Positions 1 to 48,282 of a stretch of 48,282 nucleotides of DNA are shown here, one piece after another. Under the pieces are notes generated by a model, which worked only from the letters and a program-made list of their open reading frames with translations, ran no database searches and had not been told where the DNA came from. The first letter of the stretch is position 1, and every line of letters begins with the position of its first letter. The position numbers and the translations under genes were made by a program. Origin of the DNA: an uncultured Anaerolineaceae bacterium. GTDB taxonomy: Bacteria; Chloroflexota; Limnocylindria; Limnocylindrales; CSP1-4. Where the stretch lies: assembly GCA_964650135.1 (NCBI GenBank), contig CAZYTQ010000005.1:6887-55168 (forward strand). Reading direction: 5' to 3'.

Positions 1-9
1 CGCAGACAC

Positions 10-1146
10 ATGACCGACCAGGTGCTCGGATCGGCTGTCACGCCTTCGGGCGCTGCCGTGCCCTCGGCCCCAGACACGCCGTTGCTCGCCGTGCGTGGCG
101 TCAGCCGGACCTTCGGCGACGTGCACGCGCTCATCGATGTCTCGCTCGACATCCGTCAGAACGAGTTCTTCGCGCTGCTCGGGCCGTCCGGCTGTGGCAA
201 GACCACCCTGCTGCGCATCCTCGCGGGCTTCGAGCACCCCGACGCCGGGAGCGTCACGCTCGGCGGCACGGATCTGCTGGCGCTGCCGCCGGAGAGACGA
301 CCGGTCAACCTCATGTTCCAGTCCTATGCGCTATTCCCCCACATGTCCGTGGAGCGGAACGTCGCGTATGGCCTCGAGCGGGAGGGCAGGCCGAAGGACG
401 AGGTCCAGGCACGCGTCGCCGAGGTGCTGCAGGTCGTGGGCATCAGCGAGACCGCGCGCCGCCGACCGTCGCAGCTCTCGGGTGGGCAACGTCAGCGGGT
501 GGCGCTCGCGCGGGCGATCGTGAAGCGTCCCCGGCTGCTGCTACTCGACGAGCCGCTCTCCGCGCTCGACCGCAAGGTGCGCGGCGAGATGCAGCTGGAG
601 CTCAAGCGGCTCCAGCACGAGGTGGGCATCACGTTCGTGGTCGTGACGCACGATCAGGAGGAGGCGATGTCCATGGCCGACCGCATCGCCGTGTTCCAGC
701 GTGGTCGGGTGGAGCAGGTCGATGCCCCCGTGGAGCTGTACCAGCGTCCCCGGAGCCTGTTCGTGGCCCGCTTCATCGGCAACAACGACCTCTTCGAGGG
801 GGTGGCCGCCGATGGCGGCGTGGTCGTGGATGGCGTGGGGTCCCTGCCCGCAGCGTCGGTCGACGTCGCGCCAGGCGAGCCGGCCTGGCTGGGGATCCGC
901 CCCGAGCATGTGCGGGTCGTCGAGCCTGGGGCCCCGGGCGCGATCCTGGCTGGCGTCATCGCCGACACCCAGTTCCAGGGCGGCCTGTCGACGTTGGCGG
1001 TCGACGTGCCCGGGCTGACCGCACCCGTGCTCGTCACGCAACAGGGCGTCGCCCGGCTCGAGCGAGGCACCCCGGTCGGGCTGACCTGGGATCCGGCGCG
1101 CAGCGTGGTCATCCCCGACGAACGGCCACCCGTCGGGAGCCGCTGA
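10..1146 (+). CDS. potA: ABC transporter ATP-binding protein, spermidine/putrescine-importer (PotA/CysA) type
   Basis: 378-aa ORF. Walker A GPSGCGKTT, signature [14 protein letters not shown], Walker B LLLLDEPLSALD, H-loop VTHDQEEA. The MFQSYALFPHMSV block and the C-terminal TOBE-like tail are typical of PotA-type importers. Confidence 0.88.
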   Translation: MTDQVLGSAVTPSGAAVPSAPDTPLLAVRGVSRTFGDVHALIDVSLDIRQNEFFALLGPSGCGKTTLLRILAGFEHPDAGSVTLGGTDLLALPPERRPVNLMFQSYALFPHMSVERNVAYGLEREGRPKDEVQARVAEVLQVVGISETARRRPSQLSGGQRQRVALARAIVKRPRLLLLDEPLSALDRKVRGEMQLELKRLQHEVGITFVVVTHDQEEAMSMADRIAVFQRGRVEQVDAPVELYQRPRSLFVARFIGNNDLFEGVAADGGVVVDGVGSLPAASVDVAPGEPAWLGIRPEHVRVVEPGAPGAILAGVIADTQFQGGLSTLAVDVPGLTAPVLVTQQGVARLERGTPVGLTWDPARSVVIPDERPPVGSR

Positions 1147-1184
1147 ACCATCGCCCGCCGTCGCGAGCCCACCAGTCGCCAGGG

Positions 1185-1549
1185 TCACAGGTTCACCGAA
1201 CGACGTCGCTCCCGCGACAGGGCATCCAGCCGGCCCGCGAGGACCTCGATCGAGCGCTCCGCGATCGAGGGATGCGACACGTTCGTCGCGCGATGCCTTG
1301 TCGATCGTGATGATGGCCGAGACGTCGGCGACCGACGGACGTGGCAAGCCGGTCCGCTCGGGATCCAGGCTGATGTTGCCGCTGGCCCGTGCCATCCGCG
1401 TGCTGCTGGTCAGAGCACACAGACGACCGTCCGGATCGTGCCGCGGTCGAACACCTCACCCTGGATCACCAGGACGGGTCGGCGGTGTCCCGGACCGGAG
1501 CAGGCAGGGTCGCCGAGGTCCGCCACCAGATGTCTCCCAGGGAGATCAC
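1185..1549 (-). pseudogene. MazF/PemK-family mRNA-interferase toxin remnant, split over three reading frames
   Basis: The GTG at 1549 overlaps the upstream antitoxin stop (GTGA). Frame 1 reads VISLGDIWW. After an apparent 1-nt loss near 1522-1523, frame 2 reads ADLGDPACSGPGHRRPVLVIQGEVFDRGTIRTVVCVL and stops at 1410-1412. After an apparent 2-nt CT gain near 1411-1415, frame 3 reads TSSTRMARASGNISLDPERTGLPRPSVADVSAIITIDKASRDERVASL. A third shift near 1245-1250 may lead to the stop at 1185-1187. Joined together, the pieces follow the MazF layout (GDIWWxDLG..GRRPVLVIQ..). Confidence 0.5.
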
Positions 1550-1743
1550 CGCTCCGTCGACTCGAGCGCGCGCCGGCCGGCGTCCTTGACGAAGGGGTCG
1601 ATCCGGGCGTCCTCGCCCAGCTCCTCGACGAGCGCGTCCAGATCCGCCGTGATCCGGTCGGGCGCGTGTCGGGCGACATCCTCACGGACCGCAGTGCTGT
1701 ACGGCTCGCTCCGCGATCTGCCGCACGGCTTGACGCGCCGCAC
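1546..1743 (-). CDS. Putative MazE-like (ribbon-helix-helix type) antitoxin
   Basis: Intact 65-aa ORF directly upstream of the MazF remnant, with a 4-nt GTGA overlap. The C-terminal half DLDALVEELGEDARIDPFVKDAGRRALE resembles RHH antitoxin helices. The assignment rests mainly on position. Confidence 0.4.
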   Translation of the reverse strand: MRRVKPCGRSRSEPYSTAVREDVARHAPDRITADLDALVEELGEDARIDPFVKDAGRRALESTER

Positions 1744-1811
1744 GTCGCCCGATTGAATGCATCGGCGAGCCCAGCCGCCGCACCCGACCAGCCACCGCCC
1801 AAGGAGGACGC

Positions 1812-3131
1812 ATGCCCTCGCCCCTCACGATCCTGTTCATGCCCGAGTCCGCGTACGGACCTACCAACAACTGCGTGGGTATCGGGCGGAAGCTGGTCGA
1901 GCGGGGCCATCGCGTGGTGTTCGCGGCGGAGGCGAGCTGGACGGGCAAGCTGTCACCCATGGGCTTCGTGGAGGACCTGGTGGACCTCGCGCCCCCGCCG
2001 GACGCGGGATCGGACGCCCCCCAGGACGCGGGGCAGTTCTGGAAGGACTTCATCCGGGACACCGCGCCCGAGTTCCGCAAGCCGACGATCGATCAGCTGG
2101 CCACGTTCATGGCACCGACCTGGCAGGCGCTCATCGATGGTGCGAGGTACTGCGAGCCACAGCTGCGCGAGATCCTCGCGCGCCAGGCGCCGGACGTGAT
2201 CGTCGAGGACAACGTGGTGTGCTTCCCGGCGCTCGTGACCCACGACGCGCCGTTCGTGCGCATCGTGTCCTGCAACCCGCTGGAGGTGCCGGGGCCGGAC
2301 ATCGCACCCGCCTACTCCGGGCTGCCGGCCGCCGACCGCTCGGAGTGGGGGCCGTTCCGGGCCGAGTACGACCGGACCCATCGATCGATGTGGGCCGACT
2401 TCGATGACTGGGTCCAGGCACAGGGAGCACCCGCCCTGCCCGACCTCGAGTTCATCCACGCCTCGGCGCATCTGAACCTGTATGTCTACCCGGAGCCACT
2501 CGACTACACGGACGCGCGTCCGCTCGACGCGACCTGGCACCGCCTGGGATCGAGCGTCCGGACCACGGATGCGCCGTTCGAGCTGCCGTCGGAGGTCGCC
2601 GATCGGCCCACGGACAGCGCGCTCATCTACCTCTCGCTGGGATCGCTCGGCAGCGCCGACGTGGAGCTCATGCGTCGGCTCGTGGACGCGCTCGGTCGGA
2701 CCCGTCATCGGTTCATCGTGTCCAAGGGGCCGCAGCACCCGGAGTACGAGCTCGCGGACAACATGTGGGGCGCGGAGTTCCTGCCCCAGACGTCCATCGT
2801 CCCGCAGGTGGACCTGGTCATCACCCACGGCGGCAACAACACGACCACCGAGGCGTTCCACTTCGGTAAGCCCATGATCCTGCTGCCCCTGTTCTGGGAC
2901 CAGTACGACAACGCCCAGCGGGTCGACGAGTCCGGCTTCGGCGTGCGCCTGGCCACGTACGCGTTCACGGACGCGGAGATGCATGGTGCGATCGAGCGGC
3001 TGCTCGGGGACGCTGCGCTCCGTGAGCGCCTGGCGGTCGAGTCCGCGCGGGTGCGGGTGGCGGATGGCGTGACGCGTGCCGCCGACCTCATCGAGCAGCT
3101 CGGACCGCGGACCGCCGGGTCGCGAGGCTGA
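1812..3131 (+). CDS. GT1-family UDP-glycosyltransferase (MGT/OleD-like)
   Basis: 439-aa ORF with AAGGAGG 6 nt upstream of the ATG. The C-terminal nucleotide-sugar motif ITHGGNNTTTEAFHFGKPMILLPLFWDQYDNAQRV is characteristic of GT1 macrolide-type glycosyltransferases. Confidence 0.85.
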   Translation: MPSPLTILFMPESAYGPTNNCVGIGRKLVERGHRVVFAAEASWTGKLSPMGFVEDLVDLAPPPDAGSDAPQDAGQFWKDFIRDTAPEFRKPTIDQLATFMAPTWQALIDGARYCEPQLREILARQAPDVIVEDNVVCFPALVTHDAPFVRIVSCNPLEVPGPDIAPAYSGLPAADRSEWGPFRAEYDRTHRSMWADFDDWVQAQGAPALPDLEFIHASAHLNLYVYPEPLDYTDARPLDATWHRLGSSVRTTDAPFELPSEVADRPTDSALIYLSLGSLGSADVELMRRLVDALGRTRHRFIVSKGPQHPEYELADNMWGAEFLPQTSIVPQVDLVITHGGNNTTTEAFHFGKPMILLPLFWDQYDNAQRVDESGFGVRLATYAFTDAEMHGAIERLLGDAALRERLAVESARVRVADGVTRAADLIEQLGPRTAGSRG

Positions 3132-3218
3132 TCCTCGCGGCGGGGATGTCCGCGAGATGGCTCGCAGGTCGCGGCCGGGGGCCCGGTCGTGTCCGCGGTA
3201 TGGCGGTATGGTGATGGT

Positions 3219-3532
3219 ATGGCAGCCATCAGGATGACCTTCAGCCTGGATGCGGCGACATCCCGCAGCCTCCGCGAGGCTGCGGAGTCATCGGGCAAGC
3301 CCAGGAGCGAGGTCGTGCGCGCGGCGATCCTGGACCATGCCGAACGCGTGGGACGCCTGACGGAGGCTGCGCGGTGGCGACGGCTGAGCGGCGGCGACGG
3401 CTGAGCGTGTTCGACGAGATGCTGGCCGCGCGTCCCGTGGGAGATGGAGCGGCCGTCGATCATGAGCTGGCTGCCGTCCGGCGAGCACGCCGAGGTGGCG
3501 GGCGTGCCACGGGCCCGACCGATCCGAGGTGA
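3219..3532 (+). pseudogene. VapB-like ribbon-helix-helix antitoxin, C-terminal half displaced by a 17-bp tandem duplication
   Basis: The N-terminus MAAIRMTFSLDAATSRSLREAAESSGKPRSEVVRAAILDH is a typical RHH fold. The frame terminates at 3402-3404, inside the second copy of a 17-bp duplication. Removing one copy restores RRLSVFDEMLAARPVGDGAAVDHELAAVRRARRGGGRATGPTDPR, ending at TGA 3530-3532, which overlaps the vapC GTG (GTGA). Confidence 0.6.
3374..3407. repeat. 17-bp tandem duplication (16/17 identical) inside the vapB-like gene
   Basis: gtggcgacggctgagcg (3374-3390) is followed directly by gcggcgacggctgagcg (3391-3407). The core ggcgacggctgagcg is identical in both copies. Confidence 0.8.
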
Positions 3533-3920
3533 TCATCGTCGACACATCGCGCTCATCGACAGCCTCGTCGGACCCAGGCGTTCCGCGCCCCGGATGCGGC
3601 GGTTCATCGAGGACGGCGAGCGGCTGGTCGTCCCTGCGCTGGTGCTCTACGAATGGTGGCGCGGCCCCCGTTCGGCGGAGGAGCTCGCGGTGCAGGAGGC
3701 ACTCCTTCCGAGCGAGGACGCACCGGCGTTCGGGTCGGAGCTGGCCGGCCTGGCCGCGCGCCTCTATCGCGACGTCCGTCGGCCGCGCGGCCGCGAGGTG
3801 GACCTGGCCATCGCGGCGCACGCGATCGGTCGGCGCGCCGCCTTGTGGACCCTCAGCATCGGCGACTTCGCCGACATCCCGGGATTGACCGTGGTACCGA
3901 ACGTGGAGGCGAGGCGGTGA
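3529..3920 (+). pseudogene. VapC-type PIN-domain toxin with a 1-nt frameshift after codon 7
   Basis: GTG 3529 gives VIIVDTS, which carries the first catalytic Asp. The frame then shifts. The frame of ORF 3444..3920 continues ALIDSLVGPR...LVVPALVLYEWW...REVDLAIAAHAIGRRAALWTLSIGDFADIPGL, a full PIN-domain layout. The two frames share base G3549, consistent with loss of a single G. Confidence 0.7.
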
Positions 3921-5362
3921 TCATCGACGGGCAGGAGGCTCGCGGCGGTGGAGGCACGCGGGTCCTGATCGACCCGGCCACGGAGCAGCCCGTCGCGAAG
4001 GTGGTGGACGCCACGGCCGCGGACGTGGATCGGGCCGTCGCGGTGGCACGTGCCGCCCAGCCGGCGTGGGCCGAACGGACGCCAGGTGAGCGTTCGCTCG
4101 TGCTGCTCCGGCTCGCGGACCTGTGCGAGGCCCACGCGGACGAGCTGTCGCGCCTCGAGATGGAGGACAGCGGCAAGCCGTGGGCCACGATGCGCGATGG
4201 TGAGCTGCCCTTCGCGATCGACAACCTGCGCTTCTTCGCGGGTGCCGCGCGATCGCTGGATGGCACGGGCGCCGGGATCCTCTCGAAGGGCTACACGTCG
4301 CTGTTGCTGCGCCGGCCGATCGGTGTGGTGGGAGCCATCGCGCCCTGGAACTTCCCGTTCATCATGGCGGTCTGGAAGCTCGGACCGGCGCTCGCCGCGG
4401 GCAATGCCGCGGTCATCAAGCCGGCATCCCGGACGCCGCGCTCGACCCTCCTGTTGGCGCGGCTCGCCCTGGAGGCGGGCGTCCCGGCGGGCGTGCTCAA
4501 CGTGGTGACCGGCAGCGTCGACGTGGGAGAGGCGCTGGTGCGGCATCCGGGCGTGGACATGGTCACGGTCACGGGCTCGACCGCGACCGGTCGGCGGGTC
4601 ATGGAAGGTGCCGTGCCCGGGGTCAAGCGGCTTGCCCTGGAGCTGGGTGGCAAGGCACCGTCGCTCGCGTTCGAGGACGCGGACATCGCCGCGATGGCGC
4701 GGGCGGTGGCGCTCGGCGCGACCTACAACAGCGGCCAGGACTGCACCGCCGCGACCCGGGTGTACATCCAGCGCAGCCGCTTCGACGAGGCGGTCGATGC
4801 GCTCCGCGAGCGACTCGCGGCCATCCGCGTCGGGGCGCCGGATGACCCATCGACGGACATCGGTCCCCTGGTGTCCGCAGAGCATCGGGACGCGGTCGCC
4901 GGGTTCGTGGCCCGGGCACGGTCCGCTGGTGCGGAGGCGCTGACGGGTGGCGCGCCCCTGGACGGGCCAGGTGCGTGGTTCCCGCCGACGCTGCTCGTGG
5001 GGGCGGCGCAGGACAGCGAGATCGTCCAGGGCGAGGTCTTCGGCCCGGTGCTGGTGGCGCTCCCGTTCGAGGACGAGGCGGACGCGGTCCGGCTCGCCAA
5101 TGACACGCCATATGGCCTCGCGTCCTCGGTCTGGACACGGGACGTGTCGCGGGCGCTGCGGGTGAGCCATCGGCTGGATGTCGGGGTCACGTGGGTGAAC
5201 GACCACCTGCCCATCGCGTCAGAGGCACCCCATGGTGGCGTGAAGGGGAGCGGTTTCGGCAAGGAGATGAGCCAGGAGTCGCTGCTCGAGTACTCCGTGA
5301 CGCGACATCTCATGATCCGTCACGAGGCACCACCGGAGCACGAGGGCTTCCGGCCGGCCTGA
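3917..5362 (+). CDS. NAD(P)-dependent aldehyde dehydrogenase (aminobutyraldehyde/betaine-aldehyde dehydrogenase-like)
   Basis: The GTG at 3917 overlaps the vapC stop (GTGA) and gives a 481-aa product of normal ALDH length. The N-terminus VIIDGQEA..LIDPATEQPVAKV, catalytic Glu LELGGKAP and catalytic Cys GQDCTAATR fit the family. The longer 569-aa ORF extension is Arg/Gly-rich and overlaps vapC. Confidence 0.9.
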   Translation: MIIDGQEARGGGGTRVLIDPATEQPVAKVVDATAADVDRAVAVARAAQPAWAERTPGERSLVLLRLADLCEAHADELSRLEMEDSGKPWATMRDGELPFAIDNLRFFAGAARSLDGTGAGILSKGYTSLLLRRPIGVVGAIAPWNFPFIMAVWKLGPALAAGNAAVIKPASRTPRSTLLLARLALEAGVPAGVLNVVTGSVDVGEALVRHPGVDMVTVTGSTATGRRVMEGAVPGVKRLALELGGKAPSLAFEDADIAAMARAVALGATYNSGQDCTAATRVYIQRSRFDEAVDALRERLAAIRVGAPDDPSTDIGPLVSAEHRDAVAGFVARARSAGAEALTGGAPLDGPGAWFPPTLLVGAAQDSEIVQGEVFGPVLVALPFEDEADAVRLANDTPYGLASSVWTRDVSRALRVSHRLDVGVTWVNDHLPIASEAPHGGVKGSGFGKEMSQESLLEYSVTRHLMIRHEAPPEHEGFRPA

Positions 5363-5411
5363 CCCCGTGGGTGTCCGTGCCCGGTCACGGGCCAGTCCAG
5401 GTGGGGACCCA

Positions 5412-5648
5412 TCACGCCTTGGCGTCGGAGCCCAGACGTGGGAACGGCTGGAGCCCGAACACCACCTCGACCGGGACCTCGAAGTAGGCCGCGATCCGGA
5501 GGGCGAGGAAGAGACTCGGGCTGAACTCGCCCCGCTCCAGATAGCCGATGGTCTGGTAGTGGACCCCCAGGGCGTCCGCGAGCTGGCGCCGGCTGACGCG
5601 ACGCTCCGCACGAAGCATCGCGATGCGGTTGTGGACGACGTCGGTCAT
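5412..5648 (-). CDS. XRE-family helix-turn-helix transcriptional regulator
   Basis: 78-aa ORF. IAMLRAERRVSRRQLADALGVHYQTIGYLERGEFSPSLFLALRIAAYFEVPVEVVF is a canonical Cro/C1-type HTH. Confidence 0.85.
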   Translation of the reverse strand: MTDVVHNRIAMLRAERRVSRRQLADALGVHYQTIGYLERGEFSPSLFLALRIAAYFEVPVEVVFGLQPFPRLGSDAKA

Positions 5649-5719
5649 CCGTCAGCCCCGGGACGACGGATGCGCGACGTGCATGACCGCCGCGACCGCG
5701 GCATGGTCCGCCGGGTGCC

Positions 5720-6571
5720 TCACCCGCGCTGGAGCGCACGTGTCCGGGCGCCCTCGACCGCGGAGCCGGACTCCCGAGCGGCCATCCTCCGGAGGATCCT
5801 GGGCGCCGCCAGGAGGCCCGCCACGGCCCAGGCGCCGAGGACCGCGAACGTCTCCAGCGGCCGCCACGACCCGTCCACCTCGAGCGCGACCGCCGCCTCC
5901 GGCAGGAACACCGAGCGCATCCCCAGGCCCAGCCAGTAGATCGGGAAGACCTGGGCGATGGCTGCGATCCACGCCGGCAGCTCCTGGATGGGGAACCAGA
6001 TGCCGGAGATGACGACGAGCACCGTGAGCACGATCACCCCGATGCTGAACACGAACCGGGGGTTCCGGATCATGGAGCCGATGATCAGTCCGATCGGGAT
6101 CATGGCGAGCAGGCCGAGCGCGATGAGGGCGCCCAGGACCAGCACGTCCGCTGGGCCGCCGAGTGACACCCCGGGCAGCAGGATGAGACCGCCGACGAGC
6201 ACGATGGCCACACCCACGAGGGTATCGAACGCGTCCTGGGTGACCCGACCGGTGACGTACCCGACCATCCCCGACGGCACGGACCTCATGCGCAACAGCG
6301 TCCCGTCCTCTCGCTCGAACGACAGGTAATAGGCGGGGTTGAGGACGGCACCGAACGCGATCATGGCGGCGACCGCACCGGGCATCGCGAAGACGGCGAG
6401 CGGCACGGCGGTGTCACCGACCACCGCGTCACCCATGAGCACGAACACGACCAGGGGGATGCAGCTGAAGATGAGGGTGTTGGCGGAGCCCTCCCTGGAC
6501 AGGAGGATCTGGAGGTACTGGGTCACGCCCCGGGAGAGGCCGGCTCGGATCGCATGCAGGGGGACGCTCAT
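5720..6571 (-). CDS. ABC-2 type transporter permease
   Basis: 283-aa ORF with about 6 hydrophobic helices. Its ATG overlaps the stop of the upstream ATPase (ATGA at 6568-6571). Confidence 0.8.
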   Translation of the reverse strand: MSVPLHAIRAGLSRGVTQYLQILLSREGSANTLIFSCIPLVVFVLMGDAVVGDTAVPLAVFAMPGAVAAMIAFGAVLNPAYYLSFEREDGTLLRMRSVPSGMVGYVTGRVTQDAFDTLVGVAIVLVGGLILLPGVSLGGPADVLVLGALIALGLLAMIPIGLIIGSMIRNPRFVFSIGVIVLTVLVVISGIWFPIQELPAWIAAIAQVFPIYWLGLGMRSVFLPEAAVALEVDGSWRPLETFAVLGAWAVAGLLAAPRILRRMAARESGSAVEGARTRALQRG

Positions 6572-7542
6572 GCCGCCGGCACCTCGCTCGAGTGGGCGAC
6601 TTCGTGGTCACGGACGAGGGTGAGATACGCGTCCTCCAGCGACGCGCGGCGCACCTCCAGGTCCGTCAACGCGTCGCCGTGGGTCGCGAGCAGCTGACGC
6701 ACGAAGGCGGCCGCGTCCGTGGTCGCGTGCACCTGCCGTTGCCCGTCGATCGTCCAGCGGACCTCGGAGGACGCCGAGGCCTGGAGCGACAGCGCGTCCG
6801 GGCTGCCCTCCGCGCGGACGCGGCCGCTCGCGAGGATGACGATGCGGTCCGCGAGGCGCTCCGCCTCCGCGAGGTCATGCGTGGTCAGGAGCACCGTCAT
6901 GCCCTCCAGGTCCGTGAGGCCGTGGATCATCTCGTGGAAGTCGCGCCGGGCCTCCGGGTCGAACCCGGCCGTGGGCTCATCGAGGAACAGCAGCTCCGGA
7001 CGCCCGACCAGGCCGATCGCGACGTCCAGTCGGCGACGCATGCCGCCAGAGAGCGTCGCCACCCGCTGACCCGCGGCGGCCGTGAGACCCACCAGCCCCA
7101 GCAGCTCGTCCGTGTCCATGGGCCGGCGCCGCTCCGCGCTCGACCATGGGGCGTAGAACCCGCCGAGATGGTGGAGCAGGTCTCGCACCCGCCACTTCGC
7201 ATGGTCTCGCCACGACTGGAGGACGACGCCCACCCGTGCCCGCCACACGTCGTCCGCGTGCCACGGATCCTGGCCCAGGACCAGGGCGGTCCCCGCGGAC
7301 GGACGGCGGATGCCCTCGAGGATCTCGACCAGGGTCGTCTTGCCGGCGCCATTCGGGCCCAGGATGACCACGACCTCCCCGTGGTCGATGCGCAGGTCGA
7401 CCCCATCGAGCGCGTCTCGCGTGCCGTAGCGCATCCGAAGGCCACGGCCATCGACCGCAGGGCGTGGGGCGGCGGCGTGGGCAGGGTGGCTGTGAAGCGC
7501 CGCGCCCACGTCCGGATCGACCAGTGGGGACATCCGCTGCAT
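6568..7542 (-). CDS. ABC transporter ATP-binding protein (DrrA/ABC-2 exporter type)
   Basis: Start chosen at ATG 7542, with AGGAGG upstream on the coding strand. Walker A GPNGAGKTTL, signature LSGGMRRRLDVA, Walker B LLFLDEPTAGFD. The N-terminal 132 codons of the 456-aa ORF are Arg/Ser-rich and unlikely to be real. Confidence 0.9.
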   Translation of the reverse strand: MQRMSPLVDPDVGAALHSHPAHAAAPRPAVDGRGLRMRYGTRDALDGVDLRIDHGEVVVILGPNGAGKTTLVEILEGIRRPSAGTALVLGQDPWHADDVWRARVGVVLQSWRDHAKWRVRDLLHHLGGFYAPWSSAERRRPMDTDELLGLVGLTAAAGQRVATLSGGMRRRLDVAIGLVGRPELLFLDEPTAGFDPEARRDFHEMIHGLTDLEGMTVLLTTHDLAEAERLADRIVILASGRVRAEGSPDALSLQASASSEVRWTIDGQRQVHATTDAAAFVRQLLATHGDALTDLEVRRASLEDAYLTLVRDHEVAHSSEVPAA

Positions 7543-7645
7543 GCAGCCTCCTGTCAAGTGTGTATCTACGACAGATGATAGCAGAACTACTACATCGACG
7601 TCACCATCGTCGGCCGGCCCAGCGGTCGGCCGGTATCCTCGGCTC

Positions 7646-8449
7646 GTGTCCGAGTCGTCCATCACCCTGCCCGACCTCGTGCGCGACGGCGTCCTCGGGG
7701 CTGACCTCGCGGCGCTGGTGTGGCTCATGGTGGAGGGCGGGTCACCGGTGATCGTGTCCGGCGTGGCGCCAGCCAGCGACCGCGAGATGGTGGCGCTGGG
7801 TACGCTCCGGGTCCCGCCGGCTGCCGTCGTGACGACCCTCGACGCGGACCGCGAGCGTCTTCGCGTCGCGGCGCTCGCTGCGCCCATGCGTGCCGGGGAG
7901 CGGCTTGCCGTCCTGGTGGCCGCCCCTGACCTGCGCACGGCGTTGGCACGGCTGACAGGCGATGCCCACGAGCTGCCCGAGGACGCCGTCCGACGCCTGG
8001 GGGTCGTGCTGGTGGTGGAGCGGGTGTCGCTCGTGGCGCGTCCCGGGCCGATCCGCGACGGCCTGCGGGTGCGTGCCGCGCACTACCTCCGGCCCGCCGA
8101 GCGTGACCCACAGGGCCACGTGCAGCGGCGGCCCCCCGCCGTGCTCGCGGAGTGGCGTGCGGACGAGGACGCGTTCGACGACTTCTCGTGGGGCGTCACG
8201 CCCGAGCTCGCCGACCGCGTGGACCGGAGCCAGGCCGATCTCGAGGATGCCATCGCGCGTCGTGCGACGGCGCTCCGGCGACTCGTGGCGGGCCAACCGG
8301 GTCCCGTCACCCTGGAGGCCGTGCTGGCGGCCGAGCCGCCACGGGTTGCCGCCCCCGCCCGCCCGGTCGCGACGCCGTCGCCCGTCGGTTCGCCGCTCAC
8401 CGACCCCCAGCCACACGAGCACGACCACGGGAAGCCACACGTCCACTGA
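7646..8449 (+). CDS. Hypothetical protein; possible degenerate CpaF/VirB11-type secretion-ATPase homologue lacking a P-loop
   Basis: GTG 7646 is in frame with ORF 7541..8449 and is preceded by TATCCT-N6. LVWLMVEGGSPVIVSGVAPASDREMVALG sits where such ATPases carry ..NILVSGGTGSGKTT... DLRTALARLTG...LPEDAVRRLGVVLVVERV resembles their C-terminal block. This similarity is judged from memory only. Confidence 0.5.
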   Translation: MSESSITLPDLVRDGVLGADLAALVWLMVEGGSPVIVSGVAPASDREMVALGTLRVPPAAVVTTLDADRERLRVAALAAPMRAGERLAVLVAAPDLRTALARLTGDAHELPEDAVRRLGVVLVVERVSLVARPGPIRDGLRVRAAHYLRPAERDPQGHVQRRPPAVLAEWRADEDAFDDFSWGVTPELADRVDRSQADLEDAIARRATALRRLVAGQPGPVTLEAVLAAEPPRVAAPARPVATPSPVGSPLTDPQPHEHDHGKPHVH

Positions 8450-8614
8450 GGACCCCGTTGCACGCTCGGCCGTGTCCGAAGGCAGCGCTGGGACGGGTCG
8501 ACATCTCGCGAGCGATGTCGGTCAGCGGGTCGGGCGCAACCGCGGATCGGACGGATGCTCGTGCCCCCGGCGCCAGTCCAGCGGGGCTGGCCGGTGTCGG
8601 CGTCCGGTCCAGCC

Positions 8615-8631
8615 CGTGTCTGGCAGTCACG
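8615..8631. promoter_or_regulatory. Isolated copy of the 17-bp dyad-symmetric motif CGTG-N-CTG-N-CAG-N-CACG
   Basis: CGTGTCTGGCAGTCACG. All 14 defined positions match the three arrayed copies downstream. Only two of the spacer N positions differ. Confidence 0.45.
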
Positions 8632-8801
8632 AGAGTGATGATCCGGCGGGATGGAGGGCTCCGAACGGTCCGCGTCTCGAGCCGCGCACGGTCGATCGGC
8701 TGCGTGGCGATGCCACCTGGGTGCGATCGGGCGCGCGTGGCATCCACAGCGGACCGATGTGGATCCAGGAGCGGCCAGTCGCGGTTCCAGTGGGCTGGGA
8801 G

Positions 8802-8920
8802 CGCCGGCGGGACGCGCGATCTCGTGACTGGCAGACACGCCGGCGGGACGCGCGCGACCTCGTGACTGGCAGACACGCCGGCGGGACGCGCGATCTCGTG
8901 ACTGGCAGACACGCCGGCGA
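8802..8920. repeat. Head-to-tail tandem repeat of 36/38/36 bp plus a 9-bp partial unit; each unit carries the 17-bp dyad motif
   Basis: Units 8802-8837 and 8876-8911 are identical (cgccggcgggacgcgcgatctcgtgactggcagaca). Unit 8838-8875 differs only in atct versus cgacct. The dyad CGTGACTGGCAGACACG lies at 8823-8839, 8861-8877 and 8897-8913. Each unit also contains the palindrome CGCCGGCG. Confidence 0.9.
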
Positions 8921-9069
8921 CCCCAGGACCGGCACGCGGACGGGCGAGAGGACTCGTCTCCCCAATCCCGCGCCATCCGACCACCATCCGACCATCACCG
9001 GGCGACCCCCGCCGTTGGTGGTAGCCTCGTCCCTGGGCCGCACGCACAGCCACGCACCATGGAACGAAG

Positions 9070-10482
9070 ATGCCACCCTCGTCCACCCGTCGCCCGGCCA
9101 CGCTCGGTGGGCTGCGCGCGACCGGCTACCGGCCGCGCAGCGTCAAGGCGGAGATGCGTGCCAACCTGCTCGCGGCGCTGGCCGCGGACGCGGACGTGTT
9201 CGCGGGGATCGTGGGCTACGAGTCCACGGTCATCCCGGCCATCCAGAACGCGATCGTCGCGGGCCAGGACATCGTGCTCCTCGGCGAGCGGGGCCAGGCG
9301 AAGACCCGCATCGCCCGCTCGCTGACGCGCCTCCTGGACGAGGACATCCCCACGGTCGCCGGCACCGACCTGCGGGAGGATCCGCTCGCGCCCATCACGA
9401 GCGCGACCATGGAGCGCATCGCCACCGAGGGCGACGCCACGCCCATCGAGTGGCTGCCGCGCGACCGCCGCTACGGGGAGAAGCTCGCCACCCCGGACAT
9501 CACCATCGCCGACCTCGTGGGGGAGATCGATCCCATCAAGGTCGCCGAGGGTCGCTATCTCGCGGATGAGTCGACCATCCACTTCGGGCTCATCCCGCGC
9601 ACCAACCGGGGCATCGTGACCATCAACGAGCTGCCGGATCTCGCGGAACGCATCCAGGTGGGTCTGCTCAACATCCTCGAGGAGCGGGATGTCCAGGTCC
9701 GTGGCCACGCCATCCGGCTGCCGCTGGACCTCGCGTTCGTGGCCACCGCGAACCCGGAGGACTACACCAGCCGGGGCCGCATCATCACGCCCCTCAAGGA
9801 CCGCCTGGGGTCCCAGATCCGGACGCACTATCCGCGGACCATCGAGCTCGAGCTGGACATCATGCGCCAGGAGCGGGCCACGTTCGACGACGCGTCGATC
9901 GTGCTCGAGGAGCCACCGTTCATGCTCGAGATCGTGGCACGCCTGTCCCATCTCGCTCGACGCGCCCCGGAGGTCAGCCAGCGCTCGGGCGTGAGCGTCC
10001 GGGTGAGCATCGCCAACCTCGAGACGATGACTGCCAACGCGCTCCGTCGGGCGGTCCGGCTGGGTGAGCAGGCAGCGGCGCCCCGCATCAGCGACCTGGG
10101 TGCGCTGGTCCCATCGACGACCGGCAAGATCGAGCTCGAGACGCTCGGCGACGAGACGCCCGAGGAGCGCATCGTGGACCGACTCATCGCGCGTGCCGTC
10201 CACGAGACGTTCGCACGCCACGTGGACGAGGGCACCCTCGGTGATGTCGTGGAGGCCTTCGAGTCGGGCCTCGTCGTGCGGACCGGTGAATCGGTGCCCG
10301 CTCGGGACTACGTGGGCTGGATGCGTGAGACGCCGGGGATGGCCGCCGCGGTGTCCCGGCTGGGCATCGGCGAGTCGCCGGTCGCGGTCGCCTCGGCCGT
10401 GGAGCTCCTGCTGGAGGGCCTGCATCTCCATCGTCGGCTCAACAAGGACCGTGCTGCCACAGGTGGCACGTACCGGGCATGA
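9070..10482 (+). CDS. ChlI/BchI-MoxR-like AAA+ ATPase (COG1239-type)
   Basis: 470-aa ORF. P-loop LLGERGQAKTRIA. The block GLIPRTNRGIVTINELPDLAERIQVGLLNILEERDVQVRGHAIRLPLDLAFVATANPEDY aligns by eye with the ChlI Walker B to sensor region. Confidence 0.85.
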   Translation: MPPSSTRRPATLGGLRATGYRPRSVKAEMRANLLAALAADADVFAGIVGYESTVIPAIQNAIVAGQDIVLLGERGQAKTRIARSLTRLLDEDIPTVAGTDLREDPLAPITSATMERIATEGDATPIEWLPRDRRYGEKLATPDITIADLVGEIDPIKVAEGRYLADESTIHFGLIPRTNRGIVTINELPDLAERIQVGLLNILEERDVQVRGHAIRLPLDLAFVATANPEDYTSRGRIITPLKDRLGSQIRTHYPRTIELELDIMRQERATFDDASIVLEEPPFMLEIVARLSHLARRAPEVSQRSGVSVRVSIANLETMTANALRRAVRLGEQAAAPRISDLGALVPSTTGKIELETLGDETPEERIVDRLIARAVHETFARHVDEGTLGDVVEAFESGLVVRTGESVPARDYVGWMRETPGMAAAVSRLGIGESPVAVASAVELLLEGLHLHRRLNKDRAATGGTYRA

Positions 10483-10489
10483 CGACGTG

Positions 10490-12634
10490 ATGGGCGAGCG
10501 GCCCCGCGAGCCTGCGCACGGCAGCGCGCGTCACGCCGACACCCAGGACGCCGGCGCCGAGGCCTGGGGCTACGACGGCGCGGAGGTCCGATACGCCCGC
10601 TGGGACGGCCGCCAGCAACTGCCCGACCTGACCGCCGACGAGGTGCTGGGTGCGCTCGCGGACGACCTGGTCGAGGAGTCCGATGTCGAGGATGCGCTGA
10701 TGCGGCTGCTGCGCCGGGGTCTCGACGCCCCGGCCGATCCGCGTGCCTCGCCGCTCCCGGGTCTGGATGCGCTGCGGCAGCGGCTCGCCCAGGCGCGTCG
10801 CGAGATGCTCGCCCGGTACCAGCTCGACGATGTCCTCGCCGACATCCGCGAGGAGCTCGACGCGATCGTGGCCAGTGAGCGTCGGGGGATCGAACGACGG
10901 ATGGCGGGTGGCGCGTCGGAAGCCGCGGCCGCCGATCCCGACCGGGAGGCGCTGGAGGTGCTCGCCGCCGAGCTGGCGGGTCGCCGCCAGGAGCGGCTGG
11001 ACGCGCTGCCGACCGAGCTCGGGGACCGCATCAGGGCGCTCCAGGACTACGACTTCCTCGAGCCGGACGCGCGCGAGCGCTTCGAGGGGCTGCTGGCGCG
11101 TCTGGGTGGCCGGATGCTCGACGCGGTGTTCGAGGGCATGGCGGATGCCATCCGGGGCGCCACGCCGCAGGAGCTGGCCGCCAACCGGGAGATGGTCCGT
11201 GACCTCGATGGGCTGCTCCAACGACGACTCGCCGGCGATGAGCCCGCCCAGGCCGAGGTCGACGCCTTCCTGGGTCGGCATGGGGCGTCCTTCCCGGGCG
11301 CCCGGACCCTCGACGACATCGTGGCGTCGCTCGCGGACCGGATGGCGACGATGGCCTCGCTCATGCGCTCGCTGTCCGCCGAGCAGCGGGCGGAGCTGGA
11401 CTCGCTCATGGACGCCCTGCTGCGTGACGACCGGCTGCGCTGGGACCTCGCCCAGCTCGCCTCGACCCTCGACCAGCTGCTGCCGGGCGGCCTGGGCGAC
11501 CGGGTCCGCTTCCGGGGCCAGGAGTCGCTGGGTCTCGAGGGTGCCCTGGGCCAGCTCGAGCGCGTCGGTCGGCTGGACCGGCTGCGTGACCAGCTCGAGG
11601 CCCTGGAGGGCCCGGGGGGCCTCGACGCCATCGCCGCGGACGAGCTGCGTGACCTCCTGGACGATGACGCCGCCGAGCAGCTCGCCGCCCTCCGCGACCT
11701 CGCCCGTCGACTCGAGGCGGCGGGCTATGTGACCCGCGACGGCGAGCGGCTGTCGCTCACGCCGCGTGGCGCGCGACGGCTCGGCCAGCAGGTCCTCGAC
11801 CAGCTGTTCACGCGTCTGTCACGCGACGCGTTCGGTGAGCACGACATCCGTCATGCGGGTGGGGCAGGGGAGCGCGCCGAGACGTCCAGCCCGTGGGAGT
11901 TCGGTCGACCGTTCGACCTCGACCTGCGCACCACGCTTGCCAACGCGCTCGCCGATCCGCGCAACGCGCCGACCGTCGCCGGCCCGCGCGTGGCGGCGGG
12001 AGGCCGCCGAGTGCTCCTGTCGCCGGAGGACTTCGCCGTCGCGGATGCGGACGTGCGATCGGATGCCGCGACCGTGCTCCTGCTGGACATGAGCCGATCG
12101 ATGCTGCTGCGGGATTGTGCGCTGGCGGCCAAGAAGGTCGCGCTCGCGCTCCAGGCGCTCATCCACAGCCGGTTCCCGCGGGACGAGCTGCACATCGTCA
12201 GCTTCGCCTATGCGGCTCGCGAGATCCCCGCCGATGCCCTGGCCACCGTCAGCTGGGATGCCTGGGAGTACGGCACCAACCTGCAGCACGGGCTCCAGAT
12301 CGCGCGCGGCCTCCTGTCGCGGTCGCGCAGCGCCAACCGGTCGGTGCTCGTCATCACCGATGGCGAGCCGACCGCGCACATGGAGGACGGACGGGTCGAG
12401 TTCTCGTACCCACCCACGCGGCGGACCGTCCGGGAGACGCTGCGCGAGGTGATGCGCTGCACGCGGGATGGCATCGTCATCAACACCTTCATGCTCGACC
12501 GGTCTCCCTCGCTCGCCGCGTTCGTGGAGCACGTGACGCGGCTCAACCGTGGACGAGCGTTCCACGCGGACCCCGAGGACCTCGGTCGATACGTCCTCGT
12601 GGACTACGTGGGGCAGCGCACGGGTCGCCACTGA
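10490..12634 (+). CDS. von Willebrand factor A (vWA) domain protein with a long helical N-terminal region (COG4867-type partner of the AAA+ ATPase)
   Basis: ATG 10490 lies 8 nt after the ATPase stop (GTG 10487 is an alternative start). The roughly 500-aa N-terminal region is acidic, Leu/Arg-rich and helical. The C-terminal vWA domain has an intact MIDAS, LLLDMSRSM ... VLVITDGEPTAH. Confidence 0.85.
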   Translation: MGERPREPAHGSARHADTQDAGAEAWGYDGAEVRYARWDGRQQLPDLTADEVLGALADDLVEESDVEDALMRLLRRGLDAPADPRASPLPGLDALRQRLAQARREMLARYQLDDVLADIREELDAIVASERRGIERRMAGGASEAAAADPDREALEVLAAELAGRRQERLDALPTELGDRIRALQDYDFLEPDARERFEGLLARLGGRMLDAVFEGMADAIRGATPQELAANREMVRDLDGLLQRRLAGDEPAQAEVDAFLGRHGASFPGARTLDDIVASLADRMATMASLMRSLSAEQRAELDSLMDALLRDDRLRWDLAQLASTLDQLLPGGLGDRVRFRGQESLGLEGALGQLERVGRLDRLRDQLEALEGPGGLDAIAADELRDLLDDDAAEQLAALRDLARRLEAAGYVTRDGERLSLTPRGARRLGQQVLDQLFTRLSRDAFGEHDIRHAGGAGERAETSSPWEFGRPFDLDLRTTLANALADPRNAPTVAGPRVAAGGRRVLLSPEDFAVADADVRSDAATVLLLDMSRSMLLRDCALAAKKVALALQALIHSRFPRDELHIVSFAYAAREIPADALATVSWDAWEYGTNLQHGLQIARGLLSRSRSANRSVLVITDGEPTAHMEDGRVEFSYPPTRRTVRETLREVMRCTRDGIVINTFMLDRSPSLAAFVEHVTRLNRGRAFHADPEDLGRYVLVDYVGQRTGRH

Positions 12635-12651
12635 GCAGCGGCGGTCGGAGT

Positions 12652-13272
12652 TCAGGCGATGGCCCCGATCGCCCCTGCGAGGGCCACGACACCGAACAGC
12701 GCGATGGCGATGCCCGAGGCCATCGTCACGACCCGCAAGGCCCATGGCGATAGACGGCCCCGGACCAGCGCGACGATCGGCACGAGGACGAGCCACCAGG
12801 CGATCGACCCGATCGCGAGCCCGAGCCACAGTGACGCGGCGGCGCCCATCGACGCCGGGATGCCCATGCTCACCACCAGCGCGCCGTAGAGCAGCACCGT
12901 CAGCGGGTTCGTGAGCGTCAGGCCGACCATGGAGGCGCAGGCTCCGGCGAGACCGCGGGCGGTCGCGGGCCGGCCGATGAGTGGGGCGTCCGCACGGAGC
13001 ACCGTGCGTGCCCCGACCGCGACGAGCGCACACCCGCCGACGACGCCGAGGGGGATCGTGAGTGACACCAGGAGGTCCGCGGCCACGCCGATCCCGAACG
13101 CCGCGATCGCCGCATATGTGGCGTCGGCTGCCGCGACACCCAGCCCGGACGCCAGACCGATGGCCATCCCGGAGCCGAGCGTCCGGCGGATGACGAGCAA
13201 CGTGACAGGCCCGACCGCGGCAGCGATGGACACGCCGAGGAGCAGCCCTCGGCCCACGAGTACCGGTTCCAT
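12652..13272 (-). CDS. LysE/RhtB-family amino-acid exporter
   Basis: 206-aa ORF with 6 hydrophobic helices. The N-terminus GLLLGVSIAAAVGPVTLLVIRRTL is typical of the LysE family. Confidence 0.85.
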   Translation of the reverse strand: MEPVLVGRGLLLGVSIAAAVGPVTLLVIRRTLGSGMAIGLASGLGVAAADATYAAIAAFGIGVAADLLVSLTIPLGVVGGCALVAVGARTVLRADAPLIGRPATARGLAGACASMVGLTLTNPLTVLLYGALVVSMGIPASMGAAASLWLGLAIGSIAWWLVLVPIVALVRGRLSPWALRVVTMASGIAIALFGVVALAGAIGAIA

Positions 13273-13296
13273 GGGTGTGTCTCCAGGCTGGGGACA

Positions 13297-13332
13297 CGGG
13301 AACGCCCCCAGCGGATGCTGAGGGCGTTCCCG
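13297..13332 (-). terminator. GC-rich stem-loop (11-bp perfect stem, 14-nt loop) between the META-domain gene and lysE-like gene
   Basis: CGGGAACGCCC (13297-13307) pairs with GGGCGTTCCCG (13322-13332). There is no U-tract. It could be a terminator for the upstream gene or a 5'-leader element, since it lies 25 nt upstream of the exporter ATG. Confidence 0.3.
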
Positions 13333-13483
13333 ACCCGGTGTCTCGACGCGCCACGCCGGCGCACAGCCTCAGGTCGGACGGGCCCCCTCGCGGGGCCGCA
13401 CGTTGGCGGGCTGCGGATGATGGCGGACGATCATGCTGGCGCGATCATAGCGGCCGGCCGGGTCCGCCCGATACGTCAGGCGG

Positions 13484-14344
13484 TCAGGGCGCCGGCGAGG
13501 CGCCGGGGTCGACGAGATGGTCCGCCGGGGCCACGATGACCTGGGGCGTGCCGGCCGCATCGAGCAGCTCCCAGCCGCCGTCGGCGGTCGAGCGGACCGC
13601 CGTGCTCGCCTCCAGCGCCGCGATGACCGCCGCCTCGCGCTCCATGAGCGCCGGCTCGCAGGCCATCTTGGTGGACGCCACGGGGCCGATGGTCAGCACG
13701 CCGCCGTCCTGGGAGATGCCAGCGTGGAGCTGGTTGCAGCCGACCGTGCCGGAGAGCCCGCCATCCGCGATGGTGAGGATCGCGGCGCCATCGTCGATGG
13801 TCACCAGCTGTCCCTGGCCGTCGTTGTAGCTCGTGACCAGCCACTGGCCGTCGAGCGCGGGAGCTGCCTGCGGCTCGAACGCCAGGACGGGCTGGCCGTC
13901 GTCGGCTGACAGGACGAGCGTGGTGCCGTCGATCGCCCAGCTCGCGACCGCGGGCAGGTCGGCGAGGAAGAACGTCTCGACGGTACCGCCGGGACCCTCG
14001 CACAGCATCAGGGTCGTGATGATCTCGGGGGCGAAGGTGAGGCTGGCGCCGTCCAGCACGTAGCTGGTGGACCACTGGTTGCAGCCGCCGCTGCCCGATG
14101 CCAGGCCGTCGGCCATGTGGAGGGTCGCCTGGACCTCGGCCGGGATGGCCGCGTAGGCGCCGGAGAGACGGGCCTGCGCGAGGCGCCAGGTGATGCCCTC
14201 GGGGCTCGTCATCGTGCCCGGGGATGTGTCGGGTCCCAGCGGGGAGGCGCCGGGGCCGTCGTTGGCGAGCGCGGATGCACCGAGCATGGTCGTGAGCAGC
14301 ATCGCACCGGTGAGCAGCGCGAGCGGGCGGGGGCGCAGGGACAT
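13484..14344 (-). CDS. Secreted protein with two META (HslJ-like) domains
   Basis: Start taken at ATG 14344 (MSLRPRPLALLTGAMLLTTMLGASALA signal peptide). Two repeats carry the META signature, GSGGCNQWSTSY and GTVGCNQLHAGI, each followed by TxxMxCE. Confidence 0.75.
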   Translation of the reverse strand: MSLRPRPLALLTGAMLLTTMLGASALANDGPGASPLGPDTSPGTMTSPEGITWRLAQARLSGAYAAIPAEVQATLHMADGLASGSGGCNQWSTSYVLDGASLTFAPEIITTLMLCEGPGGTVETFFLADLPAVASWAIDGTTLVLSADDGQPVLAFEPQAAPALDGQWLVTSYNDGQGQLVTIDDGAAILTIADGGLSGTVGCNQLHAGISQDGGVLTIGPVASTKMACEPALMEREAAVIAALEASTAVRSTADGGWELLDAAGTPQVIVAPADHLVDPGASPAP

Positions 14345-14601
14345 GGAGAGGACCTCGCAGCGGGAAGGGACCGAACGGCCCACTGACGCCTGCGTCGTCG
14401 TTCCGGTTCCCTCGGCATGAGGACGCGCACAGGATCGGCGCGGGCCGCGCGCGGTACCATCAGCGTCGGTGGGCCGCCGGGGCGGCGGTCCGCGAGCGAT
14501 CCGTCGACCGACGGTGCGTCGTCACGCGGCGCGGAGGTCCGGTCGCTCATCCTGACCCGATGGATGGAGCCCGGCACGCCGGGCGCGCGAGGAGGACGAC
14601 C

Positions 14602-16017
14602 ATGACGCAGCCGCGCGTCGCCAGCACACCCGCCGAGCTCCTGGCCCTGCTCGCGGGCATCGCCAGTGTCGAGGGCGACCGTGTCGTCATCGAGGACGAG
14701 ACCGCGTTCCGGTCCGGTGGTATCCGCGATGTGGTCTGGAGCGCCACGTTCAGCGAGGACGCCGCGACCGTCGAGGCCGCGCGCTGGATCGTGTGGGAGG
14801 CCTCGCAGGAGCTGGGCAGCCCCTCGGGCAGCATCCATGACCTGTACATGGCCCGCGGTCGGGGCGAGGTGCGTGGCTTCACGGTGCCCGCCATCAACCT
14901 GCGCACCCAGGTGTTCGACATGACGTCGGCGATACTGCGGGTGCACCAGGAGCTGGACTCGGCGGCCATCATCCTCGAGCTCGCCCGGAGCGAGCAGGAG
15001 TACACCTATCAGCGGCCCGGCGAGTACATCACGAGCGTGCTCGCGGGTGCCATCGCGGTTGGTTGGCAGGGGCCCGTGTTCGTCCAGGGCGACCACTACC
15101 AGTTCAACGCCAAGAAGTACGCCGCGGACGCGGACGGCGTCGCGGGCACGCTGCGCAAGGCGACCTCCGATGCGTTGGCCGTCGGCTACGCCAACATCGA
15201 CATCGACTCGTCGACGCTGGTGGACCTCTCGCTGCCCGATGTCGACGCCCAGCAGCGCACGAACTACACGCGGGCCGCCGAGCTGTCCGCGCTCATCCGC
15301 TCGGAGCAGGCGGACGGGCTGACCGTGTCCATCGGCGGCGAGATCGGCGAGGTGGGCAAGGAGAACTCCACCGAGGCGGAGCTGCGGGCCTATCTCGATG
15401 GCTATCGCGCGGAGCTCGACCGCCTGGCCGGGCCAGGCGCTGTCGGGCTGTCCAAGGTGAGCGTCCAGACGGGCACCTCCCATGGCGGCGTGCCGCTGCC
15501 GGGCGGTGGCGTCGCGGAGGTGAAGCTGGACTTCGGGACGCTCGAGCGGCTGTCGGCCGTGTGCCGCGGCTACGGCCTGGCAGGCGCGGTCCAGCACGGT
15601 GCCTCGACGCTGCCTGACGAGCTGTTCCATCGGTTCCCGGAGGTGGAGACCGCGGAGATCCATCTCGCGACCGGCTTCCAGAACGCGCTGTATGACCACC
15701 CCGCATTCCCGGCTGCGCTGCACGAGGCCATCGAGGCGTGGTGCTTCGCGAACGCGGCGGATGAGCGGGGCGCCAACGACTCGGACAGCCAGTTCGTGTA
15801 CAAGACCCGCAAGAAGGCCCTCGGACCCAACAAGCGCGCATTGTGGGAGCTGGCGACGAAGGAGGAGATCCTCACGGACCAGGCGGCCAAGGTGCGCTAT
15901 CTCTCGGAGCAGCTGGGGGTGACCGGCAGCCGCGCGATGGTCGAGCGCCATGTCACGACACCGGTCCGCCATCGGCCGGCACCTGCCGCCATCCGCACGG
16001 CGGTGGCTGCCGGCTGA
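14602..16017 (+). CDS. Class II (metal-dependent) fructose/tagatose-bisphosphate aldolase family protein
   Basis: ATG 14602 has GAGGAGGA upstream. FTVPAINLRT, FVQGDHYQ, IDIDSS, SIGGEIGEVG and VQTGTSHGG match the class II aldolase (F_bP_aldolase) blocks. At 471 aa it is longer than classical FbaA. Confidence 0.8.
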   Translation: MTQPRVASTPAELLALLAGIASVEGDRVVIEDETAFRSGGIRDVVWSATFSEDAATVEAARWIVWEASQELGSPSGSIHDLYMARGRGEVRGFTVPAINLRTQVFDMTSAILRVHQELDSAAIILELARSEQEYTYQRPGEYITSVLAGAIAVGWQGPVFVQGDHYQFNAKKYAADADGVAGTLRKATSDALAVGYANIDIDSSTLVDLSLPDVDAQQRTNYTRAAELSALIRSEQADGLTVSIGGEIGEVGKENSTEAELRAYLDGYRAELDRLAGPGAVGLSKVSVQTGTSHGGVPLPGGGVAEVKLDFGTLERLSAVCRGYGLAGAVQHGASTLPDELFHRFPEVETAEIHLATGFQNALYDHPAFPAALHEAIEAWCFANAADERGANDSDSQFVYKTRKKALGPNKRALWELATKEEILTDQAAKVRYLSEQLGVTGSRAMVERHVTTPVRHRPAPAAIRTAVAAG

Positions 16018-16028
16018 GCCCCTGCCGC

Positions 16029-17045
16029 TCAGCGCGTGGTCCCGGCAGGGTCCTCCAGCGAGTCGCCCGGCACGTCCGCCAGGAAGCAGGCAGCCGCGTG
16101 GCCCGGCCCGACGTCCACGGCCGGCGGGTCGTCGACGCGACAGCGGTCGAAGGCGAGCGGGCAGCGCGTGTGGAACCGGCAGCCCGGTGGCACCCGGGAG
16201 GCGTCGGGTGTCTCGCCCCGCAGGATGCGTCGCTCGCGTCGGTGGCTCGGGTCGGGTGAGGGCATCACGGACAGCAGCGCCCGGGTGTAGGGATGACGTG
16301 GGTCGCGCACCAGCTGCTCGGCGGGTCCGATCTCCACGACCCGGCCGAGGTACATCACGGCGATGCGATCCGCGATGAGCCACGCGAGCGACAGGTCATG
16401 GGTGATGAACAGGATGGCCACGTCCCGCTTGCTGCGCAGGTCGAGCATCACCCGCAGGATGCCGCTCCGGAGCGAGACGTCCAGCATCGAGACCGGCTCG
16501 TCGGCCACCAGCACATCGGGCTGGAGCACCATCGCGCTCGCGATGGCGACCCGCTGACGCTGACCACCCGAGAGCTCGTGGGGGAACCGGTCACGATAGC
16601 GCTCGACAGGCCGCAGGCCGGCGTCATCGAGCGCCTGGTCCACGCTGCGTGCCCGCTCGGCGGCATCGCCCACGCCCTGCACCAGGAGCGGCTCCGCCAC
16701 CTGCTGCGCGACGGTCCGTCGTGGGTCGAGGCTCTCGTACGGGTCCTGGAAGATGATCTGGACCCGTCGCCGATAGTCGCGCAGGGCGCGTCCCCCGATG
16801 TGCGTGACATCCTGGTCGTCCAGCAGCACCTGCCCGCCGGTGATGGGCGCCAGGCGGACGAGCGCACGCCCGGTGGTGGTCTTGCCCGATCCGGACTCAC
16901 CGACGAGCGCGACGATCTCGCCACGGCCGATGTCGAGGTCCACGCCATCCACGGCGCGGACCACGCCCGCTGGCTGCCGCCGGACCCAGGCGCCCAGCGA
17001 GCGCCGCAGGGGGTAGTGGACCCGGAGCGACCGCAGGCCGATCAT
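16029..17045 (-). CDS. Peptide ABC transporter ATP-binding protein (DppF/OppF type)
   Basis: Start ATG 17045 overlaps the upstream stop (ATGA). [32 protein letters not shown], and the C-terminal oligopeptide-type CxxxC tail ([12 protein letters not shown]). Confidence 0.88.
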
Positions 17046-18163
17046 GGCGTCGTCCCGGTGGGCAGGGCTCCCGTCCCCGGCGCGCCGGACAGCGGCGGCG
17101 CAGGATCGTCCACGGCCACCTCCAGGCCCGCCGCGCTCGCCTCGGCGACGGCCATGGCCGAGGGGAGGACCGGCAGCTCCCCGGGCGGTCGCAGTCGACC
17201 GTCCTCGCCGACCGCGTGGCAGGCCACCGCGTGGGACTCGCCGAAGGACCGGATGCGTGGCACGTCCGTGACGCACATGGCCATCGCGCGGTCGCAGCGG
17301 GGATGGAACCGACAGCCGCTGACCGGCGCTTCCGGGGCGGGTGGCTGACCCGGGATCCCGGCCGGCAGCCGTCGCTCGCCACGCACGTCGGGCACCGAGC
17401 GCAGCAGGCGCAGGCTGTAGGGGTGGAGTGGCTGCCCATGGATCCGGTCGACACGCCCCGTCTCGGCGAGACGCCCGGCGTACATCACGAGCGTCCGGTC
17501 ACACGTCTCGGCGACCACCGACAGGTCGTGGGTGATGAGGATGAGCGCGAGCCCCAGCTCCCGGCGGAGCCGCTCCAGCAGCTCCAGGATCTGCGCCTGG
17601 ACCATGACATCGAGGGCGGTCGTGGGCTCGTCCCCGATGACCAGGCGTGGGCGACAGGCGAGGGCCATCGCGATCATGACCCGCTGGCGCATGCCGCCGC
17701 TGAACTGGTGGGGGTACTCGCGATGTCGCTCGGGGCTGATGCCCACCAGCTCGAACAGCTCGCGCACGCGGCGTCGCGCCGCGTCGGGTGTGGTGGCGGG
17801 TTCGTGGATGAGGATGGGCTCGGCCACCTGGTCGCCCACGCGCCGGACCGGGTTGAGCGCGTTCATGGCACCCTGGAAGATGATGCTGATGTCCGACCAG
17901 CGCCGATGCCGGAAGGCGGCATCGTCGAGCGCGGTCAGGTCCTGGCCGTCGAACCGGATGGTGCCCCGGGCGATGCGTCCGTTGCCCGGCAGCAGCCGCG
18001 CGAGGGCGAGCGCGGTCGTGGTCTTGCCGCAGCCCGACTCGCCCACCAGCCCCAGCGCCTCGCCCGCGTCCAGGTCGAAGTCGATGCCGTCCACGGCACG
18101 CCCCACGCGGCCATCCCCGAGCCGGAACTCGACGACGAGGTCGCGGATCTCCAGCAGGGCCAT
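17042..18163 (-). CDS. Peptide ABC transporter ATP-binding protein (DppD/OppD type)
   Basis: 373-aa ORF. GESGCGKTT, FSGGMRQRVMIA, LVIGDEPTTALD, HPYS..CRFHPRC. Confidence 0.9.
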   Translation of the reverse strand: MALLEIRDLVVEFRLGDGRVGRAVDGIDFDLDAGEALGLVGESGCGKTTTALALARLLPGNGRIARGTIRFDGQDLTALDDAAFRHRRWSDISIIFQGAMNALNPVRRVGDQVAEPILIHEPATTPDAARRRVRELFELVGISPERHREYPHQFSGGMRQRVMIAMALACRPRLVIGDEPTTALDVMVQAQILELLERLRRELGLALILITHDLSVVAETCDRTLVMYAGRLAETGRVDRIHGQPLHPYSLRLLRSVPDVRGERRLPAGIPGQPPAPEAPVSGCRFHPRCDRAMAMCVTDVPRIRSFGESHAVACHAVGEDGRLRPPGELPVLPSAMAVAEASAAGLEVAVDDPAPPLSGAPGTGALPTGTTP

Positions 18164-19167
18164 CAGCCGCCTCGCCGCTGGAAGCTGTCCGACGGCGGCA
18201 CCGCGGCCGATTCGATGCCCAGCAGCGGGCCACCGGGCGCGGTGAGGTCATCGGCCGGGTCGCTGCCGGACGCTCCACCACGTCCCCGTCGAAGCCTCGG
18301 GTCCATGATCTCGTCGAACGCGGCGCCGATGAGCGTGAAGGCGAGGACCACCAGCACCACCGCGACACCGGGCGGCACGAACCAGCCCCACATGCCCAGG
18401 GTCAGGGCGCCCGCCTCGAACGACTCCTCGAGGATCCGACCCCAGGAGTACGTGTCACGGGGCCCGACGCCCAGGAACGAGAGCGTGGTCTCGAGGAAGA
18501 TCGCCGATGCGATGGTGAGCGTGGTGTTGGCGAGGATGAGCCCGAACACGTTGGGCAGCACCTGGTTGCGCATGATGCGCAGGCTGCTGGCACCCGTGGC
18601 GCGCGCCCGGTCGACGAACATGCGCTCCCGCACGGTGAGGGTCTGCGACCGGATGACCCGCGCCGTGGCCGGCCAGGACGTGATGGCGATGACCAGGATG
18701 ACATTGGTCAGGTCGGGCCCCAGGATCGCAGCGAGCACGAGCGCGAGGACCAGGGTCGGCAGCACGTAGAAGAAGTCCGTGATGCGCATCAGCCACGCGT
18801 CCCACCGGCCACCCAGGTAGCCGGCCGCGATGCCGATGCCGGCCCCGATGACCATGGACAGGACGCTCGCCACGACGCCCACGAGCAGGCTGACGCGGGT
18901 GGCCCAGACATTCGTGATGAACAGGTCACGGCCGGACCGGTCGGTGCCGAAGAGGTGCTCCAGGGACGGCGGCAGGAGGGGCCGGTTCGCCGCGGTGCGG
19001 TCGATGGGCCCGACCAGGAACGGTCCCGCGACGGCGATGCCCACGAAGACCATGAGGATGGCCACACCCAGCATGCTCTGGCGGTCACGCCGGATGACAT
19101 CCCACGCGGACAGCCACGCATCACGACGACGCACGCCGGCAGGGGCCGTGGCGACACCCGCGGTCAT
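18163..19167 (-). CDS. Peptide ABC transporter permease (DppC/OppC type)
   Basis: Start taken at ATG 19167, which overlaps the dppB-type stop (ATGA). The BPD-transporter EAA-like loop ARATGASSLRIMRNQVLPN is present. Its stop shares 1 nt with the next ATG (TGATG at 18161-18165). Confidence 0.85.
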   Translation of the reverse strand: MTAGVATAPAGVRRRDAWLSAWDVIRRDRQSMLGVAILMVFVGIAVAGPFLVGPIDRTAANRPLLPPSLEHLFGTDRSGRDLFITNVWATRVSLLVGVVASVLSMVIGAGIGIAAGYLGGRWDAWLMRITDFFYVLPTLVLALVLAAILGPDLTNVILVIAITSWPATARVIRSQTLTVRERMFVDRARATGASSLRIMRNQVLPNVFGLILANTTLTIASAIFLETTLSFLGVGPRDTYSWGRILEESFEAGALTLGMWGWFVPPGVAVVLVVLAFTLIGAAFDEIMDPRLRRGRGGASGSDPADDLTAPGGPLLGIESAAVPPSDSFQRRGG

Positions 19168-20207
19168 GTGCGCACCCGGGGGTCGAGGATCCCATACAGC
19201 ACGTCGGCGACGAGGTTCGCGACCACGACGCACAGCGCGATGACCAGGAACAACCCCTGCAGGACCGGGAAGTCCTTGGCCTTGATGGCCTCCACGATGA
19301 GGCTGCCCATGCCCGGCCAGGCGAACACCTCCTCGACGCCGATGGCGCCGCCCAGCACGTACCCGAAGGTGAGCGCCACGACCGTGACCGTGGGCAGCAG
19401 CGCGTTGGGGATGGCGTGCCGCCGGACCACCTGGGACTCCGTGAGGCCCTTGGCACGGGCGGTCGTCACGTAGTCGTCCTTGAGCGTCTCGACCATGGAG
19501 CTGCGCATGATGAGCGCGTTGCCCGCGACGAGGCCCAGCGCGAGGGTGGTCGCCGGCAGGACCAGGTGACGCAGCACATCGCCCCAGTAGGCGATCGCAT
19601 CGGTGTGGCGGACGCCGGGTGTCACCATCTGCTGGCCCGGGAAGATGGCGATCCCGTTGGGGGTGGCGAAGAAGTAGAACAGGAGCATCCCCAGCCAGAA
19701 CAGGGGCACGGCGTACAGCACCAGGGAGCCGTTGATGCTGAAGGAGTCGAAGCGGCTGCCCCGCTTCCAGCCGGCGCGGATGCCGATGAGGATGCCCACG
19801 ATCAGCGCGATCACCTCTGCCGTGCCGACCAGCAGCACGGTGGGCCAGAAGTGGTCGGCGATGACCTCGATGACGGCCTTGCGCTCACTGAACGACATGC
19901 CCAGGTCCAGGACCAGCAGGTTGCCCATGCTCGTCAGGAGCTGGTTGTCCAGCAGGCTCTCCGGGAGGGTGTCCAGGTCCACCTGGATGCTGCCGGTGGG
20001 TGTCCGGATGACCCCCGGGAAGATGGGCTGGTCGAGACCCAGGCGCAGCCGCAGGGCATTCTTCTGCGCCTGGCTCACGTTGCGGGGCAGCAGGCTGTTG
20101 ACCGGGTCGCCGGGCAGCAGCCGGAACAGGAAGAAGTTGAGGACCGCGATCGCGAACAGGGTCAGGAGCGCGCCACCCAGCTTGCGGGCCAGGAACGAGC
20201 CACCCAT
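19164..20207 (-). CDS. Peptide ABC transporter permease (DppB/OppB type)
   Basis: 347-aa ORF. The N-terminus FLARKLGGALLTLFAIAVLNFFLFRLLPGDP and the loop TARAKGLTESQVVRRHAIPNALLP are canonical. Confidence 0.9.
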   Translation of the reverse strand: MGGSFLARKLGGALLTLFAIAVLNFFLFRLLPGDPVNSLLPRNVSQAQKNALRLRLGLDQPIFPGVIRTPTGSIQVDLDTLPESLLDNQLLTSMGNLLVLDLGMSFSERKAVIEVIADHFWPTVLLVGTAEVIALIVGILIGIRAGWKRGSRFDSFSINGSLVLYAVPLFWLGMLLFYFFATPNGIAIFPGQQMVTPGVRHTDAIAYWGDVLRHLVLPATTLALGLVAGNALIMRSSMVETLKDDYVTTARAKGLTESQVVRRHAIPNALLPTVTVVALTFGYVLGGAIGVEEVFAWPGMGSLIVEAIKAKDFPVLQGLFLVIALCVVVANLVADVLYGILDPRVRT

Positions 20208-20266
20208 CCGGGATGCGTCGGGCCGTCAGGTCGGCGTGATGGGGCGACGCGCCTGCGTGGCAGGTA

Positions 20267-22213
20267 TCAGGGCGCCGGATCCGTCCGTACCGGGGTCCCG
20301 AGCGGCCGGATGGTGGTCCGGCTCCCGAAGGGGCCCGTCGCTGCGGCGCTCCACCAGGTGCCACTCTCGGTGGGCACGGCCTGCATGCCCTCCCAGCGGT
20401 CCGAGCGGTACGCCTCGAGGTTGTTGACGTACCACAGGACGGCGTACGGCGAGTCGTGGTACAGCTTGTCCTGGAGGGCCCGGATGGTCGCGGCACGCTC
20501 GACCGGATCCACCTGGGTGCGCTGCGAGCGGTACAGCTCGTCGTAGGCCGGGTCGCAGTAGTTGGCGTCGCCCCAGTTGTTGATCTGGTCGCACGTGAAC
20601 ACGCCCAGGATGAAGTCCGGATCGGGGTCCGGGCCCCAGCCCCACATGAAGAGGTCCGAATCCGCGTTGGACTGGTAGGGGTAGACGAGCCGCGTCAGCT
20701 CGTCCGTGCTCACGGGCAGGACCTCCACCGCCACGCCCGCATCGGTCAGCCAGTCGGCGATGAGCGGCGCAGCGAGCTTGTCCTCCGTGTCCGAGTCACG
20801 GATGTGGAGCCGCAGGGACCAGTCGGCGCCGGCACCCTCCGGGTCGAACGCGACCGAGGCATCGTCCGAGGGGACGTCGAGGATCCCGTTGCCATCCGTG
20901 TCGCTGAAGCCGATGGCGGACATCGCCTCCCGGAAGCGACCCTCCGCCGTCGCGCGAGCCGTGGCGCGTCCCGCCTCGTCCGAGTACGCGGGGAACGTCA
21001 CCGGATCGTCCGGTGGCGGGGTGTAGCTGAACGCCGGGTTCCGGGGCGAGACCACGGACAGGCCGGGTTCCGCGTAGCCCGACTGGGCGAACTCGATGAG
21101 CTGCTGCTTGTCCAGCAGGCCGGCGATGGCCGCGCGCACGTCCGCGCGGGTCAGCCACGGGTCACCCATCGAGCCGGTCGTGGGGCCCTTCGGGCAGTCC
21201 ACGCAGCCCTCGTCCACGAACCGCTCGGGTGTCGGCGCCCAGCTGTTGAAGCCCAGCTCGCCGAAGTCGGTGCTGCTGGCCGTGTTGACGGTCACGCCCG
21301 GCGTCGCGAGCAGGGTCGGGGCGAGGGTCGGGGGGAACAGGTTGAGATAGTCCACGTCGCCCGTGATGAGCGCCTGGACCTGCGCCTCGTCGTTGTCGAA
21401 GAACTGGTACACGAGCTGGTCGATGTAGGGCGCACCACCCCAGTAGTCGTCCCGCGCTTCCAGGACGACCGCCTGGCGCGGCTGGAACTCCACCATCCGG
21501 AACGGTCCGGTGCCCACGGACTGCTCGATGGACAGCGGGCTGACGGAGGCTTCCTCGAAGGTGATCGACTCCCAGACGTGCTTGGGCAGGATGGGGATGA
21601 AGATCTGGGCGAGGGTGGCCACCGGCTCGGAGGTGGTGATGACGAGCGTGAGATCGTCGGGCGCCTCGATGCTCGTGATCCGGCTGCTCTCCAGGCCGCC
21701 GTCGAGATCCAGGTAGGAATCGAACAGGGACAGTGGATAGTCAGCCGAGCCGTCGGGCGAGGCGTTGCCGTCGCCATCCAGGACGTCATTGCCATCGGGT
21801 GCCTGCGGGCCCACGTATGCGGGGTCGTGGCTGTCCCGGATGTACTGGAACTGGAAGCGGACGTCCTCCGCGGTGAAGGGCGTGCCGTCCGACCAGGTCA
21901 CGCCGGGCCGCAGGTGCCAGGTCCATGTCAGGCCGTCGTCACTGACCTCCCAGCTCTCGGCGAGCCCCGGGGCGGGCTCCAGGTCCGCTCCGAAGCCGAC
22001 GAGCAGGTCGTACTGGTCGGCGAACAGCAGGTAGTCCTCGGCCAGCAGGGCGAGGTAGGGGTTGAGGGCGGTCTGGCTGGGCGCCTCTGTGATGCCCACC
22101 CGGAACGTCACGGGGTCCTGGGCGCCGGCGGTCCCGGCCAGCCCACCGACTGCGAGGACGACCCCCGCGAGCCCTACGGTCACCCTCGATCGAGCCCTGA
22201 TCGTCCTGCCCAT
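20267..22213 (-). CDS. ABC transporter substrate-binding protein, family 5 (peptide/nickel, DppA/OppA type)
   Basis: Start at ATG 22213 (GTG 22216 is possible) with GGAGGAGG upstream. It has a signal peptide VTVGLAGVVLAVGGLAGTAGAQD. The SBP_bac_5-like body is 648 aa. The upstream 96 codons of the ORF are Arg-rich and rejected. Confidence 0.88.
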   Translation of the reverse strand: MGRTIRARSRVTVGLAGVVLAVGGLAGTAGAQDPVTFRVGITEAPSQTALNPYLALLAEDYLLFADQYDLLVGFGADLEPAPGLAESWEVSDDGLTWTWHLRPGVTWSDGTPFTAEDVRFQFQYIRDSHDPAYVGPQAPDGNDVLDGDGNASPDGSADYPLSLFDSYLDLDGGLESSRITSIEAPDDLTLVITTSEPVATLAQIFIPILPKHVWESITFEEASVSPLSIEQSVGTGPFRMVEFQPRQAVVLEARDDYWGGAPYIDQLVYQFFDNDEAQVQALITGDVDYLNLFPPTLAPTLLATPGVTVNTASSTDFGELGFNSWAPTPERFVDEGCVDCPKGPTTGSMGDPWLTRADVRAAIAGLLDKQQLIEFAQSGYAEPGLSVVSPRNPAFSYTPPPDDPVTFPAYSDEAGRATARATAEGRFREAMSAIGFSDTDGNGILDVPSDDASVAFDPEGAGADWSLRLHIRDSDTEDKLAAPLIADWLTDAGVAVEVLPVSTDELTRLVYPYQSNADSDLFMWGWGPDPDPDFILGVFTCDQINNWGDANYCDPAYDELYRSQRTQVDPVERAATIRALQDKLYHDSPYAVLWYVNNLEAYRSDRWEGMQAVPTESGTWWSAAATGPFGSRTTIRPLGTPVRTDPAP

Positions 22214-22329
22214 CACGCCTCCTCCTGCGCGAGCGCGCGTCCGCGACGTCCGCGATGGCCGAGTATCCCACAGGGGGGTGGTCCGGTCGGCATGATGTGC
22301 GCGCACCGGCGGCCCGTAGACTTCGGCGT

Positions 22330-23997
22330 ATGCGCGACGCGGACCATGCCGATGTCCTGTTCCTCGGCGGGCATGTATGGACGGGCACCGACCAACACGC
22401 CCCGGTCGACAGCGTGGCGGTGCGTGACGGACGCATCGGCGCCATCGGCACCGTCGCCGAGCTGGCCTGGCGTGCCGGTCCCGGCACGCGCATGGTGCCA
22501 CTCCAGGGGCGACTGCTGGTGCCTGCGTTCCAGGACGCGCATGCCCATCCGCTGCTGGCCGGTCTCGGCCTGTCGCGGTGCTGGCTCTCGGATGCGCCGG
22601 CGGATGCCGGGGCGTATGCGCACCTCATCGCAGGCTACGCGACGGCGCATCCCGACCGGGGGTGGATCCTCGGGGAGGGCTGGTCGATGAGCGCGTTCGC
22701 GGGTGGCCTGGCCACGGCCACGTCGCTGGACACGATGGTGGCCGACCGGCCCGCATTGCTCGAGAGTCGGGATGGTCACTCGGCGTGGGTCAACAGCTGC
22801 GCGCTCCGGCTGGCGGGCATCACCCGGGAGACACCCGATCCGGTCGGCGGCCGCATCGAGCGGGATGCGGACGGGGAGCCGGTGGGCACCCTCCAGGAAG
22901 CCGCCATCGACCTCGTGGCGCGGCACGTCCCGCCGGCCACGGCCGCGGAGCACGAGGCGGCGCTCCTGCGGGGCCAGGCCGAGCTGCAGCGGATGGGCAT
23001 CGGGACGTGGCAGGACGCGCACGTGGATGCCGCCCGCCAGGCGGCGTACATGTCGGTCGCGGCGCGCGGCGGGCTCACGGGCCGGGCGGCGGTGGCTCTG
23101 CTGTGGGATGTGGACCGGGGCCTCGAGCAGGTGCCGGACCTGGTGGCTCGCCGGACGGCCGTGGACGAGGTGGATCCGGCCCGCCTCCGGGCACCCACGG
23201 TCAAGCTGTTCCAGGACGGGGTCATGGAGAGCGCCACGGCCGCGCTGCTCGATCCCTACCTGGGATCGGCGGCCGCGAGCGCGGGGCCGGATCGGCGGGG
23301 GATGAGCATCCACCAGCCGGACGCGCTGCGAGCCATGTGTCGCGTGCTCGATGCCGAGGGATTCGCGGTGCACGCCCACGCCATCGGGGACCGGGCGGTG
23401 CGGGAGGTGCTCGATGCCCTGACCGCGGCGCGCCGCGCCAACGGACCGCGTGACGCCCGCCACCAGGTGGCGCATCTCCAGCTGGTGGACCCCGAGGACC
23501 TGCCGCGCTTCCGGGCACTCGGCGTCATCGCGAACTGTCAGCCGTACTGGGCGTTCGAGGATGGCTATCTGCGTGACCTGACGCGTCCGGCGCTGGGTGA
23601 TGCGCGGGTCGACCGGATGTACCCCTTCGGCAGTCTCGCCCGGATGGGGGCCACGATCGCCTTCGGCTCCGACTGGAGCGTCACGACGCCCGATCCCATC
23701 CAGCTCCTCGCGGTCGCCACGCGCCGGACGGACCCCGAGGGACAGGCCGGCGTCCCCTTCGGTCCACCCGCGGAGCGTCTCTCGATGGAGGTGGCGCTGC
23801 GTGCGTACACCCGCGGGTCGGCGCTCGCCAACGGCTTCGACGATGTGACGGGTACCATCGAGACAGGGCGTGCGGCGGACCTCGTGCTCCTGGACACGGA
23901 CCCCCTCACGAGCCCGGCATCGCTGCTCCACACGAGGGTGCTCATGACCATGGTGGATGGCCGCGCCGTCTGGCAGGCACCGGAGCTCGACGCATGA
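22330..23997 (+). CDS. Metal-dependent amidohydrolase (Amidohydro_3/YtcJ-like)
   Basis: Start ATG 22330 is preceded by TAGACT-N7. FQDAHAHP, VKLFQDG, HAHAIGDRAV and SDWSVT are metal-ligand blocks of the amidohydrolase superfamily. Confidence 0.8.
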   Translation: MRDADHADVLFLGGHVWTGTDQHAPVDSVAVRDGRIGAIGTVAELAWRAGPGTRMVPLQGRLLVPAFQDAHAHPLLAGLGLSRCWLSDAPADAGAYAHLIAGYATAHPDRGWILGEGWSMSAFAGGLATATSLDTMVADRPALLESRDGHSAWVNSCALRLAGITRETPDPVGGRIERDADGEPVGTLQEAAIDLVARHVPPATAAEHEAALLRGQAELQRMGIGTWQDAHVDAARQAAYMSVAARGGLTGRAAVALLWDVDRGLEQVPDLVARRTAVDEVDPARLRAPTVKLFQDGVMESATAALLDPYLGSAAASAGPDRRGMSIHQPDALRAMCRVLDAEGFAVHAHAIGDRAVREVLDALTAARRANGPRDARHQVAHLQLVDPEDLPRFRALGVIANCQPYWAFEDGYLRDLTRPALGDARVDRMYPFGSLARMGATIAFGSDWSVTTPDPIQLLAVATRRTDPEGQAGVPFGPPAERLSMEVALRAYTRGSALANGFDDVTGTIETGRAADLVLLDTDPLTSPASLLHTRVLMTMVDGRAVWQAPELDA

Positions 23998-25844
23998 CCC
24001 TGGCGGTGGCACGCGGTATCGGCATCTGCCGACTCCTGCACCTGGGTCTGCTCGTGGCGCTGGTCGCGTCGCTGGGCGCGTGGAGCCCCGCTGCGGCGGC
24101 CGATGACTGGCCGGGGCGTTACGGGTCACTCGGTTCCCGGCTCCAGGGTGTCGTGGACCGGACGCTCGTGTCCGGTGTCGGTATCCCGGGCATCTCGGCG
24201 GCCATCCAGACGCCCGACGGCACCTGGACGGGTGTCGCCGGTGACGCCAGCGTGTCGCCTGCAAGGCCGGTCGCGGCCGATACCCCATTCGCGGTGGCCA
24301 GCGTCACCAAGACGTTCGTGGCCGCGGTCGTGATGCAGCTGGTCGAGGAGGGGAGGTTGTCGCTCGATGATCGCCTGTCGCGCTGGGTGTCGGGTATCCC
24401 GAACGGCTCACGCATCACCGTGCGGCAGATGCTCCAGCACACGAGCGGCATCCGGGACATCTTCGACAGCCCTCGCTACGTGCGCCTGGTGGAAGGGCGC
24501 CAGGGCCACGTGTGGACCTTCAGCGAGATCAAGGCCCTGATCGGTGCGCCGCTGTTCGCGCCCGGTGCGGGGTGGCGCTACTCCAACTCCAACTACATCC
24601 TGCTCGGCCGCATCGTCGAGCGGGTCACGGGGATGGGAATCGCCCGTGCCATCCGGACGCGGATCCTGGGGCCGCTCGGCCTGCGCGACACGTGGTTCCA
24701 GGGCGCCGAGTCGCAGGACCAGCAGGTGGCCATGGGCTACCACCGGGTGAACGGCCGATGGAAGGCCTACGGCGACGGCACCGGTCTGCGGCCATACACC
24801 TCGATGGCCACGTTCGTGTGGGCGGCGGGCGCGATGGTCTCGACACCGGCGGACCTGGCCCGCTGGGCGCGGGCGCTCTACGGCGGGACCGTGCGCACCG
24901 CGAAGGGCGGGCGCATCCTGAGCGCCGCGTCCGTGCGGCTCATGACCACGTTCAACGACAGGAAGTACGGCCTGGGTACACGGAAGACCACCCTCGGCGA
25001 CCGCGTGGCGTGGGGCCACGGCGGATCGCTGGATGGTTTCGAGACCTCCATGTGGTACCTGCCCCGGATCGATGCCTCCGTCGTGGTCACCTGGAACCGC
25101 TACCTCCACGAGAGCGACGACCTGGCGCGCAAGCTGGCGGAGCGGCTGGTGGACACCATCGACCCGGACACCCAGCCGCCCGTCGTGGCGGCGCCGACCG
25201 TCGCCATCCGGAGCGGTCTCGCCACCCAGCAGGGTCGGCTGCCCGTGCGCGTGGCGTGGCCCAGGGCGGTCGACGTCGGGACCGTCACGCGCTACGAGCT
25301 GGAACGGCGCACCGGGGCCGGGGCCTGGCAGCGGGTGACGCTCGCGTCGCCACGAGCGACCTCGGTGGCCATGTGGCTCACGACCGACCGGACGGTCCGC
25401 TTCCGCCTCCGCGCGGCAGATGACGAAGGCAACATCAGCGACTGGGTGCCGACCGAGCCGCTGCGGGCCTCGTTCGTCGACGAGGACGCGGTCACGTCGG
25501 TGACGGGGAGCGGCTGGCAACGGATCCGAGCGGATGGCGCCCTGGGCGGCTGGGTCCTCCGGGGCCGGCACACCAGCGGTCGTCTGCGGCTGGACGTGGC
25601 CGGCGCACGGTCCATCGCGGTTGTGGTGATGCGCGGTGGCGCACGGACGCCGGTCGGCGTCCGGTGGGACACCGACGCTGGCGTGGCACGCGCCACGGCC
25701 GGCTCGAGACGCCCGCGCTGGGTGCTCATCGCCCGTCGCTGGGCCGCGGGTGATGCGCACAGCGTGCGCCTCGCCGTCCGGGCGGCTGGCACGCCACGGG
25801 TGGACATCGATGGCTTCCTGATCCTGTCCTCCGTCCCCGGGTAG
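23994..25844 (+). CDS. Serine hydrolase (class C beta-lactamase / DD-peptidase fold) with a roughly 230-aa C-terminal extension
   Basis: The ATG overlaps the amidohydrolase stop (ATGA). It has a signal peptide, the catalytic SxxK motif FAVASVTKTF, YSNSNY and HGG. The C-terminal beta-rich region after about residue 385 looks FN3-like (TRYELERRTGAGAWQRV..). Confidence 0.85.
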   Translation: MTLAVARGIGICRLLHLGLLVALVASLGAWSPAAAADDWPGRYGSLGSRLQGVVDRTLVSGVGIPGISAAIQTPDGTWTGVAGDASVSPARPVAADTPFAVASVTKTFVAAVVMQLVEEGRLSLDDRLSRWVSGIPNGSRITVRQMLQHTSGIRDIFDSPRYVRLVEGRQGHVWTFSEIKALIGAPLFAPGAGWRYSNSNYILLGRIVERVTGMGIARAIRTRILGPLGLRDTWFQGAESQDQQVAMGYHRVNGRWKAYGDGTGLRPYTSMATFVWAAGAMVSTPADLARWARALYGGTVRTAKGGRILSAASVRLMTTFNDRKYGLGTRKTTLGDRVAWGHGGSLDGFETSMWYLPRIDASVVVTWNRYLHESDDLARKLAERLVDTIDPDTQPPVVAAPTVAIRSGLATQQGRLPVRVAWPRAVDVGTVTRYELERRTGAGAWQRVTLASPRATSVAMWLTTDRTVRFRLRAADDEGNISDWVPTEPLRASFVDEDAVTSVTGSGWQRIRADGALGGWVLRGRHTSGRLRLDVAGARSIAVVVMRGGARTPVGVRWDTDAGVARATAGSRRPRWVLIARRWAAGDAHSVRLAVRAAGTPRVDIDGFLILSSVPG

Positions 25845-25867
25845 CTGAGAGACGACCCGGGGACGCG

Positions 25868-27178
25868 TCAGGCGCCCGCGGCCGCCAGGGACTCACCGAT
25901 GATGCCCACCGCCAGGTCCACCTCGTCGGGGGTGGTGACGAGCGGCGGGATGATGCGCACCACCTGCCCCCACGAACCCGCGGACAGCAGGATGAGCCGG
26001 CGTGCCAAGGCCTCGGCCAGCAGTCGCTTGGCGAGGGCCGCATCCGGTGTGGGTCGGTCGGCGTCGGTGGGATCGACCAGCTCGAGGGCGACCATGCACC
26101 CCAGACCGCGGATCGCAGCCACCCGCGGTCGACCCGCGGCGACCGCGCGGATGCCCTCGAGCAGCTGGGCCCCACGTGCGGCCGCGTTGGCCACGAGACC
26201 CTCGTCGTCGATGACCTCGAGCGTGGCGAGGGCGGCCGCACACGCGACCACGTTGCCGCCGTAGGTGCCGCCGTGTGCGCCGGGTGCCCATCGCGCGAGG
26301 AGCTCCCGCGGCGCCATGATCCCCGACAACGGCAATCCTGACGCGATGCCCTTGGCCATGACCAGGATGTCCGGCACCACGGCCCAGTGCTCGACCGCCC
26401 AGAACCGGCCGGTGCGACCGAAGCCGGTCTGCACCTCGTCCGCGATGAGCAGCGCTCCGTGTCGGTCGGCGATCTCGCGGAGTCGTGGCAGGAACCAGGG
26501 CGGCGGCACGATGTAGCCGCCCTCGCCGATGATCGGCTCGATGAGGAATGCGGCCACGTGGCGCACGTCCACGAGCTGCGCGAACAGGGCGTCCATGGCC
26601 GCCTCCCAGTCCGCCCGGGCCCGCTCGTCGTCGACGGCGTCGCCCACCTCGGGATAGGGCGCGTGGTACACCGACCCGGGCAACGGCTCGAAGTCACCGC
26701 GCACCGTCACTCGGGAGGTCGTGAGGGCCATCGCCTGGGCCGTGCGGCCGTGGAAGCCACCCCGGAAGGCGACGATGACCGGGCGACCGGTGGCCACCCG
26801 GGCGAGCTTGACCGATGACTCGATGGCCTCCGCACCGCTGTTGGCGAGGAAGGCGCCCCAGCCCGCGGCGGGTGCCCGGCGGGCGAGCTCGGCGTGGAGT
26901 CGGAGCCCCGGCTCGTGGTACACGATGTTCTGTTGGCCGTGGAGCAGTCTCGTCGCCTGCTCGGCCACGGCGGCCGCCACGCGCGGGTGGGCGTGGCCCG
27001 TGTTCGTGACGCCGATGCCCGAGGTGTAGTCGAGGTACCGCTCGCCATCGGTGGTCACCAGCCACGACCCCTCGCCATGATCGATGACCAGGTCCGTGTA
27101 GCGCGCCCAGACCGCGGGGATCACGGACCGGTCGGGGAGCCCCGGACGGTCCACGAGCGGCTCCGCGATGCTGGTCAT
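25868..27178 (-). CDS. Class III pyridoxal-phosphate aminotransferase, likely 4-aminobutyrate aminotransferase-type
   Basis: Start ATG 27178 with GGAG upstream. SGIGVTNTGHAHP, IADEVQTGFGRTGRFWAVEHW, the PLP-lysine context MAKGIASGLPLS, and GGTYGGN. Confidence 0.88.
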   Translation of the reverse strand: MTSIAEPLVDRPGLPDRSVIPAVWARYTDLVIDHGEGSWLVTTDGERYLDYTSGIGVTNTGHAHPRVAAAVAEQATRLLHGQQNIVYHEPGLRLHAELARRAPAAGWGAFLANSGAEAIESSVKLARVATGRPVIVAFRGGFHGRTAQAMALTTSRVTVRGDFEPLPGSVYHAPYPEVGDAVDDERARADWEAAMDALFAQLVDVRHVAAFLIEPIIGEGGYIVPPPWFLPRLREIADRHGALLIADEVQTGFGRTGRFWAVEHWAVVPDILVMAKGIASGLPLSGIMAPRELLARWAPGAHGGTYGGNVVACAAALATLEVIDDEGLVANAAARGAQLLEGIRAVAAGRPRVAAIRGLGCMVALELVDPTDADRPTPDAALAKRLLAEALARRLILLSAGSWGQVVRIIPPLVTTPDEVDLAVGIIGESLAAAGA

Positions 27179-27450
27179 GGATCTGCTCCTCACTGGCCGC
27201 TGGTCTGGCCGGGCTCGCGCATGTCGAACCGCGCCGCGACATCCAGATCGGGCGACCGCCGCCGCTCCGGAGGCGACCACCGGTCCTGAACCCCTGCGCG
27301 CGGACCAGGGCGGCCACGAGTGTGACCGGCCACCAAGTATAGGTGGGCGTCCGACGGCCGAACGAGCCTGCATCATCGCCCAGGGTCGCCCGGCGGAGCC
27401 GCTCGCGTGGTGGCCCAGGAACGCGCCGACCCGGTATCCTCGCGCACCAG

Positions 27451-30400
27451 ATGGAGGTGGTGGTCGATCCCAGCGAGCCGCCCGACCCGATCGCCGGGCG
27501 ACGTGGCGGCCCCGATCCGTCTCGGCGCGTCGGTATCGTCATCGCGCTGCTGATGGCGACCGTGTCGATCGTCAGCGCGGTGGTCGCCAGCCGTGCGGCC
27601 TATTGGTCGGCGGCTGCCGGTGACCTGGGTGGACAGGCGCTCCAGGAGGTCCTCGAGCGCCAGCAGATCGAGGACGATCTGCGCACCCAGGTGGACGCGG
27701 ACACGCGGCTCATCGGGCGCTACGACGCCGCGTGGAAGCGGAGCCAGCTGCTGCGGACCCAGGCGGACGCGATCCGCGCGACCGACGAGTCGACGGCCAC
27801 GAGCCTGGACATCGAGGCGCAGGGTGAGTTCGGCATCGACGTCGCCCTGTGGCGCTTCTTCTCGGTCATCTTCCCCAGCTTCGACGTCGATGACGAGCTG
27901 GTGTTCGAACCGGACGCGGCGCTCGCCGCGCTGCGCGCGGGCGAAGTGCGCCTGACGGAGCTGGCCCGATCGGATGCCGCCGACCTCGCGGCCCAGGCAC
28001 GTGATCGCACCAGCACCCTGGTCGCCGTCGCGGCGGTGTTCGTGGCGTCCCTGTTCGTGCTGACGGTCGCAGAGGTCACGTCAGGTCGGCGTCGATGGGT
28101 GGCCTTCGCCGCAGGGGTGGCGCTGGCGGTCTCGGCCACGCTCCTGGCGGTGGCCACGGACCTGGACTCGGGTGGCTTCGTGGTGGGCACCGTGGCCATC
28201 GCCCTCGCCGTCATCCTGCTGGTCCTCGGCGGCCCGGTCCTGGCACGTCGGTGGCGCTCTGCCCGCTCCCCCGGCGGCATCGATGACGACGAGGGGACGG
28301 CCATCGACGGCGACGGAGCGGCGGTCGCCGGCGCCCCGACACGACCCGCCGCGGACACCTGGGGGTCGATCGAGGGCGGGTCGTCGTCCCACGGCGCGGC
28401 GTCACCCGCGGACGGGCGGTCGGACGCGGGTGCGCCATCCTCGCGGTTCGCCGGGACCATCGGCGTGTTGCTGGCCGGTGCCACGCTGCTCGGCGCGGTC
28501 GTGGGCTACTACCAGGGGGTCGCGTCGGACGCGGGTGACCGTGCGGCCGCCGATGCCCGCGACCAGGCGCTCCGCGCGCTCACCGAGCACCAGGGCGCCA
28601 ACCAGTGGGCGACCACGCAGGTGGAGCAGTGGACGCAGGTGCTGGAGCATCGGGCGCGAGCCGTGATGGGACGCCAGGCCGCCGCCTACTGGGAGACGCA
28701 TGGAGAGCCCGGGCTCGCTCGGCAACAGACCGCGGAGGCGGACCAGCGCGCGATCCTGGCGGACCGGACCGCGCGCCTCACCGAGCTCACGGCGGACCAT
28801 CCGGACGGACCGGACCAGGACCCGGACTTCCCGCTTCGCTTCCAGGCAGCGCAGGGGGAGCAGACGGCGCGCCGCGTGGTGCTCCAGGATCTTGCCAACG
28901 AGGCGAACGCGCACCATGGCTCGGTCTCAGCCGGACATGTCGCCGTCCTGGCCACGATCGCCATCGCGGCGTACCTGCTGGGTCTGTCGCTGGTGCTCGA
29001 CGACCGCCGCTCCCAGCGGCTGTTCGGGGTCGTCGGCGGCGCGCTCCTGGTGGTGTCCGGCGGTTGGGCCATCTGGAACGAAGCGGGTGCACCACCCCGA
29101 CCCGATGCGGCGGGCCGCGAGGCGATCGCCGTCGCGTACGCCCGGGCCACCGTCTCGGCGGACACGGCTCGAACGCCCGACGGATGGGCAGCGGCGGCGA
29201 CGGGGTACCGTGCCGCGCTCGACCTGCATCCGACCCTCGCCCGTGCCCGGGTCGGCCTGGCGAGCGCCGTGTTCATGGCGGCATCACCACAGGCCGGCGG
29301 TGGCTTCACGAGCGTCAGCAGCATCGACGCGGTCCGGGAGGCGGCGGGCGAGCTGGAGGCCGCCCGCGACCTCGGCTGGGAGACGGTGATCACGCTGGGG
29401 GACGGCGGCTTCTACGAGACGCTCCTGGCACTCGATGACCCGGACGGCGACCACGCGGCGAGGGCCGTGGAGCTGACGGGCGCCGCGGTGGATCGAGCGC
29501 CGGAGCTGCCGGTGGTGCACTTCAACCACGGTGCGGCTCTGCTCGTCGACGGCCAGGTCGATGCTGCGCGGGCCGCCTACCAGGCGGGCGTGGCGATCTC
29601 CGTGGCGCCCGGCGCCGATGGACGACCGATCCTGAGCGACAGCCAGCTCTGGAGCGTGGCGGCGGGCGCCCTGACCGATCTGGAGCTCATCGATGTCGCC
29701 CTGGCTGACGACCCCCTGATCGGACCGGCGATCCCGGAGATGCGGACACTGCTGGTGGCCGGGCTCGGGGATCCGATCACCCACACCGACGCGGGAACGC
29801 AACCGGTCCTCAGCGACCTGGCCGTGCTCGCCACGCCCAGCCAGCTGTGGTGGACCGCCCGCATCGATGACTTCGACCCCGAGCATGACGTGATGTCCGT
29901 GGTCTGGTCGTACGAGGATCCGGTGGTGGCGGGACGGCATGTCCTGGCCACCCATTCGGGACCGGTGCGGCTGGGCACGGTCAGCGACGCCGGCTCGTTC
30001 TACATCGATGGCGATGAGCCGCGCTACTGGCAGGGTGGCTCGTATCTCCTGGGCAGCACGCCCCATCGATGCGTCCCCGATGGCACGTTCCAGGTGGAGG
30101 TGTACATCAACGGTCGGCTGGCGAACGCGCCCGCCACGCGGGACCTCGACCTGCCGGAGCTGGTGGCGGTCAGCCGCCGGGACATGCAGCTGCTCCTGTG
30201 CCGCCCAGCCGATTGGCTCGATGTCGGACAGGAGGACGGCTCCCGTGCGTCGTTCCGGAGCCCGGATGGCTCGATGCGCATGACCGTCATGCGGGTGTTC
30301 CGACCCCGATCCATCCCCGAGGACTCCGAGACCCAGTCGCTGGAAGTGATGGCGGAGCTGATGGCCGGCTGGCCGGGAGCGCCGCAGGCCATCTCGGACG

Positions 30401-30594
30401 TCCCGGTGCCGGACTACTTCATGGGCCTCGGCGACACCCATACCCAGTGGTACGACACGGCCGAGAGCCGGGTGAAGCTGATCGCCGGTGTGGATGACCT
30501 CGGGACCGTCTTCGCGGCCGCGCTGGAGGGCCCGGCGGAGTGGGTGGATGGTGACCTCGCGAACGGCATCCTGGGCTCGTTCTCGACGCAGTAG
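27451..30594 (+). CDS. Large (1047-aa) multi-pass membrane protein of unknown function with TPR-like and C-terminal globular regions
   Basis: ATG 27451 is preceded by TATCCT-N10. About 7 hydrophobic helices lie in two TM-helical-TM modules. An Asp/Gly/Ser-rich linker separates them. An Ala/Arg-rich TPR-like segment follows (YRAALDLHPTLARARVGLA; HFNHGAALLVDGQVDAARAAYQAG). The C-terminal region of about 330 aa is mixed in composition. No family was recognised. Confidence 0.7.
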   Translation: MEVVVDPSEPPDPIAGRRGGPDPSRRVGIVIALLMATVSIVSAVVASRAAYWSAAAGDLGGQALQEVLERQQIEDDLRTQVDADTRLIGRYDAAWKRSQLLRTQADAIRATDESTATSLDIEAQGEFGIDVALWRFFSVIFPSFDVDDELVFEPDAALAALRAGEVRLTELARSDAADLAAQARDRTSTLVAVAAVFVASLFVLTVAEVTSGRRRWVAFAAGVALAVSATLLAVATDLDSGGFVVGTVAIALAVILLVLGGPVLARRWRSARSPGGIDDDEGTAIDGDGAAVAGAPTRPAADTWGSIEGGSSSHGAASPADGRSDAGAPSSRFAGTIGVLLAGATLLGAVVGYYQGVASDAGDRAAADARDQALRALTEHQGANQWATTQVEQWTQVLEHRARAVMGRQAAAYWETHGEPGLARQQTAEADQRAILADRTARLTELTADHPDGPDQDPDFPLRFQAAQGEQTARRVVLQDLANEANAHHGSVSAGHVAVLATIAIAAYLLGLSLVLDDRRSQRLFGVVGGALLVVSGGWAIWNEAGAPPRPDAAGREAIAVAYARATVSADTARTPDGWAAAATGYRAALDLHPTLARARVGLASAVFMAASPQAGGGFTSVSSIDAVREAAGELEAARDLGWETVITLGDGGFYETLLALDDPDGDHAARAVELTGAAVDRAPELPVVHFNHGAALLVDGQVDAARAAYQAGVAISVAPGADGRPILSDSQLWSVAAGALTDLELIDVALADDPLIGPAIPEMRTLLVAGLGDPITHTDAGTQPVLSDLAVLATPSQLWWTARIDDFDPEHDVMSVVWSYEDPVVAGRHVLATHSGPVRLGTVSDAGSFYIDGDEPRYWQGGSYLLGSTPHRCVPDGTFQVEVYINGRLANAPATRDLDLPELVAVSRRDMQLLLCRPADWLDVGQEDGSRASFRSPDGSMRMTVMRVFRPRSIPEDSETQSLEVMAELMAGWPGAPQAISDVPVPDYFMGLGDTHTQWYDTAESRVKLIAGVDDLGTVFAAALEGPAEWVDGDLANGILGSFSTQ

Positions 30595-30626
30595 CGCGCG
30601 TCGGGCGAGGTGCGTCTGGCGCCTCC

Positions 30627-30642
30627 CCGGATCCGCATCCGG
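30627..30642. terminator. Short perfect hairpin between convergent genes
   Basis: CCGGAT-ccgc-ATCCGG, nested inside a wider GTCGGGC...GCCCGAC pairing. It lies in the 82-nt gap between the convergent 27451-30594 and azlD genes. Confidence 0.3.
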
Positions 30643-30676
30643 CCCGACGACGTGCGCCGGCCCGGCGATGTGTGTG

Positions 30677-31009
30677 TCAGGCGACGCCCAGGGCACGTGC
30701 CAGGGCGACCAGCACCACCGCCGCGATGAGCCCCGGCAGCAGCGATCGACGCCAGGCGACGACCGCCACGCACACGACCACAGCGAGCACCTCGATGCCC
30801 AGTCGGAACCGGGACGACCCGGCATCGTCGACGAGGACCAGGACGTTCACGGCCGCCAGGGTCGCCAGGATGGCCGGCCCGATCAGCCGGAGGTACTCGT
30901 CGACCGCCGGCGGCAACCGGTCGAAGCCGGGCATCAGCAGCGGCACGGCGCGCGAGGGATACGTCACGGCACCCATCAGCACCGCGAGCGCGACCAGCTC
31001 CACGCTCAT
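30677..31009 (-). CDS. azlD: AzlD-family branched-chain amino-acid transport protein
   Basis: 110-aa hydrophobic ORF (MSVELVALAVLMGAVTYPSRAVPLL..). Its ATG overlaps the azlC stop (ATGA at 31006-31009). Confidence 0.8.
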   Translation of the reverse strand: MSVELVALAVLMGAVTYPSRAVPLLMPGFDRLPPAVDEYLRLIGPAILATLAAVNVLVLVDDAGSSRFRLGIEVLAVVVCVAVVAWRRSLLPGLIAAVVLVALARALGVA

Positions 31010-31830
31010 GGCAGCCCCTCGGTCGCGTCCCGTGGCGGGACGGGGACGCTGATGCCGGGCACGGCCATGGCCAGCAGCGGACCCAGGAGACCACCGGCAA
31101 GGATGCCCACCGATGGGTCGACCACGAGCGCCACGGGCACGCCCACGCCGATGCCGATGATGGCCGCCGCGATGCTCCGCCGGTCCACCATCAGGGCGAC
31201 CGCGAGCCCCGCCATCGCGGCCGGGAACACGACGTCCAGGCCGACCGAGGTCGGTTCGGGCAGCAGCTGGCCACCGAGCATGCCCAGGAGCGTGGCGGAG
31301 ATCCACGGGATCCATGTGAACGCGGCCGCGAACACGTACGTGCCGACATCGGAGCGGCCGAGGGCACGGAACGCGGGCATCACCAGGGCGAATGCCTCGT
31401 CGGTGAGCAGATACGCGGCGATGGCACGCTGCCGACGGGGCCGATCCTGCATCCACGGCGCGAGCGCCGCCGCGTACAGCACGTGGCGCGCGTTGAGGAG
31501 CGCGGTCAGGAGCACGATGCCCAGCCATGGCACCCCCTGGGCGAGCAGCCCCACCGCCGCGAACTGTGCGGCACCGGCGAACACGATGAGGCTCATGGCG
31601 AGCCCTTCGATGAGCGACAGCCCTTCCTGGCGCGCAGCGAGCCCGTACACGACCCCGAACGCGAACGCCGAGACGGCGATACCCGTGCCGTCCACGAGGA
31701 TGCGTCGTCGGACCCCGGCAGGGTCGGACGGATCCCGAGGGAGCGCGTCGGCCGGGTGGTCATCGTGGGGCCTCCGGGTAGCGGCCGGACCGTCCGCCGC
31801 GTCCCGCCGGTATGATCGTCGCATGCTCAC
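31006..31830 (-). CDS. azlC: AzlC-family branched-chain amino-acid permease (start uncertain)
   Basis: GIAVSAFAFGVVYGLAARQEGLSLIEGLAMSLIVFAGAAQFAAVGLL is the AzlC core. Candidate starts are GTG 31830, ATG 31824 or internal GTG 31695. The two upstream starts overlap the divergent mrp start codon. Confidence 0.8.
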   Translation of the reverse strand: MSMRRSYRRDAADGPAATRRPHDDHPADALPRDPSDPAGVRRRILVDGTGIAVSAFAFGVVYGLAARQEGLSLIEGLAMSLIVFAGAAQFAAVGLLAQGVPWLGIVLLTALLNARHVLYAAALAPWMQDRPRRQRAIAAYLLTDEAFALVMPAFRALGRSDVGTYVFAAAFTWIPWISATLLGMLGGQLLPEPTSVGLDVVFPAAMAGLAVALMVDRRSIAAAIIGIGVGVPVALVVDPSVGILAGGLLGPLLAMAVPGISVPVPPRDATEGLP

Positions 31831-32890
31831 CGAGTCCGCTGTCTACGACGCACTGCGTCATGTCCAGGAGCCCGAGCTGGGCCGGGACATCGTCACCCTC
31901 GAGATGGTCAAGGGGGTCACGGTCGATGCGGACCGGGTCGCCCTCACCATCGACCTGACCACACCCGCGTGTCCGCTCAAGGATGAGATCGAACGCGATG
32001 TCCGGGGCGCGCTTGCCGGTGCCGGTGCGGGCGAGGTGGAGATCACCTGGGGCGCCACCGTCCGGCGGTCCATGGCCGCGGCCTCCACACCGCTCGTGCC
32101 GGGTGTGCGCAACATCATCGCCGTGGCATCCGGCAAGGGGGGCGGGGGCAAGAGCACGGTGTCGACCAACCTGGCGGTGTCGCTGGCGCTCGATGGCGCG
32201 AACGTGGGTCTGCTCGACGCGGACATCACGGGTCCCAACATCCCGATCATGATGGGTCTCGAGGGCGCGCCCGCCTCGAGCGCGGACGGCAAGATCGTGC
32301 CCCTGGCGCGGTATGGCGTGAAGGTCATCTCGATCCAGTTCTTCGTGCCCCAGGGACAGCCCATCGTGTGGCGTGGACCGCTGGTCGGCGGGGCCATCCA
32401 GCAGTTCCTGCGGGACGTCGACTGGGGCGACCTGGACTATCTCGTCATCGACCTGCCACCGGGTACCTCCGATGCGCAGCTGACGCTCGCGCAGGCGGTG
32501 CCCATCAGCGGTGCGCTCCTGGTGACCACCCCCCAGGCGGTGGCCATCGCGGACGTGGACAAGGCCCTCGCGATGTTCCGGCGCCTGTCCGTGCCGGTCA
32601 TCGGTCTCGTCGAGAACATGAGCGCGTTCGTCTGCCCCCACTGCGGCGAGGCGACCGAGATCTTCGGGCGGGGCGGTGGGGAGCGCTTCAGCCGCGAACA
32701 GGGTGTCGAGTTCCTGGGCGGCATCCCGCTCGACATCAAGGTCCGCCAGGGCGCCGATGCGGGCGTGCCGGCCGTCGCCCAGCGCGAGCCGGGAGTGGCC
32801 GCCGAGACGATGCGCGCCCTCGCCCGGACCGTGGCGGCGCGTGTCAGCGTGCGTGCCGCACGCCAGCAGCCGGCGCTCAGCATCAGCTGA
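31823..32890 (+). CDS. mrp: Mrp/NBP35/ApbC-family iron-sulfur cluster carrier ATPase
   Basis: ATG 31823 is preceded by TATGAT-N6. It has an N-terminal DUF59-like domain (VYDALRHVQEPELGRDIV), a deviant Walker A VASGKGGGGKST, and CPHCG. Confidence 0.9.
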   Translation: MLTESAVYDALRHVQEPELGRDIVTLEMVKGVTVDADRVALTIDLTTPACPLKDEIERDVRGALAGAGAGEVEITWGATVRRSMAAASTPLVPGVRNIIAVASGKGGGGKSTVSTNLAVSLALDGANVGLLDADITGPNIPIMMGLEGAPASSADGKIVPLARYGVKVISIQFFVPQGQPIVWRGPLVGGAIQQFLRDVDWGDLDYLVIDLPPGTSDAQLTLAQAVPISGALLVTTPQAVAIADVDKALAMFRRLSVPVIGLVENMSAFVCPHCGEATEIFGRGGGERFSREQGVEFLGGIPLDIKVRQGADAGVPAVAQREPGVAAETMRALARTVAARVSVRAARQQPALSIS

Positions 32891-32905
32891 GGGGTGCGCT
32901 TGCGC

Positions 32906-33476
32906 TCACCCGCAACTGACGGCTCCGCTCACCCGCAGGCACGGCCGGGCCGGCGCGGGCGGGCGTCGGTGGGTCGTCGCGGGCGACGGTCGACCGTGGG
33001 GCTCGCTGGTCGGGCGTCGGGTACGGCGGACCTGCATGCAGCCGGGAAAGGACTTGACCCCGGTGTGTCGGACGAGGCGCAGGACAAGGCCGGTCTGCGT
33101 CGTGACGACCGCTTCGGTCGACGTCACGAGGCGGAACGTGCCCGGTCGACCATCGAAGTCGACCGAGCCCTGTGGGATGGCGACCGCGTCCCAGAACGAT
33201 CCTTCCACGTCGATCGGGCTCTGGATGCCGCGGTGGCGCATGTCATACAGGTCGTCGATACCGACCAGGGCGCCCGTCGGCGAGATCGGCAGCAGGATGA
33301 TCCGGAAGCCGGTGTGCTCGATCACGGGCTGGCGTGCGACGACATCCGGTGGCGGGGTGGGAACACGGACCCCCGAACGTGACCGCCGAGTCCCGTGACT
33401 GACACGCTACGACGACACTCGTGACGAGCACCAGCACGGCGATCCCCCAGCACGACCGGACCGCGTGAGCTGCCAT
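32906..33476 (-). pseudogene. Putative lipoprotein gene interrupted by a frameshift at a C5/G5 homopolymer
   Basis: ATG 33476 opens MAAHAVRSCWGIAVLVLVTSVVVACQSRDSAVTFGG, a signal peptide with lipobox VVAC. Removing one base of the run at 33370-33374 joins it to VRVPTPPPDVVARQPVIEHTGFRIILLPISPTGALVGIDDLYD..., which is the frame of ORF 32906..33325. The 3' end is uncertain because the last roughly 40 codons are Arg/Pro-rich. Confidence 0.4.
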
Positions 33477-34088
33477 CAGGCTCTCTGGACTGTCCAGCCG
33501 GGACCGCCGCGCGTCACGGGCGGCAGGGGTCATGCGGGAGGGGTCCGAGCACTCGACGACGGAGGCGGGGCGCAGCCGGTCGACGTGCCGGTACCATGCC
33601 AGATGGTCCGACTGGTCGACCGCGCACCGCTCAGCGCTGGGCTCGGAACGACCCTCCACGCTCAGGCGGGATCGCCGATCGCCCGACCAGTGCGGCCGGC
33701 TGGCATGGAAGTGGCCCCAAGGGCTCGCTTCGTGGTCGACCAGCTCGATCGTTCGGCAGGAAGGTCGAGCCCTGGCCGGAGCGGTCCACGTCGGTGGGTC
33801 GACGCGCCGGCAGCCGACGGCCAGACCACTGGAGCGGTCGGGATCGTCCAGGTCCCTGACTGCGCCCGGCGCGACCATCACTCGCGGTCCCATGCAGGTT
33901 CCGGGTGATCCTGCTACACCAATGCGCGCCGACGCCGGGGCGGCGGAGGACCCCAAGTCCGCGATCCCTGGCTCCAACCTATCGTCGTGTGCGGATGCTC
34001 GACCGGTCAGCCGTGGCCGTTCCCGCGACCGCGCACGCAGCCTGGAGGGCGCCCGACAGCGCCCGGACCGAGAGAGGTCGCACGTCAC

Positions 34089-35312
34089 ATGCGTCTACGC
34101 CCAGCAGGACCTCGCACAGCCTCCGGACCCCGCCGCTTGCTCCTCGTCATGGCCATGACGGCCATCGGCGCGAGCGCGACCAGCGCCGCGGTATCGGCCC
34201 AGACCCCCACCGCGACCCCCGGTGCGCCGCCGGCCCAGCTGACGGTCACCACCACCTACCCGTCGATCGCGGTCGATCCGGGCGGCACGGCCAAGTTCCC
34301 CATCCAGGTCACGTCGCCGGTCGTGGAACGCGTCGACCTGACGGTGGAGGGTGCACCCGATGGCTTCACGACCACGCTCAAGGGCGGCGGTCTCATCGTG
34401 GGCAGCGTGACCACGACCGGCACCAGCGTCTCGCCGGCGCTGGAGCTGGACGTCAAGGTGCCTGAGGGCACGGCGCCTGGCACGCACCCCATCACGGTCC
34501 ACGCGACGAGCCCCAGTGGCCAGGCGGATCTCGTGGTCGACCTGATCATCGCGGACACCGCCGGCGGCGACGTGTCACTGACCACCGACGTCATCGGTCA
34601 GCGGGGCAGCTCCTCGACCACATTCACCTTCAACCTCCGCCTGGCCAATGACACGGCACAGGAGCTGACCTTCACGTTCGAGGGCCAGGGACCCGAGGGC
34701 TGGACGGTGACGGCCCAGCCGAGTGGCCAGGCACAGGCGGCCAGCGTCGTGGTCGGCGCGGGTGACACGGAGAACCTGACGGTGACCGTGAAGCCGGACG
34801 TCCTGGCGGTCGCGGGCGACTATCCCATCGTGGTCACGGCCGCCTCGGGCGACTACGCGGCCCAGGCGCAGCTCATCGTCCAGATCACGGGCTCCTACTC
34901 CTTCGTGATGTCGTCGTCCGACGGACGGCTCAACACGAGCGCCACCGCTGGCCAGGCCACGGCCTACCAGGTCGTGCTCACCAACACCGGCTCCGCCGAC
35001 CTCGCCAACGTCGCGCTCAGCGCGACCCCGCCCACGGGCTGGACCGCGACGTGGGACACACCCACCATCGCGAGCATCCCGGTGGGTCAGAGCGTCACGG
35101 CGACCGCCCAGATCACGCCCGCCAGCAACGCCATCGCGGGCGACTACATCGTGACCCTCACCGCGCGCGCGGACCAGGTCACGAGCCCGCAGACGATCCA
35201 GCTGCGGACCACCGTCGAGACCTCGTCCATCTGGGGCTTCGTGGGCATCGCGCTCATCGCACTCGTGCTCATCGGCCTGTTCCTGGTCTTCCGCCGATAC
35301 GGGAGGCGCTGA
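34089..35312 (+). CDS. NEW3/CARDB-like repeat surface protein with a C-terminal membrane anchor (COG1470-type)
   Basis: Start ATG 34089. It has a signal peptide LLLVMAMTAIGASATSAAVSA. Repeated beta modules each end in a P/AxGxYxIxVxAxS motif (APGTHPITVHATS; VAGDYPIVVTAAS; IAGDYIVTLTARA). The C-terminal TM is IWGFVGIALIALVLIGLFLVFRRYGRR. Confidence 0.75.
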   Translation: MRLRPAGPRTASGPRRLLLVMAMTAIGASATSAAVSAQTPTATPGAPPAQLTVTTTYPSIAVDPGGTAKFPIQVTSPVVERVDLTVEGAPDGFTTTLKGGGLIVGSVTTTGTSVSPALELDVKVPEGTAPGTHPITVHATSPSGQADLVVDLIIADTAGGDVSLTTDVIGQRGSSSTTFTFNLRLANDTAQELTFTFEGQGPEGWTVTAQPSGQAQAASVVVGAGDTENLTVTVKPDVLAVAGDYPIVVTAASGDYAAQAQLIVQITGSYSFVMSSSDGRLNTSATAGQATAYQVVLTNTGSADLANVALSATPPTGWTATWDTPTIASIPVGQSVTATAQITPASNAIAGDYIVTLTARADQVTSPQTIQLRTTVETSSIWGFVGIALIALVLIGLFLVFRRYGRR

Positions 35313-35314
35313 CC

Positions 35315-36307
35315 GTGGCCGGCACGCCGGTGGTCATCCGCACCCGGGGCCTCGAGAAGCACTACCCCCAGGACGGCGGCGACGACAAGATCGCCGTCCG
35401 CTCGCTCGACCTGGACATCCGCCAGGGCGAGGTGTTCGGGCTCCTGGGCCCCAACGGCGCGGGCAAGACCACCACCATCCTGATGCTGCTAGGGCTGACC
35501 GAGCCGACGGCGGGTACCGCCGAGGTGCTCGGTTTCGACCCGCTGCGGGACCCGCTCCAGGTCAAGCGACACGTGGGCTATCTGCCCGACAACGTCGGCT
35601 TCTACGGGGCCATGACCGGCCGCGAGAATCTGCGCTACACCGCTCGGCTCAATGGCATCCGCGATGCCGGATCGGAGCCACGCATCACCGACCTCCTCAG
35701 CCGCGTCGGTCTGCCCGAGGCCGGCGAGCGACCCGTCGAGACCTACTCCCGGGGCATGCGCCAGCGGCTCGGTCTCGCGGACGTGCTCGTCAAGGACCCT
35801 TCGGTGGTCATCCTCGACGAGCCCACCACGAGCATCGACCCGGTGGGCGTCATCGAGGTCCTCGACCTCGTCCGCAGCCTCGCCCGCGACCACGGCGTCT
35901 CGGTGCTGCTGTCGAGCCACCTGCTCCACCAGGTACAGCAGGTGTGCGACCGCATCGCCATCTTCGTGGCGGGTGACGTGGTCGCCATGGGCACGGTCGC
36001 CGACATCGCGGCGCGTCAGCAGCGCGGGCTGCACGTGACCGTCGACATCGGCGCCGAGGGCGATCCCGCGATGGTGGGCACCCTCCTGCGGGGCGTGCCG
36101 GGCGTCGTGGAGGTGGAGCAGGAGGCCACCGACCACCGACTGTGGAGCGTCACCTGCCCGCCCGAGGTGCGTGGCAGCGTGCTGTCCACCCTCGTCACGG
36201 CGGGTCATGTGCCATGGCTGGTGCGCGATCGCGGCATGGAGCTCGACGAGATCTACCAGCGCTACTTCACGGTGAGCGCGGCTGCGCCACGGGAGGTGGC
36301 GGCATGA
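35315..36307 (+). CDS. ABC transporter ATP-binding protein (ABC-2 exporter type)
   Basis: GTG 35315 lies 2 nt after the upstream stop, with GGGAGG upstream. GPNGAGKTTT, YSRGMRQRLGLA, VVILDEPTTSID. Confidence 0.9.
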   Translation: MAGTPVVIRTRGLEKHYPQDGGDDKIAVRSLDLDIRQGEVFGLLGPNGAGKTTTILMLLGLTEPTAGTAEVLGFDPLRDPLQVKRHVGYLPDNVGFYGAMTGRENLRYTARLNGIRDAGSEPRITDLLSRVGLPEAGERPVETYSRGMRQRLGLADVLVKDPSVVILDEPTTSIDPVGVIEVLDLVRSLARDHGVSVLLSSHLLHQVQQVCDRIAIFVAGDVVAMGTVADIAARQQRGLHVTVDIGAEGDPAMVGTLLRGVPGVVEVEQEATDHRLWSVTCPPEVRGSVLSTLVTAGHVPWLVRDRGMELDEIYQRYFTVSAAAPREVAA

Positions 36308-37368
36308 GCACGCCCGTGACGACGTTCGAGGGCACGCCGGCCGTCATCGACCCGATGGTGACCCTGGGCGAGACCCGGTCCATCCCCGCCGGCTGGCGGG
36401 TCATCGGTGCTCGCGAGTTCACGGAGCACCTGTTGAGCGTCCGGTTCCTGGCGCTCATGCTGGTGCTCGGTCTCGCGGGCTTGCTCGCCATCTATGCCGT
36501 GGCAGGCACGTTCCGGGACGTGGCGAGCCAGATCGCGCGCTCGACCACCATCACGGGTCAGCAGATCCCGGTGTTCCCGCTCCTGTTCACCACCTCGCCC
36601 CAGATCCCGGGCATCAGCGGCCAGTCCTTCCCGTCCTTCGCAGGGTTGGTGGCGCTGCTCGGCCCGGTGCTGGGCATCGCCTTCGGCTTCGATGCCATCA
36701 GCTCCGAGCGGTCGGAGGGCACGCTGCCCCGGCTGGTGTCACAGCCCATCCATCGTGACGATGTGATCAACGGCAAGTTCGTGGCGGGTCTCGCGGTCAT
36801 CGCGATGATCCTGGGTGCCGTGATGGTGATGCTGGCGGGTGTGGGCATCGTGCGCCTGGGCGTGATCCCGGATGGCGACGTGGGTCTCCGGCTGGTGACA
36901 TGGTTCGGTGTGACCGTGCTCTATGTGGCGTTCTGGCTCGCGCTCGCGACGCTCGCCTCGGTGGTCTTCCGGCGAGCTGCGACCGCGGCGCTGGTGGTCA
37001 TCGCCATCTGGCTCGTGCTCACCTTCTTCGGCGCCCAGATCACGAGCGTCATCGCGAACTATCTCCGGCCGATCCCGGCCAGCCCCACGGCGAGCGAGAC
37101 CCTCGCCAACGCCCAGATGGTCGCCGACCTGGGTCGCCTGTCACCCATCACCCTGTTCCGGGAGATGACCCAGGCGTTGCTCGATCCGACGGTCCAGTCC
37201 CTGGACCCGTACTTCACGGACCCGACCAACCGGGCCGTGGTCACCATCCTGCCGTTCGGGCAGAGCCTGCTGCTCATCTGGCCACAGGTGGTGCTGCTCG
37301 TCGCCGGTACCGTGGTGTGCTTCGCGGTGGGCTACATCTCGTTCATGCGCCAAGAGATCCGCGCCTGA
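36304..37368 (+). CDS. ABC-2 family permease (NosY/COG1277-like)
   Basis: The ATG overlaps the ATPase stop (ATGA). The 354-aa product has an N-terminal TM, a large loop and 5 further hydrophobic helices. Confidence 0.8.
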   Translation: MSTPVTTFEGTPAVIDPMVTLGETRSIPAGWRVIGAREFTEHLLSVRFLALMLVLGLAGLLAIYAVAGTFRDVASQIARSTTITGQQIPVFPLLFTTSPQIPGISGQSFPSFAGLVALLGPVLGIAFGFDAISSERSEGTLPRLVSQPIHRDDVINGKFVAGLAVIAMILGAVMVMLAGVGIVRLGVIPDGDVGLRLVTWFGVTVLYVAFWLALATLASVVFRRAATAALVVIAIWLVLTFFGAQITSVIANYLRPIPASPTASETLANAQMVADLGRLSPITLFREMTQALLDPTVQSLDPYFTDPTNRAVVTILPFGQSLLLIWPQVVLLVAGTVVCFAVGYISFMRQEIRA

Positions 37369-37395
37369 GGCCCCGCCGACGAGGCGAGACAGGTT

Positions 37396-37425
37396 CGATG
37401 GGCGTCGCGCGAGCGGCGCCCATCG
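37396..37425. terminator. Stem-loop between convergent genes (9-bp perfect stem, 12-nt loop)
   Basis: CGATGGGCG (37396-37404) pairs with CGCCCATCG (37417-37425). It lies in the 57-nt gap between the permease stop and the cinA stop. Confidence 0.4.
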
Positions 37426-38601
37426 TCACGCCCGGGGATCGGGCTCCAGCCAGCGCCACAGTGCCATGCAGGCGAGGTTCGCGGCCCGTCGCCGACCCTG
37501 GTCACCGCCCAGGAACGCGGTGTGCTCCTCCAGCGTGGCGCGCACGCCGTCCGTGATGGCGACCCGGACCGTGGTGTCGGCCTCCCGCTCGTCGGCCACC
37601 AGACACAACCCGATGTCGCAGCCACCGCGCGCACGCACGGCGACCGCGGCTTCCTGCACGTCCGTGGCATCGGGCCACCCGGCAGGATGCACCTCCTCGA
37701 GGCGTGCCCACGGCTCGGCCCCGATCACTCCTGCCAGCTGGGCCGCGGTGCCCACCTCCAGCAGGGCCACCGTGCGCGTGCCGAGTCGACGAGCGATCGC
37801 GGCCGGCCAACCCTCGTCACCCCGCGCGAAGACGTAGCGACCGACGGCAGGCAGGAGCCGCTCGATCTCGGCGTCGACCATCTCCCGCGCGCTGCGGCCT
37901 CCCTCCGCCGTGGCGCTGACCCGCACATCCACCGCGTCGACGCGTGCATAGGTGGCGACCTCCGGGTTGGTCCGGCGGAGCGCCTCCTCGCCGATCACGT
38001 CGACGAGCATCGACTCCCCGATGCCCGACAGACGCAGCGTCTCGGCCGCACGGTCGGCGCCCAGGCCCGCCGCGCGCAGTCGGGGGAGCACCTCGTCGCG
38101 CCACATCGGCGCCATCTCGCGGGGTGGACCGGGCAAGGCCACGATGACCCGCCCGTCGGGCAGGTCCACCCACCAACCCGGTGCCGTGCCATTGGGGTTG
38201 GGCAGCGAGATCGCGCCCGGGATGAGCCACGCCTGCTTCTGGTTGGCTGCGGCATAGGGGAGGCCACGTCGCTCGAACATGCCGCGCAGCCACGCCTCGA
38301 GGTCGGCGTCCACGAAGGGCTCGACACCGCATACCGCGGCGATCGACTCCCGGGTGAGGTCGTCGGGGGTCGGCCCGAGCCCACCGGTGGTGAGGACCAG
38401 GTCCGCGTGCACCAGCGCGTCGCGCAGGGCGTCCGTCACGGAGGCCAGGCGGTCGGGCAGCGCGGAGAGCCGGAGCACCTCCACGCCGAGCGCCGTGAGC
38501 TCGCGTGCCAGGTCCCCGGAGTTGGTGTCACGGGTCTCGCCCACGAGCAGCTCCGCGCCGACCGCCAGCAGCTCCGCGGTCTCGAGTCGGCGGCGGCTCA
38601 C
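37426..38601 (-). CDS. cinA: CinA-family competence/damage-inducible protein (MoCF-binding domain plus PncC-like nicotinamide-nucleotide amidase domain)
   Basis: Start GTG 38601 overlaps the upstream stop (GTGA). LLAVGAELLVGETRDTNSGDLAREL, LVLTTGGLGPTPDDLTRE and NPNGTAPGWW are canonical CinA blocks. Confidence 0.85.
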   Translation of the reverse strand: MSRRRLETAELLAVGAELLVGETRDTNSGDLARELTALGVEVLRLSALPDRLASVTDALRDALVHADLVLTTGGLGPTPDDLTRESIAAVCGVEPFVDADLEAWLRGMFERRGLPYAAANQKQAWLIPGAISLPNPNGTAPGWWVDLPDGRVIVALPGPPREMAPMWRDEVLPRLRAAGLGADRAAETLRLSGIGESMLVDVIGEEALRRTNPEVATYARVDAVDVRVSATAEGGRSAREMVDAEIERLLPAVGRYVFARGDEGWPAAIARRLGTRTVALLEVGTAAQLAGVIGAEPWARLEEVHPAGWPDATDVQEAAVAVRARGGCDIGLCLVADEREADTTVRVAITDGVRATLEEHTAFLGGDQGRRRAANLACMALWRWLEPDPRA

Positions 38602-39806
38602 GGCGTGACCTGCCGGGTCGGCACCGCTGGCTCGCCCGTCGCTTGGGGCGACCCGTGCGCTGGCTCGACCGTCGTGTCGGCTGACCCATGCGTCGGGGGC
38701 CGATCCAGACCCGACCGACGCCGCGCGACACGCACCCAGGTGCGCCGGGCGGCGAGGAACGCGGGCCGCAGGAGCGGCATCGTCTGGAGGTCGTAGGACC
38801 CCGGGTATCGCAGCTCGACACCACCGAAGCCCGCCTTGAACTGGTCGATGCCGCCGTGGGCGATGCCCCACATGTCATATCGGGTCGCGCCGGCGGCCGC
38901 GGCGATGGCCATCGACTCCCACTTGAGCAGGTGGTTGGCACGCGACTCGGCGCCCGCATCGTCCATGCCGCCACTCGGCTCCACGACGGTGTCGCCACAG
39001 CGCACGAGCTGGAGGCCCGCCACGGCGGTGCCGTCAGCGGTCCGCGCCATGAGCATCCAGGCATCGTCCCCGAACACCTCGAGGATGCGGGCATACGAGC
39101 CCGCCTCGCGTGCGAAGAAGCCCGCTCGATGTGCCGTCGTCGCCAGCAACCGATGGAACTCGGGGATGGCCGACGACCCCTCCCGGGTGACCGTGATGCC
39201 GCTCTTGCGGGCCGCATTGATGTAGCGTCGGGTGCGGGAGCGCACGTCCTGCCACATCCGGTCGGTGTCGGTCAGGTCCACGACCCGCGTACGGTCATGC
39301 TGGACGGGATCGCTCGCCACCCAGCCGAGAGCCGCCAGCCCATCGGCCGGGTCCCCGTCGGGCACCGGGCTCAGCGCGGCGGACCCGGCATCGACCGCGC
39401 TCCGCTCGGCGCCGGGTGGTGCGGGTGCGTCGCCATCGCCAGCCGCGACGACCGATGGCCACGGCGGCTCGATGGTCACGTGGCTGAGCCGCTCGCTGCG
39501 TGCGACGCGTCGCAGCGCGGCGGTGAGCGCGCCGAGGCTCGCGGGGTCGGTGGCACCGATCGGTCCGCGGGGCGCGTAGCCGACCGCGAACGGCCCCGGA
39601 CCCAGCGGCCGGATGAGCAGCTGGAGCCCGACCGGGCCGGACCCGGCGTCCGCGACCACCCGTCGATGTCGCCAGCCGGATGCCGCCTTGACGGTCGCCC
39701 ATCCGGTGAGCTGGAGGTACGAGCCGCGCGGGTCCTGGCGGACGAGCCGATCCCACGCGGCGTCGTCCGTGGCCAGGTCCTTCGACCGGGACGATGTGGT
39801 GCCCAT
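38598..39806 (-). CDS. FemAB-family peptidoglycan aminoacyltransferase-like protein
   Basis: 402-aa ORF. YLQLTGWATVKAASGWRHRRV, the paired GNAT-like halves and the C-terminal YDMWGI..GIDQFKAGFGG fit the Fem/MurM family. Confidence 0.75.
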   Translation of the reverse strand: MGTTSSRSKDLATDDAAWDRLVRQDPRGSYLQLTGWATVKAASGWRHRRVVADAGSGPVGLQLLIRPLGPGPFAVGYAPRGPIGATDPASLGALTAALRRVARSERLSHVTIEPPWPSVVAAGDGDAPAPPGAERSAVDAGSAALSPVPDGDPADGLAALGWVASDPVQHDRTRVVDLTDTDRMWQDVRSRTRRYINAARKSGITVTREGSSAIPEFHRLLATTAHRAGFFAREAGSYARILEVFGDDAWMLMARTADGTAVAGLQLVRCGDTVVEPSGGMDDAGAESRANHLLKWESMAIAAAAGATRYDMWGIAHGGIDQFKAGFGGVELRYPGSYDLQTMPLLRPAFLAARRTWVRVARRRSGLDRPPTHGSADTTVEPAHGSPQATGEPAVPTRQVTP

Positions 39807-39878
39807 GCGCCCGAGTATGGCGGACGGCCGTGTGACCGGAGCATCGCGAGGCCGGGCGCCCAGGGGAGATGGGACCGG

Positions 39879-39905
39879 TTAGCGCTCTCCACCCGAGAGT
39901 GCTAA
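39879..39905. promoter_or_regulatory. CIRCE operator (HrcA binding site) upstream of groEL
   Basis: TTAGCGCTC-N9-GAGTGCTAA compared with the consensus TTAGCACTC-N9-GAGTGCTAA (one mismatch). It lies 116 nt upstream of the groEL ATG. Confidence 0.85.
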
Positions 39906-40020
39906 CCTGATGGCGGACACGCGACCGCAGCCCGCCCGACCGGCCCACGGTCCCGGTGCGCGCGGTCCTCGGATAGCCACTGCCGGCCGATGAGCCGGAC
40001 GACGGAGGACACACCGCAGC

Positions 40021-41658
40021 ATGCCCAAGCTCATCACCTACGACGAGGAAGCACGAGGCGCGCTCAAGCGCGGTATCGACGCGCTGGCAGACGCCGTGGG
40101 GACCACGCTCGGACCCAAGGGCCGCAACGTGGGCCTGGACAAGAAGTACGGCGCCCCCACGGTCACCCATGATGGCGTGACGGTGGCGCGCGAGATCGAG
40201 CTCTCGGACCCCTTCGAGAACATGGGTGCCCAGCTGCTCAAGGAGGCGGCCACCAAGACGGAGGACGTCGCCGGCGACGGCACGACCACCGCCACGGTGC
40301 TCGCCCGGGCCATCATCACCGAGGGTCTCAAGAACGTCGCGGCCGGCGCGAACCCGATGCAGATGAAGATCGGCATCGACGCGGCGGAGAAGGCGCTGTC
40401 GGCGTCCATCCGTGCCGCCTCGATCCCGGTCAAGGGTCACGAGGAGATCGCCCAGGTGGCGACGGTCAGCGCGGCTGACCCGGCCATCGGCGACCTCATC
40501 GCGGACGTCTTCGACAAGACCGGCAAGGATGGTGTCATCACGGTCGAGGAATCGAAGTCCATGAGCTTCGAGACCGAGTATGTCGAGGGCATGCAGTTCG
40601 ACCGTGGCTACCTGTCGGCGTACTTCGTGACCGACACGGGTCGCATGGAAGCGACCCTCGACGACCCCTTCATCCTCATCACGGACAAGAAGATCTCGTC
40701 CGTGACGGACATGCTGCCGGCGCTGGAGAAGGCGCTCCAGTCGGGCAAGAAGGACATCCTCATCATCGCCGAGGACGTCGACGGCGAGGCGCTGCCGATG
40801 CTCGTGGTGAACAAGCTCCGGGGCATCGTCAACGTGCTCGCGGTCAAGGCACCCGGCTTCGGTGATCGACGCAAGGAGATGCTGCGCGACATCGCGGTGC
40901 TCACGGGCGGCCAGGTCATCAGCGAGGAGCTGGGCCGCAAGCTCGACTCGGTGGAGCTGGCGGACCTGGGTCGGGCGCGCCGCGTGGTGGCGACCAAGGA
41001 TGCCACCACCGTCATCGAAGGTCGTGGCGAGCAGTCCGAGATCGACGGCCGGATGAAGGCCATCAAGGCCCAGATCGAGGAGACCACCTCCGACTACGAC
41101 CGCGAGAAGCTCCAGGAGCGTCTCGCCAAGCTGGCCGGTGGCGTCGCGATCATCAAGGTCGGAGCGGGCACCGAGGTCGAGCTCAAGGAGAAGAAGCACC
41201 GCGTGGAGGACGCCTTGTCCGCCACCCGGTCCGCGCTGGAGGAGGGCCTCGTGCCCGGTGGCGGCGTGGCGCTCCTGAACGCGCGCCAGGCGCTCGACGG
41301 CATCTCGCTCGAGGGCGACGCCCAGACCGGCGTCAACATCGTCAAGCGGGCGCTCGATGAGCCGATCCGTCTGCTCGCCCAGAACGCGGGTCTCGACGGC
41401 AACGTGGTCATCGAGAACATCCGCCGCGCACAGGCGGAGAAGGGCTCGACCACCATCGGCTACAACGTCATGACCGACGAGTACGTCGACATGCTCGCCG
41501 CCGGGATCGTGGACCCCGCCAAGGTCACCCGAAGCGCGGTCGAGAACGCCGCGTCCATCGCGGCGATGGTGCTCACGACCGAGGCCATGATCACCGACAA
41601 GCCCGAGCCCAAGCCGGCCGCGCCGGCCATGCCGCCCGGCGGCGGCATGGACTTCTAG
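40021..41658 (+). CDS. groL: Chaperonin GroEL (60 kDa)
   Basis: 545 aa with GGAGGA upstream. [12 protein letters not shown], the full-length GroEL layout, and the C-terminal PGGGMDF tail. Confidence 0.97.
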
Positions 41659-41697
41659 TCCCGAGGCATCCCGCGGCGGACGCCGCCACCGCGCATC

Positions 41698-41728
41698 GAG
41701 AGGCCCGGTCGTCACGACCGGGCCTCTC
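41698..41728 (+). terminator. Strong stem-loop after groEL (14-bp perfect stem, 3-nt loop)
   Basis: GAGAGGCCCGGTCG-tca-CGACCGGGCCTCTC, 40 nt after the groEL stop and between convergent genes. Confidence 0.75.
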
Positions 41729-41790
41729 GCGTGTCTCGCCTATCCTGGGCACCCGGACGCACCACGTGGCCCGCCCGGGAGCGGCCTGGA

Positions 41791-42234
41791 TCAGCCGCGG
41801 ATCTCGGTCTCGATCGGATCGAGATGGCTCGCGCGATGCGCCGAACGGTCGATGGAGCGCTCCATGCCGCCCGCGATCGCGGCCTCCACCACCGCGTCAG
41901 GGAGCGTGGCCACGTATCGGTCACACGCCTCGGCCGCGGCCAGCGCAGCCGCCCGTGCCACGCTCGGCGTCACACCTGCCCAGGTGTCGAGGGCGGCATC
42001 GTTCACGAGGTCCGTGAAGGGCAGGCCGAGGCTGGGCGGCAGGAGCTCGCCGGCCCTGATCGTGGTCTCCCAGCGGCGCATCGTGAAGCGGTCCCAGAAC
42101 GCGAGATGGAGGAGCGTCAGGGTGATGGTCCAGCCCGTCACCTGCCGCTCGAGGTCGGCATCCGTCAGCCGGGTGACGAGGTTCGCCAGTCGCTCGCGTG
42201 ATCGGTCATTGCGCTCGACATACCTGCGGTCCAA
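41791..42234 (-). CDS. DinB-family (four-helix-bundle) protein
   Basis: Start proposed at TTG 42234, just after AGGAGGAGGA. RLANLVTRLTDADLERQV, LHLAFWDR and the C-terminal HRASHL fit the His-triad spacing of DinB/MDMPI-like proteins. Confidence 0.6.
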   Translation of the reverse strand: MDRRYVERNDRSRERLANLVTRLTDADLERQVTGWTITLTLLHLAFWDRFTMRRWETTIRAGELLPPSLGLPFTDLVNDAALDTWAGVTPSVARAAALAAAEACDRYVATLPDAVVEAAIAGGMERSIDRSAHRASHLDPIETEIRG

Positions 42235-42280
42235 TGGTCCTCCTCCTGGGATGCCGGGCGGGCGGCCCGTCCGATCGACG

Positions 42281-42499
42281 CTACCAGAGGCCACCATCCT
42301 CGTGGAGGTCACGCTCCCACAGGAAGTCGTCGAATGCACGGGCCCGTTGGCATGCGCCGCACATCGGTCCGGTGGGATGATGCGGGTCATCGTCCGCGTC
42401 CCCGGCCACGGCACCGCCACACACGCTGCAGGTCGGCGGCATGGCCCAGGGCGTCGAGCGGCCCGCAGGATCGTCGAGGTCGTCCACGTGGGGCATCAT
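42281..42499 (-). CDS. Small acidic zinc-ribbon protein (two CxxC pairs)
   Basis: 72-aa ORF: MMPHVDDLDDPAGRSTPWAMPPTCSVCGGAV..GPMCGACQRARAFDDFLWERDLHEDGGLW. It is the C-terminal, non-Arg-rich part of ORF 42281..43396. An alternative start is ATG 42442. Confidence 0.5.
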   Translation of the reverse strand: MMPHVDDLDDPAGRSTPWAMPPTCSVCGGAVAGDADDDPHHPTGPMCGACQRARAFDDFLWERDLHEDGGLW

Positions 42500-42533
42500 C
42501 GGACAAGGGTCGTGACAGGTTCCATGGCACGCT

Positions 42534-43448
42534 GTGCGGATGGGCCTCCTGCGATCCCTCGCGTTCGGTGTGGCCGTGCTCGTCGTCACGGTCCTGCTGC
42601 TGGTCGCCAACATCGGGGTCTGGGCGATGGCCGGGCTGCAGGACGCGCCGACCTTCGCGCGGCTGGGCAGCACCGCCCTGGAGCGGCCCGAGGTGCGCGG
42701 GCTCATCGCTCGGCGGGTCGCCGAGCGGCTGGCGCCCCTCGTGGTCGCAGCCGGTCCGCTGGATCCGGCGGTACGCCGAGCGCTGGGGGTACCGGCGCGG
42801 CCCACGGTCGCCGAGATGGAAGGTGCCATGCGTCGCCAGCTCGACGCGTTCCTGGATGAGCCGGGGGCTGTCGCGGCGCTGGGGATCGCGCTGGCCGGCC
42901 TGCACGACGAGGTCGCGAGCTGGATGGCCGCCGGTCTGCTCGATCGACCCCTGGCCCTTGACATCGGGAGCGTCGTCGGTGCGTACGTGCAGCGACTGGA
43001 TGCCACGGGGACGCTGGTGGACCGGCTGCCCGCGGACGTGGGCCGACTCGCGCTCGTGGACCCGGCGGCGACGAGTGTCCTGGGCACGGTGATCGGCCCG
43101 CTCGGGGTGCTGCGGTGGCTCCTGCCCATGGCCATCGTGGTCGCGGTCGTGAGTCTCCTCGTGCTGGCCCGGTTCCGGGCGCATGCGCTCTCGTGGGTGG
43201 GTCTGTCGTGCGTGGTCGTCGGGACCACCAGCCTCCTGCTGGCGTCGGGGGCGCCCTTGGTGGCACCGCGACTCGTGGGGGCCGACAACACGACAGGTGT
43301 CGCCCTGACGGGCGCCCTCGAGGTGCTCACGGCAGGTCTGATCACCCAGTCCGCGGTCATCGCGGTGGTGGGGCTTGCCATGGTCGTGGCCGGCATCGCG
43401 GCGGCGAGCGTGACGGCGGATCGCGATGATGCCGTGATGGCCGTCTGA
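42534..43448 (+). CDS. Hypothetical integral membrane protein
   Basis: 304-aa ORF with an N-terminal TM, a helical domain of about 150 aa and 3-4 C-terminal TM helices. No family was recognised. Confidence 0.6.
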   Translation: MRMGLLRSLAFGVAVLVVTVLLLVANIGVWAMAGLQDAPTFARLGSTALERPEVRGLIARRVAERLAPLVVAAGPLDPAVRRALGVPARPTVAEMEGAMRRQLDAFLDEPGAVAALGIALAGLHDEVASWMAAGLLDRPLALDIGSVVGAYVQRLDATGTLVDRLPADVGRLALVDPAATSVLGTVIGPLGVLRWLLPMAIVVAVVSLLVLARFRAHALSWVGLSCVVVGTTSLLLASGAPLVAPRLVGADNTTGVALTGALEVLTAGLITQSAVIAVVGLAMVVAGIAAASVTADRDDAVMAV

Positions 43449-43711
43449 GTGATGGCATCGCGCCGCGGCGGGGCGGCACGCTATCCTGAGACCACCCGAT
43501 CGCCGCTGGTCATCCGGCCGTCGGCAATACGACCCGCCGGATCGGCCACCCACGCAGCGAGGGCATCCTGAGCGTCCAGTCCGATCCCAGCGACCGACCG
43601 ACACCCGGCGCGACCACGCCGGGCGCTGGTGGTGCCACGCCACCGCCGCCGGGTGACCCACCGCCACCGCCCCCCGGTGGCGGTGATCCGGACCATGACG
43701 CGGATCCGGGT

Positions 43712-44527
43712 GTGTTCGAGGCCACCCGTCAGGTACGCGGTGGCGTCATGGACCTGGTCCAGGCGCACATCGACCTGCTCAAGGCGGAACTCGCGGTCGC
43801 CGGCAGGCAGCTGGCTGTCATCGTGGGCATGGCGGTCGCCATCCTCGTGCTCCTCGTGCTCACGGGCCTGCTCATCGTCATCGGCATGTGCCTGTTCCTC
43901 GGGGAGTGGCTGTTCGGGTCCATGGGCTGGGGCATCCTGCACGGCTCGCTCGTCTTCATCGCGCTCGCCGTCCCACTCGGCCTGGACCTCGCCGGCGGCT
44001 GGCGCGGCGCCACCACACGTGGTCTGGTCGCTGGTCTGGTGGTGACCATCGGCCTGTGGATCCTGTTCGCGAGCAACGTGCTGCGTGACCTGGCGGTCCA
44101 GGCGGGTGATGCCGTCGCGCCGTCGTTCGCGGTCGAGCCCGCGATCTGGCCGAGCGTGGTCGGGTTCGGGGCAGGGGCGGTCGTCGGGCTCGTGATCGGA
44201 GGCATCGCGCTGACGCGATCGTCCCCGCGGCCGCGGGGACGGCAGCTGGTGGGTGCCCTGGTCGGCATCGCGGTCGTGGCCGGTCTCGTCGGCGGGATCC
44301 TGGGCTCGGTGACCTTCGACACCAAGGGCGCCCTCGCGGTGAGCCTGACCCTCGGCCTCCTCGCCTGGATCGCGATCATGGTGACCTTGGCGCTGGCGCG
44401 CGGGCTGGACCCTGAGGCACGCTATGCCGGCCTGAAGCCGCAGGAGAGCATCGCGATGGCGGAGGAGACGAAGACGTTCCTCGAGCGACAGTGGCGGCGC
44501 CAGCGCCGGAAGGTCCTGGGCCGATGA
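43712..44527 (+). CDS. Holin-X/DUF1469-like membrane protein (phage holin family annotation class), extended by extra TM helices
   Basis: GTG 43712. The amphipathic LVQAHIDLLKAELAVAGRQLAV followed by a TM hairpin is the Holin-X superfamily III layout. About 4 more TM helices follow. Confidence 0.55.
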   Translation: MFEATRQVRGGVMDLVQAHIDLLKAELAVAGRQLAVIVGMAVAILVLLVLTGLLIVIGMCLFLGEWLFGSMGWGILHGSLVFIALAVPLGLDLAGGWRGATTRGLVAGLVVTIGLWILFASNVLRDLAVQAGDAVAPSFAVEPAIWPSVVGFGAGAVVGLVIGGIALTRSSPRPRGRQLVGALVGIAVVAGLVGGILGSVTFDTKGALAVSLTLGLLAWIAIMVTLALARGLDPEARYAGLKPQESIAMAEETKTFLERQWRRQRRKVLGR

Positions 44528-45225
44528 GCGAGACACCCATCCAGCCACCGCCGGGAACGCCCGCGGACCGCGCCGGCGCCACGGGTGGCACCAACGCGTC
44601 GTCCGGCCGCGCGTCCACGGCGCCCATCGGACGCGCGGCGGACGCCACGAGCTCGACCTCGACCCGACGCCCGGCCGCGCTCGACCCCGAGGTCGCGCTG
44701 GCCCGCCAGCGGCTGCTCGTGGCGCGTGCGTCGCTCGAGGGCGACCTCGACGGGCTGTCCGAGGCGACGCGCTCGGCGCTGGATGTCCCGGCCAAGGTCC
44801 GCAAGAACCCCGTCAAGGCGGCGGCGCTCGCGGGTGGCGCCGGCTTCCTGCTCCTGGGGGGGCCGCGGCGCGTCCTGCGTGCGGCCACCGGCCGCATCTT
44901 CCCCACACGCCGCGATCCCTACGATGGCCTGCTGCCCGACCAGGTCGAGCGGGTCCTGCGGCGGTCCGGGGCGGCGGATGTGCCGGGCGTCCGGGACGCC
45001 CTGGAGCGCGACTTCGCGGAGTACCTGCGGCGCAAGGGGCGGCCGGCGCAGCCGGTGCCCTCGGCGAGCACCTCGCTCTGGCGCACCTATGATGCGCTGG
45101 TGGGTCCGATGGGCACGGTCGCTGCCCGGATGCTCGTGGAGCGGCTGTTCGCCGCCGATCCGAGCCGGCGGAAGGCCACCCCGCCGGGCACGACCTCCAC
45201 GAAGGGTGGCACCCGGGCCGGCTGA
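44524..45225 (+). CDS. DUF3618-like protein
   Basis: The ATG overlaps the upstream stop (ATGA). It has a disordered N-terminus, then ALARQRLLVARASLEGDLDGLSEATRSALDVPAKVRKNPVKAAALAGGAGFLLLG. This coiled segment plus a short hydrophobic stretch is typical of the partner of Holin-X genes. Confidence 0.5.
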   Translation: MSETPIQPPPGTPADRAGATGGTNASSGRASTAPIGRAADATSSTSTRRPAALDPEVALARQRLLVARASLEGDLDGLSEATRSALDVPAKVRKNPVKAAALAGGAGFLLLGGPRRVLRAATGRIFPTRRDPYDGLLPDQVERVLRRSGAADVPGVRDALERDFAEYLRRKGRPAQPVPSASTSLWRTYDALVGPMGTVAARMLVERLFAADPSRRKATPPGTTSTKGGTRAG

Positions 45226-45272
45226 TGCCGTCCGGCGGTGTCGCGTCCGATCGGCGGCGTCGTCTCGGCTCC

Positions 45273-45356
45273 TGGTGCGGGAGGGGGGACTCGAACCCCC
45301 ACGCCTCGCGGCACTGCCTCCTAAGGGCAGCGTGTCTGCCGTTCCACCACTCCCGC
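45273..45356 (-). tRNA. tRNA-Leu (anticodon UAG), type II with long variable arm, CCA encoded
   Basis: The reverse complement is GCGGGAGTGGTGGAACGGCAGACACGCTGCCCTTAGGAGGCAGTGCCGCGAGGCGTGGGGGTTCGAGTCCCCCCTCCCGCACCA. Acceptor GCGGGAG/CTCCCGC, anticodon stem CTGCC/GGCAG with loop CTTAGGA, T-arm GGGGG-TTCGAGT-CCCCC. Confidence 0.93.
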
Positions 45357-45470
45357 GTCCGCCGAGTGTATCGGCCCCATGGTCCACGGCCCCGCCCGCG
45401 GCCGTCGGGCCAGCACCCGGGAGGGTCGGTATACTCGACGGTCCATGTCACACCATCGGACCCCCCGACC

Positions 45471-46955
45471 GTGAAGGTCACGACCACACCCGCCCCGCAG
45501 AGCACCATGACCCTCGAGGTCGAGGTGACACCGGAGCAGCTCCAGCGTGCCATCGACGAGGCCGTGCGCCACCAGGCGCGTGGGATCCGCGTCCCGGGCT
45601 TCCGTCCCGGCAAGGTGCCGCGGCCGATGCTCGAGCGGGCGATGGGCATCGATCGCACGGACCCCGAGGCGAGCGACCCCATCTACGACGACGCACGCGA
45701 CCACCTGTATCGCCGCTCCGTGGTGGACGCGGTGCGCCAGGAGTCCATCCTCGCCGTGGAGCTGCCGGTCGCGCCGGAGTGGCTGACGTTCGAGGAGGGG
45801 GCCGGTGCGTCGTATCGGGTGACCGTGCCGGTACGGCCCACGCCCACGCTCGGTGACTACGCGGGGTTCCCGTTCACGCCCCAGGTCGACGAGCCGGACG
45901 ACGCGCGCATCGACGCCGTGCTGGAGCAGCTGCGCGATCAGCAGGCGTCCCTGATCCCGGTCGAGGACCGGGGCATCCAGCAGGGTGACTACGCGGTCAT
46001 CGGCTTCGAGGGTCGCCAGGATGGCCGGATCATCGAGGGCGCGGCGGCCGAGCGCTTCCCCATCGTCATCGGCAGCGAACGGATGGTGCCCGGCTTCGAG
46101 GATGCCCTCATCGGTCTCCGGGAGGACGAGGAGCGGACGTTCTCGGTCACCTTCCCCGAGGACTACCGCGAGGAGTCGCTGGCAGGGCAGCCCGTGGAGT
46201 TCACGGCGCGGCTGCGCGAGCTGCGCGAGCGCAAGCTGCCTGACCTCGACGATGACTTCGCGACGACCCTCGGGGACTTCGCGGACCTGGCGGCGCTGCG
46301 CGCGGACGTCGGTCGCCGGCTCCACCGCAATGCCCTCGACCGGGCACGTCATGGGTTCGCGGACCGGATCATCGAATATGCCGTGGCCAACGCCACGGTC
46401 GAGCCGCCCGAGATCATGATCGAGCGCGAGATCGACGTGATGATCGACGAGCTCAAGGTGCGCCTGTCACAGCAGGGCATCGAGTTCGAGGAGTACCTCA
46501 AGGTCACCGAGCGGGATGCGGACACGCTGCGCGAGGAGTCCCGCGACGGGGCCGCGCATCGCGTCAAGGTGCTGCTGGTGCTGAGCGCCATCGCGGACCA
46601 GGAGGGCATCGAGGTCGACGACCGCACCGTGCGTGCGGAGATCGCGCGGACCCGCAAGGCCAACCCGGATGATCGCCGCCTCGCCGAGTTCCTGTCGTCC
46701 GCCCGGGGCAGGGATTACGTACGCTCGACGTTGCGCCGCTCGCAGGTGGTGGAAGGCATCATCGATCGCTGGATCGAGGCGCATCCCGAGTTCGTCGATG
46801 TGCGCCACACGGAGGACCAGCCGACCGACCAGGACCAGCTGGACGCCGCGGCCGAGGTCGTCGAGCCCATCGAGATCGATCCCGATGACGAGGCGCTCGA
46901 AGCGGAGCTCTCGGCCGCCGGTGTCGGCGCCGAGCCGGAAGGGACCGACCGATGA
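45471..46955 (+). CDS. tig: Trigger factor (ribosome-associated peptidyl-prolyl isomerase chaperone)
   Basis: GTG 45471 gives [36 protein letters not shown], the canonical ribosome-binding GFRxGxxP motif. It has an FKBP-like middle domain and an acidic C-terminal tail. Confidence 0.92.
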
Positions 46956-47044
46956 CCCGCCCCGCCACCCCATCCCGCGCCGCAGCCCTCGAGGCGGCTC
47001 GTCGATCATCGGCCGCGCTCGAGACGGCGCTCGATGCCCGGGCG

Positions 47045-47728
47045 ATGCTCGTGCCCATGGTCATCGAGTCCTCGAGCCGGGGCGAGCGTGCCTATGACAT
47101 CTACAGCCGCCTGCTCCGAGAGCGGATCATCTTCCTGGGCGATGCCATCGAGGACCATCTGGCGAACCTGATCATCGCGCAGCTGCTGTTCCTCGACGCC
47201 GAGGATCCCGACCGGGACGTGAGCCTGTACATCAACTCGCCCGGCGGCGTGGTCACGTCGGGCCTCGCCATCTACGACACGATGCAGTACCTGCGGGCTC
47301 CGGTGAGCACCATCTGCATCGGCATGGCCGCATCCATGGCATCGGTCCTGCTCGCCGCGGGTGCCAAGGGCAAGCGTTACGCCCTGCCCAACTCCCGCAT
47401 CATGATCCACCAGGGATCGGCCGGGTTCCGGGGCAACACCCCCGACGTGTTCATCCAGGTCAAGGAGCTCGAGGAGCTCAACAAGCGGCTCAACAAGATC
47501 CTCGCGGACCACACGGGCCAGACCGAGGAGAAGGTCATCCGGGACACCGACCGGGACTACTTCATGTCCGCGGAGCAGGCCAAGGCCTACGGCATCATCG
47601 ACGAGGTGTACGCGGACCGCGGCCGCCCGTCGGAGACGCCCGCGCCCACTCCCGCCACGCGCGAGAAGTCCAGCGGCCGCGAGAAGCGCTCCGCCGACCA
47701 CGACGAGCCGGAGAAGGGCACCCGCTGA
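47045..47728 (+). CDS. clpP: ATP-dependent Clp protease proteolytic subunit
   Basis: ATG 47045 gives the canonical N-terminus [24 protein letters not shown]. Catalytic Ser context GMAASMAS and MIHQ are present. A basic or disordered C-terminal tail of about 35 aa follows. An ATG at 46952 overlapping the tig stop is the alternative start. Confidence 0.93.
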
Positions 47729-47769
47729 CCCACGGGTCGGCGCGGCGCACGTCAGCGGGGTAGACGCAG

Positions 47770-48273
47770 ATGTCCACGTCATCGGGCAAGGGCAGCAAGG
47801 TCCCGTATCGCTGCTCGTTCTGCGGCAAGAGCCAGGAGCAGGTCCGCAAGCTCATCGCCGGTCAGGGCGTGTACATCTGCGACGAGTGCATCAACCTGTG
47901 CCAGGAGATCATCGAGGAGGAGATGCAGGAGACGCCGCGGGCACGCCCGCAGGCCGCCAAGCTGCCCAACCCTCGCCAGATCAAGGACGCGCTCGACCAG
48001 TACGTGATCAGCCAGGAGCGGGCGAAGCGGGTCCTCTCGGTGGCCGTGTACAACCACTACAAGCGGGTCGACGCGGGCAACCAGATCGACGAGGTGGAGC
48101 TCCAGAAGTCGAACGTGCTCCTGGTCGGTCCGACGGGCAGCGGCAAGACCCTCCTGGCGCAGACCCTGGCCCGTGTCCTGGATGTGCCCTTCTGTATCGC
48201 CGACGCCACCTCGCTGACCGAGGCTGGCTATGTCGGCGAGGACGTCGAGAACATCCTGCTGCGGCCTGGATGA
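47770..48273 (+). CDS. clpX: ATP-dependent Clp protease ATP-binding subunit ClpX, N-terminal part only (truncated at the window end)
   Basis: Zinc-binding domain [24 protein letters not shown], Walker [12 protein letters not shown], and [13 protein letters not shown]. The expected continuation is replaced by PG-stop inside a terminal fold-back. Confidence 0.9.
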
Positions 48274-48282
48274 GCCGCAGCA

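Follow-up and report, generated by a model that had tools for sequence, protein, structure and literature searches.

A probable lineage-restricted intergenic mosaic repeat upstream of an AAA+/vWA operon in uncultured Chloroflexota

The window, which is the whole 48,282-bp stretch of DNA analysed here, contains an AAA+/vWA operon (Rv0958/Rv0959-like), in which the ATG of the AAA+ gene is at 9070. A 620-bp gap separates this operon from a conserved hypothetical gene, which is the upstream neighbour of the repeat element described below. The features of the gap are as follows.

8450..8613, no strand: non-coding stretch from the stop codon of the upstream gene to the left core, weakly conserved relative to L001, the closest relative
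8614..8634, minus strand: left (inverted) core copy, reading TCTCGTGACTGCCAGACACGG on that strand, with the TCT head directed towards the interior; identical in L001 (L001:3485-3505)
8615-8631: motif copy CGTGTCTGGCAGTCACG
8635..8819, no strand: non-coding interior of 185 bp between the innermost opposed cores, with 68% identity to L001
8802..8919, plus strand: tandem array of 36/38-bp units, each consisting of a core and the spacer CGCCGGCGGGACGCGCGA, found by TRF
8820..8840, plus strand: right core copy R1, TCTCGTGACTGGCAGACACGC
8858..8878, plus strand: right core copy R2, CCTCGTGACTGGCAGACACGC, in which a single mismatch falls within the TCT head
8894..8914, plus strand: right core copy R3, TCTCGTGACTGGCAGACACGC, outermost on the AAA+ side
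8823-8839, 8861-8877 and 8897-8913: motif copies CGTGACTGGCAGACACG
9019..9029, plus strand: box TGGTAGCCTCG, a candidate extended -10 element (TGnTAnnnT) of the AAA+ gene, ending 42 nt before the ATG and outside the repeat

The initial annotation regarded the gap as non-coding, and the data agreed with this. The GC content per codon position was flat from about 8450 to 9050 (0.64-0.80 in the three phases) and strongly phased on both sides, and the six mechanical ORFs crossing the region had no Pfam match at E<=0.1. A decayed gene or a hidden ORF was rejected on the same grounds, and a 58-aa ORF at 8651-8827 was rejected as a gene because 1-nt indels break it in L001. The four reported copies of CGTG-N-CTG-N-CAG-N-CACG were found exactly where they had been placed: the pattern CGTGNCTGNCAGNCACG with zero mismatches gave four matches in the window, with 0.00 expected from 100 dinucleotide shuffles, and no further copy was found elsewhere in the window with two mismatches allowed. 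The arrangement of three of these copies in a 36/38-bp tandem array was also borne out, both by TRF (8802-8919, period 36, 3.2 copies, 92% matches) and by the comparison of units, which showed that units 1 and 3 are identical across 44 nt and that unit 2 is longer by 2 nt. This array is the right arm of the element, amplified locally.

Other readings of this region were considered and rejected. A CRISPR array does not fit, because the units in the window abut without a unique spacer, and the spacers in other arrays copy one another. The CTGGCAG sequence resembles the -24 element TGGCAC of a sigma-54 promoter, but no TTGC -12 element comes after it. The gap contains seven GATC sites, which could bring Dam to mind, but the window as a whole has 6.7 per kb, and 15% of 620-bp windows have at least seven.

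The extent of the conserved sequence was defined with a matrix of 49 copies. Conservation was confined to positions -1 to +20, with random flanks, and the T, C and T before CGTG were each present in 44-49 of the 49 copies, which gives the 5′ extension (A/T)TCT. The copy at 8615 matches the other three in inverted orientation over 20-21 nt (TCTCGTGACTGsCAGACACG), with one central mismatch, and is best read as their inverted partner. Therefore, the conserved unit is an asymmetric core of 21-22 bp, W-TCT-CGTGACTG-N-CAGACACG-C, with the 17-mer as its centre, and not the symmetric 17-mer proposed initially.

The comparison of the window with L001 showed that the cores are identical at 83 of 84 positions, versus 260 of 429 (61%) in the remaining gap. 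The 185-bp interior aligned with 125 matches and 59 mismatches, and the stretch 8450..8613, which is probably part of lineage-specific extra DNA, with 66 matches and 60 mismatches, plus gaps. Both arrays have three units, and their copies are 61 and 69 bp apart in L001 versus 38/36 bp in the window. Of the features of the array in the window to which attention had been drawn at the outset, neither the palindrome CGCCGGCG nor the period of 36/38 bp is kept in L001, and the spacer sequence is not kept either. The argument that the spacing of about 3.5 helical turns is meaningful fails because of the different spacing of this orthologous array. The fact that all four cores were kept at the orthologous locus is unlike decaying selfish DNA, and points to a function at the level of the host or of the element.

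A scan for CGTGACTGSCAGACACG across 185,579 species genomes returned 53 loci. About 40 of them are lone seed matches in unrelated taxa, without the TCT/C flanks and without a second copy (41 matches at <=4 mismatches in 40 loci). The remaining ones cluster in Limnocylindria-type MAGs, on 3 contigs of ACE_CHL4 (GCA_019637815.1), 6 of F3_94 (DAOTUX01) and 2 of swi_bin.80, and place the core at at least 10 unrelated intergenic loci across these three related MAGs, where the abundance and variability of the family are biased by the use of exact 17-mer seeds. The neighbouring genes are unrelated and encode LigA, H+-PPase/BacA, Ffh, TrpD, IDH/Ham1, an HTH protein, a histidine kinase and AbiEii, and at two of the loci the flanking genes converge. 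When the flanking ORFs were compared all-against-all with BLASTP, no recurrent partner protein emerged beside the arrays, and the windows of <=10 kb around family matches contained no transposase, RAYT/Y1 or other candidate partner gene. No match to plasmids, phages or viruses that would indicate such an origin was obtained with blastn; a single viral match was rejected as a family member, being a lone site in a contig of 58% GC. A link to IS256 was also rejected, as the 17-mer corresponds to RDWQTR codons in the IS256-type transposase genes of L023, L036, L052 and L053, and this match was treated as coincidence because the flanks are unrelated. No description of repeats in Limnocylindria was found in the literature, and we regard the family as previously undescribed and present in a few uncultured Chloroflexota genomes.

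The layout of the family members is constant, and consists of two opposed sets of 1-6 cores, with the TCT ends directed inward, usually around an interior of about 165-195 bp. Such inward-facing sets were found at window/L001, L014, L027, L032, L043, L044 (twice), L051a, L051b and L055, and in 9 of 11 units the starts of the two innermost cores were separated by 186-216 bp. In the window the left set has one core and the right set three. The sizes of the sets and their periods (36-135 bp) vary among loci and among strains, and helical phasing was rejected because these periods share no common phase. The interior of the window is similar to those of the non-orthologous F3_94 elements L051a (z = 9.7) and L051b (z = 5.6). 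Most other pairs of interiors between loci had z of about 0, and therefore a picture of one MITE copied many times fits only a subfamily. A metagenome scan for the inner pair AGTCACGAGA-N170-200-TCTCGTGACT gave 13 matches, which is about the chance number; only L066, at the same locus as L043, is a real member, and L060 is possibly one.

To compare orthologous loci, the upstream region of the AAA+ gene was followed across nine lineages. The array is upstream of this gene in three of them (window, L001 and F3_94), while the element is absent from the other six (L002, L003, L004, L071, L072-74 and L075), in which the upstream gap is 123-355 bp long and has no core. Of three clades that are about equally distant from one another, two (window/L001; F3_94) carry the element upstream of the AAA+ gene, with differing upstream neighbours, and this leaves room for a local role. 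In contrast to the element, the box TGGTAGsCTCG is invariant in all nine AAA+ lineages, with the element present or absent, and lies downstream of the element's position. Its conservation suggests that the TGGTAGCCTCG box is likely the core promoter of the AAA+ gene. The last core is located 96-125 nt upstream of the conserved TGGTAGCCT box, and in the window the array lies upstream of the TGGTAGCCTCG box, with 104 nt from the array end to the box. A scan of 8300-9200 returned neither a sigma-70 promoter nor an intrinsic terminator.

These observations bear on the main proposal of the initial annotation, according to which a dimeric regulator bound to the four dyads, as a dedicated operator or upstream activating array, controls the AAA+/vWA operon. 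The position of the array in the three lineages is consistent with such control, and the half-sites, about 10 bp apart, would suit a helix-turn-helix dimer. However, the six lineages without the array retain the promoter box, and the same core adjoins at least nine unrelated loci, some of them intergenic regions between convergent genes. A distance of 104 nt separates the array end from the -10 box, and the spacing differs between orthologues. Moreover, the site is asymmetric and has no adjacent regulator gene. Because the core is scattered among unrelated genes, it is not a control site dedicated to the AAA+/vWA operon; the distribution has largely refuted this explanation, which we consider extremely unlikely. 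Both findings that the initial annotation had named as speaking against it, orthologous upstream regions without the motif and membership of a repeat family, were largely made.

The family has much in common with REPs (repetitive extragenic palindromes), which occur mostly as head-to-head or tail-to-tail dimers, with their RAYT-dependent doublets (REPINs) and with the BIMEs of E. coli, namely short imperfect palindromes that carry a conserved, unpaired extension on one side, a strictly extragenic location dispersed beside unrelated genes, head-to-head pairs and clusters, and a lineage-restricted, vertically persistent occurrence with conservation as a "master sequence". REP families of only 20-100 units, as well as cluster arrangements, have been documented (PMC3733652). 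It could be proposed that the core is a classical REP, that is a single-stranded-DNA hairpin with a 5′ tag, here the unpaired TCT, spread by a RAYT (IS200/IS605-type Y1) transposase. The REP tag classes are GTAG or CGTC, and head-to-tail arrays are rare in REPs (PMC3733652), while here the tag is (A/T)TCT, and head-to-tail arrays with locus-specific periods of 36-135 bp are the rule. Additionally, the head-to-head partners are about 185 bp apart instead of adjacent, the copy number is apparently low (loci per genome and not hundreds, as seen from windows of <=10 kb around matches), and no Y1 transposase was present in any locus within these windows.

The folding of the core also differs from that of a REP. 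For the canonical core alone the predicted energies are -3.4 kcal/mol as DNA (z = -1.0) and -2.8 kcal/mol as RNA (z = +0.5). Among 200 shuffles of the DNA, 28 reached a fold at least as good, and the core lacks the stable single-strand stem-loop that the 20-40-bp palindromes of REPs form. The canonical stem is weak because the commonest core carries an A.A mismatch. A minority of variant cores form perfect 7-bp stems with energies of -6.4 to -7.7 kcal/mol, which would agree with a REP hairpin, but positions 5 and 13 show no consistent covariation, as A.A, A-T, C-G, C.T and A.G all occur. Taken together, we consider a classical REP/REPIN to be quite unlikely.

The structured leader or small RNA that had been suggested as an alternative was not upheld. 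The two stem-loops indicated for it, 8499-8520 and 8709-8744, are no better than shuffles (z = -1.5 and -0.3) and are not conserved in L001, and covariation was seen only in the terminal inverted repeat. Rfam scans, with gathering scores and with E-values, detected in the window only a tRNA at 45276-45356; the best match in 8350-9150 was FsrA, with 24.7 bits versus a gathering score of 80, and 12 family loci gave no match. RNAalifold, applied to 9 and 4 units, showed no conserved internal RNA structure besides the terminal inverted repeat. A broader proposal is that the left core pairs with a right core in a transcript crossing the element, forming a 20-21-bp stem around about 185 nt, which could serve as a terminator, insulator or mRNA stabiliser, or that the unit encodes a small RNA. 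Indeed, both strands of the unit fold better than shuffled sequences (z = -3.6 and -3.9), the terminal stem is present in all nine aligned units, and the variant CTGGTGG retains G.U-compatible pairs, on the sense strand only. However, the extra folding energy stems from the inverted repeat itself, the covariation terms are +0.07 and -0.38 kcal/mol, and the lack of Rfam matches and of promoter-like or terminator-like sites within 8300-9200 does not fit either. Pairing would keep complementarity, and yet it is the identical sequence that is kept across loci and genomes. Hence, an RNA-level element is very unlikely.

The proposal of the initial annotation that the motif is read by a protein as DNA and not as an RNA hairpin is supported in part. 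The weak self-hairpin, the lack of an Rfam family and the near-invariance of the cores relative to the rest of the gap agree with it for the form in which the motif is read. The most likely reader of the core is a sequence-specific protein that acts in trans and recognises duplex DNA.

The presence of the element differs between relatives. At the trpD locus, two anchors separated by 1,304 bp in F3_94 have 84-85 bp between them in L077 and L078. In L079, an 89% identical relative, a ResIII helicase gene encodes an intact 975-aa protein, of which about 95 aa are left in F3_94, as a fragment directly next to the array. This polymorphism suggests that the element is, or was, mobile. The divergence of the relatives and the variability of the array ends were too great for element boundaries or a target-site duplication to be defined. 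The strains L043 and L066, which are about 99% identical, have 6 versus 3 units at bacA, a difference of 228 bp, although such copy numbers may be partly artefactual, since the relatives are all MAGs or metagenome contigs and tandem repeats can mis-assemble.

An alternative to mobility is that the arrays are immobile and selected by the host. They would then be sites for a global DNA-binding protein, such as a nucleoid-associated protein, a topology or boundary factor or a global regulator, on opposed arrays at about a dozen intergenic loci, each kept by selection. This would account for the conservation of the cores in place (83/84 versus 61% for the surroundings), for the three tandem copies kept in the window and L001 despite changed spacers and periods, for the similar spacing of inner pairs (186-216 bp) even with unrelated interiors, and for the element upstream of the AAA+ gene in two clades with different upstream neighbours; the weak self-hairpin, too, favours duplex recognition. 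It is more difficult to reconcile with presence and absence that vary at two loci among relatives that are fairly close, the empty sites being short and clean, with a helicase gene truncated at the array boundary, with copy number varying between 99%-identical strains, with a subfamily showing whole-unit homology at non-orthologous loci, and with periods of 36-135 bp without helical phasing. We consider such host-selected arrays unlikely.

Mobile elements of the MITE type, such as the Correia elements of Neisseria and the cyanobacterial Nezha, offer a further comparison. Here, terminal inverted repeats bounding a short non-coding unit, as expected of MITEs, were found in the window and nine other units; they are 20-21 bp long and 95% complementary, and the unit is about 230 bp and non-coding. 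Several copies per genome, the insertion polymorphism between relatives and the truncation of a neighbouring gene at one locus are also MITE-like, and the outer ends read TG...CA, which would be as at the tips of DDE transposons. On the other hand, the interiors are homologous only within one subfamily (window/L001 versus L051a and L051b; z = 5.6-9.7), the terminal repeats are amplified to arrays of up to 6 copies, no target-site duplication is definable, and no autonomous partner was seen within <=10-kb windows around matches. The conservation of the cores in place is also unexpected for dead MITEs.

The BOX element of Streptococcus pneumoniae, boxA-(boxB)n-boxC, is a modular intergenic mosaic with complementary ends and variable internal tandem modules, found near promoters of unrelated genes. 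The family described here shares with it the modular mosaic build, the intergenic location, the complementary ends and the changing number of tandem modules, but the sequences are unrelated, BOX varies its internal module while here the terminal core is reiterated, and BOX modules are conserved in full while here only 21-22 nt are. The 43-bp repeats of F sopC, as well as R1 parC and the iterons of plasmids, have a fixed period and lie next to the cognate par/rep gene in one replicon. The likeness to these centromere and iteron arrays consists in tandem units of 36-100 bp with one short dyad-like protein site each, sometimes in two sets flanking a centre. Here, in contrast, the periods vary between orthologues, and the loci are many, chromosomal and without an adjacent cognate gene.

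These data together suggest, with a probability of roughly 0.6, that the region represents one copy of an intergenic mosaic repeat that is lineage-restricted and non-autonomous and behaves most like REPIN/BIME/MITE-type elements. In such a repeat, the cores would form two sets in opposite orientation, with the TCT heads inward and usually with an interior of about 165-195 bp between them. The sets would grow and shrink through tandem duplication or unequal recombination of units composed of a core and its adjacent flank, which would explain the locus-specific periods. The near-invariance of the cores amid drifting surroundings would be explained by protein recognition; candidates for this protein are an autonomous partner's transposase or recombinase and a host protein that adopted the sites. 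What the data show is that the sites form a family with a common architecture, that insertions are polymorphic, that the arrays change and that the cores are conserved in place; protein binding, the identity of the binder and the way in which the repeat spreads are inferred. In the window the element would then be extra DNA between the conserved hypothetical gene and the core promoter of the AAA+/vWA operon, and any effect on the expression of this operon would be secondary.

A more tentative view, which we hold with low confidence, is that the cores are cis-sites of an uncharacterised Limnocylindria-specific DNA-binding system, in which a protein encoded by the host or domesticated from a mobile element would assemble on opposed, size-variable arrays around about 185 bp at at least a dozen intergenic loci, kept by selection at each. 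If so, rather than selfish DNA in decay, the arrays would represent a new type of landmark on the chromosome, serving, for example, as domain boundaries, as landmarks for recombination or repair, or as insulators of expression.

For the AAA+/vWA operon, the results mean that it has no private four-site operator, and that the TGGTAGsCTCG box at 9019-9029 is the conserved candidate for its control element. In a wider sense, they document a repeat family in a poorly studied, uncultured class of Chloroflexota, with an unusual build in which an asymmetric 21-bp core is repeated into opposed arrays. Insertion polymorphism combined with cores that are strongly conserved in place is what characterises persistent REPIN-like systems, the biology of which remains a matter of debate. 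For strain typing in metagenomes the arrays provide natural variable-number markers, and they are a hazard for the assembly of MAGs as well. The binding protein, if identified, would define either a new pair of transposase and transposon end or a new chromosomal DNA-binding system.

The gap at 8450-9069, immediately before the AAA+ start codon, was confirmed to be non-coding: GC content by codon position is flat over about 8450-9050 and strongly phased on either side, and mechanical ORFs crossing the gap had no Pfam match. The four exact copies of the motif CGTG-N-CTG-N-CAG-N-CACG described in the initial annotation were recovered at 8615, 8823, 8861 and 8897 (4 matches in the window versus 0.00 expected from 100 dinucleotide shuffles), while the rest of the 48-kb window contained no further copy, even at two mismatches. 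The tandem array was also recovered by TRF (8802-8919, period 36, 3.2 copies). Relative to the other three copies, the one at 8615 is an inverted partner, matching them over 20-21 nt (TCTCGTGACTGsCAGACACG) with one central mismatch.

Features of the region in the window
7646-8449: gene for a 267-aa hypothetical protein without a Pfam match
8614-8634, minus strand: left core
8820-8840, 8858-8878 and 8894-8914, plus strand: three right cores
8973-8994: 2 x 11-nt tandem repeat CCATCCGACCA without mismatches, located past the array and before the putative promoter box, conserved in part in L001
9019-9029: putative promoter box TGGTAGsCTCG
9070-10482: AAA+ gene, ChlI/BchI-like ATPase
about 10.5-12.6 kb: vWA protein gene, Pfam Mb0984_helical and Rv0959_3rd

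The dispersal of the motif was analyzed by scanning one genome per species in GTDB r232 with the query CGTGACTGSCAGACACG, which returned 53 loci. About 40 of these, in unrelated taxa, were isolated matches to the seed whose flanks showed no relationship; the remaining ones clustered in a group of three MAGs related to each other, in which ACE_CHL4 contributed two contigs besides the orthologous locus, F3_94 six and swi_bin.80 two. Matches in this group always continue to (A/T)TCT-CGTGACTG-N-CAGACACG-C, where conservation stops, and we refer to this asymmetric unit as the core. At up to 4 mismatches, the three-MAG loci, recruited via exact 17-mer seeds, contained about 60 copies; the window outside the gap contained none, and neither did eight related seedless loci (about 59 kb), in which one copy appeared at up to 5 mismatches. 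In four of the isolated matches, all proteobacterial (L023, L036, L052 and L053), the seed CGTGACTGGCAGACACG encodes RDWQTR within the conserved NGYRDRDWQTRAGTVEL motif of IS256-type transposase genes; as the flanks there bear no relation to the Chloroflexota core, the match was regarded as a coincidence. In swi_bin.80 (L022:1727-1810), a LysE gene is preceded by a core that lacks the TCT head, CTTCGTGACTGGCAGACACGA, and, about 50 nt further on, by a degenerate second copy, CATGACTCTCAGACACG; judging from this locus, diverged members of the core family may also occur in other Limnocylindrales.

The genes neighboring the arrays are unrelated housekeeping and accessory genes, encoding LigA; H+-pyrophosphatase and BacA; Ffh; TrpD; isocitrate/isopropylmalate dehydrogenase and Ham1; an HTH_31 protein; a GAF-PAS histidine kinase; an AbiEii-like nucleotidyltransferase; and the AAA+/vWA pair of F3_94. 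Two loci, L013 and L051a, lie between convergent genes. No protein family recurred beside the arrays among the flanking genes compared, for which gene calls were crude and GC3-based, with a Pfam check only for named genes. The motif is thus not private to the AAA+/vWA operon but is found beside unrelated genes, which does not bear out the initial reading of the copies as its operator sites, and an operator dedicated to this pair is very unlikely.

In every well-populated locus the same plan was observed, in which 1-6 minus-strand cores are followed by 1-6 plus-strand cores, with the TCT heads facing inward.

Cores per locus (left, minus strand; right, plus strand)
Window and L001: 1 left, 3 right
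L043: 1 left, 6 right
L055: 6 left, 2 right
L032: 3 left, 3 right
L051a: 4 left, 1 right
L051b: 1 left, 1 right
L027: 1 left, 1 right
L014: 1 left, 2 right
L044: two tandem 1+1 units

Measured between starts, the innermost opposed cores of nine units lie 186-216 bp from each other; in L032 and L055 the distance is about 100-113 bp. L051a has an interior of 186 bp, and the window, L043 and L051b each have one of 185 bp; significant interior similarity was detected only among window/L001, L051a and L051b (z = 5.6-9.7), the other interiors being unrelated. The period within a set varies by locus from 36 to 135 bp, and the spacers within a set are copies of each other, which indicates tandem duplication of core plus flank. 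Unrelated short tandem repeats directly adjoin the core arrays at L043:2120-2477 and L032:1403-1650, one with a unit of about 24 nt, cccggcccaggagccgccccggtg, repeated about five times, and another with ccccggacacgcgcgc-like units; the intergenic regions around core arrays seem generally prone to tandem amplification.

The nearest relative, L001 in ACE_CHL4, has a syntenic AAA+ gene (91% identical) preceded by a 640-bp gap. All four cores are present there, with 83 of 84 positions identical to the window (21-nt cores), while the gap outside the cores is 61% identical (260/429) and the interior 68%. Between the three right-hand copies the spacing is 61 and 69 bp in L001 versus 38 and 36 bp in the window. 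Hence, the cores are constrained, while their spacing and spacers are not. Because of this strong conservation in place, the main rival explanation, that the arrays are host-selected binding platforms without mobility, stays live, albeit as an unlikely one. To the left of the element, L001:3367-3439 contains a 27-nt unit, GCGAACGGTAGCGTGGAGCTCCTGCGA, that occurs three times with a spacing of 23 nt and has no counterpart in the window.

Upstream of the AAA+ gene the element is present in 3 of 9 lineages (window, L001 and L051b of F3_94), and absent in L002, L003, L004, L071, L072-74 and L075, with gaps of 123-355 bp; the three clades (window/L001, L002-4 and F3_94) are approximately equidistant, at roughly 78% AAA+ identity. 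At trpD, the anchors are 84-85 bp apart in L077 (TrpD 87%) and L078 (81%) versus 1,304 bp in F3_94, where the extra DNA comprises an 8-core element and the first ~95 codons of a ResIII helicase. The reading frame of this truncated gene (L055:3048-3521, minus strand; Walker A PPGSGKT) runs straight into the array, while L079 (TrpD 89% identical) has an intact 975-aa helicase (L079:3-2930) at the corresponding position upstream of trpD and no core, which associates the array with a gene-destroying rearrangement. Upstream of bacA, two ~99%-identical strains have 6 versus 3 copies (L043:2684-3091 and L066:3310-3489), a difference of 228 bp, exactly three units; this is VNTR-like behavior, or possibly assembly collapse, since all relatives are MAG or metagenome contigs, in which tandem repeats may be mis-assembled.

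The view that a hairpin is unlikely was upheld, as the commonest core folds poorly both as DNA (-3.4 kcal/mol, z = -1.0) and as RNA (-2.8 kcal/mol, z = +0.5). Positions 5 and 13 of the 17-mer are A.A in most copies, and also A-T, C-G, C.T and A.G, so pairing is not maintained. On either strand the complete unit is more stable than its shuffles, an excess due solely to the terminal inverted repeat; alignment folding of units gave no conserved internal helices, and neither the gap nor the family loci had an Rfam match. The sole Rfam/ARAGORN match in the window was a tRNA-Leu with anticodon TAG (45273-45356, minus strand). The accessory features noted earlier, which were the CGCCGGCG palindrome, the 36/38-bp period and two stem-loops, were neither conserved nor above chance. 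What is shared between loci and between genomes is one identical, asymmetric sequence and not complementarity alone, which suggests that the core is recognized as duplex DNA by a trans-acting protein.

The closest AAA+ relatives are all Chloroflexota MAGs labeled Limnocylindria or Limnocylindrales, and the two Pfam domains of the vWA protein identify the pair as an Rv0958/Rv0959-type module. The 267-aa hypothetical protein is a conserved upstream neighbor of the pair in L001, L002 and L071, and is encoded nearby in L003 and L072; together the three proteins may constitute a single functional module akin to Rv0958/Rv0959 of M. tuberculosis. The TGGTAGsCTCG box is invariant in nine of nine AAA+ lineages (window, L001, L002, L003, L004, L051, L071, L072 and L075), 40-60 nt before the start codon. 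Judged by sequence, it is plausibly an extended -10, fitting TGnTAnnnT, and it stands as the prime candidate for a genuine, conserved control element of the operon. As the box is kept with or without the element, the latter is placed upstream of a conserved, likely core promoter that does not depend on it. Wherever a gene follows downstream of an array, that gene has its own -10 (TAGACT, TAGAAT or TAGCCT), located past the array and before the start codon at a variable distance.

In its behavior the element is closest to REPIN/BIME systems and TIR-bounded MITEs. It is kept outside these families, because two features that define REPs, the tag and the stable hairpin, do not apply to it, and because neither a transposase nor a target duplication was found in the stretches of 10 kb or less covered around the matches. 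We propose that the region belongs to a mosaic repeat that is intergenic, persistent and non-autonomous and is defined by opposed cores, in which the 21-22-bp core would serve as a protein recognition site and the arms would grow or shrink via unequal recombination or slippage between adjacent cores. Gain, loss and rearrangement of such an element would take place over the time in which genera diverge, while its cores would stay intact once in place.
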